Shown here one piece after another: positions 1-64,000 of a stretch of DNA of 64,000 nucleotides. The DNA is from Scenedesmus sp. PABB004. Taxonomy: Eukaryota. The DNA lies in the NCBI GenBank assembly GCA_014905635.1, contig JABVCE010000015.1:372001-436000 (forward strand), read 5' to 3'. Numbering within the stretch: the stretch's first letter is position 1; the number at the start of each line of letters is the position of its first letter. A program made the position numbers and the translations under genes. The notes under the pieces were generated by a model, which saw only the letters and a program-made list of their open reading frames with translations, was not told the origin of the DNA and did not search any database.

Positions 1-3000
1 CGACGGCGGCGCCGAGCATCGCCTTGGGCACGTCTGGCGGCCGGGCGAGCGCCGCGCAGCGCGGGCGCGGGCAGCGCGTGGGGCGTCCATCGCACTCCAC
101 CAGGCCACCACGCCGCGTGCGCGCGCGCGCCGCCCCGGCGCCGCCGCGCACCCGCGAACGCGCGCAGGCCGGTGGCCAGCTCATACAGCAGGATGCCAAA
201 CGCATACACCTGGGGCGGTCAGGGATTTGGGTGTTGTGGTTCAGGGTATTAGGGGGCTCGAGGGCAGCGCGCGGCGGGCGAGGCCAGCGGCCGAGGCGCG
301 GCGCGGCGCGGCGCGGCGCGGGCTGCACGCGGGCCGCCGCGGGCGCGAGAGAGGCAGGCAGCTCACGTCGCTCGCGCGGCTCGCGCGGCCGTGGAGGAGC
401 AGCTCGGGCGCCATGTGAGAGAGTGTGCCCCTGTGCACGCCGCTGACGTGCGTGTCGGCGTCGTCGAGGCGCACCGCCAGGCCAAAGTCGGCGACCTTGG
501 CGACCAGCTCCTCGCGCATCCCCGCCACTGCGTGGCCGGCGGCGCAGTGCGCGCCCGCCCCGGGCGCCGGCATCATCAGCTCCTGCTTCAGGAGCACGTT
601 GGCGGCCTTGAGGTCGCCGTGCAGCACGCCTGAGGGCCAGCGGCGGGCGCGGCGGGCGCTCGGCGCGCGGCCGGCGGGCCCCGCTCGCGCCGCGGGCGAG
701 CGCCGGCGGCGGCGGCGGCGGCGGGGCATGGCACGGCGCGGCACAGCGCGACGGCGGCGCGCTCGCCTTCGCTGTGCAGGTGGTGCACCGCGCGCGCGAC
801 GCCGAGCGCGAGGCCGAGGCAGGTGCCGTGGTGCACCGTCCCGCTCACGCGGTCGTCCAGCAGCCGGCCGTCGATCGCGGCGCGCAGCGAGCCCTGCGGG
901 CGCGCCGGCAACGCGGCCGCGCGTGGGCCCGGCAGCTAATCAAGGCCGCCCGGGCGCGCGCGGGGTCGCGCGGCGGCCGTCGCCACGCGCCCCGTCGGCC
1001 TCCCTGAGCCCCCCGCCCCGGCGCACCAGGGGGCAGAACTCCATCACGAGCTGCACCTCCCAGCCGGTGACGGGAAGCCCGGTGCCGCTGCCGCTGCCCC
1101 GGCGGTCGCCGAGCGCGCCGCCGCCGCCGCCGCCGCCGCAGCTGCCGCTGCCGCCGCTGCCGTCGCTGCCGCACAGCGTGCCGGCGCCGGCGCCGGCGCT
1201 GGGGCTGGGCGGGGCGGGCGGGCCGAGGGGGCGCAGCAGGTAGGTGTAGACCTGCGCGGCGCCGCGCCAGAGGCGTGTGTGCGTGTGCGTGTGTGCGTGG
1301 GCGCACGAGCGGGGGCGCGCGGCGCGGCGCGGCGCCCGCCCAGGCCCCAAGCCCCGAACCCCGACACGCCTGCACGATGTTGGGGTGGCTGAGGCTCGCC
1401 GCGAGCGCCGTCTCCATCACGGCCATGCGCTCGCGCCGGCTGCTGCCGCGCCGCTCCGCGCCGCCGCTCCCGCCGCCGGCGCCGCCGTTCGCGGGCAGCG
1501 TGACCACCTTGACTGCAGCGGGGATGCCCCGCCAGGTCGCCCTCCATACGATGCCGAACGCACCCGAGCCGACCACCTCGTGCAGCTGCAGGCCCGAGGC
1601 CGCCGCGGCCGCGGCGGCGCCCGCGGCGCTGGAGCCGGGCGACGACGGCGTGCGCTGCAGCCAGCGGGGGCTGCCGCCCGGCCGGCCCGTCGCTGCCACG
1701 GCCGCCTCCTCCTCGTCGCCCTCCTCCTCGCCCTCCTCCGCCAGCTGGCGCAGGCCCGACGACAGCCGCCGCGGCGCGCCCGCCGGCGACGCGGACAGCC
1801 GCGACACCGGCGGCGGCGAGCGGGTGCTGAGGCAGGACAGCGGGCGGGGGCTGCTGCCGGCGCTTGCGTGCGCCGCGCCCGGTGCCGGCCCCGCGCGGCT
1901 GCCCGCCAGGCGCCGGGCGAGCATGTCGGCGCTCACGGCGCTGATGGCCAGGGACAGCCGCTGCGCCGGGCACGCCTCCGCCGCGGCCGGCGCCGCCGGC
2001 GCGCCCGCGCCGGCGCCGGCCTGCGCATGCGGCAGCCCGCCCTGCCCGGGCCGGCGCGGCGCCTCGGCGCCTTGCTCGTCGTCGTCGTCGGCGGCGGCGG
2101 CGCCGCCCAGGCCGCCGTGCTGCCGGCGGTGCGCGGCCGCCAGCCGCCCCAGGTCCTCGCCCAGGTCCACCACCACGCTGGCGGCGCAGCTACCGCCGCC
2201 GCTCGCGAGGCCGCCCGCGCGCGCCCCCGGCCCGCCCCCGCTCGCGCCGCCGGCGCTGCTGCCGCCGGGCGTGCCCGTGGCGAGCCCGCTGGTGCCGCCC
2301 GCGGTGAGCCCGCCGGTGCCGCCCGCCGTCGAGCCGAGCGGCGTGTCGTTGCAGCAGTCCACCAGCTTGGCGGCGAGCGCAGCGGCGTACGCCCGAAGGT
2401 TCTCGCTGGACCGGGTGCCGCACCCGCCCTCGCCGCCGCTGCCGTCCGGCGGCGACTGCTCCGACCAGGCCGCAACCGCGGCATGGCCCCAGCGGCGCGC
2501 CGGCTTGCCGCGCGCGTCGCGGCCGCCCGACCACGCGCCCTTGCTGCTGCTGGAGCCGCCGGGCCGCGCCTCCAGCGCCGCGGCCTCGCGCCGCCGCCGG
2601 TGCCGCCGGCCGGCGACCCACAGCGCCGCGGCGGCCAGCGGCACCGCGACCGCCAGCGCTGCCACGACCGCGCGCCAGGGCGGCCAGGCGCCGCTGCCGC
2701 CGGCGCCGCCCTCCGGGGCCGGCCAGGCATAGTCGGGCGGCAGCGCGGCGCCTGGCGGCTGCGGCGCGACGCAGACGTTGCGGCCGGTCAGGCCCAGGCC
2801 CTCCATGCTGTCAAAGCACAGCGCCGGCAGCGTGGCTTCCCCGGCGCCGCCGCCGCCGCCGCCCTCCTGGCGCAGGCGCCGCCGGCTCGCGCTGCCGCCG
2901 GGCCCGCCGCCGCCGCCGCCGCCGCGCGGCAGCAGCAGGCCGCGATACGCCGCGGGCAGCGTACCCGCGGCGCTCGGGTACAGCACGCTCAGCAGCGCGG

Positions 3001-6000
3001 CCGAGGCGTTGCCGCCCGCCGCCGCAAGCGCCGAGGCGGCGGCGGCGACGAGCTGCTCCGCCTCGCCCGGCGGCAGCAGCAGCGTGACGTTGATGAGCGC
3101 GACGGCCGCGTGGTCTGCGGTCAGGTTGCGGCGCACGCTCCACACGAGGTGCGTCCACGCCTCGGCGGGCGCGCGCGCCAGCCAGGCGGCGCCAGCCGCG
3201 GCGCCGCCGGCGCCGCCGGCCGGCACCGCCGCGGGCCCCGTCGCGGGCACCGCCGCGGCGGCGAGCCCGCCGCCCTGCGGCAGCGCGCCGAGCGTGAGGC
3301 CGGAGAGCTGCAGCAGCGCCGCGCCCGCGGGCCGCACGGGTAGCTCGCCCGTGCCGCCCGGGCCGAGCGGCGGCGGCGGCGGCGCGTCGACGACGCGAAA
3401 CACGTCCGCCGTGTGCGCAGCGTCAATCACCAGCGGCGGCGCGCCCGCGCCGGCGCCGCGCAGCTGCACGGGGCAGCGCACGAGCACGCCGCCGCCGGGC
3501 GCGGGCCACGCCGCCGGCAGGCCCTCCGCGGGGTCGGCCGCCTCCGTGTCGGGCGGCGGCGACGGCAGCGGCGGCGGCGCGCCCACGCCCGCGCCCGCGC
3601 CCGCGCCGCCCCCCGGCGGCGGCGGCGACGGCGCCGGCGGGAAGTATTGGGCAAAGCTGAGCGGCGCCGGCGCCCAGCACGTGACGGGCGCGGGCGGCGC
3701 GGCGCCCGCGCGCGCGGGCGGGCGCGGGCCCGGGCCGGGGCCGGGCAGCAGGATGTGGTCGCGGCTGCAGGCGCTGCGGCGCTGGTTCCACAGCGTTATG
3801 ACGAGGTCCTCGAGCGTGTACACCGCGCCCACCTGCGCGGCGGCCGCCGGCGGCCGGCGGCGACGCGCGCGGTCGCGCGACGCGGCACACAGGGCGTGGT
3901 GTGAGCGCGGCGCGGCGGGGCGCCGAGGCGCGCCCGGCCGCGGGGGCGACCAGCCGAGCCGAGCCGAGATCGCGGGCGCACCGCGGGGTCGGCCTGGCCC
4001 TCCAGCAGCGGCTGGTGCAGCGACGCGTTGAACGGCAGCGGCAGCGCGTGCGCGGCGGCCGGGCGCGTGGTGTAAGTGACGTTGCACACGTACTGCGCCG
4101 CGCGGCACAGGGCGGCGGCGGCGGTGTCGGGGACGCGGTCGCCGAGCGCGCAGCAGGCGCGGTGACGGCGGCGGCGACCGCGCCGCGCCGCGCTGCTGAT
4201 GTGTGGTGCGGCCACACACACCTGGTCCTTCTTGGAGGCCTCGAGGATGACGTAATCGCCCGGCACGCGGCCCCGCGTGTACTGCGCGGCGGCGCGGGGT
4301 TGGCGCGCGCGCGCCGCCGCGGCGGGCCTGGCCCCGCCCCAGCGCAGCGCAGCGCGGGCGCGGGGCGCGGGGCGCGCGGTCGCCCCGCCCGCGCTCACGC
4401 GAATGACCGTGTAGCGCAGCGCGTCGCGCAGGAAGGCCGTCTGCTGCCGCCAGAAGGGCAGGTCGGAGTTGAACGCGTTGATCCTGGCGGGGGGGGGGGG
4501 TCAAACCATCAAGGGTTTTGGGTTTTGGGTCAACGTCGCGCGGGCGCGGCGGCGGCGGCGGCGACGTGGGTCTGCGCCGCTCTCCGGGCGGCGCGCGGGC
4601 GGCGCGCGGCGCGCGCGGGCTCTGCGCGAACGCCCCCCGGGGCGCGGCGGGTGCGCCCCGGAGGTCACCCCCGGGCCCCGCGGTGAGCGCCTGGCGGGCG
4701 GCTGGCGGGCCCGGGGCGCACCAATACACGATGCTCTCGATCTGACGCGCCTCTGGCAGCACGAGCACCACGTCGTGCAGCACCAGCCGCGGCGCCGCGC
4801 TGCGCGACGCGGCGGCGCGCGCGCGCGCGGGCGGGGCGGGGGCGCGCCGTCGGCCGGGGCGTCCGCGCGGCGCGGCGCTGGTCAATCATAATTGATTGAT
4901 TGATTGAATTGATCAATCAATCAATACACCGCGAGCAGTCGTCAACCGCCCGCACCGCTTGTAGGCAAACGCCCAGAGCTGGTTGCTGAGCAGGATGCTG
5001 TTGCCCTCCGCCTGCTGGCTGCTCGCCTCGTCGCCATACGCCAGGTTCTCGAGCGCCAGGCTCAGCAGCGTCGCGTTGGCCCACCTGCCGGACAGCTGCA
5101 CCTGGCCCACCTGCATGCCCTGTGCAGGCGTCGCGAGCGCGCGCGCGCGCAGGGCGCGGTCGGCCACGGGGCCGGCGGGCGCGGCGCCGCGCGGCGCCGC
5201 GCACCCTCCCCCACGAGCCGCCGCGGCCGCCGCACCAGGTCGAGCGACGTCACGCGCCAGCTGCTGCCGAGCAGCACCAGCGGCCGCGCCACGACCAGGC
5301 CGCCGGGCGGCCAGGCGCCGGGCGGCGCGAAGCGCGGCGCGAGCGAGGCATTGGCCGCGAGCGCCACGAGCAGCGGCGACGCCGACGGCGCGCCCGCGAG
5401 CCGGCGCAGCAGCGGAACCAGCGTGGCGTTGGTCGCGGCCAGCACGTAGCTGTCCGTGACGGTCACGATGCCCGCGGCGTCGCCGCCGGCCGCGTCGCCG
5501 GCGCCGACGCGCGCCGCCGCCGGCGCGAGCAGCGTGAGCGCACGCGCCTGGCGGCCGCGGCCGCCGCCGCGCGCGCCGGCGGGGCGGGGCGGTGAGCGCG
5601 GCGCCCCTCGCGTGCGCCGGATGGCCCTCGACGCGGCCGCGGCGCCTGCCGGCCGGGCCGCGCACCTCGACGACGCCAAACGGCGGCGCGCTGAAGTTGC
5701 GCAGGTGCACGAACGAGGTGTTGTCACTCAGCAGCGTCGCCGCCGGCACGGCGAGCAGGAAGGCCAGGTGCGCCTGGCGGCGCGCGGGCGGCGGCGGGCG
5801 CAGCGGGCGCAGGGGGCGTCGCCCGTGGGGCGGCGGCGCAGACGGCCGCCCGCCCGCATGCGCGCGCGCGCCGGGCCTGCCGCGCGCGCGCCTTGAGCGC
5901 CTCGGGCGTGACGAGCGCCTGCACGTCGCGCAGCCGCAGCGACGCGCCGGGCGGCAGCGGCGCGAGCGCGCGCGGCAGCAGCGCGAGGCTGGGGTTGCCG

Positions 6001-6606
6001 TCGGGCGGCGTGAGCGACGCGTTGACGAGCAGCAGGTCCTGCAGGACCAGCGCGCCGCCGCGCGGCAGCAGCAGCGCCGGCGCGGGGTCGCCCGGCACCG
6101 CGGCGCGCAGCTCGACCGCCGGCGGGCGGCCGAGGGCGCCGTCGTACACGCCTGCGCGGCACGGTGGGGCGCGCGCGGGCGACGCGGAGGGGCGCGCGCT
6201 CGGGCGGTCTTCTGCAGCGCGCCGGGCGTGCCGCCGCGGCCGCCGCTGCCGCTGCGCTGCACTGGGCCTGCTCAACGGGCGCGCTGCGCTGCGCAGCAGC
6301 CCGCGCAGGCGCCGCGCCGCGCCGCGCCGCCGCCGCACCCGCCACGACCGCCTCGCCTGCGAGCAGCAGGCCGCCGTTGCGCGCCGCGGCGTCGTCGGCG
6401 TGCGCCACTGCAAGGTAGCAGCCGCCCGGCGCCACGGGAACGTCCAGGCGCGCGAGGCCGCCGCCCGAGGCCGGCCCAGCGCGCGCCGGGGTGGCCCCCT
6501 GCCCGGCGGCCGCGGCGCACGCCGGCCAGGCCGCCGCGCTCTTGGGCGCGTCCGGTGTTGCCGCGGACGCCAGACCCGCCAGCAGGAGCGCGAGCAGCGC
6601 GATCAT
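1..6606 (-). CDS. Single-pass receptor-like protein kinase (TKL-type, non-RD), multi-exon, 3' end beyond window start
   Basis: Signal peptide MIALLALLLAGLASAA (ATG at 6606) and a long ectodomain. TM helix WRAVVAALAVAVPLAAAALWVAG followed by RRHRRRR (~2590-2680). Kinase motifs across exons: VGSGAFGIVW..AVK (~1500-1580), HPNIVQ/VYTY, VQLVMEFCP, HGDLKAANVLL (~590-630), DFG and GTLSHMAPE (~400-500), DVYAFGILLYEL (~170-210). Joining all ectodomain exons into one gene is inferred. Confidence 0.85.
4891..4925. repeat. AT-rich inverted repeat of (ATTG)n/(CAAT)n inside a kinase intron
   Basis: ATTGATTGATTGA (4891-4903) is the exact reverse complement of TCAATCAATCAAT (4913-4925), with a 9-nt loop, in otherwise very GC-rich DNA. 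Confidence 0.9.
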
Positions 6607-6980
6607 CGCGGCGCGCCGGCTCGGTCGCGGCCGGGCACACCGCGCTCCGCGGCGCCCATGGCCCGCTGGGGCTCGGGGAGGCCGGGATCGGCGTGGAGAG
6701 GCGACTGGGAGGGCGCTGGGGGCGCGACGCGCTGGCTGGGCACCACTCCGCGGGGTCGGGCGCGCTGCGCCCACGCGCGCGCGTGCTGCCGCGGCGCTCT
6801 AGAGCGAGTCGAACGCGCGACGCCAGCGCGACTGGCGCTGCGCGCGGGCTGGCTGAGAAAGTGCTGCGGCGCGCGCGCAGCTCCCGCCACCGCCGCAGAT
6901 CGCAGAATCGGGCCTTTGCAACCGCCGCCGCCACCCGGCCCGCCCTGTCCGATGCTGCTGCGCCACCAGGAGCGCCGGCC

Positions 6981-7623
6981 TCACCCCGCCGCCGGCTGCT
7001 CTGCCGACTGCGCCAGCAGCGCCGCGAGGCCGCCGTGCTGCTGCGCGCCGGCGGCGGGGCTCGCGCCGCGCACGCCGGTGCCCTGCAGGCCTGGGCTGGG
7101 GCTGCGCAGCAGCGCGCCGCCCGCCTGCGCCGCCGCGGCGGCGGCGACCGCGGCCGCCTGGGCCAGCATGCGCGCCTGCAGCGTCGCCTGGGGCGACTCC
7201 AGCGCGGCGGGCGTCGCCGCGGGCGTGGGCGGCGGCGCCGCCGCGGCGGCCTCCTGCGCGCCGGCCGCCGCAAAGGGCGTGACCGCCGCCGCTCCAGCCG
7301 CCGCTGCCGCCGCTACCGCCGCCTGCGTGCGCGCCCGCGCGGCGTCCGGCTGCAGCTCGGCGAGCGCGGCCGCCGCCGCGGCGAGCAGCGCGACGCGCGC
7401 AAAGCGCCAGCGCTGCTCCAGCACGCTCAGCAGCGGCTGCTGCTGCTGCTGCTGGTCCGGCGGCGCCTGCGTGTCCGGTGGCGCCTGCGCGTCCGGCGGC
7501 GCCTGCGCGCCGCCTGCGGCTGCAGGCGGCGGCAGCGGCGGCGGCGGCGCGCCCCCGCGGCGGCGCCCTCCGCCGGCTGCTGCGCGGCCGCCGCCGCGGC
7601 CGCCGTCGCCACGCCGCCCGCGG

Positions 7624-7657
<34 letters not shown>

Positions 7658-8289
7658 GCCGGCCCCGCCCGCCGGCGCCGGCGCCGGCGCGGGCGCCGCC
7701 TGCATGTCGAGGCTCGCTGCGCTGGTCAGCGCGTCGAGCGCCCGCACGAGCAGCGCCGCCGCGTCGGGCGCGTGCGCGTGCAGGCCGTTCCAGACCCACA
7801 CCGGCAGCGCGAGCTGCCCGGGGCTGGGGCCCGCGCCGCTCGCGGCGAGCGCCGAGCTGGCGGCGGGGTCCCAGAGGCCGCCGTTGTCCTGTGAGCGCGC
7901 GCGGGGCGCGGGGCGCGGGGCGCGGGTGAGGGCCCGCGCGGCACGGCGCGGCGCAGACGCGAGCGGGCCGCCGCGCACCAGCACGCGCTGGCAGGCCGCC
8001 ACGAGCTGCTGCTGCTCCTCGTCGAGGCTCCCGAAAAAGTGCGGCAGCTGCTGCGGCGGGCCTGCGGCGCGGCGGCGGCGGCCGCGGCGGCGGCGCGGTC
8101 GGAGCGCGGCGTGGCGGCAGCGCGCGGTGCAGGGCCTGCGCGCGGGCACCTGCGGACTTGCGCTTGCGCTTTTTGCTGGCCCACTTGTCGCCCCACTCAT
8201 AGTCGGCCGCGGCGTAGAGCTCGCCGGCAGACCGCCGCCGCCGCGCGGCGCCGCTGCCGCCGCCGGCGTCCCAGTAGGGCTGCTGGCCG

Positions 8290-8324
<35 letters not shown>

Positions 8325-9141
8325 CTTGGCTGCGCGGGGGGCGGCGGCGGCGTGGGCGCGCGAGGTCGGCGGCGGCAACGCGGGCGCGCGGCGGCGGCGG
8401 CGGCCGGGCAGGCGCGGCGGTCGCCGCACCTTTGCTGCCGTGCGCGGGCGCGCCCAGCTGCGCCGCGCGGCGCCGCTGCTCCTCCTTGGCCTCCCAGTCC
8501 TCCTCGTCGTCGTAGTCCTGCGCGCGGGCGGCGGCGGCGCCCGCTCCTTGCTCGCTGGCTGCGGCGTGGCGCGCGCGGTGTGGCGCTGCTCGGCGGTGGC
8601 GGCGGCGCCGATCGTGCGCCGGGCGCGCCCGGAGACACGCGGGCCCGCGCCGCGGGCGCCGCGGGGCGCCGCCGCGGCGCAACCGCCGCGCAGCAGCAGC
8701 GGCAGCAGCGTCGGCGGGGCGGCGTGCCTCCCCGGGCGCGACGCTGCGGCGCTCCGCTGCGTCCTGCGCGCGTCCTGCCCCGCGCGTCCGCGGCCTCGCA
8801 GCGGGCGCAGGGGCCGCCAGGCGGGCGCACCTCCTCGGGGATGTCGCACGAGTTCCTGTAGGGGTCCGTGTTCATCGCACAGAACCTGCGGCGCGCCCGC
8901 GCGGCGTGGGGCGCGCCGGTCCCAGCCCAGGGCACGTCCCAGGCCGCCCCGCCGGCCGGCAGGCGCACCACTCGGCGTTGTCGGGAGGCGCCTTGCTGCC
9001 GGGCGGCAGCTTGCGCCACTTTTTGCATCCCGGCGCGTCGCACTGCACCCACACCTCCTCCACGAGCACCGGCACCGGCCGCGCCAGGCCGGGCAGCGCG
9101 AAGAGGCCGCCGCCCGCCAGGGCGGCCCGGCCCTTCACCAT
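6981..9141 (-). CDS. CW-type zinc finger protein with poly-Q/Ala-rich C-terminus, multi-exon
   Basis: The spliced sequence EEVWVQCDAPGCKKWRKLPPGSKAPPDNAEW/FCAMNTDPYRNSCDIPEE matches the zf-CW pattern WVQCD-x-C-x-KWR...W-x-C...C. ATG at 9141. The stop at 6981 is inferred from the last coding-like exon. Confidence 0.85.
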
Positions 9142-9346
9142 CGCGGCGGAGGCGCGCTGTGAGGGGGCACGTCGCACCGGCGGTCTGCCCTGAGCGCCGG
9201 CCGGGCGGCGGCGCCGCCGGGGGTGGCGCGGCGCGGGCGGTCAGCGCAGCGCGGTTTTCTTGGCGCTGCGCCGCGCGCCGCCGCCAGCCCGTCTGTGCAC
9301 CTGCGCCAGACTCCCCAGCACACACACGGCCAAGCCAGGGCGAGCC

Positions 9347-10726
9347 ATGGCGGCGCCCGCGCCGGGCGCGGCGAAGCGGCGGCGCGGCGCGGCGCGGCTG
9401 CCGGTGCTCGACCGCCACGCTGCGCTGGTCGTGACCCTGCAGCGCCGCCACCGAGCGGCGGCGGACGCGACGGTGGCGCGCGCGGCGGCGGCGGCGCGAG
9501 CCCGAGCCCGGCTCGCGCGCAAGGCCGCGCGCGTGCGCGCGGCCATCCTGGGCGGCGGCGCTGCCGGCGGCGGCGCTGCCAGCGAAGGCGCGCCGGCGGC
9601 CTGCGCGCCGGCGGCGCGCCGCGGGCGCCGCGACGCCGCGGCCGCGCGCGCGGGCGCCGCGCCGCGCGAGGACCCTGCCCCGCGGCCGTGGAGCAGCAGG
9701 GCGCGGCGGAGGCAGGTGGGGAGGAGGACATGGAGGCGTTCCTGGACAGCCTCCTGCGGCAGGCGGAGCAGCAGCAGCAGTGCGCCAGCACCGGCAGCTG
9801 CCCCGCGGCGGCGGCGCCGCCGCCGCCGCCGCCGGCGCCGGCGCCCGCGCCGCCGTCGCGGCCGGGCACGGTGGCGGGCCGCGCCGCGCCCCGGCCCGCG
9901 TGGGCGCTCACGGCGGCGCAGGCGGGCGCGGCCGACGCGGACGCGGACGAGGCCGAGGAGGAGGAGCGGTCGCTGCTCGACTTTGCGGAGGGGCTCGCCT
10001 GGCCGGAGCTGGTGGGCCAGCTCGACGACGCGCAGCTGTCGGCGGCGTTTGAGCAGCTGGACGCCGCCGAGGCGGCCGCGGCCGGCGGCCCGAGGCCCGC
10101 GGTCGACGGCGCGGCGTGGCGGCGGAGCTTTGTGGCCGCGCTCAACGCGGCCGCGATGCGCGGCGTCGCCGCGGCCGCGGCGCGGCGGTGCGACGGCGAG
10201 CGCGGGGGCGGCGCGGGCGCGCGCGGCAGCGAGTCCGAGCAGCACGACCAGCGCAGGTGCTGCGCCTGGGGGCGCTCCGGGGCGTGCGGGCGCGAGCCGC
10301 CCGCGCGCCGCGCCCGTGCCGGGCCGCTGCCGACGCCCGCGCCGCGCGGCCGCCGTGCGCAGCGAGGCGCCGTCGAGCGTGAGCCAGGCGCGCCGCGCCG
10401 AGTCAGTGGCGGCGCGGCGGCAGAAGCTGGTGGCGCGGCTCGCGAGCCTCGCCGGCGGCAGCCGCGCTGGCAGCAGCGTGGCGGGCGACGCCCGGGCCGG
10501 CAGCACGGCCGGCGGCGGCGCCGCCGCCGCGGGCGAGTGGGACCGCTCCACGCGCGCCGGCGGCGACGACGTCGCGCAGCTGGGGGGCGCGCTGGCCACG
10601 CTAGAGGCTGCCGAGGCGCTGGGCGAGCACCCTGAGCTGCGTGGCGTGCACAGCGTGGCGAGCGTGCGCGGGCTGCTGGCGCGGCTGCAGCTCGCCGGCG
10701 GCCAGCCCGCGGCGGCAGCGCAGTGA
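9347..10726 (+). CDS. Hypothetical protein (basic N-terminus, acidic/helical middle), multi-exon
   Basis: ATG at 9347 (MAAPAPGAAKRRRGAARLPVLDRHAALVVTLQRRH). Protein-like segments EEDMEAFLDSLLRQ, ERSLLDFAEGLAWPELVGQLDDAQL and SEAPSSVSQARRAESVAARRQKLV. No family recognised. Confidence 0.55.
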   Translation: MAAPAPGAAKRRRGAARLPVLDRHAALVVTLQRRHRAAADATVARAAAAARARARLARKAARVRAAILGGGAAGGGAASEGAPAACAPAARRGRRDAAAARAGAAPREDPAPRPWSSRARRRQVGRRTWRRSWTASCGRRSSSSSAPAPAAAPRRRRRRRRRRRRRPRRRRGRARWRAAPRPGPRGRSRRRRRARPTRTRTRPRRRSGRCSTLRRGSPGRSWWASSTTRSCRRRLSSWTPPRRPRPAARGPRSTARRGGGALWPRSTRPRCAASPRPRRGGATASAGAARARAAASPSSTTSAGAAPGGAPGRAGASRPRAAPVPGRCRRPRRAAAVRSEAPSSVSQARRAESVAARRQKLVARLASLAGGSRAGSSVAGDARAGSTAGGGAAAAGEWDRSTRAGGDDVAQLGGALATLEAAEALGEHPELRGVHSVASVRGLLARLQLAGGQPAAAAQ

Positions 10727-10990
10727 CGTGGGGCGCCGGGTCAGACCAGGTGCAAAAGTTACGCTTGCAGGCCCGCCGCCGACCGGAACGTTTTCCCTCT
10801 GCGCGCCGCAGGCGGCATGCGCGCCCGCCCGCCCGCCCGCCCCCGCCCACGTTGTTTTGGAGATCCGGCCCCCGCTCCGGTGCCGGGGTTGAGCCCGACC
10901 GCGGCACTGCCCCCACCCGGTGCGGCACGTGCGTCGCCGCACGCGCGGACGCCAGTTCCGCACCAGAAATCGTTCGTGCAGTCATGCCGC

Positions 10991-11011
10991 CACACACACA
11001 CACACACACAC
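10991..11011. repeat. (CA)n microsatellite
   Basis: About 10 CA units between two convergent genes. Confidence 0.9.
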
Positions 11012-11228
11012 CTTGTGCGGCCGGAGGCCTCGCTGTGCACTGCCCGCCGGCGCGCCGCCGCCGCCGCGCCCCCGTCCCTCGGCTGGACAAAGTGCTGGGA
11101 CTGAATGCTGGAGGGGGTCGTTTGGCAGCCCAACGGCTGTGCAGGTTGGGACGCATGGAGCGGCGCGCCGCCGCCGTGGGCGCGCCCGGTGCGGAGTGGC
11201 CGGCGCGGCCCGACGCGCGCGCGCCGCC

Positions 11229-14200
11229 TCACTTCTTGCACAGCGGCGCCTTGGCCTTGGCCTCGGGCGAGCAGCACGCCGTGTCGACCGTCACGCGCCC
11301 GCCGCGCGTGATGCCCGACTTGGTCACCCCGCTGCTCAGCAGCGGCGGCGGCATGCATGGGAGGTCAGAGAGGTCGAGCCGCGTCAGCGCGTGGCTCGGG
11401 CGGTCCGCAAACAGCCCCAGCGTCTCCGGGATGGCCCCGGTGAGCAGGTTGTTCGACAGGTCGATCGACTCGGCGCCGCGCAGCGCAAACCAGACGCTCG
11501 GGATGGTCCCGGTCAGCAGGTTGCCCCCGAGGCGCAGCGTGCGCAGGCGGCCGAGGCTCGCCCACGCAGTGGGGAGCGGGCCGGTCAGCGAGTTGGCCGA
11601 GAGGTCGACCGACTGCATCGAGGTGAGGCGCGCAAACATGAGGGGCGCGGGGCCGGAGAGCTTGTTGCCCGACAGGTCCAGGCGCTGCGGGCGCGGGCGC
11701 GGCGGGGGCGCGGCGTCAGCGCTCGGCCGGCGCCGCGACGTGGCCGGTCGCGGCCGCGTCCGCGGCCGCCGCGCGGGCGGCGGGGGCGGGCGCCGGGCCG
11801 CGGCGCGCGCGCGCGTGCGCGCGCGGCGCACCCGCAGCGGGCGCATGGCGGCCCACGCGGAGGGGATGGCGCCGGTGAGGGCGTTGCCCGACAGGTCCAG
11901 CTCGGACAGGCGGCCGAGCTTGGAGAAGACGGCCGGCAGCTCGCCGGTGAGCTTGTTGCGCGACAGGCGCAGTGTGCGCAGGCGGTTGAGGCCGAGGCTC
12001 GACGACCCGCCGCGCGCCGCCGCGCTCGCGGCGCGGCCCGACGACGCCGCGGCGCCGAGCGCGGACGCGATGGCGCCCTCGGCGCGCGCGAGCGCGGCGG
12101 CGACCTCGGACGCTTCGCCGCCCGCCGCCGCGACCGCGACGCCGGCGCCGGCGCCGCCGCCGCCGGCGCTCGCGGCCGCGAGCGCCGCGCGCGCGGCGCG
12201 CAGCGCGCCGCCGCCGGCCGCGGCGGCCGCCACGGGGTCAGCCCACGCGCCCGGCATGGTCCCAATGAAGCTGTTGCCCGACGCATCAAACTCCTCGAGG
12301 CCCTGCAGTATGCCCCACTCGCCCGGCAGCGGCCCGGCGAGCTTGGCGCCGGCGGCGCGGAAGACGCGGAGGCGCTGCAGCGCCGCAAACGCGGCGGGCA
12401 GGGGGCCGGCCACGCTGGTGTTGGAGATGTCCAGGAACTGCGTCGGTGGAGTGGATGGATGGATGGGAGGGTTAAGGGTTTGAGGGGGTGAGGGAGGGAG
12501 GCAGGCGCGCGCAGCAGGAGCGACGGGCGCTCCAGGCGGGCGGCGGCGGCGCCGCGGCCGCACCTCGAGCGCCGTCGCGCCCGCGAGCAGCTCCGGGATC
12601 TGGCCGCCGAGGCCGGGGTTGCCGCTGAGGTCGAGGCGCGCGAGCCCCGGCAGCGTCGCTAGCATCTCGGGCAGGCCGCCGACGAGGCCGCAGCGCGCGA
12701 GCGAGACCTGGGCGAGGCTCTTGAAGCGGCTGAGCCCGCTCGGCACGGCGTTGCCGGCGAAGAAGGCGGCGTTGTCGCTGAGAGAAATGTTCTGCAGGGC
12801 CTTGAACGCCTTGAGCTGCGGCAGGAGGTCGGCGAGCCGCATCGCCTTTGCCGGCGCCGGCACGCCGCGCGCGACGAGCGCGCTGAGGTCGATCGAGGTG
12901 ACCTGGTTCTGCGCGTCACACTTCACGCCCGCCCAGCTGCGGCAGTGCCGCGGCGCGAGCAGGCCTGCGCGGCGGGGCGCGGCGCGGGGGGTGGGCGGCG
13001 CGGGTCGGCGGGGCGGCGCGGCACGGCGCGGCGCCGCTGCGTCGCGCGGCCCCGCGCGCCCCACACACGGCGCGCACCCGGCGCGGGGATGTTGCCGAGC
13101 TGCGACGCGTCCCAGGTCTCCATGCCGGTGCCGTTTGGCGAGAACGCGGCGCGCAGCTCGAGCAGCGCAGAGACCTCGGGGCTGCTCCCGGTGCAGGCGT
13201 CGTTGGGGCCGTCCTTGTAGACCGAAAACACGAGCTGGTCCGGCACGCACCCGGTCACGGACGTGCCCTCGAGGTGCATGTAGCCGGTAAAGCGGGCCCA
13301 GGTCGACGGGATGGTCCCGCCGATCGCCGTGTTGTTGCGGGCCTCGAGGTTGAGCGCCGCCGGCAGCGCCGACGTGCCCCAGCTCGCCGGCAGGCGGCCG
13401 CGCAGGGCGTTGGAGTTGACCGTGAGCAGCCGCAGCGACGCCATGCCGCCGAGCGCGTCGGGCAGCACCCCGGTGAGCGCATTGCCGTCCAGGCGGAGCT
13501 CGGTCAGCGCCGTCAGCCGGCCCCACGCCGGCGGGATGCGGCCCGGCACGCGCGAGTTGGTGAGCTTGAGCGTCGTGAAGTAGGCGTGCGCCGCATCGGG
13601 CAGGCCCGCGGGCAGCGCGCCGGCGGTGCCGTTGACCACGGTGCAGCCGTCGCACGAGAACGACGCCAGGCGCGGCAGGCCGGCGACGAACGCGGGGAGC
13701 TGGCTCAGGTCGAGCGTCGCGCCGGTCGCGCGCACGGCGGTGATGTAGGCGGTGCCTTCGATGATGTCGAGCACCATCGCCAGCGTGCCGCGCGCGTCGT
13801 TGTGGGGGACCACCGTCGTCGCCGACCCGGCCGGCATCCACTGGTACAGGTACTTGAGCAGCGTGGTGCGCTGCAAGAAGGGATCAATCACCGCGGGCCA
13901 GGGCTTGCCGTCGGCGTTGAGCAGCGCGCGCAGCAGGCGCCGCACCACCGCGACCTGCGCGGCCTCGGTCTCGAGCCGGTCGGCGGCGCAGAGGCCGCTG
14001 ATGCCGGTGCCCGCAAACGTGAGCTCGGTGAAGGAGGAGAGCGGAACGCAGCCGGTCATCGCGGCGTTGTTGTCGAGGGCGAGCAGCGTCAGCGCCTCGC
14101 GCTTCGCAGAGAAGAGCAGCGGCACCGCGCCCTGCGGCGGCGCGGGCGCGCAGCGCGGGGACGCGCGGAGCGCGGCCGGGTCAGCCAGCCGCGCGCGCGG

Positions 14201-17200
14201 ACGGCCGGCGGCGGGCGGCGGCGGCGGCAGCGGCGGGCGGCGGCGCGCGCGAGGAGGTGGGAGGGCGGGGGCCCGCCGCACCTCGAGCTTGTTGCCGGCG
14301 AGGTTGAGCACCGCAAGCTGGCCCAGCGTGGCCCACTCGGGCGGGATCTGGTTGGTGAAGGCATTATCCTGCAGGTACAGCTGCTCCAGGCTGACTGCGC
14401 CCTTGAGCTCCGGCGGCAGCGGGCCTGCGCGGCGCACGGCGCGGCGCGCGGCGGCGCGCGGCGCGGGGTGAGCGGCGCGGCGCGGTGCGTGCGCAGCTGA
14501 AAGCACGCGAAGGCGGGCTGCCGCGCGACCTAAACCCTGCCGCAAACCCACCGGTGAGTCGGTTGCCCGCGAGGTTGAGCGTGCGCAGCGCGCTGAACTG
14601 CTTGCCCCACACCGCGGGCAGCGGGCCGCTGATGCCGCAGTTGACGTCCTCCGAGCTGCCCTCGGCGGTCGTGTACTGCGCGGCGCGGCGGCCGCGGTGA
14701 GCGGCGCGTGGGCACGGGCGGGCCAGCGCGGCGGCGGGCCGGCCGGTGGCGCGCGCGCGTCGGCCGGCCGCCGCACCGCGCCGCACACCCACCTGCCGCA
14801 CGTCCAGGTACTGCAGGCCCGGCCAGTCGCGGCCGTAGTTGGTCGGCAGCAGGCCGTTCATGCACCAGCAGAGCACCTGCATGTACTGCAGCCGCCGCAG
14901 CGCGCCGAGCTGCGGCGCGAGCGCGCCGCCCGCGACGACGACGCGCAGCGTCTCCAGCGCGTCGAGCGAGAGCAGCGCGGAGACCATGGTGCCGTCGATG
15001 GCGGGCGCGAGCTTCTCGACCGTGCCCGCGGTGATCGACATGTCGAGCCCCGTCACGTACCCGCTCGCGTTGCAGCCGCGCACCCAGCGGCTCGCGAGCG
15101 CGGGCGCCGTGCCCGCGGGCCCCGCCAGCTTGTTCCACTCGGTCTCGTTGCAGTAGTCGTCCGGCACCGGGCCGACCTGTTCGGGTTGATCGCGGACGGC
15201 CAGGACGCACGGCGCATGTCAGGCGGCGGACGAGGCGGCGGCGGTGCCAGCGCCGGCGGCGACGCTGCCCGACGAGGCGCCAGCCCCAGCGCCGCGCCCC
15301 AGGCGCCAGCCCCCACGCCGCGCGCCGCGCTCCCGCGCCCCCCGCGCCGCGCGGCCGCGCCTGGGGGAGCTTGAGGAGGTCGAGCAGCGCGCGCAGCGCG
15401 CGCGGCTGCGAGACCTTGGGGTCGGGGAAGTACGCGACCTTGTCAAACTGCCCCGGCGCGGCCGAGATGTTGCACACGCGCAGCGTCTTGCCCACGGGGC
15501 TGATCGTGACGTTCTGCTCGCTGTAGGTGAAGGTGCACGGCACGCTGGCGTTGGACCCCGCCGGCGGCGCGCACGGGGCGAGGCCGCGCGGCGCGTCGCA
15601 GACGACGGTGCTCGTGACGTTGCTGCCGTCGGTGACGTTGCACTCAAAGTAGGGCTCGATCGCTCCGGGCAGGCCGACCGACTTGACCGTGTCGATGATG
15701 TTTTGGAGGTCGGCCACCGAGTTCATCTGGAAGATTGAGCTCACGTTTGTGAGCGTCCAGACCTGGGGGTTGTCCCGCGCGAGCAGGCGCAGGTCGAGCA
15801 GCAGCGCGTCCGCGATGCTCGCCGCGGTGTCGCCCGGCGCCGCGGTGTAGCCGTAGCATGCGGCGGTGAGGTTGGTGCGGTCGGCCGGGCTGAGCAGGGT
15901 CACGGGCTTGCGCTTCGCGCGCGCCCACGGCGCGGTCGAGTGCGGGTCGAGGTCGGTGCCCGCCTGCGGCTCGCACACAACACCGTACGTGTCCTCCGGG
16001 CTGCCCACGCCTGCGGCGGGACGGCGGCGGCGGCGGCGGGCGCGTCGGCGGGCGCGGCGGCGGCGGCGGCGGGCGCGGCGCCGGCGGGCCCGCGGCGGCC
16101 GCGCGGCGGGGGCGGGGCGGGCGCGTCGGGGCACGCACCGGCCTGGCCCATGGCAATCGTGAACATGCCGTCCGAGGTGATGCCGACGGGCGACGTGCAG
16201 TTGGCGCCGGAGCACGTCCCCCAGCTGCGTGGCGGGCGCGGCGGGCGCCGGGCGTCGGCCGCAGGCACGGGCGCGGGCGCGCGGCGCTGCGCCCTCGCTC
16301 AAGGCGCATTCAGAGCCTGCCCGTTCACAGCCCAGTCGCGCGCACAAACGCACCTGTTGAGGATGGTCCAGGTGAGGTTGACATTGTCATAGCCCACAAT
16401 CGAGACCGCGTGGCCGTAGAGGGGCTTGGCCCCCGAGCCCACGCGGTACGGCGGGTAGGCCGTGTGGGGCAGGCCGGCGGGGTTGAGGTGGGTGCGGAAG
16501 TCGTCGTAGATGACGATGCGGCTCACGACCGCGCCGTGGTTGCGGATGTGCTGCTGGATCTGCGAGCCGCGGCGGCGACGCGGTGCCGGCGCCGGCGCCG
16601 GCGTCGGCGGGGCCGCGGCGCGCACGGGCGCAGAGAGCTCTCTGCGCAGGGCGTGGCATGCCGCGTCGCGCGCGCGACCCCACCTGCCAGAAGCTGCTCA
16701 GCGACTTGTAGCTGCACTTGACCCACGGCTGCGTCTTGTTCGCGTAGGGGCACGCCGCGCTCGCGGCGTCGCAGGTCCCCTCCCAGGAGCCAATGTCGGG
16801 CTCGCTCAGCCCAGCGAGGCCGCACTTGGTCGGGCGCACGAGCTCCGGCTTGGTCGCGACCTGCGGCGCGCCGGCGGCGGCCGGCCGCGTCGGCGGGCGC
16901 GGCCAGCGGCGCCGCGGGGGCGCCAGCCGCCCGCGCGGAGGGGCGCAGCCGCCGCCCGTGCGCCGCGCGCCGCGCGCCGCGCGCCGCGCGCCGCACCACT
17001 GACAGCGCCTCGTAGATGTCCCCTGCGGGAGGGCGCGGCCGGGCAGAGGGCGGGCGAGCGCAGCGTCGGCGGCGGCCCGGCACTGCGCCGCCGCCGCGGG
17101 CGCCGCACGCGGCCCGCCGCGCCGCGCCGCGCCGCGCGCTCACATCCGGTCTGGCAGGTGCGGCCGCCCGGCGAGCAGTAGTATAGGCTCTGCGGGCTCA

Positions 17201-17820
17201 CGTCCCACGCCCGCCCGTCCTGGCGCATCGCGCTCGCCGTCGCCGCCTCGACCGCCGCCGCGACGGCGTGGCCGACGCACGTCGAGCACGTGCCCTGGTC
17301 GCGCACCTGCGCGCGCGGGGGCGCGACGACGCGGGCGGGCCGCGGCTCGGCGCGTGCGCTGCGCGGCGCGGCGCGCGCGTGCGCGGCCGTGCCCCGCGCG
17401 CCGCCTGTGCGCCCCGCGCGTGCGCGCCGCAGCGCCTTGGCCGCCCGCGCGCCGCACCTTTGGCAGGTAGCTGATGCCGCCGTCGGTGAGTGAGGTGTCG
17501 TACGCGCCGTACGCGGGCGGCGCCGAGGCGACGTGGTAGGACTGCAGCTGCGCCTGCTGGTAGCTCAGCACGTCAGCAAACGCCGCGTTGTTGCGGCGGC
17601 GCTTCGGCGCGCCCGTGAACGAGTCGGACAGGCCCAGGTTCTCCTGCAGCGCGTCGAGCTCCACGATGTTGACCGGCGCCGAGCCGAGCAGCTCGTCGTT
17701 GCTGATCGCGAGGCCCTGCGCGTCCGCGAGCCGCGGGCCGCCGCCGCCGCGCTGCACGAGCAGCGGCGGCGCCAGGAGCAGCGCCGCCGCGAGGAGCAGC
17801 GCGCCGTGCCGCGGCGCCAT
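11229..17820 (-). CDS. Secreted papain-like (C1A) cysteine protease - LysM - multi-block LRR fusion protein, multi-exon
   Basis: Signal peptide MAPRHGALLLAAALLLAPPLL. C1A motifs VRDQGTCSTCVGHA, DVSPQSLYYC, YGHAVSIVGYD and WTILN/SWG. LysM-like YTAAPGDTAASIADALLLDLRLLARDNP. Many plant-type LRRs (LxxLxLxGNxLTGxxP) with N-caps such as PEVSALLELRAAF...WAGVKCDAQNQVTSIDLS. Stop at 11229, no TM helix seen. Confidence 0.85.
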
Positions 17821-18602
17821 GGCGGCGCTGGGGCGGGGTGCCGGCGCCTGCGGCGGCCGGCGGCGGTGGCGCGATCGCGGCGTCACCGGCCGCTGCTGCC
17901 GGCGGCGGCGCGGCCGGGTCGTAGCCCCGCGCGCCGGCGCGCGGTGCGCACGGCGCTCCGGATCGTCGCGGCAGCGCGTGGGCGCCGCCCCGCACCGAGG
18001 CGCGTCCGGGCGCGGCAGCAGCGGGCCCCTCGACCGCGCTGCGCCGCCTGCGCGCTGCGGGCGCCGCGGGCGCTGGTCCGGGCGCGAGGGGGGCCTCCTG
18101 CTGCCTCTCTGGGCCGGACGGGCGGCGCGCGCGGAGCGACCTGCGCCTGGCCTTCTGGTGCGCTTCGGCTGCGGCGGCGCGCTGCGGGGAAGGAGCTCGG
18201 GGAGCGCGTGCCACGAGCCGATCGGAGAGTTGGACGCAGCGGCGGGGGCGTCAGAGCAGCAGGTGGCCGGAGTGCCAGTTCTTTGTACCTTCTGTCTTTG
18301 CGCCGTCTAGCCGCCACGGAGCGCGGACGCGCCCAAGGCACGCCAGGCGTTGCCCCAGCGATGCCAGCCCGCCGCGCCGCGCCGCCGCGCCGCGCCCGCA
18401 GCGCGCGCCGCGGCCGCAGCGCGCGCCGCGCCCGCTTCCGCGACGGGGGCGGCGCGCCCGCCGCGGCAGCCGCCTTCACACGGCACTGGCAGGCTCACCC
18501 GGCACACACAAGAGGCGCGCCCGCACACAGCCATGGGCCGCCGCCCACAGCGCGCCTCGCTGCCCGAGGCTGGCGCCCGTCGCCGCGGCCTGCAGCCGGG
18601 CG

Positions 18603-19677
18603 CTACCGCCGCGCGCCGCCGGCCGCGCCGCCCGCGGCGCCGCCCGCACCGCCCGCGGCGCCCGCGGCCGGCACGCCGGCGTAGAGGAACCTGCGGCGGA
18701 GGCGGGCGGCGGCGCGTGAGCGCGCCGCGCACGGCGCACAGGCCTTGCCGCGGGCGGCCGCTCCCGCCGCACTTGCGCACGAAGCCGGGCAGCGGGCCGA
18801 GCGTGAAGCCCATGGAGGTGAGTATGACGTGGTACACGACGTGCAGCAGGAACACGTAGCAGAGGCCGTTGACGAGGAGGAGGGCAAAGATCATGCAGCT
18901 GATCGTGAGCGTCGACGGCGACCCGCTCGACCCGAGCGCCGCGGACAGCCGGTCCTGCGAGCGCACGCACCGGCCGGTGTGGGCCGCCGGTGTGGGCCGC
19001 GGCGCTCGCGGCGCCGCCCCTCCCGCGTGCGCGCGGCCCCGGCCCACGCCGCGCACGCAGCAGCGGCAGCAGCGCCCACGCACGCACCAGCAGGTTGTGC
19101 ACGTTGGCGAGCATTATGGCAAAGAGGTTCTCGTTCATGGTCAGGCTGGACAGCACAAGGTAGGCGAGCTGCCCCGCCATGCGCAGCGCCGCGCCGGCGA
19201 GGATGCTCGCCGCCCAGGGCCAGCGCGCGACCCACATGCCGCCGAGCGCCGCGGCGAGGCCGCCGTGCATGAGCACGTAGCTCGTCGCGCGCAGTGGGCC
19301 CAGCAGCACTGCGGCGGCCGCCGCGGCGCCGGCGCCGGCGGCGTGAGCGCGCGTGCGGCCGCGTTTGTGGCGGCAGCGTGAGCACGCGCGCGCAACACGG
19401 CCGCGGCGTGCGCGTGAGCAGCAGCAGCGCGCCGCACCCATGAGGAGGAACGCGGTCGCCATCATGGTGTGCCACCCGGCGGCCGCGCCGGAGCGGCATG
19501 CCGCGATCGCGATCGGCAGCGGCAGGAAGTAGCCGAGCGAGCTGTCGAGCTTCAGCAGCGTGCTGAGCAGGTACGCGAGCCCGCTCACGGCCGAGAGCAT
19601 CGCCGTCTCCACGAGCGCCTGTGCGTGTGTGCGCGCGCGCACGGCGGGCGGGCGGACGTGGGCGCGGCAGCGGCGGC

Positions 19678-19712
<35 letters not shown>

Positions 19713-20071
19713 GCCTGCGTGGCCTCCAGGGAGTACGGCGTCTCGTCGCTGCTCGCCGCGATGCGGATGGGCACCGCCCTGCTGCCGCCCGGCGCCGCGC
19801 GCCCGAGCTCGCCGTCGCCGTCGCCGTCGGCGGCCGCGGCAGCCGCCGCCGCTGCTGCCGCGCCGCGCCGCCGCCGGTGCCTGCCGCGCGCCAGCGGCTG
19901 CTGCGCCGCCGGCAGCGGCGGCAGCACGCAGCGCGTCGGCTGGCTGGGCACGGCGGCGCAGCAGGGCGAGGCCCGGGCGCTGTGCCGCAGCAGCAGCGGC
20001 GGCGTCGCGGCGGCGCCGGCAGCAGCGCCGCCGCCCGCCGCGCGGCAGGGCGCGCCGCCGGCGGCGCGCAT
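18603..20071 (-). CDS. DUF2232-like integral membrane protein, probably plastid-targeted, multi-exon
   Basis: Transit-peptide-like N-terminus, then ALVETAMLSAVSGLAYLL..YFLPLPI, VLLGPLRATSYVLMHG and several further hydrophobic helices. Resembles the cyanobacterial/plant DUF2232 pattern (from recall). Confidence 0.75.
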
Positions 20072-20367
20072 GCTGCTGCTCAGCGAGGCCTTCCCGACGT
20101 CCCGGGCGCACGGCTGATCGCGGGGGCGCGCGAGGACAGCACGCAGACGGCACGAGCGGCGCGGCAACTGGTTCACAGCCGGCGCGGCGCGCAGGGAGCA
20201 GGGCGCTGCGCGGACGGTGTGCCACAGACAGCCACGTCGCGCTCGGGTCGCTGGGAAGGCTGAGGGGCGGGTTCAGCGCCGCGCGAGCCCGGCGCCGCTG
20301 CCACGCCGCTGCCACGCCGCTGCCAGACCGCCGCGGCAGCGCACACCGCCCCACAACGCGAGCGCCC

Positions 20368-21779
20368 ATGCCGCGCTGCACAGCCCCAGCCTCCCCGCGC
20401 TGGTCGGCCCGGCGCCAGGCGGCGGCGCCCCGGCAGCGGCGCGGCGCGGCGGCGGGCGGCGCCGGCACGCCGCGCCGCGCGGCGGGCGGCGCCGCCGCCG
20501 GCTCGACCGCTGGCGGCGACCGGCCGCCGACCTTCCTCATCACCGGCTCGACCGACGGCATCGGCCTGCACACGGCCTGCAAGCTCGCCGCGAGCGGCGC
20601 GACCGTGCTGCTCCACGGGCGCAGCGCGGAGCGCGTGGACCGCGCGGTCGAGCGCGTGCGGCGCGCCGCCGGCGGCGGCGCGGCCGGCGCAGGCGCCGTG
20701 CGGGGCTACGTGGCGGACCTGTCGAGCCTGGGCGCCGTGCGGCAGCTCGCCGCCGACGTGGCACGCGACCACGACGCACTGCACGCGCTGGCGCTCAACG
20801 CGGGCGTGTATGAGCCGCAGCGCCGGTGCGTGTGCGCGCGTGTTGTTTAGGTTAAAACCCTGTTGCTCGGTGTGTGCGGGCGCGCGCGCGCGCAGAGCCG
20901 GCCAGCCGCCGCCGCGCCCGCGGCGCGCGCGCCAACGTCGCCGCCGCCGCCGCCGCGCGCCCGCAGCGTCTCGCAGGACGGCTACGAGCTCACGTGGGCT
21001 GTCAACGTGCTCGCGCCCTTCCTGCTCGCGTCGCTGCTCTGGCGCCGCGTGACGGTGCCGCGCCGGCGCGGCGCTGCGCGCGGGGCGCGCCGCGCGTGCG
21101 GCGGGCGCGCGCGCCGCCGCGCGGGGCGTGCCGCGCGCTCACCGCGCCCCGCCCCGCTCCCGCGCCCCCAGGGGCGCATCGTCACGACGGCGTCCATCTC
21201 GGCCGCCAGCAGCCTGGACCTGGGCAACCTGCAGCAGGAGCGCGGCTACAGGTGGGGGGGGGGGGGGCAGCTGGGCGCCCGGCGGCGGCGGCGGTGGCTG
21301 CGCGAGCCGGGCTGCAACGCGCCGCCACCGGCGCCTCTGCCGGCAGCGCGCACGGCGCCTACTCGGCCTCGAAGCTCTGCAACATCATCTTTGCCCGGCG
21401 CCTCGCGGCGCTGCTCTGCGACGCGGGGCGCGCCGCGACGTCCAACGCGCTCGACCCGGGCACGGTCAACACCAAGATGCTGCTCGCCGGCTGGGGGCGC
21501 ATCGGTGCGCGCGCACGCGCCGCCCGCGGGCCGCGGGGCCGCCGCCGCGTGCCCGGCCGCCCGCCAACACGGCCGCGCCCGGCGCCGCGCGGCAGGCATT
21601 GAGGTGGGGCAGGCGGACCACACGCACGCGCTGCTCACCGACCCGAGCCTCGCCGCGACGAGCGGCGCCTACTTTGTGGGCGGGCGGCGCGCCAGCCCCC
21701 GCGCGCCGCCGAGGACGAGGCGCTGGCCGACGAGCTCTGGCAGCTCTGGGGGCGGCAGACGGGCGGCGCGTTCAGCTGA
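20368..21779 (+). CDS. Short-chain dehydrogenase/reductase (retinol-dehydrogenase-like), multi-exon, apparent 1-nt frameshift near 21696-21700
   Basis: Cofactor motif ITGSTDGIG, ADLSSL, NAG, DGYELTWAVN, catalytic YSASK and DPGTVNTKML. The typical C-terminal helix AEDEALADELWQLW lies one frame off. Confidence 0.92.
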
Positions 21780-21967
21780 GTGACGGCGGCGTCGCAAGCG
21801 GCGGCGCGGCCCGTCGTGTCGGCAGTAGCGCGGTGCAGCTGCCAGCGCTGCCGCGCGCCAGACGCGCCACGCGGCCGCCGCAGTCGCCGACGCTCCAGCT
21901 GCCGCGCGCCGCGCCGCGCCGCCCGCGTCCGTTCCCGCTGCGACTCCGAGGTCTGGCAAAGCTACAG

Positions 21968-23773
21968 ATGCTGCGGCCGGGGCGAGGCGCGGGCACGCAG
22001 CTGCGGGCGGCGGGCCCGCCGCCGTCCGCTGCCCTCTCGCCGCGGCAGCGCCGGCTCGCTGCTGCCAAGAAGCGGTGCGGCGACGCCTTCCCCGGGGCTT
22101 AGCCGTGACCGTAACGAGCTCGCGCGGGCGCGCCCGGGCTCACCGCCGCACCTCCGCTGCCCGCAGGTCGAGCGAACGGCGGCAGCAGGCGACGCCGGTA
22201 GCGCCTGCCCAGCAGCAGCAGCAGCAGCAGCAGAAGCAGCAGCAGCAGCACCTGCTGCAGCAGCAGCAGCAGCCGCCGTCGCCGCCGGCCGTGCCGCGTG
22301 GCCTCGCCGACCTGCCCGCGCTGCTGGCGCAGCCGCCGCGGCAGCAGGACGACGCGGCGCGCGCGCTGAATGGGCTGCCCCCGGAGCAGCTAGTCGCCGT
22401 GGCCCAGGCCTGGGCGGGCGCGGCGCGGCGGTCCGCACCGAGCGAGCTCGCCGCCGCCGAGCGCCTGCTGGACGGCCTGGCGGCCGCGGCGCTCGCGCAG
22501 CAGCGCGGCGGCGCGCTGGCGCGGCAGCAGCTCGCAGATGCCGCGTGGGCGCTCGCACACTGGGACGCGCTGCACTGGCGCCGAGAGCTCGACGCCGAGG
22601 GCTGGCGGCCGCCGCCGGACGACGAGCGGCCGCCGCCGGACGACGACGACGAGCGCGTCGGCGCGCCGCAGCGGGACGCGCTGCCGTGGGCGCGGCCGCT
22701 TCGGTGGTCGGGGCCGCTGCAGGCCTCGCTGGCCGTGCCCTTCCTGGTGCTGCCAAACCTGCTGCCGGGGCTGCGCCTGCGTGACTTCCTGCAAGAGGTG
22801 GCGCTGCGGCGGGACACCATCCAGCTCAGCGACTCCAACGGGGTGCGGGAGGTGCCTGAGTCGCGGCTCACGGGCTGGCAGTCCGACCTCGGCGTCACTT
22901 TCGAGTACAGCGGTGCGTGGGGACGACGGCAGGCCGGCGAGCGCAGGCGCTGCGAGCGCGCCGCCGCGCGTGGCCGTCCGGCGTGTGGCCGCCGAGCGGC
23001 GCCGGCCCGCCGGTGCGCGCGCGCAGGCAAGGCGATGGCGCCACGCAGCGCCGCCGGCGGGCGCCTGACGCCGCGCGTCGCGCGGGTGCGGCGGCGCGCC
23101 GCGCCGCGCCGCCCGCCGCGCCGCCCCGCGGCGCCGGCGCGCGTGAGCGCGTGCGTGGCCTGCGACGCGCGCGCCGTCCGCCGCCGCGCCGCAGGTGCGA
23201 GACGCGCTGGCTGCGGCGTGCGGCCCCGCGTTTGAATTTGACAGCGTGCTCGTGAACTATTACGAAAGTGAGTGACGCGGGCGGCAGCTGCAGCCGGCGG
23301 CGCGCGCACGCGCCGCCGCCGCCTCCCATGGGCTCCCATGGCTGGCCATCCAGCTGACTGGCGTGCGGCCCGCCCCGCGCGCAGATGGCAAGTGCGGGAT
23401 GCGGTTCCACGCCGACCCGCTCGGCGAGGGCACCTGGGCGCCAGCGACTGCGGTCGTGAGCGTCGGCGCGGCGCGCGGCTTCGTGTTTCGCCGCGCGGAC
23501 GACCACGCCGCGCGCTGGGCCTACCGCGTCGCGAGCGGGGACGCGGTGCTCATGTTTGGCCGCTGCCAGGAGGAGCTGCAGCACGCCGTCATTGTGGAGC
23601 GCTCCGCACAAGATGCGGGGCCGCGCCTGAGCCTCGTGTACAAGAAGCGCCTGCTCCGGGACGACGGAGCCTGGGCGGCCCCGCCTCGAGCGTGTGGGGC
23701 GGCTGGCGCAGGCAGTAGCGGGGCCGTCCCGGGACCGCGCGGCGCTGGCGCCGCAGCGTGCTGCGATCTGTAA
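21968..23773 (+). CDS. AlkB-family 2OG-Fe(II) dioxygenase, multi-exon
   Basis: Spliced motifs ESRLTGWQ, FEYSG, FDSVLVNYY, GMRFHAD (HxD), LQHAV (distal His) and PRLSLVYK (2OG-binding Arg). The N-terminus is Arg/Ala-rich and targeting-like, followed by poly-Q. Confidence 0.88.
23769..23773 (+). terminator. TGTAA polyadenylation signal (second copy at 25179-25183)
   Basis: TGTAA is the canonical chlorophyte poly(A) signal. Here it coincides with the AlkB stop codon; the second copy lies ~50 nt after the precursor-1 stop. Confidence 0.65.
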
Positions 23774-24069
23774 CACGTCTGACCGCGCGACAAGGGCCGG
23801 GCAGGCCAGCAGCGGCGGCAGGTCAGCAGCGCCGGCAGGGCGGCGGCTGCGCACGCGGCCAGGCCAGCGCTGGCGCGCGCGCGTTGCGAGCTGCCGCGCC
23901 GGCCCTGGCGCTCGCTCGCGCGTTGGGCCGCTCGCTCTGGCATCCTCTGCTTGTCGCCTCACTCTTGGGCGCGCTGTTGGCTGCTCTGGGCAGCTGCCTG
24001 CGCCCGGCGCCGCGCAGTACGTGACGGTGCCGCCGCCCCGCGCAAGGCCGCCCACGCGCCCCGCGAGCC

Positions 24070-24075
24070 TATAAA
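24070..24075 (+). promoter_or_regulatory. TATA box of precursor gene 1
   Basis: TATAAA in GC-rich DNA ~300 nt upstream of ATG 24373. A probable 5'-UTR intron follows (GTGAG at 24186 to CCAG at 24328). Confidence 0.7.
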
Positions 24076-24372
24076 CGCCACGCAAGCCTCCATCTGGCAC
24101 TTTGAGAACACCCTCGTGCATCGAGCCGCAGCCCATCGCCAGCAGTCCACTTCTCCCGCCCGCGCACTCCGCCAACTGCTGCGAGGTGAGCTCGCGCGCC
24201 ACCGCTAGCGACCGAGTTTGAGCCCTCAAGTCACGCGCACATCTCAAGAAGCGCGCGCGCGAGCTGGGGGGCCGTGCGGGTGAGCTCACGTCCGGTGCCG
24301 CCACCGCTGCGCCGCGCGCCGCCGCCAGGCCTCCTAGCGTCGCCGAGCCTCAAGCGAGGCCGCACGCTCAAG

Positions 24373-25128
24373 ATGAGGCTCCTCCACGCCTCCGCCGCGG
24401 CGCTGCTGGTGCTCATGTGGGCTGGCAGCACGCTGGTCACTGCCGCGCGCGCACAGGACGGCGGGGTCGAGGCCGCCGAGGCGGGCGGCATCTGGGACAA
24501 CGGCGACTCCGCGCCCAGCCACATGGCGCAGATTGAGAGCGGCGGCTGGCGCAACGACCGCTGGGGCGCCCGGCGGCGCATGCTGGGTGCGGCGGCGGTA
24601 GTCGCCCACCGGGGCTGGCAGCCTGGCCGCCGCGGCCAAGCAAGCGGGGCTAGCCCGCGGGCCGCCGCCCACACGCTGCGCGTGCCACCGGCGCCCGCCG
24701 CCGCAGGCGCCGCGCGCCACGGCGGCAACGGCGGCCGCAGCAGCTGGCGCGGCTCCTCCGGGGCTGGCCGCAGCTGGCAGGGCGGCGGCGGCGGCCGCAT
24801 CTGGCAGTTCAACCGCAGGATGCTGGGTGCGCCCGCGCGCCCGCGTGCCCTCGCTCGCTGCCGCGCCGCCGCGGCCGTGCCCCGAGCCCCGACGACCGCA
24901 CTCAACTCAACGGCCGCCGCCGCCCGCCCGCCCGCCCACCTGCCCGCCCGTCCAGGCGCCGACGCCACGCAGGCGGCGCAGGGCGCCGCGGCGGCCGACG
25001 GTGCCGCCTACACGCGCGGCGGTTGGCGGTCCAGCTTCGGTGGCGAGTATGGCAGCTGGCGCAGCGCCGCGTCCGCCGCCAGCGGCGGCCCCGCCTCGAG
25101 CGTGTGGGGCGGCTGGCGCAGGCAGTAG
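24373..25128 (+). CDS. Secreted Trp/Gly-rich multi-peptide precursor 1 (exons 24373-24586, 24707-24826, 24956-25128)
   Basis: Signal peptide MRLLHASAAALLVLMWAGSTLVTAARA. Modules ...GGWRNDRWGARRRML|G, ...SWQGGGGGRIWQFNRRML|G and ...GGWRSSFGGEYGSWRS...SSVWGGWRRQ*. GT-AG phase-1 introns fall directly after each RRML. Confidence 0.8.
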   Translation: MRLLHASAAALLVLMWAGSTLVTAARAQDGGVEAAEAGGIWDNGDSAPSHMAQIESGGWRNDRWGARRRMLGAAAVVAHRGWQPGRRGQASGASPRAAAHTLRVPPAPAAAGAARHGGNGGRSSWRGSSGAGRSWQGGGGGRIWQFNRRMLGAPARPRALARCRAAAAVPRAPTTALNSTAAAARPPAHLPARPGADATQAAQGAAAADGAAYTRGGWRSSFGGEYGSWRSAASAASGGPASSVWGGWRRQ

Positions 25129-25818
25129 CGGGGCCGTCCCGGGACCGCGCGGCGCTGGCGCCGCAGCGTGCTGCGATCTGTAACACGTCTGACCGCGCGA
25201 CAAGGGCCGGGCAGGCCAGCAGCGGCGGCAGGTCAGCAGCGCCGGCAGGGCGGCGGCTGCGCACGCGGCCAGGCCAGCGCTGGCGCGCGCGCGTTGCGAG
25301 CTGCCGCGCCGGCCCTGGCGCGCTCGCTCGCGCGTTGGGCCGCTCGCTCTGGCATCCTCTGCTTGTCGACTCACTCTTGGGCGCGCTGCTGGGCTGCTCT
25401 GGGCAGCTGCGCGCCGCGCAGTACGTGACGGTGCCGCCGCCCCGCGCCAGGGCCGCCCACGCGCCCCGCGAGCCTATAAACGCCACGCAAGCCTCCATCT
25501 GGCACTTTGAGAACACCCTCGTGCATCGAGCCGCAGCCCATCGCCAGCAGTCCACTTCTCCCGCCCGCGCACTCCGCCAACTGCTGCGAGGTGAGCTCGC
25601 GCGCCACCGCTAGCGACCGAGTTTGAGCCCTCAAGTCACGCGCACATCTCAAGAAGCGCGCGCGCGAGCTGGGGGGCCGTGCGGGTGAGCTCACGTCCGG
25701 TGCCGCCACCGCTGCGCCGCGCGCCGCCGCCAGGCCTCCTAGCGTCGCCGAGCCTCAAGCGAGGCCGCACGCTCAAGATGAGGCTCCTCCACGCCTCCGC
25801 CGCGGCGCTGCTGGTGCT
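25084..25818. repeat. Direct repeat copy B (~735 bp)
   Basis: Matches 23674-24413 from GGCGGCCCCGCCTCGAG through ...CTGCTGGTGCT. Confidence 0.97.
25475..25480 (+). promoter_or_regulatory. TATA box of precursor gene 2
   Basis: Duplicate of the 24070 TATAAA, ~300 nt upstream of ATG 25778. Confidence 0.7.
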
Positions 25819-26471
25819 TGCGGCGGCGCACAGCGCGCTGGCCTCCAAGTTGAATTACGGCCCCGGCAGCTACATGTGGGAGGGCGGCGGCGGCGGGCGC
25901 CTGTGGCAGGGCGGCGCGAGCGCGCCGTCGTGGGGCGCCATCGACGACTCGCGGTTCGACAACATGATGGGCCGCCGCCTGCTTGGTGCGGCGCGGCGGG
26001 CGCGCGCGCGCGCGCCCGCCGCGCGCGCTGCGGCGCGCCTCGTGACCTGGCAGCGCGCGGCCCGCCCGCCCGCCTTGCCGCGCAGGCGCGCAGGCCGCGC
26101 GGCAGTGGGGCTGGGGCGACAGCAACGACCGCATGTGGCAGCGCTCGGCCGACTTCAACGACCGCATGTGGCAGCATGGCGGCGGGTCAGGCCGCATCTG
26201 GCAGGGCCGCCGCCTCGCGGGCGTCACGGGTGCGACACGGCGCGGCGCTCTGCAGAGCCGGCGGCGGCGCACCCGCTGCCGGGCTGACCGCTGCCGCCGC
26301 CTTCCGACGCCGCCGCCACCGCCGCCGACACCCGCAGGCGCCGCGTCGGCCTCGGGCGGGGCCTACGGCCCGGCTGGCTGGACCAGCGGCATCGACGCGC
26401 GCGGCCCGACCTCGGCTCAGTTCAGCCGCAGCGGCATCGCCACGCGCAGCTGGCAGTGGACCAAGCTGTGA
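25778..26471 (+). CDS. Secreted Trp/Gly-rich multi-peptide precursor 2 (exons 25778-25985, 26086-26229, 26338-26471)
   Basis: Signal peptide MRLLHASAAALLVLAAAHSALA. Modules SKLNYGPGSYMWEGGGGGRLWQ...DNMMGRRLL|G, AQAARQWGWGDSNDRMWQRSADFNDRMWQHGGGSGRIWQGRRLAGVT|G and AASASGGAYGPAGWTS...RSWQWTKL*. Splicing at the GT-AG sites restores the frame. Confidence 0.82.
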
Positions 26472-26966
26472 GCAGGCGCTGGCGCTGGCCTGCGCAGGCG
26501 CGGCCGCACGATGCGCTGCGCCACGACGGTGCTGACCGCTGGCGGGCGCGCTGGCGGGCGGTGGCGGTGTGGCGTGCGGTTCCAGGGGGCCCTGCACGGG
26601 CATGAGCTGTGCGGTCATAAGTACTCGAGGGCGGCCGCCTCGGGCGCCCAACGCCGTGCCAAATCCGCCATGCAGTTTGTGTGCACACACACCACCACGT
26701 GGGGTTGCTGGGGGGCCGGCGAGCGTCAGGGGTCGCTGCGATAGCCCCTGAAATAGGGAAGCACTTGCCATGAAGTGGAGCACGTGCCATGAACAGTGCG
26801 CGGCCAGTGCCCCCACCAAACTGTTCCTGTCTGAAGGCGCATAAACAAACAACGTGTGAGAATTACTCCGGCCAACCATGATGCGCGCCCACAGCCAGCA
26901 GCAGGGAGGAGCGGAGACCAAGTCGTGCGCGGCCCTGGGCGCTGCGCCCGGCGGCCGGTCAGCTGC

Positions 26967-28761
26967 TCAGAGCTGCGCGCCCGCCGAGCCGGACGGGGCG
27001 GCGCCGCCGCTCGGCGTGCGCTCGCTCGACAGCTCCGGCCGCGCCAGCTCCGCGCCGCGCTCGGGCGCCAGCTCCGGCGTCGCCTGCAGCGACGCGCAGC
27101 TCTGCAGCCAGCGCGCGTGCTGCGCCGCCAGGTGCGCCTCGTATCGTGCCATGTGCTCCTCCACCTCGCGCTCAAAGCGGTCGCCCGGCGCCGGCGCGGG
27201 CGGTGCGGCGCGGCCCTCCGTGCGCGCCGCGAGCGCGACGGCCGCCTCGGCGACGACGCCCATCGGCGGCAGGAACGGAAACGCCGCTGCAGGCGGGGGC
27301 GAGCGCGCAGAGGCGCGGCGGCGGGCGTGAGCGGCGGCGCGGCGCGGCGTGCGGGCGCGCGGGCGCACAGGCGCTCGGGCGCGCGGCGCCGCCGCACCCA
27401 CGAACAGCAGCGCGAGCTGGCGGCGCGTGAGCGGGGAGGTGAGGTAAACATTGATCAGCTGCGCCAGCACGTTGCGCTTGACCGCAAAGCTCGCCAGCCG
27501 CGCGAGCATCGCCTCGCAGCTGCCGCGCCCGCCCTCGTCGCCTGCGTCGGGGGCGCCGCTGCCGCCGCCCGCCGCGGCGCTCGCGGAGCTGCCCGACGGG
27601 CTCGGCGACGGCGCGCCGCTGCTGCCCGGCGGCGCGCTGCCGCCGCTGCCGCTGTCGGCGGCGCTGGGCGGCTGCACGCTGATGCGCTCGATGCGCGCGG
27701 CGAGGTCCTCCGTCTCGCCCGCGGTCGCGCGCAGCAGCCGGCTGTACTCTGCGGGCCGCGGCGCCGGCGGCGGCGGCGCGGCGCACGAGGTGTGCGGGCG
27801 GCCAGGGCGGCCGGGGCGGCGCGGCGGCGGCGAGCATTCGGCGCGGGCAGGCGGGCGCGGCGCGGCGCGGCGCGCGCACCCTCCATCACGACCCGCATGT
27901 GGTCCAGCTGCTGCGCGCTGAAGCGGCACCTGCGCGGGCGGCCGCACTCAGCGTGCCATGCTGCGCGCGCGCGCGCTGCCCGTGTGTGGCCCCCCGCGCC
28001 GCGCCGCCGCACCGGCGCGCAACCATCACCCAGTGCTCTGCGTGGGCCGCCGCGGGCGCGCGCGTCGCGGCATTGAGCAGCGCGGCCTCGTAGATCGCCG
28101 CCGGCGCGTGGTGGGTCGCCGCGAGGGTCAGCGTGGTGGCGTCATCCATCAGCGCCTCCAGCTGCTGCTGCGCCTCGCTCGCGTACGTCGCCGCGCCGCC
28201 GCCGCCGCCGCCGCCGTCGCCGTCACAGTCGCCGTCGCCGCCGCCATCGCCGCAGCCGTCGCCGCAGCCCTCCTCCTCGTTCGCCGCGGGCTCGTCGCGG
28301 CCGGCGAGCTCCAGCAGCACCGTGAGCGCCTGGAAGCTCTGCACCGAGTTGTCCAGCCAGTCGCCGCACGCCATGGCGCGCACGCGCGCGAGCGTCACGG
28401 GCGTGGCCGCCGCAAAGCGGCCCAGCGCATAGCACCCGCACGCGCCGGCCGTGGCGGGCGCGTCGCCGCGCTCAGAGTCGTGCCACTGCTCCGCCTGCGG
28501 CTGCCCCTGCCCGTCCCCGCCCGCCGCCAGCGCGGGCTGCTCATCGCCGCCGTCGCAGCCCGCGTCCCAGCGCTGCTGCGCGGTGAGGATGAGCTCCAGC
28601 TGCTCCTGCGTGTGGATGAGCCCGCACAGCACGCGCTCGCGCAGCGCGAGCGCCGCGTGCACCGACTGCTCCCGCTCCAGCGCCGCGCGCTGCGCCGCGA
28701 GCACCGCCTCGCCCTTGGAGATGTCGACCTGGTACTTGGGCTTGAGCTTGGTGCGCCCCAT
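26967..28761 (-). CDS. Hypothetical helical/coiled-coil protein, multi-exon
   Basis: MGRTKLKPKYQVDISKGEAVLAAQRAALEREQSV..., then HWVMVARR/CRFSAQQLDHMRVVME and VLAQLINVYLTSPLTRRQLALLFV. Splice sites are plausible but no family is firmly recognised. Confidence 0.65.
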
Positions 28762-29536
28762 CGCGCCGGTAAGGGCCTTGGGCTGCAGCGGGCGGTCGAT
28801 CGCCCTGCTTCACGCCCTGCTTCACGCCGCTGCGGCCGGACGCCGCCGCCGCCGCCGCGCCTGCCGGCGCCCGCCCGGCGCGTCGCCTGCCGTCTCCACA
28901 CGGGACTGGCTCCGCGCGCTCGGCAGCCGGGCTGCCGCGCCGGCCGCGCCGGCGGCGCGGGCTGCCGCCGCCGCTGCTGCCGCCCCGCCGCGGCTCAGCG
29001 GCGCCGCCGCGGCGCCGCGCCAGGCGTCCGGGTGATCATGCGACCAACGACGGCTCCGAACGCGCTGCTGCCGCGGTGCCGCGGGGGCGGAGCAGGCGGC
29101 TGGAGCTCGCGGCAAAGGGCAGATTGCAAAAGCGCGGGCGTCGCGCGCGCCGGGCCCGACGATGGTGTCGGATGGCTTGTGGAGAGCACCGTCGGAGCGG
29201 GCACAGGGCGCAGCGCCGGCTGTCAAAGCGACCGGCCGGCTCCTCGCGTTCCGGCGCCCGCGACCGACCGCCATCTCGCTGTGCGCGGGAGACGCGGAGT
29301 GCGTGCCGCGGCGTGCGGCGCAGCACGATCCCGGCCGCCGCACCGCCCCGCGCGGCGCCGCCGCTGCTCGGGCCGCGACGGTGACGCTGACTTACAGCGC
29401 CCGCCGCGCAGCGCCGACCCCGCCGAGCGTCGCCGCCCAACATGAAAAACCGCGCGGAGCGCCCGCGACCGCCGCCGCTGCCGCCGCCGCCTGCCGCGAG
29501 GCGTTTGCCGGCGTCGCTCGCCCAGCCTCGTCAGGC

Positions 29537-32250
<2,714 letters not shown>

Positions 32251-32455
32251 GGCGGCCGCGGCCCGGGCTGCTGCTGCCGTGCGCCTGGTCCGGGCTGCCG
32301 AGCGAGCGCGGCGGGAGCGGGCTAGGCGCCGCGGCAGTGTGGCTGCGCCGGCGGCGGCGCGGCGGTGGCGGGCGCCGAGCGCGCCGCTGGTTGCGCCCCG
32401 GGGCTTGCGCCGCCGCCCCGCCCGCCCGGCGGCGCCTCGCGGCGCCGCCGCCGTC

Positions 32456-34365
32456 TCACGGCACCGGCGCGCCGAGGCTGAGCCCGCGCGGCGCGAGCAC
32501 GTAGCGCTCGATCGCCTCCGCCACGCCGTCGGCGTCGTTCGGCGCGACGGCGACGTCCGCCGCGGCGCGCACCGCGGGGCCGGCGTTGCCCATCGCGACG
32601 CCAAGCGCGGCGAGGCGCAGCATCTCGATGTCGTTCTCTGCGGCGTGCGCAGCCAGCCAGGGCGGGCCCAGTGCGGTTCGGGGTCGGGTCGGCGCCGCGG
32701 GCCAACGCACGCGCGTCTGCGGCCGCGCCACGGCGGCGACGCGCCGCACCGCCGTCCCCGAGCGCGAGCAGGCCGCCCGCGTCGAGGCCGAGCTCGCCCA
32801 GCAGCCACGCGACGCCCGCGCCCTTGCTCGCGCCCAGCGGGAGCACCTGCGCAGGCACGTGTGTTTGTGGGGAAAGGGGGGCTCGCTCACGGCCCGCGAC
32901 GCGCACGCGCCGAGCCCCACGCCCCCCCCCCCCCCCCCCCGCGCGCCGCCGGGCCGCCGCCGCCGCGCCTCGAGCATGCCCGACAGCGCCGTCGTGCAGG
33001 TCGCGCGGCCGCGCAGCGCGTCCTCGGCGGCCGGCCGCATCGCGTCGATCTCGTGCTGCGGCGCCAGCCATATGAGCTTGTGCACCTGGGTGAGGACGGA
33101 GAGCAGGCAAGGGCGCGGGCGGACGCTCACGGACCGGGGGGGGGGGGGGGGGGCGCCGCGAGCAGGCGCGCGGCGCGCACGGGCGCGTGGGCGGGAAAGC
33201 GCGCTGCGCCGCGCCTCGCGCGCGCCGAGCAGGTGCGCGGCGAGGTCGCCCACGGGCTCCGGCGTCGGCTCGGCGTAGAACAGGAGCCTGCGGGGCAGGG
33301 TTTAGCGGGCGCGGGCACGTGACAGGGTTTAGGGCGTTGGCACGGGCCCGCGGCGGCGGTCGCGGGCGTGGCGCGGCGAGGAGGCGCGCGCACGCGTGGC
33401 AGAGGCAGGCGCGGGCGGCTGCGCGAGCAGCCACCGCCGGCGCGGCGCCGCCGCCCGCCTGTCGGTGTGCTCGTCGGTCGTGGCGACGAAGATTCGGTCG
33501 TGACAGTACGCTGCCAACGTCACGCGGCGCTCGGCCGCGATCGCGATGCAGCTCTCGACCACGTCGTCCGGCAGCGTCCTGCACCGGGGCCGGGTGCGTG
33601 TGTTTGCATTGCAGCGTGTGCTGGCATGCCAACACGTTGCGCAGCGCGGCGCGGCGCCGGCGCCGCCGCGCCGAGGCCGGCGGGGCGAGGGCGGCGGGTG
33701 CGCGAGCGCGGCGGCGCGGCGGCGGGCGCGCGCACTGGCTGCGCAGCACGTTGCCGTCGGCGTCGGCGATGAGAAGGCCTTGCAGGAACACGCCCGGCAG
33801 GCGGCTGCTGCTGCCGAGCCGGGGCAGCACGCTCGGCACCCACGGCCCTCGCGCCTTGCCCGTGGCGACGATGAGCTGCCGGCGGCGGCGGGGCGGGCGG
33901 CGCGGTGAGCCTGCGACGGCGCTGGGGAGCCCAGCCAGGCAGGCGGCGGCGGCGTGCCGGGGCGCGGCTGGGCGCCCGCGCCCCGCACCGGCACGCCCGC
34001 GTCGCCCGCCGCGCGCACGGCCGCCTCGACGCGCGGCGTGAGCTGCTGGGAGCTGTTGAGCAGCGTGCCATCGACGTCGGTGGCGATCACCGAGATGTGC
34101 GGCGCAGCCGTGGCGCGCGCGGCGACGCCCGCCGCCGCGCGCGCGGTCCGGCCGCGCGCCGCGCCGCCGCAGGGCACGATGCGGCCCCCGCGCTGCTGCT
34201 GCGCCGGCCCTGGGCCCGCCGGCGCCCGGCAGCGCTGCTGCAGCACCTGCGGGAGGGTAAATCAGCGGGCAACAGCCTCGCTCCAGGCGTGGGCGCGCCG
34301 GCCAGCGGCGCGCCGGGCGGCGCGCACGCAGCGGCGGCAGCGGCTGCTGCTGCGCGCGCCTGCAT
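32456..34365 (-). CDS. Cof-like HAD-IIB hydrolase, probably organelle-targeted, multi-exon
   Basis: Motif I ATDVDGTLL, motif II ATGK, EVLPLGASKG, motif IV GDG/ENDIEML, VAMGNA and NDADGVAEAIERY. Confidence 0.93.
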
Positions 34366-34604
34366 CGCGCCACGCCCCCGGCCGGCGAGCGAGGCCGAAG
34401 CTTTCAGGCGCGACGCAACGAACGCGCGCGTTCGCACGATCGCTCGCTCGCTCGCTGCTGCGGCGGCGGGCGGCGGGCGCTGCTGCTGCCGCTGCGCGGC
34501 GCGCGTGCCTGGGCTGCTGCGGCTGCGACGGGTGGGCGGACGAAGGTGCGGCCGACATCCCCAGCGCTGGCCACAGAGCCTCAGTTACAGCGCCGCGCCA
34601 GGGC

Positions 34605-37600
34605 TCAGCCGCCGAGCCGCGCCGCCTGCTCGTGCAGGCCCGCGTGCGCCAGCAGCGCGCCCACGCGCCGCGCGCAGCCTGCGAGGCCCCCGCCCCCGCC
34701 GTCGGCGCGCGCGGCAGCGGCCTCGACGCTGCGCCCGAGGCTGGCGAGCACGTCGTGCAGCGGCTGCGCCTCGCGCGCCGCGAGCCACGACGCCGGCAGC
34801 GCCGCCGCGACCGCCTCGGCGCGCGCGACCGCGACGCCGAGCTCGGCCATGCTGCTGCGCAGGCAGGGCACGAGCTGCGCGCACAGCAGGCCCTGCAGGC
34901 CCAGCCGGCGGGCGAGCGCTGGGCCGAGCAGGTCCGCGAAGCCCACGAGCCCGCGCAGCAGCGCGACGGCGCGCGCGAAGCGCAGCTGCAGCGCCGCCGC
35001 GGCCTCGCGTGACGCGCCCGCCGCGGCGGCCGGCCACGGCGGCACGGCCGCGCCGCCGGCGGCGCCCTCGAGCGCGGCCGTCGTGGCCGCGAGCAGCTGC
35101 GCCATGTCGTCGCGGTCGCTCGGCACGTACACGAAAAGGTCTGACACCAGCGCCAGCACCGCGCGGCTCTGCGCGGGGCAGCACGGGTCCCAGCACCTGC
35201 GCGCGGCGCGCGCGCGTGTGAGCCCGCAGCGCGCGTGAGTGCGGGCGGGCGCGTGAGCGCGGGCGCGGGCGGGCGAGCGCGGCGCTGCCAGCCCCGCGCC
35301 GCACCGCGACACGAGGTGCAGCGCGAGCGGCAGCACCAGGCTCTCCACGAGCTGCGGGACCACGTTGGCGTCCGCGTCGGCCGCGCCCGGCGGCGGCGCC
35401 GCCGCGGCGCCGCCGTTTTGCGGCGGCGCGAGCCCAAACTCAAACAGCTGCTGGTACCACGGCAGTGAGTCAAACGGCGCCGGCGGCGGCGGCACGCCGC
35501 CGCCGGCAGCGGCGCGCCGGGCAGCAGCAGCGGCGCCCAGTCCAGCAGCTCGAGCCGCACGAACGGCGCGAAGAGCGCGGCCGCGGACTCGCCAATGTAA
35601 GCGGAGCGGTACTCGCCCGGGTGGGCGGCCTTGAAGGCCTCCAGGCGGCCCTTGACCGCGGCCAGCGTCGCGTAGGCCTCGTCCGCGTCGGCGAAGACCG
35701 TCGGCGCGAGCTCCGCGACCTCGGCGCGCCGCCGCGCGTACGCCGCGGCCGCGGCCGCCGCCGGCGACGGCGCGGCGCCGGGCGCGGCGCCGTTGGCGGC
35801 GGCGCCGCCGGCGGCCGCCGCGGCGGCGGCGAGGCTGGCCGACGCCTCCAGGTCCATCCGGCCGCCTGCGCGGTGGCCGGCGCGGTGGCCGGCGGCGGTG
35901 GGCGCGCGGGCGGCGCGCGGGCGGCGCGGGGAGGGGGGGGGGGGGGGGGTGCTCCCGCAGCGCCGCGCGCCCGCGGCGCGCCGCCGCACCCGCGCGCATG
36001 CCCTCCAGCTGCGCCAGCAGCCCCGCGACCGCGGCGGCGCGCCGGCCCTCGCCCGCGGCGAGCTCCTTGCGCCGCATCAGCCCCAGGTCGCGCCCAAACT
36101 CGTCCACCTCCGGCTGGCCGTCGGGGCCGCGCGCCGCGGCCGCGACGGCGGCACCGCCGGCCTCCGCCGCCGCCGCCGCGGCCGCCGCCGCCGCGACGGG
36201 CGCGCCGCCACCGCCGCCGAGCACCTGCAGCGCCGCCACGACCGCCGCCTCTGCCTGTGCGAAGAGTATCCGCGCGTCGTCCTGCAAGCGGCGCAAGTGG
36301 CGCAGGCGCGGCGCGCTGTGTCGGCCACGCCAGGCCCCGGCCGGCCGTGCCGGGCGGCGCCGCGCCATCCGCCCTGCTGCCCCCACGCCGCGCGCGCCCG
36401 CCGCCCCGCCCCGCTGCGCGCGCGCGCGCGCCTGCTCCTGCCGCATCGCCGCCTGCGCCGCGTCCTCGGCCGCGGCGAGCAGGCTGTCCTGCAGCTCCTC
36501 CACCAGCGGCGCCTTGGACGCGAGGCAGTCGGCCAGGTCGGCAAGGTAGGCCTTCAGGCCCTGCACCGCAGCGTACCGCTCGCCCGACGCGGCGATGTCC
36601 GCCTGCGGCGGCGCGCGCGGGCGCGGCGCGGCGCGCGTGGGTGAGCGCGGAGCGCAGGGGGCGCGCGGCGCGGCGCGGTGCGCAGGAGGCGCTGCGCGCG
36701 GCGCGCACCCGCACGCGCTCCGCCTCCTCGAGCGCGCCCGCGAGGCTGTCGGCGGTGCGGGCGAGGTTGGCGGCGATGTTCTTGTGCCGCGCCGCCGCGC
36801 GCGCGCTCGCCGCCTGCAGCTCCGCGAGCACGCCCGCGCCCGCCGCGCGGATGGCCGCGGCGCGGTCCTGCCCCGGGCCGCCGCCGCCGGGCCGGCCGCT
36901 CGGCCGCGCCCACACCGCGGCGCCGCCGCCACCGCCGCCGCCGCCGCCGGCCTTGCCGGCGGCATTGCGCCGCATCGCGCGCGCGAGCGCGCCCGCCTCG
37001 CCGCCGCGCGCGTGGCTCGCGCCGTCCAGCTCCATGTCCGCCTCGCCCTCGTCCTCGCCGTCCTGCACGGTCGCGGCGTACAGCCCGCCCGCGCGCGCGC
37101 GCGGCCGCCGCCGCCGCGCGGCCGCTGCGGCCGCTGCGCCCGCCGGCGCCGCCGCCGTCGCCGCCGCGGCCGCCCCCCACAAACGCCAGGCGCATGCGCT
37201 CCTCCAGCTCCTGCTCGCCGTCCGAGCCGGCGCCCGAGCCGCCCTCCGAGCCGGAGCCTGACCCGTCGCCGGCGCCGCCGTTGCTGGCGTCGCCGTCGCC
37301 GGCTCCGCCGCCGCCCCAGCGGCCGCCGCGGCCCGGCCCCAGGCCGCTGCCGGCGGCGGCGCTGCCGAGCAGGCGGCTCGCGCCGCCCAGCGGCACGTAG
37401 TCTGGCGCGAGGTGCGCCTGGCGCAGCCGCTCCCGCTTCTCCTTGGCCAGCCTGCGGTGCGGCGCAGGGCGAGCGCGGGTTGAGGGCGCGGCTGTCAGGC
37501 GGGGCGCGCGCAGCGGCGGACGCGCCGCGGGCGTGCCCGCGGCCGCGCCGCGCCTGATGGTCTCGGCGTCCGGCAGGCAGCCGTCCGCGTCGTCCTCCTC

Positions 37601-38456
37601 CTCCTCCTCGCTGCCGCCGCCGGCCGCCGCTGCCGCTGCCGCGCCGGGCGCGCCGCCGGCGGGCCGCGGTGGCGGCGGCAACGGCATCGCGTCGCCGCCG
37701 CCGCCGCCGCCCGGCTGCTGCTGCTGCTGCTGCTGCTCCGACACGCCGCGGCCGATGGCGCCGGTGATGCTGTAGCTAAACCGGTCGTCCTTGACGTGCA
37801 CCGCCTTGAACGAGCCCGTGAGCTTGACCACGCCGCCGCCGGCGCCGCCCGCTGCCGCGGCCGCCGTCGCCGCGGCCGCGGCGGACGGCGCCGCGGGCGG
37901 CGGCTTGAGCTTGCTCGGCAGCCGCTGCGTCGCCGCCGCGAGCTCGGCGAGGCGCTCCGCCGAATACTCGCCTGCGCGTCGGGGCGGGGCGGGTGGGTGC
38001 GGCGCGCGGCGCGCGGTGAGCCGCGGCGGTGCGGCGCGGCGCGGCTCGGCGCGCCGCCGCCGCCAGCCTCTGCGCGCCGCCGCTGCCGGCCTCTGTGCGC
38101 CGCCGCTGCCGGCCTCCGCGCGCCGCGTGCGCACCCGCTGGCGGCGCCGCGGCGGGCGGCGCCGCGGCAGGCGGCGGCGCGGCGCCGAGGCCGGCGCGGT
38201 GGAACTTCGACTTGGCCGGCCGCTCCCGGTCGCGCTTGTCCTTCTTCGCCTTGCCCCCGCCGCCGCCGCCGCCCAGCGGCAGCTCCTCCTCGTCGTCGCC
38301 AAAGCTCAGCAGCTTGCTCGGCCGCTGCTGCGCCCCCCGGGCCGGCTGGGCGCTCGCCGGCGGCGCCGGCGGCGCAGCGCCGACGGCGGCGCCATCCGCC
38401 TCCTCGTCGTCGGCGAAGGAGAGCTTGGTGCGCAGCTTGCGCTGCTTGCCCGACAT
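34605..38456 (-). CDS. PAXBP1: PAXBP1/GCFC2 (ILP1/Ntr2-like) spliceosome disassembly factor, multi-exon, apparent frameshift ~35505-35520
   Basis: LSFADDEE, LLSFGDDEEE, GEYSAERLAEL, AKEKRERLRQAHLAPDYVPL, DEFGRD and the GCFC domain VFADADEAY...YRSAYI...FAPFVRLELLDW..FDSLPWY. Confidence 0.9.
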
Positions 38457-38841
38457 GACGCTACGCCGGCCAAGCGCTGCGCCACCCGCGCCCGCGGGCC
38501 CTCAGCGCTGCGGCATGGCGGCCGCCGCTGCTTGCCGCTGCTCCGCGCCGCGCCGGCGCCTGCTGCTGCAGGAAGGGGCTGCGTGATCGTGGGATGGTGG
38601 GCGATCGGCGGGAGAGTGGACACGCACGCGTGGGAGCAGGTGGCGTGCACACAGCGCGCGGGAGGGCAAGCGCCGGGTTCTCCGCTGGGCCCTGCGGGCT
38701 GCTGAGGCCGTCCCCTGCGCGCCCGCTCCACGTGCGCACTGCCCTCGCCACCCAGCACCTCTCCCAGCCCTCGCGCAGCACGAAACGCACCCCCTCGCGC
38801 GCCCAACCGCTGCAGCAGCAACAGCAGAGCCCGGCAGCAGC

Positions 38842-39726
38842 ATGTGCGGCCTCGCTCGCCCGCCCGCGCGGCGGTGGACGGTGGCGGTGGACGCGCACGC
38901 TCTCAGCACGCGCCGCGCCGGCCGCGCAGGTCCAAGGTGACCTTCAAAATCACGCTCACATCAGACCCCAAGCTCCCCTTCCGAGTGTGAGGCGTGGGGG
39001 GCCCGCCGTGCCGCGCCCACCCGGCCCCTGCAGGCCAGCACCCTCACGCCACGCCCCGCAGGTTCAGCGTGCCCGAAGAGGCCCCGTTCACGGCGGTGCT
39101 CAAGTTTGCGGCGGAGGAGGTGCGCGCTGCTGCTGCTGCCGGCGCCGCGCCGCTTGCCACGCGCTGCAGACGCTGGCGGCGCGGCAGCAGCGCGGCCCCT
39201 GGCCCCCTGTGACTGCAGCAGGGGCAGCGGCAGCGGCAGCAGCAGCGGCAGCAGCAGCGGCAGCAGCAGCGGCCGGGGCGGGGGCGCCGACCGCGACTGC
39301 CGCCGCCGCCGCCGCCGCCGCCGCAGTTCAAGGTGCCGGCGCAGACCAGCGCGATCATCACAAACGGTAAGCGAGCGGACAAGCAGCGGGCGTGCGAGCG
39401 GCGGCATCAGCGGCCGCGGCGCCAGCGACCGCGCGGCGGCGCCGGCGGGCGCCCTGCTGAGCCGCGCCCGCGCCCTGGCCCGCCCTGTGCCGCGCAGATG
39501 GCGTCGGCATCAACCCCTCGCAAACAGCAGGCGCGGGCGCGCCGCCGCGGCACCGCGCAGCGGCCTGCCCGCGCGCCGCGGCCCCGCGACTCACGTGCTT
39601 TCGCCGCCGCGAACGCGCGTAGGCAACGTGTTCCTGAAGCACGGCGCGGAGCTGCGCCTCATCCCGCGCGACCGCGTCGGCGGCGCCGCGCCGGCGCGGC
39701 GGTCGCAGCAGCGGCGGCGCTGCTGA
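38842..39726 (+). CDS. UFM1: Ubiquitin-fold modifier 1 (exons 38842-38843, 38930-38986, 39062-39119, 39327-39366, 39498-39530, 39623-39726; 97 aa)
   Basis: Spliced product [83 protein letters not shown] plus a 14-aa tail. Missed by the ORF track. Confidence 0.98.
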
Positions 39727-40233
39727 GCGCGCGGGGGCGCCGGGTGGCGTCGTCGGCACGCGAGCGGCGGCCGGTCGGATCTCGGGCAACCGCCGGCGCG
39801 GCGACCGGCAGATCGGCCGCGGCGGCTCAGCGCGCAGCCGCTGCCTTGACCTCGTGCGGCGCCAGCCCACCCTTGTCCTGCCCAGCGGATCCAGTGCTCT
39901 CGATCTCGCTCGCCGCGCAGTCCAGCTGCTGCTGCTCTCGCCCCCATCTCCGCCGCAGGCCGCGCGCCCTCGGCACCAGGCGCATTGGATCGTGGGCGCA
40001 CGGGCCAGGCCGCAGCCGCTCGAGGCGCGCCCTGACCGCCAGCGCGCCGGCTGCTGTGCCATCGCGCAGTCGCGAGCAGCTCCCGGAGCAGGCGCCGCGG
40101 TCAGGTGCCGCGCCGGGCCCCAGGTCCAGCCCCCGCACGCTCAGCTGCGCGCTGGCGGGAGCGTGAGGCTCGCCGGCGGCGGCGGCGCGCGGCAGAGCGG
40201 CAGCAGCAGCGGGCGCGCGCCGGCGCGGGCCAA

Positions 40234-41212
40234 ATGGCGGACGCCGCGGCGGCGGCGCCCGGTGGTGCCAACGGCCCGCCCGCGGCCGAAGGCTCCAGCG
40301 GCAGCGTGACCTTCGCGCCCGCCGACGGCGCGGGCCTGCCCGCGCCGCTGCGCGCGGGCAGCGGCGGCAGCCGCGGCGGCGCCGCCGAGCCGGGGCCGTT
40401 CTCCGGCCCGGCGAGCTTCTCGCTGGGCCCCGTCGACGTGCACGCGGGCGGCCTCGTGCGGCGCGCGGCAGTGCGGCAGCGCTTTGAGCTCACGCCGCGG
40501 CTCGCGGCGACGGCTGGCGCGGCGTACGACTTTGGCACCGGCCGCGTCGGGCCGCTCGCGAGCCTCGTGTACCGCCTGGACGACTGCGCCAAGTCCAAGT
40601 CGCGCCTGGAGCTCACCGACAGTCGCCTCCTCGCGCGCAAGGTCTGGGAGCTCCAGGTGCGGCGGCGGGCTGCGGGCGCGGCGGCGGCGGCGCCGCGCCG
40701 CGCGGCTGCAGCACGCACAGCGCGCCGAGCACGCGCGCGCGCCGCGCTGCCGCAGATCAAAAACGCGACCGTGGGCGTGGCGGCCGAGTGCAGCCTCGCG
40801 TTTAAGGACGAGGTGCGCCCTGGGCAGGCTCTGCCGCTGCGCCGCCGCGCCGGACCCTCACGCGCTGCCGCGTCGGGCCCACACGTGCCGGCGCGCACGC
40901 ACTGACCGCGTCGTGCCCCGCGCGCGTGCCGCCCCGCGCCGCCCCGTGCAGCGCGGCAAGCTCGCGGGGTCGCTGCGCCCCGACCTGCACCTCTCGCTCG
41001 ACCACGTGTCGCCGCTGCGCTACGAGCTGCTGGGCATCGGGCTCGTGCTGCTCGCCAACCTGCCGCTGAGCCTCACCAACAAGGAGGTCGAGGCCCCGCT
41101 GCCCGCGGGGCTGCGCCGCCTGCGCGGCTTCGTGCGCGGCAGCGTCAAGCGCGCCGGCTACGGCCGCTGGCGCCTCGGCGTGGGCGAGGCGAGCGGCATC
41201 CTGGACCTCTGA
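40234..41212 (+). CDS. Hypothetical beta-strand-rich protein, possibly an organellar outer-membrane pore, 3 exons
   Basis: Alternating hydrophobic/polar strands (VRQRFEL, ATAGAAYDF, ASLVYRL, RLELT, VGVAAECSL, GFVRGSVKR, RWRLGV..GILDL*). Clean GT-AG introns. Confidence 0.6.
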
Positions 41213-42003
41213 GGCCGAGGCTGAACCAACGTGCCAGGCTCGGGCCAGCAGCGCAGTCGCGTGAGCGGCAGGCCGCAGCGGCGGGCGGGCGGGCGGGCCT
41301 AAGTGGCGCTGCGCGTGTGCAGCGCTGGCGCGCCGCGCAGTCCCTGGCGTGCTCAAGGGACCAGCCGAGTTGGCGTGCGCTCCGACGGCGGCGGCAGCTG
41401 CGCGTGGGCAACGTTACTCGAGCCGAATCCGAAGCCCAGTGCGTGCGTTTGATGGTGGTGCAGCGTCTGGTGCGCGTGGCTTATTCTGTCTCGCCCGCCC
41501 ACCACCCAGGTCCGGGCAGCAGCCAAGGCAGCTGCAGTTCATTGACGTTGACAGAGAGGGACGCGTGCGTGGCAGGGCCGATGGCAAGTGAGCTGGACGC
41601 GCAGCGCCGGGCGGCGCGCCCGGCGCGCGGCGTCACGGCGGCTGCTCGCGGCAGCCAGGCAGACCTTGCGGGGGACGCCCTGTGGGGCGCGCGCCGCGCC
41701 GCACAGGCAGTGAAGGCGGCGGCGGCGCGGTGCGCAGGACACACGGGATGGTGGCAGCAGCGCACACACACACGTCTCTTCGAGGCGGCGGTCATGCGAC
41801 CGAAACGACAAAAACCCTGCCGCCCCCCTCGCTTCCCGGGCCCGCTTCCTGCCTCCGCACGGCGGCACTGCCGCCTCCCCCCGGTTTGCTTCTGCATGCA
41901 GCTGCCTCGACGCACGCGCGCGCGCGCGCGACGCAGGCTCGTGCGTGCCGGGGACCCCTGTGCACACAGCCCTGTACACACGTGCAAGCCCCACCGCCCT
42001 GAA

Positions 42004-45000
42004 TCATGGCCGGAACGGCCACACGCCGCGGTCGGCGACGGGCACGTTGCACGCGCCCCACGCGCAGCCGTTGCTGCTGGTGGCGGTCGTGCCGACGCAG
42101 ACGGTCGCGCCGTTGTCGCGCGTCGCGCACACGTGGCTGGCGCCGCAGGCGATGGAGGTGACGTTGGCGTTGACGCTTTCGCCCAGCCCCGGCGGCAGGG
42201 TGAGGACGCTCGGCGGCCAGCACCGCAGCTCCGTGTCTGACCACCCGCCCGCATCAAAAAGGGCGCAGGTGAAGTCGTCGCCCGCGCACAGGTCGATCAC
42301 GCGGCGGGACGCCACCTCCACCGGCACCACCGCCGCCGGAACGCCGCTTGGCCAACACCTCACATAGTCTGCCTCGCCGGTCATGCATGTGTGGTTCAGC
42401 CCCGCCACACCACGGTTACCCGGCGCGAGGGAGAGCCCCAACGGATGGTTGCACTTTTCGCCGCAGTCGACGCCGGTGCCATCGAAGCTGCGCGGTGGTG
42501 TGGCAGCGGGCGGGGGTGGTCAGGGGGTGGCGGCGGCGGCCCCAGTCCCGACCCCGCAGCAGCAGTGGTGCAGACGCGCACCACTGGAGGCTGCGACCTA
42601 TGCTGGCGTTGACGACAACTGTCTGGACGCAGAGGTAGGACGGGCCGCTAAAGATGCCTCCAAAGTCAGCCACTGCTGTCCCGGCGGCCGGGCTCGATCC
42701 GGGCAGGCCGTCGACCGTGACGTTGTTCGCCACAAAGTCACACAGCGGGTTGCCCGGCTCGCAGCCCCAGCATTCGAGACGCCGCGTGTAGTTCGCGTCC
42801 GCATACAGCGCGCAGGAGTGCCAGCGCCCCGCCGCGGTCTCGAGCACGTACGCGGCGCTGTTGAGCCCAGGGGGCGGGGCAAGCTGGCCGGTCGAGTTGT
42901 CGCCCTGCGCGGGCAGCGGCGGAGCGCGCGGGGTCAGGGTCCTGCACAGGCATCGCAGCGGGCCGGCGCGGCGGAGCGCGGCTGCCCGTGCCACCAGCTG
43001 CCCGCGCCGGCTGGCTCACCCAGCAGCGGTAGGCCCCCACGCCGTCCTGCGCGGTGGCGGCGGCGCGTGGCCAGCGGCGTCAGCCACCATCGGTCGGCAC
43101 GCAGCGCGCGGCGCGCGTGAGGGCTGGCAGCGCCGCGCGCGCGCGCGGCGGCGCAGGGGCACGCGCCTGCAGGCACGTGTGGAAGCCGCCCGCAAAGCCG
43201 CTCGGTGTGCCCGAGCCCAACGTGATGCTCGGCGGCGTCAGCGCGGCGCCGCCGGCGCCCCAGCACGTGGGGGCCCCCGGGCCCGAGCCCGAGCCAAGCC
43301 GCGTGACGCCGCAGGTGTGGCGTGCGCCCGCAAACACCCTGCTGAAGTAGGCCGGCACAGCGGGCAGCGCGTCGAGGCTAAGCCGCGTGAACTGGCCGGG
43401 CGCGGCGTTGTCCCTGCCGCCATCGGCGACCCAGAGCACGCCGTTGGCAAACGCGAGGCCGCCCTTGCCGACGCGCGTGAGCACGGGGTCGAGCGGCCCG
43501 CCGGTCGCGGCGCCGCCGTCAAAGGGCACCGCCATGTAGGCGCTGGAGAGCGACGTCACTGATGGCACGACCAGCAGCGAGTGCGAGCGAATGGAGGTGT
43601 CGTAGTCGACGTAGTCGCTGCCAAACACGAGCGCGCCGCTCGTCGGGTGCAGCGCCGAGGCGTCCAGGTCGAGTGCGGCGTTGCTGGGCGTCACGTAACT
43701 GAGGTTCCCCGTTTCGGTGAAGCCGCGCAGGTTGGCAGTTGTGTTGGAAGCGCCCTGGATGTAGGTGACGGTGCCGTCAAAGTTGTCGGTGACCCACCAC
43801 GCAAAGCCCGACCCCGGCAGCACGGCGCTGCCGACGCGGGGGCGCTGGATGTTGGCGGGGCTGCAGGTGCCAAACACGGCGACTACGTACCCACCGGGGC
43901 CCAGGTCCAGCTCGCGCACGCAGCCGTTGCCCGAGTCAGCGACTAACAGGGTGGGGCTCGAGCCGTTGACAGGCGGCGCGCCGAGCGCGACCGACTGGGG
44001 CGCATTGAGGCGCGCACCGGTTGCTGGCATGGAGCTGCCGGAGCAGCCAGCCGGTGGACCGTAGTAACACCAAGCACATGTGCACGAGTAGGGGGGGTTG
44101 TATCCTTCGCACACGCCCAGGGCAACACTTGAGCTGCTGCCGTCGGTCGCCACCGTGCGTACACAATGCATCCCTGTTCTCGACGGGCGCGGCAGGCGGC
44201 AGGCGCCCGCGTCGGCTGTGGCCGCCCGCGCCGCGGCCGCCAGCGCCGTGCGCCGCGGCGGCGCGCGCCTGGCGCCGCGGGCGCCTGTGCGCGCGGCGCG
44301 CTCACCCTCATCGGCGACGTAGACCCACGCCTCGTCCGCGTCGACCACGAGGCCGGGCAGGGAGTTGGAGTCAGGGAAACTGGCCAAGATGATCACTGTG
44401 GCCTCGTACATCCCGGGCTGCGCGCTCGGCGTCGTGCTCACGACCTTGCCGACGTGGCCAGTGGTGGTTGTGAAGTAGATGGTGCCGCCGGGCGCCACCG
44501 CGAGCGCCAGCGGCGTGTACACGCCTGTCACGTTCTCGTTAAGGAGCCCGGATGACACCTTGGTGGTGATGCGCACGCGGTCGATGACCGTGGCTGCGGC
44601 GCGCGCGGCAGGGCGGCGGCGGCGGCGGCGGTGGTGAGCGCTGCGCGCGACGCCTGCCCAGCTGCCAAGTCCGGCCGCTGCGCAGGCGCAGGCGCAGGCG
44701 CAGCCCCCGCCTTGACCGACGCCCGCCTGCCGCACCTTGGCAGGCGCCGCCGGCCGTGCAGGTCCCGTAGCTCCCGTCGGCCACGCCGCAGCCCGAGCCC
44801 GTCGGCCGGGGCGCATAGTCGCAGGTGCCTGAGCTGCAGGTGCCGCTGGAGCTGCGGCACACGCTGGGCGGCGGGCCGCTGCAGGTGACGTTGGCGCACA
44901 GGTCTGCGGGCGTGGCGGGCCGCAAGGGCAGGGGTCAGTTGCTGTGAGGAGCAGATGCTCATGCGCTGGCTGGCTGGCTGCTGCCAGGCAGGGCCCGCGT

Positions 45001-48000
45001 CCCACGCACCCGTGCAGACGGTGGCGCCGCCGCCCGAGGCCACGCAGCTGCCCGCGCCGCCGCCGGTGAGGGTGCAGCTGGCTCCGACGGCCGAATACGT
45101 GTAGCTGCATGCGCCGTTGCTGCAGACTCCGCTGTTCGGCAGCCGGCACGGCGCGGACGCGGTGCACGACACGCCGGCGCACGGGTCTGCGGCAGGCAGG
45201 CGCGGGCGCGGCAGCGAGGGTTGCGGCGGGCCGCCGCCCTCCCAGGGCGCAGAGCACGCAGGGCGCAGCTCTGATCGTGAACGCACTTGGGGCGGGCGGC
45301 ACGCAGGCGCCAGCGAAACAGGTGCCGCCGCCGCTGCAGAGCGTGCCGTCGCCCAGGTGGGTGTATGTGCAGCTGCCGTTGGTGGGGCTGCAGGCGCCCG
45401 TGCGGCAGTCGACCGCCGCACACACTACGTTGGCGCACAGGTCTGTGGGTGCGGGGGGGGGGGGGGGGGGGGCAGGACGGGCGCGTCAGCAACGCGCTGC
45501 GCTGGGCCGTCTAAGCCGTCTGCGCATGCCCCTGGCTGCTGGCCAGGCGCGCCACCACACAGCCGACTCGCCCGGCGCTCACCCGTGCACACGCCAGCTC
45601 GGCACACGCCCTGGCCTGCGGTGGCTGGGCGCGGCCTGGCCCTGCGCGCGCCCTGCGGGGTCGTGCAGGCGCCGTTCTCGTTGATGTTGGCAGACGCGCA
45701 GGCGCCCGTCGTGACGTTGCAGCTGCCCCGTTTGCACTCGGTGCTGGCACACGTGACGTTGGCGCAGCGGTCTGCGCGTGGTGTTCGTGCAGCGGGCGGG
45801 CCGCAGCGCGGCGTGAGGTGGCTCGGCGCGGTGCTGCCAGCCCGGTGCCGCACGCCGGCCGCGTGGCGCTCATGGCGGCGGCGGTCTCACCGATCGGACC
45901 GACGCAGGCGCCGTTGGTCCAGCTGAAGCCCGCATCGCAGTCGCACCGGAACGAGGCGGCCTGCGTCGTGTTGTCGCCCGTGCTCGCGCAGCTGCCCTTG
46001 GCAGCGTTGTTCAGCCCGTCGCAGGGGCGATTTGCGCACGGGTCGGCAGCCGGCGCTGTCGGGGCGGCGGCGGCGGCGGGGCCGTCAGCGCGCGCGGAGC
46101 GAGGCGCGGGCAGCCCTTGCCCCGGCGCCCGCCCGCGCGGCGCCTCACCTGGCGCGACCACGCAGGCGCCGGCGGTGCAGGTGCCGTTGGTGCCGCAGGC
46201 GGCGCCGTCCTTGGCGGGGGCGGCCTCGCACTTGCCGGTCGCGGGCGCGCAGGCCGACGTGGTGCAGGGGGCGTTTGGCGTGCAGGTGATGAACTTGCAG
46301 AGGTCTGGCGGGGGTGGGGGGGGGCAGCCGGCCAGCGGTGAGCGCGGCGGCGGCGCGCGCCGACGACGCGCAGGCAGCACACGCGCGCGCGCGCGAGCAG
46401 CGGGGTGCAGCCACGTGGAGAGCGCCGCAAACGGCAAGGCCCCCCCCCACCATCCCCCAAGATGGTCACCTTTGGTGCTGGAGTCGCTCGTCGTCACGTC
46501 CACCACGTTGCCGCTCTCGTCCGTGCGCTGGACCGTCAGCCCGGGGCCAAACGGGTCGCCGAGCTGCAGCTTCGCCGTGCTGACCAGGATGTTGAAGTTG
46601 AGCGCGGTGTCAGACGGCGGGTCAAGCAGCTCCGCGCTCAGCCGCGCGGTCGTGTCCTGCGCGGGCGCCGCCCGCAGGCCGCGCGCCGCTCGCTGCGGCG
46701 GCTGCAGCACCGACACGCTGATGCGCGACGTGGGGTACGACGGCGGCAGGTCGAGCGAGCCGGCCACGCCGGCGGCAAACGCGGACAGCGCGGCGGCGTT
46801 CAACGTCGCGGGGAAGCTGCTGGCGGGGCCGCTCAGCCGGTAGTACAGCGCGACCAGGCCTGGTCGCGGGGCAGGGCGCGGGGGATGGATGGGGCGAGGT
46901 GAGGGCTGGCGAGCTCGCGCCGCTGTGACAGTTCCCGCCGCTGTGACAGGCGCCGCGCGCCGGCGCGCCTGGCGCCGCCGGGGCCGCCCGGGCGCTCACC
47001 CTTGCAGGCGCCCGCCACGCAGCTCCCGCGGCCGCCCTGGAAGCTGCAGCTGGTGCCGTCGGGCAGGTTGGTGGTGGGGCAGCGGCCGGCGACGGGGTCG
47101 CAGATGGCGCCCTGCTCGCCCACCAACGCCTGGCAGGGCGGCGCAGAGCACAGCGCGCTGGCGCAGTTGTCTGCGGCGCAAGCGGCGGCGGCGGCAGAAG
47201 CGGCGGCACACGGCTCAGCAATGCAACCGCAACGGCGCGGCCAGCCGGCTGCAGAGCGCACACTGAGCGCAGCGGGGCCGCCCAGTCTCCAGCCGCCCAC
47301 TACTCACCCACACACTTCCCGCCACTGCACGTGCTGGGGCGCCCACGCAGGCGGCATGATTCGCCGTCCTTCCTGTTGCAGCAGCTGATGTCGCACGAGC
47401 CGGTGAGGGTGTTGCAGATGACCTCGCTCAGCGCGCACTGGGGCGGGCTGCACGTCACGCGGTCGCACTTGAACGCACAGCGGTCCAGCAGCGTCGACGT
47501 GCGGCGGTAGGGGTACGAGCGGAACGCGGCGCCCGTCAGCTTGTCCTTGCCGTCCGTGCCGACGTAGCTGTCCACGGACCTGCCCGCCAGCAGGCTCTGC
47601 GCCATCGCCACGCCGGGCGAGGGCGCGTCGAAGCTGCGAGAGAGGTAGCCCGTGAAGCCCGCGTAGCCGGCGGCGCCGTCCATGGACCAGAACGCGCCGG
47701 CAAAGCCCTTCTCCCCGACGCCATCGCGTGCCGATGCTGGCGGGCTGATTGCAGAGCGATCCGAGGCGAAAAACACGACCGTGCGCGCGGGGTCGGCGCC
47801 GGCCGCGTTGCGGTACTTTTCAAACCAGCTGGGCCGCAGCGCCGCGTGGCCATCAGCTGAGAGCACGATGCGCCCCGCCTGCCAGTCCAGCTGGTAGCGA
47901 TCGAGGTCGATGGGCGCCCGCGTGAGCAGCACGGGGTTGTTGCCGTCGGCGTCGTCGTCGCCGCGGCTGGACACCACAACTGCCACGTACTTGGACCAGC

Positions 48001-50668
48001 CCGTGAAGTCCTCCAGCGCCGGCGGGCCGGCCGGGCACAGGGCGGCGTCGTTGCACTTGAACGTCACGTCGTAGCCGGCCGCCTTGAAAAGCGCGGCCAC
48101 GTCGGCCGCCTCGTCACCGAAGCCGGAGCACTCGTTCTCAAGAAGGAACGGCGCCAGCACCAGCACCTCGCCTTTGGACGTCGGGCACTGCTGCGCCTGC
48201 TGCAGCCGCCGCCAGCTGCTGACGGCGCCGCGCGCGAGGCTCGCATAGTCGGGCGCCGGCCCGGGCGCAGGCTCTGCCTGCTCCTGCTCGCCGGCAGCGC
48301 CGCTGCCGCTGGCGGTGGGCGACGCTGCCGCGGCCTCGCGCAGGAGCTCCAGCTGCGCAGCGACGCCCACGCCCCCGCGGCTGCCGGCGCCGGCGCTGCC
48401 GCCAGCTGCCGCCGCAGCAGCAGCACTGACCGGCGCCAACAGCTGCTGCGGGCGGCTGCGCTGCAGCCGGCGGCGCGCGCCAGCGGCGTCGCTGCACTTG
48501 CCGCCGCTGATCGACCGGTCGTATTCCGTGGGTGCGAGGACCATGCAGGGGAAGCCCTCGAGCGTCTTGAACTCCACGCGCCGCTCCGTGGTGCGCGTGA
48601 CCGTCGACGCGTCCACGCGCGACAGAATGGCAGTCAGGTTGACGCTTGCGTCCCCCTGCGGCACCACAGCCGCAGCCGCGCGGCGCCGCCCGCCGCCGCC
48701 GACCGCGCTGTACTCGATGAGAAGGTCATAGATCGCCGCGATGGCCTGCTCCGGGCTCGCCCCGCCGTCGACCAGCTCCGCGACCTTGGCCTGCGCCGTG
48801 GTGACGAGCTGCTCCGTCGGGAACAGCTCCAGCAGCGTGTCGATGCGCGTCGTGACCGCGGCGATGCTCACGGGCAGGCTCTTGTCGGCCGCGCCGAGCA
48901 GGGAGACGTAGAACGCCTTGTAAACGGGCTGGTCGCTCTCGGCAAAGGTGAGGAGGATGACGTTGGAGAACACGCCGTCGCCGGCAAAGCGGTCCTCGTG
49001 CAGGCGGCTGCCGTCGTCGTAGAGCGTGCCGAGCACCTCGCCGACGTCGCTGCCGTTGCGCAAGCCGTTCAGCGTAACCGCCTTGCCGAGGCTCGCGCCG
49101 CCGGCAAAGCGCGCCTTGAAGATCACGGGCTCCGTCACGCCCTGCGCGGCCGCCTCGATGTTGGTGTTGAGCCCCGCGCACGTGCCAGCCTTGCACTGCC
49201 CGCTGACGACGCCGTCGCTGCACGCGGTGCCGTCAGCGAGGTTGGTGTAGCTGCACACGCCGCTCGACGTCTCGCAGGCGCTGGTCTGGCAAGCCCTGGA
49301 CTCGCAGCCGGTGTCTTGGCAGCCTGTGTCCGGGCAATTCAGCGTTGGCGGCGGGTGAGCGCTGCGCGGAGGGTGTCCACAGCCCGGGCGCTGGCAGCAT
49401 GCGCGCGCTGCAGCTTACCCGACTGTGGCTTGGGAGAGGGCAGGCCGCCTGGCGGCACAACTGAGGAGGCAATCTCAGCTGCAGCGGCGGTCGCGCTCGC
49501 GGCGCCACGGGAGGCCTTGGTCACGGCATCGCACACGCCAAACGCGCACGGGCCGGCCGTCTTGCTGGGCGGCGCGTTGATCTTGCGCGCCACGGTGCGG
49601 AACTGCTTGAGCTGCTTCTGCGCGTCCGTGCCGGTGTACGACAGCCGCAGCACCAGCTGGTGCCTCGCCGGCGTGGTGCTGCCGGCCTGTGGCGCGGCGG
49701 TGGCAGGCGAGCGCGGCGTTGGGCCGGTGCGGCCGACCCGAGGGTGCACGCGTCGCGGGCCGCATGCGCCGCGCGCGCGGGCGCCCCCGCTGGCTCACCG
49801 GCGAGTCGGGGCAGCTCGCAGGCGCCAGCTGCGCGTCGACCTTGGTCGCCCGCTTGAGCGCCGCGAGCAGCTTGGCGCCCACCGCCGCGCTGACCTTGGC
49901 GTCGCACAGCGCGCCGCTCGTCTGGATGGTGTACGTCGCCGCCAGGCTCAGCGTCGGCGCCGCCTTGCACGCCGCGTCCGCCCGGCTCAGCTGCCCGCCG
50001 GCCGAGGTGTAGCCGGGCGGGCAGGCGAAGCAGAAGCACTTGCCCTTGCCCGCGCCGGCGGGCGGGAAGACGGTGCCCGCCTTGTACAGCTTGTCCTTGC
50101 CCGGCCGGAACAGCGCGCAGGTCGGCGGGAGCGTCGGGTAGGTGGCGTTGGGCCAGCCGGGCACGTGCGAGCCCCAGCCCGGCGCGCACGCTGCGGGACG
50201 ATGCGGCGGCGGTCATGGCGGCGGCGGCAGCGGTCAGGCGACGCGCGATGTGGACTTCGCCGCGGCGTCACCGGCGCCCGTGCCGCCTGCTGCTGCTCGG
50301 CCGCGCGGCGCGGCACCGCGCGGCGCAGCACCGCGCGCTGCTGCCCCTCCCATCGCCGCCTGCAGAGCCGCAGACTGCCCCACGCCCGCGCGGCGGGGGT
50401 GGCCGCCGCCGGCATGCGGCGGCCGCCGCTGCCGCAGCGCCGGGCTGCTTCGGCGCCCCTTCCGCGCCGCCGCTGCGGCCGCGCCCGCGGCCCGCGCGCG
50501 ACGCTCACCGCAGCTGGATGCGCTTGCCACGTAGCCGGTCCGGCAGGCCGCGGCTGCGGCCCCTGCGGCGGGAGAGGCGCCTCCATGCTGCTCCTGGGCG
50601 AGCGCGGCCGCCGCGGCCAGCAGCAGCCACGCCGCGGCCGCGCCACCGCGCAGTCGTTTCCGGGTCAT
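42004..50668 (-). CDS. Giant secreted Cys-rich mosaic protein (DDG-type motif, clan-CD-like module, Cys repeats, SEA-like, EGF-like, NHL propeller, RCC1/CRINKLY4-like repeats), multi-exon
   Basis: Signal peptide MTRKRLRGGAAAAWLLLAAAAALA and LYDDGSRLHEDRFAGDGVFS. Repeated D(L/P/R)CA(N/G)V(T/S)C...DGT.C...G.C.AG.C units and EGF-like FRCDCDAGFSWTNGAC. NHL-like ARLNAPQSVAL..LLVADSGNGCVRELD. RCC1-like AGARHTC, GDNSTGQL, AGRWHSC, AGDDFTC and ACGASHVC. Single-gene continuity is inferred from splice sites. Confidence 0.8.
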
Positions 50669-50721
50669 GGCCAGCTCTCAGGCATGCCGTCGTCGCCGGG
50701 CGCGCGCTGATCGCCCTCCGC

Positions 50722-50727
50722 TTTATA
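50722..50727 (-). promoter_or_regulatory. TATA box of the mosaic protein gene
   Basis: TATAAA on the minus strand ~55 nt upstream of ATG 50668. Confidence 0.65.
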
Positions 50728-51024
50728 GCGCGCCTGCCCCACGTGCGTGCGCGCGCCGCTGCTCGGGCGGGAAACGCTTTCACTTTCTCGGAGGTCTGGG
50801 AAATTATGGGCGGGCGCGGGCGGCGGCCGGAAAAAAAACACGCCTGGGGCGCCTTCCAGGTTGGTCCCCTGCGCCCGCCGGTCCAGCGCCACCGCCCCCC
50901 GGCCTGCGCGTGAAGCTGCTCCCTCACACGCGGCGGTCGTGAGCGCCGACTGACAGGCCTGGCAGTGCTGTCGGCGGCGGCGGCGCGCAACTCTCAACTT
51001 TCAACCGCTGCCTCGCTCGCTCGC

Positions 51025-52650
51025 TCACTCGTCGTCGTCGTCGCTGTCGCCACCGCCCTCGTCCTTGCTGCTGCCCGCCGCGGCGGCCGCGGCGCGGCGA
51101 CGCTTCTTGCCGCCCGCCGCCTTGCTCGCTGCCTGGCCCTTCTTGGGCTTGGCCTTGCCGCTCTTGCCGCTGCCGGGGTCGGCGTCAAAGGCCACGAAGC
51201 TGCTCGACGACGGCCCGCCGCCGCCGGCGCGCCGCACGAGCGCCGCCGCCGCGCCGGCGAGGCTGCCCGGGCTGCTGCGCGCCTCGGCGGCGCCGCCGTC
51301 CTCCGCCTCCCCCTCGTCCACCGGCCGCCATGCGTACAGCGACCTGCGCGGCGCGCGCGCGTGGCGCAGCTGCGGGGCCGGGCCCCGGGCGCGCGCGCGC
51401 GCTGCACCCCTCCGCGCCGCCCCGCGTCCCACCGCCCCGCCCGCGGCAGCGCCACGGCGCCGCGCCTGCTGCTGCCGCTGACGATGAGGTCGAGCCGCGG
51501 GTGCACACGGCTGATGGGCGTGATCGTGGTGAGGTTGGCATCCACCAGCGCCTGCGCGGCCGCCCCCCGGCGCCCGGCGCGGCGCCTGCGTCGGCGCGGG
51601 CCCCGCGCTCGCGCGCGCGCGCGCGAGCGCGAGCGTGGCGCAGACCGCGACCGGCGCAGCACGCGGCCGGCCCGCCGCGCCTGCAGCAGCGCGCCGCTGT
51701 TGGCGTCGATGATGTCCACGGGGTGCAGCGCCACGCCGCCGACGTCCTCGCTGATGTACCTGCGCCACAGCGCAGCGCGCGTGCGGCCGTGAAGCTCGCC
51801 GCGCGCGGCGCGCACAGCGCGGCGCGCCGCCGGCGCGCGGCGCGCGGGCGCCTCGCACAGCGCGGCGCGGCGCGCGGCGCGCAAGCGGTCTGCGCAGAGC
51901 CTGGCGCGGCGCGCGCCTGCCGCAGATGATCTTGCTCTCGGACGGGTCGCGCACAAACCACTCCGCCTTGAACGCGGTGAGGTACCTGCCGCGGGGGTTA
52001 CGTGCGCGTGCGTGTGAGAGTGTGTGATTGTGGGCGAGTGCGGGCGCGAGCGCGGGCCGCCGGGCGCGCCGGGCCGCGCCCCGCCGCGCCGCGCCTGTTG
52101 AAATCGTGCGAGTGCACGATCTCTCGCGTGGGCGGCTGGTCGCAGGCGAGCAGGTTGCTCCACACGCGCAGGCGGTTGTCCTGCGCCGCGGCGCCACGCG
52201 GCGGGCGGGGTCGGGGCGGCCGCGGGCGCGGGGGCGGGCGCGGGCGCGCGCGCGCCACCCGGCCTGCCAGGTGGCGAAAACCACCTGGTTTGGCCGCGCA
52301 CCTGGCAGGTCGTGAGGATCTGGCGGCCCGTCGGGCTGAAAGCAGCGCCGTTCACGACCCGGCCGTGGGGCATGACGGCCAGCACCGCCGGCGCGACCGC
52401 GGCGACGGCGGCCGCCGCCGCGGCGCGCGCGCCGCCGCCGCCGCCGCGCTCGGCCGCGGGGCTGCCCGCCGCGCGGCCGCGCCCGCGCCCGCGGCCGCGG
52501 CCGCGCCCGGCGGGCGGGCTCGCCGCCGCCGCCGCCGCCTCGGGCGAGCGGCCGCCGCCGCTGCCGCCCTCGCCCGCCTCGGTGCGCGCCGCCTTGGCGC
52601 CGCGCCCCCGGCCGCCGCACCCGCGGCCGCCACCGCCGCCGCTCGCGGCC

Positions 52651-52683
<33 letters not shown>

Positions 52684-53190
52684 TCGGGCTGCGGCATCGC
52701 CGACGGCGCGGGGCCGCCGCCGCTGTCCGGCGGCCGGACCGAGGACAGCTTGCGCAGATCAAAGAGCTTTGCCGTGTGGTCGTTGCCTGCGCGCAGCGGC
52801 GCAGAGACGCCGGGGTGCATGCGCATGAGCCGGGGCGGGGCAGCGCGGCGGCCGCGGGGCTGCGGCCGCGGCGCGAGGGGCAGCGAGGGGCCGCACCGCC
52901 GGTGAGCACCGCGACGGGCGCCCCGGGTTGACCGACACAGCGTTGACCTGCGAGGGCGCCGTGCGCGCGTCAGCGCGCCCCGCCGGCCGCGGCCGCCAGC
53001 GCCACGCTGCCCGCGTGCCGCGCGTGTGCGCGGGCGGGCGGGCCCGCGCCCCCCGGCGGCGCGCCTTGGTTTTGGGCTTGTGCAGCTGCAGCGTGCTCAC
53101 GGTGCTGCCCGGCGCGCGCGGGTCGAGCAGGTGCACCCGGCCGTCGGTGTCGCCCGCCAGCACGAGGTGCAGGTTCCTGGCGGCGAGCCA

Positions 53191-53224
<34 letters not shown>

Positions 53225-53242
53225 GGCGGCGGCGGCGGCGGC

Positions 53243-53278
<36 letters not shown>

Positions 53279-54858
53279 GCTCGGCCGGCGCGCGGCGGCC
53301 CGCCGGCGCGCGGCGCGCGTGCCCCGGCGGCCGCCCGCCCGGCGCCGTGCGTGGCGCGGCGGCCGGCGACCCACCTGCAGACGTCCATGCCGTACGCCAT
53401 TTTCCACGACCCGCCTGGCGCCCACTCGCCGGCGTTGAGCCGCAGCAGCGTCGACGACGAGCCTGGCCGGCGTGGCGCGGGCGCGCCGCCGGGCGTCAGC
53501 GAGCGCGGGCGGGCGTCAGCGGGTGCAGCGGGCACAGCCGGCGTGGCGGCGGGCGGCGTCGCGGGCGCGGGCGGGCGCAGCGCGCGCGCCGGGCGCAGCG
53601 GCGGCGCACCCGTCTCGAGCGAAAAGACCTTCACGGTGCCGTCGCTGCTGCTGCTCGCGCCGTCAAAGCCGCCCGACAGCCACGGCGCGTGGCGCAGCGC
53701 GTTGCAGAGCTGCGCGGCGGCGCGCAGCGGGGCGGGGCGGGCGGCCGAGCGTGAGCCAGCGCAGGCGCCGGCCGGCGCATTGCTGCAAGCACAAAAGGGC
53801 TTGCCTGGTCGTGGATGTGCGTGTAGACGGTGCGATCGTGGACCTGCTGGAAGTTCCAAACTCCAACCTTTTGAGGCAGCCAGCCCAGTTCAAACGAGGC
53901 GTGGCGGCGGCGGTGGGCGCGGGGAGGGGGCCGCGGCGGCGCCGGCGGCGGCGCGACGGGTGTGGTTTGAGCCGGCCGCGCCGCCGCCCCCGCCGCGGCC
54001 GGCCCGCCCGCGCCGCGCCCGGCGCGCCTGGCCCTTCTTGTCCCCGCTGAGCACGAGGGAGTCGCTGTCCTCGAGGAACTCCAGGCACACCACGCGCCTG
54101 CGGGCGGCGGCGCGGGGCGGCGGTGGGGCGAGGCGGCCGGGGCGAGGCGGTCGGGGCGAGGGGGCCGGGGAGTGGCGGCCGCGCAGCGCGGCGTGGTGCG
54201 GCGCGGCGGACGCGCCGACTGTGCAGCTTGAGTATTGCCGCGTCGACCTGCCAGCGCGGCGAGGCCGGCGGCGCGAGCGGGCCGCGCCGCTGGTGCCCCG
54301 TCTGCGGGCCGGGCCGGGCGCGGGTGGGGCGGCCGCCACCGCGGCGCGGCGCGGCGCGGCGCCCCGGCCGCGCGCGCTGCGCGCTGCGCGCCTGCTCGCG
54401 CTGCAGCAGCAGCTGCGCCGGCGACCGCCCCGCGCCGGCGCCGGCCCCGCCGCCGCCGCCGCCGCCGCCGCCGATCGAGGCCCTGTGGGGGCAGGTCATC
54501 GTCGTGTGTCCCGGCTGCCGGCACAGAAAGCACGGCTTGGAGGGGCAGTCGACGTAGACAGATCCCACAAAGCCGGCCTTGTGGCCGCGCGACCCGCAGA
54601 CCTGTTTGTGCGGACACGCCGCGGCGCTGTGCGCGGTGCGCGCCGGGCGGCGCGGCGGCGCCGCCCGCCGCTGCTCACGTGGCAGCGCTGCGAGAGGTCC
54701 ACGTGCAGGGGCGCCTTCTGCCCCGCCGGCGGGGGCGCGGGGAGGCCGGCGCGCTCCTCGCCGCCGTCCTCGCTGCCCTCGTCGTCCTCGCTGCTCTCCT
54801 GCTCGTCGGCGGCCTCGTGCTCCACCAGGGCCAGCTCAAAGCGCCCCGCCTTGGCCAT
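51025..54858 (-). CDS. DDB2: DNA damage-binding protein 2, plant type with CCHC knuckle and WD40 propeller, multi-exon
   Basis: CHVCGSRGHKAGFVGSVYVDCPSKPCFLCRQPGHTTMTCPHR, HSRRVVCLEF, GNDHTAKLFDLRKL, HGRVVNGAAFSPTG, DNRLRVW, REIVHSHDFNRYLTAFKAEW, RYISED..LHPVDIID and SGSSRSLYAWRP. Confidence 0.95.
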
Positions 54859-55291
54859 GGCTGACCACGTTCACGCCAAAAATGACCCCAGGCGGCGCCC
54901 ACCGGCGTGCGGGCGCCCAGAGGCCCCGCGGCGCGCCGCCGCGCTGCTGCTGCTCGCGCGCCGCGGGCCGCGCGCCGCGCCGCCTGGTTGCGGTCGCGGA
55001 GGTCTGCCGGCGGCGCAGGTGTCGTGACAGCGGCGGCGGGGGCGGCGCGGGTGTGCGGTTCGGCGGCCGCAGCGTGGCGCGCTCGCGGACCACAGCGGCG
55101 GCGGCTCAGCGCCGCCGACGTAACACGCGCCGGCCGTGGGCGCTGGAAGCAGGCCCGCTAGCGCAGTTCTCAGCCAGCCGCACAGCACCCAGCCAGCCAC
55201 GCGCGGCAGCAGCGGCGGCGTCGCACGCCGGCGGCCGCGGCCGGCGCATCGGGCGATGCGCTGAGCCGGTGCGGCCGGCAGGCCGAGCGCC

Positions 55292-58200
55292 ATGGAGGAG
55301 GCGGAGTGCGTGCGCCTGCTGCACGCCCGCGGCGAGCCGTTCGCGAGGTGCGGCGCAGCAGCAGCAGCCGCCCGCGTGCCGCCGCCGCCGCCGGGCGCTG
55401 CGGTCGCCGGCGTGCGGCCTCTCACGTACCGACCGGCACCCCTCAGGCGCCTGGCGGCAGCCCGGGGGCTGGCGGCGCGCCTGCTGGACGGCAGCGGCGG
55501 CGCGGCCGCCGCTGCTGCCGGCGCCGCTGCCCCGTTGCCGGTGCGCTGCCACTATGCACACACCGTGATGGAGTGGGCCCAGGGCGTGCTGATGAAGCAC
55601 CAGCCGGGCGGCGGCGGCCCTGCGAGCGGTGCGGCAGCGGCGGCGGCGGCGCCCGCGGCGGCGCCGCGCGCCCGGGCCGCAGCGGCTCACGCCGCCGCCG
55701 CCTCGCACGCGCGCGCACGCAGGCGGCCCCTCAGTGGAGGAGCTGTGTGATGTCTGGGCGCTGCTGGCGGCGCTGTTGGGCCGCGGCGGGCGGCTGCTGC
55801 AGGGCTGCGCGGCCGCCGCAGGCCTGTGCGGCGCGGCGGCCGCCGCCGCGGCGGCCGAGTGGGGCGGCGACAGCGACGGCGCGGTCGCGGCCTCCCTGCT
55901 GGCCGTGCTCGCAGCGCTGGCCGGTGACGACGACGGCGACGGCAGCGACGGCGGCGACGGCGGCAGCAGCTGCCCCGCGAGCGTGCGCGCCAGCTTCCGT
56001 CCGAGCCTGGAGCAGGCCGCGGCGCTGGTGCAGGCCTGCCTCGGCCGCCTGGCGCAGCGACAGGCGGCGCCGGAGGGCGGCGACGAGCAGCCGTCTTCTG
56101 CGTGCACCTGGGCGGAGCTCGCGGCGCTGGCGATGGCCTGGTTTGGCCGCGGCGCCGCGCAGCACACCAACCCCAAGAAGGTGCGGGCGTGGCGCCGCCC
56201 GCGGCGCCCGCGGCGCCCGCGGCCCCGCGCGCCCGCTGCCGGGGCCAACGCATGCGGCGCCGCACGGCGATGTGGTGCAGGTGTACGGTGTGGTCCTCGG
56301 GCCGCTGCTGGAGCCGCTGCTAGCGGCCGCGCACCCGGCCGCTGCGGCCGCGGAGCGCGGCGCCGAGGGCGTGGCGGCGGCCGCGGCGCGGTGGCTGCTC
56401 GCGCGCGCGCTGTTTGGCCAGCAGCACCTCGGCGGGCTCTGCAGCGTGCTGGCCGGCGCCGCGGCGCTGCACCTGGACAGCGTGGCGGCTGCAGGGACGG
56501 CCGCGGCCAGCGGCGACGCCGCAGCGGCGGCCGGCGGCGACGCCGCAGCGGCAGGCCCGCCACCTGAGGTGGAGCGGTGCGCGCCGCCGGCGCTGGTGCG
56601 GCGCGTGGCCGCGCTGCAGGGCCCCGCCGCGCAGGCGCTGCTGGCGCGCAGCTACCAGGGCCAGCTGCTGACCCGGCTGCAGCAGCTGGTGGCCGCGGCG
56701 CTCGCGGGCCAGGCCGGCGCCGCTGCTGCGGTCGCGGCGGCGCCAAGCGAGGGCGGGCGCAAGCGCAAGCAGCGAAGGGAGGCAGAGCCACGCGCGGGGC
56801 TGCCGGGCACGCCCGGCACCGGCGCCGTGCTGGCCGCGCTGCCGGGCCTGCTGCGGGAGTTCTCAGCCGCCCTGCGGGTGTACCGCAGAGCCCTGGAGGA
56901 GGGTGAGCCAGCGGCGAGCGCCGGCCGCGCCGTGCGCCGTGCCCTGCTCCAGCGCGCGGCGCTGCTGCCACTCACGCCCCCGCCCCGCGCGCGCCCGCGA
57001 CGCAGACGTGGCGGCGTCGCTCGCGGCCGCGGGCCAGACCGGCCGCAGGGACGCGGCGCCGGCGCAGCACGGCGCGGGCGAGGAGCAGCTCGCGGGCGAC
57101 ACGGCGGCAGCGGCGCCGTCGGTCGCGGCGGTGCGCGCAGCGGACACCAACCTGGCGGTGTGCCTCCTGGCGATGCTGCTGCCGCACCTGGGCGGCGACG
57201 GTGCGCGCGAGGGGGCTGTCCCGGCGCCCAAGAAGCGAAAGCAGCAGGCGCAGAAGCTCCACCAGCCGGGGGGAGCCGGCGGCGCCGCGCTGCCTCTTGT
57301 CGGCGCCGAGGCGGGCGCCTGGGGCCGAGGTGCGTCTGCCGCGGCGGAGCTGCTCCATGGCATCACGGCGGCCGGAGCCTACCGGCCCACGCAGGACGCC
57401 GGCGGGCGCGTGAGGTCGCTGCTGCAGCTGGCGGCCGACCTGCTGCTGTCGCACAGCCGCGGCGGCGGCGACGCGCCGCCGGAGCAGCCCCGGCAGGGCG
57501 CTGGCGGGGCGGGCGACGCGCGTGCTGCAGCCGTGCTGGCCGCCGCGCTGATGGATGTGGAGTATAGGTGCGGCTCGCCGGCTCTGCTACTGGCAGCAGG
57601 GCTGAGGCGCTGCGCCCTGGGCCCCCGCGCGCCGGCCCCGCACAGCGCGCGCGCGGCCGCCGCCGCAGGGTGCTCGTGCCGCGGCTGCCTGAGCTGTTTG
57701 GCCTCGCGTGGGCGGCCGCGGCGGGCGGCGGCGGCGGCCTGGCTGCGGCCGCCGGCTTCTTCGAGCACCTCGCGCAGGCGCACGCGGAGCTGCGGCGGTT
57801 CGATGTGCTGCTGAGGAGCCTCTATGCCACTCTCCCGCGCCTGCTGCGGCAGCGCAGCGGCGGCGACCCGGCCGCGGCGGCGGCGGGCGAGGTGCTCGCG
57901 TCCGCGCGCTTCGTGGGCGCGGTGCGGCGCGCCGTGGCGGACGCGCCGTCAGGTGCGTGAGCGCGCTGCGCCGCGGCATGCGGTCGCCGCACTGCCCTTG
58001 CCCCCCCCCCCCCCCAGCCGCGAGGCGCGACTGTGCTGTCGTGAGGGGCGACCGCCGCCGCGCCGCGCCGCAGGCCAAGCCGTGGCGCTGGTGCAGTGCG
58101 TGGGTGCGTGCCTGCAGGGGCTGCTCGCGCAGGCCCCGCAGCAGCGCGGCGGGCCAGGCGCCGCTGCGGCGGACCTGGTGCTGCTGCGGGCGGCCGACCC

Positions 58201-61200
58201 GCTCGCCGCCACGCTGGATGCGCTTCCAGTTGAGCTCGCCACCGCGGCAGGCGCGGCCTCGGCGGCGGCGAAGCTGCTCGCGGACGGCGACGCCTGGCGG
58301 CCGCTGGCGGCGGCCGCGTGCGGCGACGCCGCGGCGGCGGCCGCGGCGCTCGCGCCCGGCGCGGCGGGCGCGACCGGCGCGGCGTTGCGGTGCTACCAGT
58401 CGCTGCTGCGCCTGCACGCGCGCTGCGCGGCGCTCAACCCAGAGGTGGCGCCGCTGCCTGGGCAGGGCATCAACCCGACCATCATCGATCAGCCGCCCGC
58501 TGGCGGCTGCGACGCAGGGCAGCCGCCGGGGGGCGGCTACTTTGCGGCGCTGCCGGGCGGCGGCGCGCGCGCGCGCCGTGCGGCGGCCTGGCGCAGCTCG
58601 CGGCGGCGGCGGCCGCGCCCGGTGGCGGCGCGGGCGACAGCGACGCCGCCGCGCCGCCGGCCGCGCGCCTCGTCGCGCGGCGCCTGGGGCAGCTGGCGGC
58701 GGGCTGCATCCTGCAGCGCCTGCAGGTGCTGCAGGAGCGGCTGGCGCGCGTCGAGTGCTGGTGCCCCGCCGGCATGAGCCTGACCGCTGCGCGCAAGGCG
58801 CTGCGGCGGGGCGCGGCAGCGGGCGGCCCGCCTGCGGCCGCGCCGGCAAGCTCCGGCGAGCCCGCCGGCGACAACACAGAGGGCGGCGGCGGCGACGGCG
58901 GCGGCAGCAGCAGCGGCAGCGGTGGCGGCGGCAGCAGCGGCAGCGGCAGTGACAGCGGCAGCGGCAGCGGCAGCGGCAGCGGCAGCGGCAGCGGCAGTGA
59001 CGGCGAGGATGACAACAGGGGCGCCCCAGCCGACACAGAGCAGGAGGACGGCCGGCGCCGCCGCGAGCAGCAGGAGCGGCACCTCCCCGTGCTGCACGCG
59101 GCGTGGCTGGCAGAGGGGCGCCAGCTGGCCGCGGCGCTGCTGCGCCTGCTCGAGGCCGCGCGAGGACTGGCGCCGGATGAGGAGGCCTGGCTTGCAGAGG
59201 TTTACGGCTGCACGGCGGCCGTCTGGGCGCGCTTTGCCGCGCCCGCCGAGCTGTCCAGCTTCCTTGGCGTGGCCGTTGCGGCGGCAGCGGCGGGGCCGCA
59301 GCAGGCGGCCCCGCTCGTGCCGGCGGCGCGCCAGCTGCTGGGCGTGCAGAGCGGTGCCGCGCCCGACAGCACGGCGCCCGCCTGGCTGAGCCTGCCCGGC
59401 GCGCAGGCGTGCCTGGTGCAGGCGGTCGCCGGCCGCATGGCTGGCGTGCTGCAGCCGCAGCTGGCGGACCCGGGCAGCCAGCGAGTGCACAAGAAGCGTC
59501 GCAGCGCGGCCGGCGCAGGCGCGGCAGCAGGCGGCGGCGCTGCTGCTGGCGGCGTGGCGGTGCTGCTGCGGGCGTTTGCAGACACGCTCGGCGGCGAGGC
59601 GGGCGACAGCACTCCGGCGGCGGCCACCCTGGCCGCGGGCCTGCTGCAGGGCCACCTGCAGCCGCTGGCCAAGGCGGGCGGCGCCGGCGCCGGCGGCGTG
59701 GCGGCTGCGGCGGCTGGCGAGGCGCAGCTGCTGTCGTTGCTGCTGCTGCTGTGCCAGCTGCCGCTGTTTGCACTGGACCAGCAGCACGGCTGCTGCCTCG
59801 CGCTGCTGGCACTGGCGGCGGCGGCGGCGGTGCTGCACGTGCTGCCTGCCGGCACGCCTGGCCACGCGCGGTGCTGCCTGGCGTTGGCGCTGCGGCTGCT
59901 GGCGCAGCTGGATGCCTTGGGCTGCGGCGTCGCGGCGGTCGCGAGCGCGGGCCCACGCTGGCACGGCGCCGTGGTGCGAGTGCTGGAGCTCGCCGGCGAA
60001 GCTGCGGCGGCAGAGTCGGGGCAGCCCGAGCACGAAGCGTCCCGGGCGCGGCTGGCGGGGCCAGCACTGGTGCAGCTGCTCGCGGCGCAGCTGCGCGCCG
60101 CGCGGTCGGCTGAGCTGCTTGTACGGGTGGGCGACGCGGCGGCGGCGCAGCAGCCGCTGCGTACGCTGCAGCTGGCGGCGGCACTGACGGCTGCCACAGA
60201 CGCCGGCAGCATCACCTGGGACGGTGACGCGCCCAGCGCCGCAGCCACGGAGCGCCTGCAGGCAGCGGCGCTGCAGCAGGCGCTGCAGCTGCTGCCCGCG
60301 CTGCGCGGCGACGATGGCAGCGGCGCAGCGCTGGCGCCAGGCGAGGCGGTCGCGGCGGCCGCGCTCAGCCGGGCGCTGGCCCGCGCCGAGCCCCTGCTGC
60401 AGCGGCTGGCGGCGGCGGGGCAGCTGGCGCAGCGCGCCGCCTCCGCGGCGGGCGCCGCGCTGCGCCTGACGGGCCTGCCGGAGCAGCAGCTCGCGCTGCT
60501 GGCGCTGGTCAACGCCGCGCACGTCGCCCTAGCGAGCGCGCCCGGGGGGTCCGCGGACGGCGGGCCCGCCGACGGCGACGCCTTTGAGGGCGTGCTGCGC
60601 CGCAGCCTGCGCCTGCTGCAGGAGCTGCAGCCTGCCAGCCCCTGGCCGCTGCTGCCGCCGGCGTACCTGGAGCTGAGCGACCTGGAGGCCGTGGCGGATG
60701 TGGGGCGGGGCCTGGCCGCCGAGCTGGCCGGCGCTCAGGGGCAGGCTGCCCCTGAGCCCGCGGAGGGGCAGCCCGGCGAGGAGCAGCCCGTGCTCGCCTC
60801 GGCGGTGCTGCTCGGCTTGCGCGGCGCGGTGGCGGCCGCGCCGCGGCAGCGCCAGCTGCAGGTCCACCACCTGCTCTGCGACGACGGCGCCGGCGGCGGC
60901 GGCCTGCTGCACCTCTGCGGCGCCGCGGCCGCGCCGGGGGCGGCCGCGGCGCTGCTGGCGCAGCTGCAGCTCCTCCTTGTCGTGCTCGAGATCACGGCGG
61001 GGCCCAAGCGCCTCAAGCTGCTGGCCGCCCACGCGCCGACCTACGTGGCGGCCCTGCTGGCCGTCCTGGCGCAGGTGGCGGCCGCGGAGCCGCCGGAGAC
61101 GGCCGCGGACGAGCAGCTGGCGCTCGCGAGCTGGAGCCTGCGCTGCCTGGAGTCGATGTTTGGCCGCCAGGCGACCTTTGACCTTCCCCCCGCGTCCACT

Positions 61201-61833
61201 GCCGCCGCGCTGCAGGCGGCGGCCGGCGTCGCGCGGGCGCTGCGGCGCGCGCGCGTCGCGGGCGACGCGTGCGCCGCGGCGTACTGTTCCGCGTGCGGGC
61301 TGCTGGTCTCGATGGCGCGCCACCGCGGCGGCCAGCTCGGCCGGCTCATGCCTCACGTGCTCGCGGCGGTGCACGAGCTGCTGCTCGCGCTCGTCGCGCT
61401 CGACTGCCGCGCCCGCGCGCTCTCGGGCGCCGCGGGGCGGCGTGGCGCCGCGCGGCTGCTGCGCTGCGCGGGGCAGCTGGGCCGCGTGTACGAGGCGCTC
61501 GCGGAGCAGGGCGCCTCGCTGGGGCGCTACTGCCACCACGCGGTCACAGACTATGTCGTCCACGTCGCCGCGGCGCCGCCCGCGAGGAGCCTCGAGGCCC
61601 ACGGCAGCGACGCCGGCGGCGGCGGTGACGCCGGCGCGGACGGCGTGAGCGCCGAGGTCGGCTCCGCGCTGCGCGGCGGCGCGTGCGTGCTGATGGGCGT
61701 GCTGGGCCCGGCCGAGGTGCAGGGCGCGCACGTGCTGCTCGGCCAGGGCCCGCTCGGCGGCGCGCGGCGCGGCGCGCTGGCGGCGCTGCGCAAGGAGTTT
61801 GAGTCCCGCTTCAAGCACGGCGGCAAGGTGTGA
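55292..61833 (+). CDS. URB2: Nucleolar pre-ribosomal protein Urb2/Npa2-like, multi-exon, apparent frameshift ~58563-58576
   Basis: Very long helical protein ending RCAGQLGRVYE...RYCHHAVTDYV...SALRGG..LM...LAALRKEFESRFKHGGKV*, matching the Urb2 C-terminal domain (terminal GKV). Basic NLS-like patches RKRK and PKKRK. Confidence 0.8.
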
Positions 61834-62180
61834 CGATGGGCCGGCGGCGGCGAGCGCTGCGCCAGCGTTCGCCGCCGGGTGTGCGCGGTGCGGCGGCAGC
61901 CGGCGCACGCGGCGGTGCGGCGGTGGTAATGACCGGCGCGTCGCGTCCGACGGCCGGGAGACGAGCGAAAACACGACTGGGCTCATAAAACGCGACCGCG
62001 GAAGGCCACGCGCAGGTCGGCGACCGCCCGCTCGCCAGCACGATCGCCGTGCGACGCATGCCCAGACGCTTGATTAACGCGCCCCGCACGCCGGCGATCC
62101 GTACAGACGCCCAGACGGCCAGAGGGAGGGGGCGCGATGCGTCCTGCGCCTGCGAGCCCGCTCGAGCTGTGAGCCGCACC

Positions 62181-64000
62181 ATGCCGCGACCAGCACTTCG
62201 GGCGCTGGCTCTCGCGCTGGTGCTGGCGGCAGGAGCGGCGGCCCCGGGCGCGGAGGTGCGGAGTGCCCCGCGCGGCCGGCGCAGCTCGGCAAGCGGCCAG
62301 GGCGGCGGACCGGGAGCTCCAGGACGCGGCTAGAGTCGCGATGCGCCGCGGCGCACGGCACCAGCGCCGCGCAGGGCGCCGCCGCGGCCAACCCGCCGCC
62401 GCGCCGCGCCGCTGTCGCCGGTGCCGCCGCCGCCGCAGCTGGCGGCCCGCGCCTACCCCGGCTATGCCGTGACGTCCCTTGATCTGCAGCCGGGCGCGGC
62501 CAGCACGAGCGCGCTGGCCGCCGCCGTCGCGCGGGCGCGCGCCGCCGCTCCGGGCGCGCCCGGCGTCGTCGCGGTCCTGTCGGGCCGCGCCCTGCTGGTG
62601 GACCGCCCCCTGCAGCTGCAGGACGGCGAGAGCCTGGTGCTCGCCACGCCCGCCGCGCTCGCGGCGGCCGCGGCGCCGGCGGCGCCGGGCGCGGCGCCGC
62701 CGGGCCCGCGGCTCGCGCCGGGCCAGGCACTGCTGGCGGTCGAGTGCGGGACCTCCAAGGGCGGAGCATTCATCACTGCCAGGTGCGAGCCAGGCGCAGC
62801 CGCTGCTGCTGCCGCCCTGAGCCCTGCGGCGGCGCGGCCGGCCGCGCGGCGGCTGCGCCTGGCCGCGGCCGCGCCGCCGGCCAGGCGCAGCCAGCGCCTG
62901 CAGCGGCGCCGTGCCGACGCGCGCCGCGCCGCCTCCCCCTCTCCCCGCGCAGCGGCGCCGGCACGCTGGAGCTGCTCGGCCTGTCGGTGCGCGGCTGCGC
63001 GGGCACCGCGGTGGCCGTCGAAGGCGCGAGCCGCGTGGCGCTGCAGGTGCGCGCGCGGCGCGCCCCGCCGGCCCTGCACAGCAGCGTGGGAGCGGCGCTC
63101 GCGCGCGGCCGGCCCGCGCCGGCGCCTGCGCCCCACACCGCCCGCGCGCGCCACACACCGCCGTGGCACGCGCAGGACGTGGAGCTGCTCGGTCACAACC
63201 ACAAGGACGGCGCGGACGCCGGCGGCGCGCTGCTGCTGGAGCGCGTGTCGCGGGTGCGCCCACCGTGCCGCCGGCTTGCGCAAGCCGCGCCCGGCCGCCC
63301 GGTCGCCGCCGGGGCGGCCGCCGAGCCGCGCGGCGCGCCGCGTCCGCGTCCGCGTCCGCGCCGCAGGTGTCCCTGTCGCGCGTTGCCTGCCGCCGCAACG
63401 TCGCCGCGCTTCGGGGCGGCTGCCTGCGCACGCTCTCTGCTGACGAGGTCGACATCGTCGACAGCAGCTTTGCCTTCAACCAGGTGCGTTCAGCCTGGCC
63501 GGCTGTCAGGGCACCGTCGCGCCAGCCGCGGCTGCAGAGCGTTGCTGCTGCCGCCGCCGGCGCCGCCGGCGCGCGCGTGCCTGCCCCGCGCGACGGCGCC
63601 CGCGCGCCCGCCGATTCGCGCCCGCGCCGCAGCAAACCGACGAGGAGGGGGGCAAGTTTGACGGCGGCGGCGCCGCGTACGTGGAGCTGCCGCGGCGCCT
63701 GACCGTGTCGCGCAGCGCGTTTGAGCACAACACCGCGTCCGCGGCCAAGGCGCGCGGCGGCGCGCTCGCGGCGATGCTGAGCGGGCGCGTGGAGCTGGTC
63801 GACTCCGCGTTCACCAACAACAGCGCGATCTGGGAGGTGCGCGCCCCGCGCCGCGTGCTGGCTCGTGCGCGCACCGCGCCCCCGGGCCCCGCTCAAGCCG
63901 CGCCCGCGCGCGCGCGCCGCAGGGCGGCGCGGTGACGGCGGCCGACGTCGAGTCGGTGTCGGTGTCGCGCTGCAACTTCACGGCCAACGGCCTCCTCCCG
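62181..64000 (+). CDS. Secreted parallel beta-helix (pectin-lyase/Pmp-repeat-like) protein, truncated by window end
   Basis: Signal peptide MPRPALRALALALVLAAGAAA and repeated FxxNxA...GGA motifs (NHKDGADAGGAL, NVAALRGGCL, SSFAFNQ, SAFEHNTASAAKARGGAL, SAFTNNSA, CNFTAN). Confidence 0.8.

Follow-up and report, generated by a model that had tools for sequence, protein, structure and literature searches.

What do two small adjacent genes in a GC-rich stretch of the Scenedesmus sp. PABB004 genome encode: precursors that release several short secreted peptides, as the sequence-only reading of this locus proposed, or something else? Here, we address this question for two neighbouring paralogous genes of three exons each, g1 (24373-25128) and g2 (25778-26471), on the + strand of a 64,000-nt stretch of contig JABVCE010000015.1 (hereafter, the window). 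The encoded proteins comprise 168 and 161 aa, respectively.

Coding potential and gene structure

In the window, which is about 80% GC, stop-to-stop open reading frames of at least 200 aa number 203 and are found in all six frames, so that an open frame by itself is uninformative. What makes g1 and g2 look like real coding genes is the combination of three-base periodicity, paralogy that carries on through a frame shift once the intron is spliced out, the introns of the public gene model, and the flanking TATA and TGTAA elements. GC3 reaches 0.93-0.975 in the exons and is flat in the introns; A or T occupies codon positions 1, 2 and 3, respectively, 53, 49 and 9 times in g1 and 58, 56 and 8 times in g2, and the four introns are flat by position (8/8/4, 6/8/6, 4/2/4 and 4/8/7). 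The amino acid composition departs from the six-frame background, with 11 Trp among the 168 residues of g1 and 11 among the 161 of g2 (background, 1.4%), only 2 and 4 Pro, respectively (10.7%), and no Cys in either protein (3.3%); Gly accounts for 34/168 and 28/161 residues.

The two proteins align colinearly over their full lengths, with 41% identity and 76 bits, and g2 exon 2 pairs with g1 only once the 100-nt intron is excised, that is, splicing alone mends the frame shift. A MAFFT alignment in which unspliced g1 was set against the g2 pieces wrongly paired g2 exon 2 with exon 1 and was discarded. The introns, of 120 and 129 nt in g1 and 100 and 108 nt in g2, are all in phase 1, with G/GTGCG donors and CAG/GCGC acceptors (the slash marks the splice point), belong to the same class as the 6 introns of the two neighbouring enzyme genes (92-141 nt), and are used exactly by the public gene model. 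Thus, the two three-exon models called from the sequence alone are real-looking, and the accompanying observation that three of the four introns are multiples of 3 and stop-free in frame holds as well.

Table 1. Features of the g1-g2 locus, with positions counted from the first nucleotide of the window
Feature	Position	Strand	Description
Tract copy A	23674..24416	+	97.8% identity to 25084-25822 over 744 columns
TATAAA box of g1	24070..24075	+	298 nt 5' of ATG
Putative g1 5'UTR intron	24186..24328	+	GTGAGC...CCGCCAG, read from sequence; acceptor 24328 is that of the public model
g1 exon 1	24373..24586	+	Predicted signal peptide (~residues 1-28) and module 1; RRML at the end, then base 1 of a Gly codon interrupted by the intron
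g1 exon 2	24707..24826	+	Module 2, GGGGGRIWQ core; RRML at the end, then base 1 of a Gly codon interrupted by the intron
g1 exon 3	24956..25128	+	Module 3; ends with WGGWRRQ, then TAG stop
Tract copy B	25084..25822	+	g1 end and 3'UTR, intergenic DNA, g2 promoter and 5'UTR, first 14 g2 codons
TGTAA	25179..25183	+	51 nt past the g1 stop
TATAAA box of g2	25475..25480	+	Motif match
Putative g2 5'UTR intron	25591..25733	+	Identical to the putative g1 5'UTR intron
g2 exon 1	25778..25985	+	Predicted signal peptide (~residues 1-22) and module 1, GGGGGRLWQ core; MMGRRLL at the end, then base 1 of a Gly codon interrupted by the intron
g2 exon 2	26086..26229	+	Module 2, two NDRMWQ motifs and GGGSGRIWQ; GRRLAGVT at the end, then base 1 of a Gly codon interrupted by the intron
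g2 exon 3	26338..26471	+	Module 3; ends with RSWQWTKL, then TGA stop

A duplicated promoter tract and the public gene model

Both genes take their promoter, 5'UTR and opening 14 codons from a near-identical (~98%) tract of 744 bp. The first part of copy A repeats the g1 3' end (the last 45 coding nucleotides and the 3'UTR) and here closes the 2OG-oxygenase-like gene that lies upstream; copy A then runs through intergenic DNA, TATA box and 5'UTR to the first 14 g1 codons. The 3 substitutions and 4 indels that distinguish the two copies all fall in alignment columns 235-376, and the copies are identical elsewhere. TATAAA matches the 64-kb window 3 times, with 0.07 matches expected, and two of these matches precede g1 and g2, although, both being located in the duplicated tract, they represent one independent event. 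The stretch from the TATA box to the start codon is free of ATG, and position -3 is occupied by A. The TGTAA downstream of g1, which we take to be the usual chlorophyte polyadenylation signal, is one of 7 in the window, where 3.15 would be expected; 3 of 100 shuffles reach that count.

In the public annotation, the region is read as one long gene, such that a single protein would combine six Trp-rich modules with a short-chain dehydrogenase and a 2OG-Fe(II) oxygenase, and the putative signal peptides would be intronic or internal. The model P0005 was indeed built as such a 1013-aa protein, but the remaining 10 mapped introns measure 92-141 nt, whereas the two that effect the fusion are 635 and 730 nt long. 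The latter two have GTGGGG donors and contain TGTAA as well as a TATA box and a stop codon in frame. Moreover, the tract with promoter, 5'UTR, ATG and signal peptide is retained in front of both g1 and g2, which makes a single long gene quite improbable. The model exits g1 exon 3 early, at 25103, to join g2. From these features, P0005 appears to be a chimera of four neighbouring genes, with g1 and g2 as predicted separate transcription units. The source genome is reported to have no more than 7,092 gene models over 39.8 Mb (PMC12571836), a number that, we infer, fits widespread fusion of models.

The neighbouring oxygenase belongs to the AlkB-like Pfam family PF13532. We considered whether it and the dehydrogenase could be the tailoring enzymes of a RiPP-like cluster, which seems highly improbable given that the oxygenase has no signal peptide and that gene adjacency in eukaryotes is weak evidence.

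Predicted signal peptides, modules and Arg-Arg motifs

By rule-based inspection, both proteins start with a signal-peptide-like region, in agreement with the sequence-only reading. R2 is the sole charge before residue 26 in g1 and before residue 24 in g2, the 11-residue Kyte-Doolittle mean of the hydrophobic core is 2.13 and 2.33 in the two proteins, and a site that satisfies the -3/-1 (AxA) rule is present in each (ARA/Q in one, ALA/S in the other, with the slash at the predicted cut). The N-termini of g1 and g2 diverge past codon 14, yet both keep the fit to this rule. Neither protein contains a second hydrophobic stretch or an N-glycosylation sequon.

Each exon encodes one module and the modules are separated by phase-1 introns in both genes, as originally suggested. 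The further suggestion that each gene consists of three like modules applies to modules 1 and 2, for which similarity extends beyond composition (z 3.2-5.2 for the 4 pairs, with the score reached by 0-3 of 500 shuffles), but not to the third modules, which are not significantly similar to each other (z 1.8) or to modules 1 or 2 (z at most 2.1). Part of the likeness between modules 1 and 2 is accounted for by a poly-Gly run encoded by (GGC)n. Of the six modules, three contain GG(G/S)GR(I/L)WQ and two contain NDR(M)W. At a finer scale, the modules are built of sub-repeats of ~10 aa of the G-x-x-R-x-W-Q type, with Trp residues spaced by ~8-11 residues across much of both proteins. The modules are probably disordered. 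AF2 modelling of the module alignment yielded a pLDDT of 63.7 and two low-confidence helices, and in the single-sequence model of P0005, residues 711-1013 (pLDDT 24-42) are coil except for the signal-peptide helix; given that the known enzyme domains of P0005 are also poorly modelled, the coil prediction is no proof of disorder.

The most conspicuous regularity lies at the module boundaries. All four inner modules end, as had been reported, with an Arg-Arg motif (RRML, RRML, RRLL and RRLA) located 1-5 residues ahead of the split codon. Although likeness between the modules is otherwise no more than 26-56%, RR[ML][LA] is present at 4/4 inner ends, a count matched in 1 of 20,000 composition-preserving shuffles of each gene; because the modules are duplicates, however, the four sites are not independent events. 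All 6 Arg-Arg pairs of the mature proteins (4/4 in g1 and 2/2 in g2) lie within 8 residues of a module end, a placement reached by 9 of 20,000 shuffles for g1 and 527 of 20,000 for g2. They occur at the four inner module ends and the g1 C-terminus and nowhere else. Strict Gly-Arg-Arg is present at both inner sites of g2 (MMGRR and WQGRR) and at neither of those of g1 (WGARRR and FNRR). By our own count, the net charge of the modules ranges from about -2 to +7, and only g1 module 2 resembles a typical cationic peptide.

The sites agree with the site-1-protease (S1P) type named in the sequence-only reading, in that 4/4 fit R-(R/K)-X-L or R-(R/K)-L-X, the preference described for Arabidopsis SBT6.1/S1P (PMC7162652). 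In its loose form, this motif occurs 4 times in 303 residues here and 3 times over the 710 residues of the dehydrogenase and oxygenase parts nearby, an enrichment of only about threefold. The presence of the loose motif in these adjacent cytosolic-type enzymes, together with the 331 Chlamydomonas proteins reported to carry G(K/R)(K/R) sites (PMC6313938), indicates that such motifs are cheap in Arg-rich proteomes.

Search for relatives

The sequence-only reading envisaged an undescribed family of precursors. Our searches of protein, metagenome and structure databases detected no member beyond g1 and g2 themselves. Unspliced g1 had no relative of near length among 8000 candidates from a set of 5.8 billion protein clusters. 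The six-module profile (A3) retrieved no relative at E <=0.001 from 1.84 billion representatives, its 2 matches, P0003 and P0004, being unrelated tandem-repeat proteins in which weak matches were summed over repeats; this library also missed P0005, the window's own protein, so that its silence is weak evidence. With longer lengths allowed, P0005 was the sole match of A3 among 8000 candidates, and residues 735-1013 of P0005 had no match of shorter length among 8000 candidates at E <=0.1. Pattern searches of metagenome contigs gave 587 and 592 matches, 0 of which were confirmed by tblastn, the ESM Atlas provided no usable match, and PDB sequences gave 0 matches to A3 at E <=1. In Pfam, no family, including RALF, CLEL/GLV and the PME pro-region, matched g1 or g2 at E <=0.01, a GrlR match (17.4 bits against a cut-off of 26.8) being attributable to chance. 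Two candidate relatives within the window were dismissed as off-frame products without similarity by tblastn or motif scan: a possible third copy encoded by the minus strand near 27220, and W-rich sequence spanning 56-61 kb. In the titles and abstract openings of 12 of 95 papers on Trp-rich, Gly-rich secreted proteins of green algae, such proteins are not described, and the main text of a wall-proteomics paper (PMC11839794) contains no mention of RDH14, 'retinol dehydrogenase' or 'tryptophan'. Judging by these searches, g1 and g2 are a lineage-restricted orphan gene pair.

A search of sequencing runs gave no RNA run and only two DNA runs, both from one freshwater-metagenome study, which contain 0.07 and 0.05 of the sampled words. 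Among the metagenome pieces placed on the window at 80% likeness (14 and 20 records), a 457-nt contig aligns with 25376-25835 (14 other letters and 23 gap letters) and a 228-nt contig with 25444-25671 (10 other letters), and further pieces fall on 23601-23750, 23883-24068 and 26598-26700. These contigs imply that the promoter, 5'UTR and first 58 coding bases of a close relative are present in those runs. The coding bodies of g1 and g2 attracted only 35-40-nt pieces with 5-7 mismatches, which we treated as noise.

Proposed processing and alternative interpretations

Gene structure, paralogy, composition, the positions of the motifs and a signal-peptide-like N-terminus are what the sequence shows for g1 and g2; transcription, secretion, cleavage and a peptide role are what we infer. 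Under this proposal, tandem lineage-restricted genes with near-identical promoters would each produce a pre-pro-protein of ~165 aa, with three ~40-55-aa modules, each encoded by its own phase-1 exon, behind a cleavable signal peptide. The proteins would enter the secretory pathway and be cut at the Arg-Arg-(Met/Leu)-(Leu/Ala) that closes each inner module by a subtilisin-like convertase, either of the S1P type, after RRxL, or of the kexin/PC type, after RR. Three Trp-rich, mostly cationic linear peptides would thus be freed per gene, with a membrane-active/antimicrobial or signalling role. S1P-like (SKI-1/S1P) subtilases are reported throughout Archaeplastida (PMC6713707), and cleavage and amidation at Gly-Arg-Arg in Chlamydomonas have been demonstrated by mass spectrometry (PMC9351486). 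As both g2 sites are Gly-Arg-Arg, a PC-type cut followed by trimming could yield amidated ...MM-amide and ...IWQ-amide ends. A point against the proposal is that modules of 40-55 aa are long in comparison with known linear algal or plant signalling peptides. Taken together, cleavage of multi-peptide precursors at the inner-module Arg-Arg motifs is, in our view, a tentative but serious possibility.

The regular spacing of Trp, the high content of Gly, Ser and Ala, and the lack of Cys and of a hydrophobic core would also suit an uncleaved secreted disordered protein of the 'sticker-spacer' kind, in which Trp and Arg are the stickers, Gly, Ser and Ala the spacers, and RR(M/L)L is a mere part of the repeat. 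Such a matrix protein could act in the wall, in mucilage or in cell-cell adhesion via cation-pi interactions and carbohydrate stacking. The paralogues diverge fast but keep their Trp and Arg positions, as would be expected of stickers; nor are loose RRxL-type motifs a rarity in this proteome. A plain repeat, however, has no need for the M/L-L pair after RR to be kept only at module ends; furthermore, the Pro/Hyp-rich repeats typical of chlorophycean wall glycoproteins and N-glycosylation sequons are missing, and ~140 mature residues is small for a matrix component, so that we deem this interpretation somewhat unlikely. The skeptical view, that g1 and g2 are young, decaying or untranslated frames whose motifs are a by-product of (GGC)n and GC-rich repeats, draws on the abundance of frames of at least 200 aa in all six frames, on W-rich off-frames elsewhere in the window (e.g., at ~56-61 kb), and on the lack of homologues in the protein, metagenome and structure searches. 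It is difficult to reconcile with strong three-base periodicity restricted to the proposed exons, a composition far from the six-frame background, paralogy at the protein level with conserved intron positions and phases, and two diverged signal peptides that both still look functional, and appears improbable.

Returning to the cleaved precursor, we also considered a broader version of this proposal, in which g1 and g2 would be the first of an undescribed chlorophyte class of multi-peptide precursors, with each exon encoding a Trp-rich peptide that is released by a convertase, in g2 with amidation, and acts as an extracellular signal (for example, in colony formation or mating) or in membrane-active defence. 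On that reading, a coccoid green alga would have gained peptide-based signalling or defence through exon duplication. This extension is rather unlikely.

Relation to known systems

The pro-regions of RALF23 and pectin methylesterase contain sites processed by SBT6.1/S1P. Plant propeptides of this kind resemble g1 and g2 in carrying, downstream of a signal peptide, R-(R/K)-X-L or R-(R/K)-L-X sites, such as RRLR and RRAL in CLEL6/GLV1 (PMC7162652). There is, however, no sequence relationship between these substrates and g1 or g2, for which cleavage is putative, and the plant S1P sites are located in a variable pro-region upstream of one mature peptide rather than between repeated modules.

Precursors of the Chlamydomonas proGATI type, whose Gly-Arg-Arg sites serve subtilisin-like proteases and PAM, are likewise chlorophycean, secreted and equipped with paired basic sites, comparable to the two Gly-Arg-Arg of g2, but proGATI is described as large and as having three folded domains, Pro-rich linkers, Cys and glycans (PMC9351486), whereas g1 and g2 are small, Cys-free, Pro-poor and repeat-built; g1, in addition, differs from amidated precursors in having no strict Gly-Arg-Arg. 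Of the features by which neuropeptide-like precursors have been recognised, namely, a signal sequence, several paired-basic sites, no known domain and repeated similar peptides (PMC6313938), the first three are displayed by g1 and g2, with the signal sequence as predicted here; as to the fourth, similarity beyond composition links modules 1 and 2 but does not extend to the third modules.

Among repeat-derived antimicrobial peptides, shepherins I and II come from one precursor. The shepherins (GGH repeats) and armadillidin (GGGF(H/N)(R/S) x6) are linear, Cys-free and unstructured, and combine Gly runs with aromatic and basic residues (PMC5031766), the counterparts in g1 and g2 being GGGGGR(I/L)WQ and GRSWQ. 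Unlike in these peptides, the aromatic residue of g1 and g2 is Trp rather than Phe or His, the charge is mixed, and Gly makes up 17-20% compared to 47-68% in the armadillidin/shepherin type, outside the very-high-Gly range by which that type is described (PMC5031766).

With indolicidin, tritrpticin and lactoferricin, g1 and g2 have in common Trp and Arg as the dominant functional residues. The strings RSWQW and RQWGW in g1 and g2 recall the lactoferricin core. Trp/Arg antimicrobial peptides are, however, 11-25 aa long and strongly cationic, whereas the g1 and g2 modules are 39-56 aa long, diluted with Gly, Ser and Ala, and only partly cationic. Hydroxyproline-rich wall glycoproteins and pherophorins of chlorophyceans form (Ser-Pro)n rods; by contrast, no Ser-Pro repeat is found among the few Pro residues of g1 and g2. 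GW/WG 'Argonaute-hook' proteins are cytosolic or nuclear, disordered and rich in GW/WG pairs. Some such pairs are present in g1 and g2 as well, but we reject this assignment because the signal-peptide-like N-terminus argues for the secretory route.

Implications

If made and cut as proposed, g1 and g2 would be compact multi-peptide precursors in a non-model green alga, with a clear genomic logic: each peptide has its own exon, the introns are symmetric and in phase 1, and both genes use a common promoter cassette. Peptide processing by convertases, so far shown in Chlamydomonas, would then extend to Scenedesmaceae, with defined candidate peptides at hand for synthesis and testing. Whatever the function of g1 and g2, the public models of this extremely GC-rich genome appear to fuse four neighbouring genes into one, and such fusion conceals small secreted proteins from protein databases and homology searches.

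Two tandem three-exon genes in a stretch with all frames open

G+C content is about 80% across the whole window, and 203 stop-to-stop ORFs (>=200 aa) are spread over all six frames, so that openness of a frame does not argue for a gene here. The frame and exon borders of two neighbouring paralogs, g1 and g2, are supported by four independent lines of evidence, namely, codon periodicity, colinear paralogy, composition, and the introns of a public protein record. A and T occur 53, 49 and 9 times at codon positions 1, 2 and 3 of the g1 exons and 58, 56 and 8 times in g2, and GC3 per exon is 0.93-0.975. This periodicity is absent from all four introns, in which G+C is higher (0.82-0.90). The proteins align colinearly with 41% identity (76 bits), which requires splicing of the 100-nt intron of g2, its exon 2 lying in a different frame. 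Both are rich in Trp (11/168 in g1, 11/161 in g2, vs 1.4% in the six-frame background) and poor in Pro (2 and 4 residues vs 10.7%), with no Cys at all (vs 3.3%). Finally, P0005, a 1013-aa record from a Scenedesmus strain covering the window's own locus, includes both proteins with exactly the same four introns. These are of 120, 129, 100 and 108 nt, all in phase 1; introns in the recognisable enzyme genes of the window are likewise short and run from G|GTGCG donors to CAG acceptors. Together with TATA boxes and TGTAA motifs, such introns make the DNA look eukaryotic and green-algal. Thus, the two tandem genes proposed in the sequence-only reading are confirmed, as is, from the exon coordinates, its remark that three of the four introns are multiples of 3 nt and stop-free. 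We consider it very probable that both are real genes; that they are non-functional ORFs in a stretch open in every frame is improbable.

Coordinates of the genes, the fused model and the repeated tract
Feature	Position in window	Strand	Basis or content
g1 exons	24373-24586, 24707-24826, 24956-25128	+	sequence reading and splicing by coordinates; 168 aa
g2 exons	25778-25985, 26086-26229, 26338-26471	+	sequence reading and splicing by coordinates; 161 aa
P0005 fused model	20368-26471	+	short-chain dehydrogenase, 2OG-Fe(II) oxygenase, g1 and g2 joined as 'RDH14'
744-bp tract	23674-24416 (copy A), 25084-25822 (copy B)		97.8% identity; sharp borders at both ends

In P0005, residues 56-254 belong to PF00106 (short-chain dehydrogenase) and residues 504-675 to PF13532 (2OG-Fe(II) oxygenase, AlkB-like Pfam family; 56.7 bits), and the model omits the signal peptide of g2 and the C-terminal end of g1. 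We read this four-gene fusion as an annotation artefact on several grounds. The two introns behind it, with GTGGGG donors, measure 635 and 730 nt, whereas the 10 remaining mapped introns span 92-141 nt; TATAAA, TGTAA and a stop codon all fall inside the fusing introns. In addition, the source genome is reported as 39.8 Mb and 78.5% GC with only 7,092 models (PMC12571836), a low number that would be in line with frequent gene fusion. Of 3 TATAAA matches in the window (0.07 expected), two lie within the g1/g2 locus; TGTAA has 7 matches (3.15 expected), one of them 51 nt past the g1 stop. Overall, g1 and g2 are most likely transcribed separately, and a single gene as modelled in P0005 is very unlikely. 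Such model fusions conceal small secreted proteins from protein-level searches. Among the fused neighbours, the AlkB-like oxygenase gene, 21968-23773 (+), has a long N-terminal extension in which (CAG)n at ~22200-22275 encodes a poly-Gln stretch, and a run of ~13 G (21254-21266) begins at the predicted donor of a dehydrogenase-gene intron (exon end 21251).

Probably secreted modular proteins and their possible processing

Both proteins begin with Met-Arg. A hydrophobic stretch devoid of charge comes next (Kyte-Doolittle mean over 11 residues, 2.13 in g1 and 2.33 in g2), then a small-x-small site (ARA|Q and ALA|S, respectively), and these features are retained in both although the sequences diverge past residue 14; by these rules, the N-termini resemble signal peptides, in support of the earlier claim. 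Neither protein has a second hydrophobic segment or an N-x-S/T sequon. The products are likely secreted, and are probably disordered small proteins rich in Trp, Gly, Arg and Ser. The g2 C-terminus (26466-26471) reads Thr-Lys-Leu, which we take to be only loosely like a peroxisomal PTS1 tripeptide and, behind a signal peptide, presumably irrelevant.

Each mature protein comprises three modules (m1-m3), exon by exon. Scored as z against composition-preserving shuffles, four pairs of first and second modules are clearly alike (g1m1/g2m1, 3.2; g1m2/g2m2, 4.8; g1m2/g2m1, 5.2; g2m1/g2m2, 4.7), in part through a (GGC)n-encoded poly-Gly run of a kind that can expand independently; translated introns show no similarity to the modules (z <=1.0). 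The notion of three like modules per gene is borne out for m1 and m2 alone, the third modules being weakly alike (1.8 between them, <=2.1 with other modules). Three of the 6 modules contain GG(G/S)GR(I/L)WQ and two contain NDR(M)W, neither motif occurring elsewhere in the window; over much of both proteins, Trp recurs every ~8-11 residues in short G-x-x-R-x-W-Q-type units. Structure prediction was uninformative throughout, with a pLDDT of 63.7 for the module alignment and of 24-42 for the Trp-rich tail of P0005, the latter in a single-sequence run in which known enzyme domains failed too. The most Trp-rich six-frame stretch of the window, ~56200-60700 (+) in frame 2 with up to 14 Trp per 160 aa, was rejected, since it is read off-frame from a 1199-aa ORF rich in Leu and Ala (58234-61833); CTGGCG-rich coding DNA thus yields spurious Trp-rich frames in this genome.

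The motif described as ending every internal module is indeed present at all four inner ends (RRML, RRML, RRLL and RRLA, the latter extended by GVT), followed by an intron-split Gly codon and Ala. No Arg-Arg pair of the mature proteins (4 in g1, 2 in g2) is more than 8 residues away from the end of a module, a placement matched by 9/20000 shuffles for g1 and 527/20000 for g2; the RR[ML][LA] count is matched by 1/20000 for each gene, the four sites being mutual duplicates rather than independent inventions. Splice-site constraint can account for the last 1-3 exon bases, but not for a 12-base motif. All four ends match the preference of the Arabidopsis site-1-protease-type subtilase SBT6.1/S1P, R-(R/K)-X-L or R-(R/K)-L-X (PMC7162652), and both g2 sites carry Gly-Arg-Arg, a cleavage/amidation signal demonstrated by mass spectrometry in Chlamydomonas (PMC9351486). 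Cutting at module ends is a tentative proposal from sequence, favoured because the RR-plus-hydrophobic motif alone is kept at every inner end while the rest drifts, and because the proteins look as precursors usually do. Caution is due on specificity: basic-pair motifs are very common in Arg-rich algal proteomes, with G(K/R)(K/R) present in 331 Chlamydomonas proteins (PMC6313938), and the neighbouring enzymes contain the loose S1P motif 3 times in 710 residues, compared to 4 in 303 of g1/g2. The main rival, in which the proteins stay uncut and serve as extracellular matrix or adhesive via Trp/Arg contacts, is somewhat less probable than cutting and, on its own, unlikely.

Relatives and the repeated tract

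No Pfam family was found in g1 or g2, and no match to the module profile among PDB sequences; the ESM Atlas gave no usable match, and metagenome scans confirmed no relative. Across 1.84 billion representatives, the profile returned only two unrelated repeat proteins and missed P0005 itself, the sole match in word-filtered searches of 5.8 billion clusters (8000 candidates kept). With short low-complexity queries, the 8000-candidate filter and P0005 missed by the representative library, these negatives are weak. For now, the 'family' consists of these two genes in one genome. The precursor interpretation is supported as to gene structure, signal-peptide-like N-terminus and RR module ends, but gained no further members from the protein, metagenome and PDB searches, and the locus would represent a secreted modular precursor, orphan so far. 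Its nearest functional analogues, to none of which g1 and g2 belong, are S1P-processed plant propeptides, Chlamydomonas amidated-peptide precursors, and antimicrobial peptides of the linear Gly-rich (PMC5031766) or Trp/Arg-rich type.

In a freshwater-metagenome study, contigs of two runs are about 95-97% alike to window positions 25376-25835, 23601-24068 and 26598-26700; for the promoter, the 5'UTR and the first 58 bases of coding sequence the likeness is about 96-97%, with the coding bodies not recovered. One of these contigs carries the 9-nt insertion that tells copy A of the 744-bp tract from copy B. The source organism therefore has a close relative in the data from that habitat.

The 744-bp tract takes in the final 45 coding bases of g1 and the 3'UTR that follows them, intergenic DNA, and then a promoter, a 5'UTR that may hold an intron, and the initial 14 codons. 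Its two copies differ only in the part that precedes the TATA box. Given that the tract is near-identical while the gene bodies beside it are deeply diverged (41% protein identity), a cassette of promoter, 5'UTR and signal peptide seems to have been copied or gene-converted recently, and g1 and g2 should then be co-regulated. The repeat may also be an assembly artefact. Copy A forms the present 3' end of the oxygenase gene, supplying its out-of-frame C-terminal tail and a TAA stop inside TGTAA (23769-23773).
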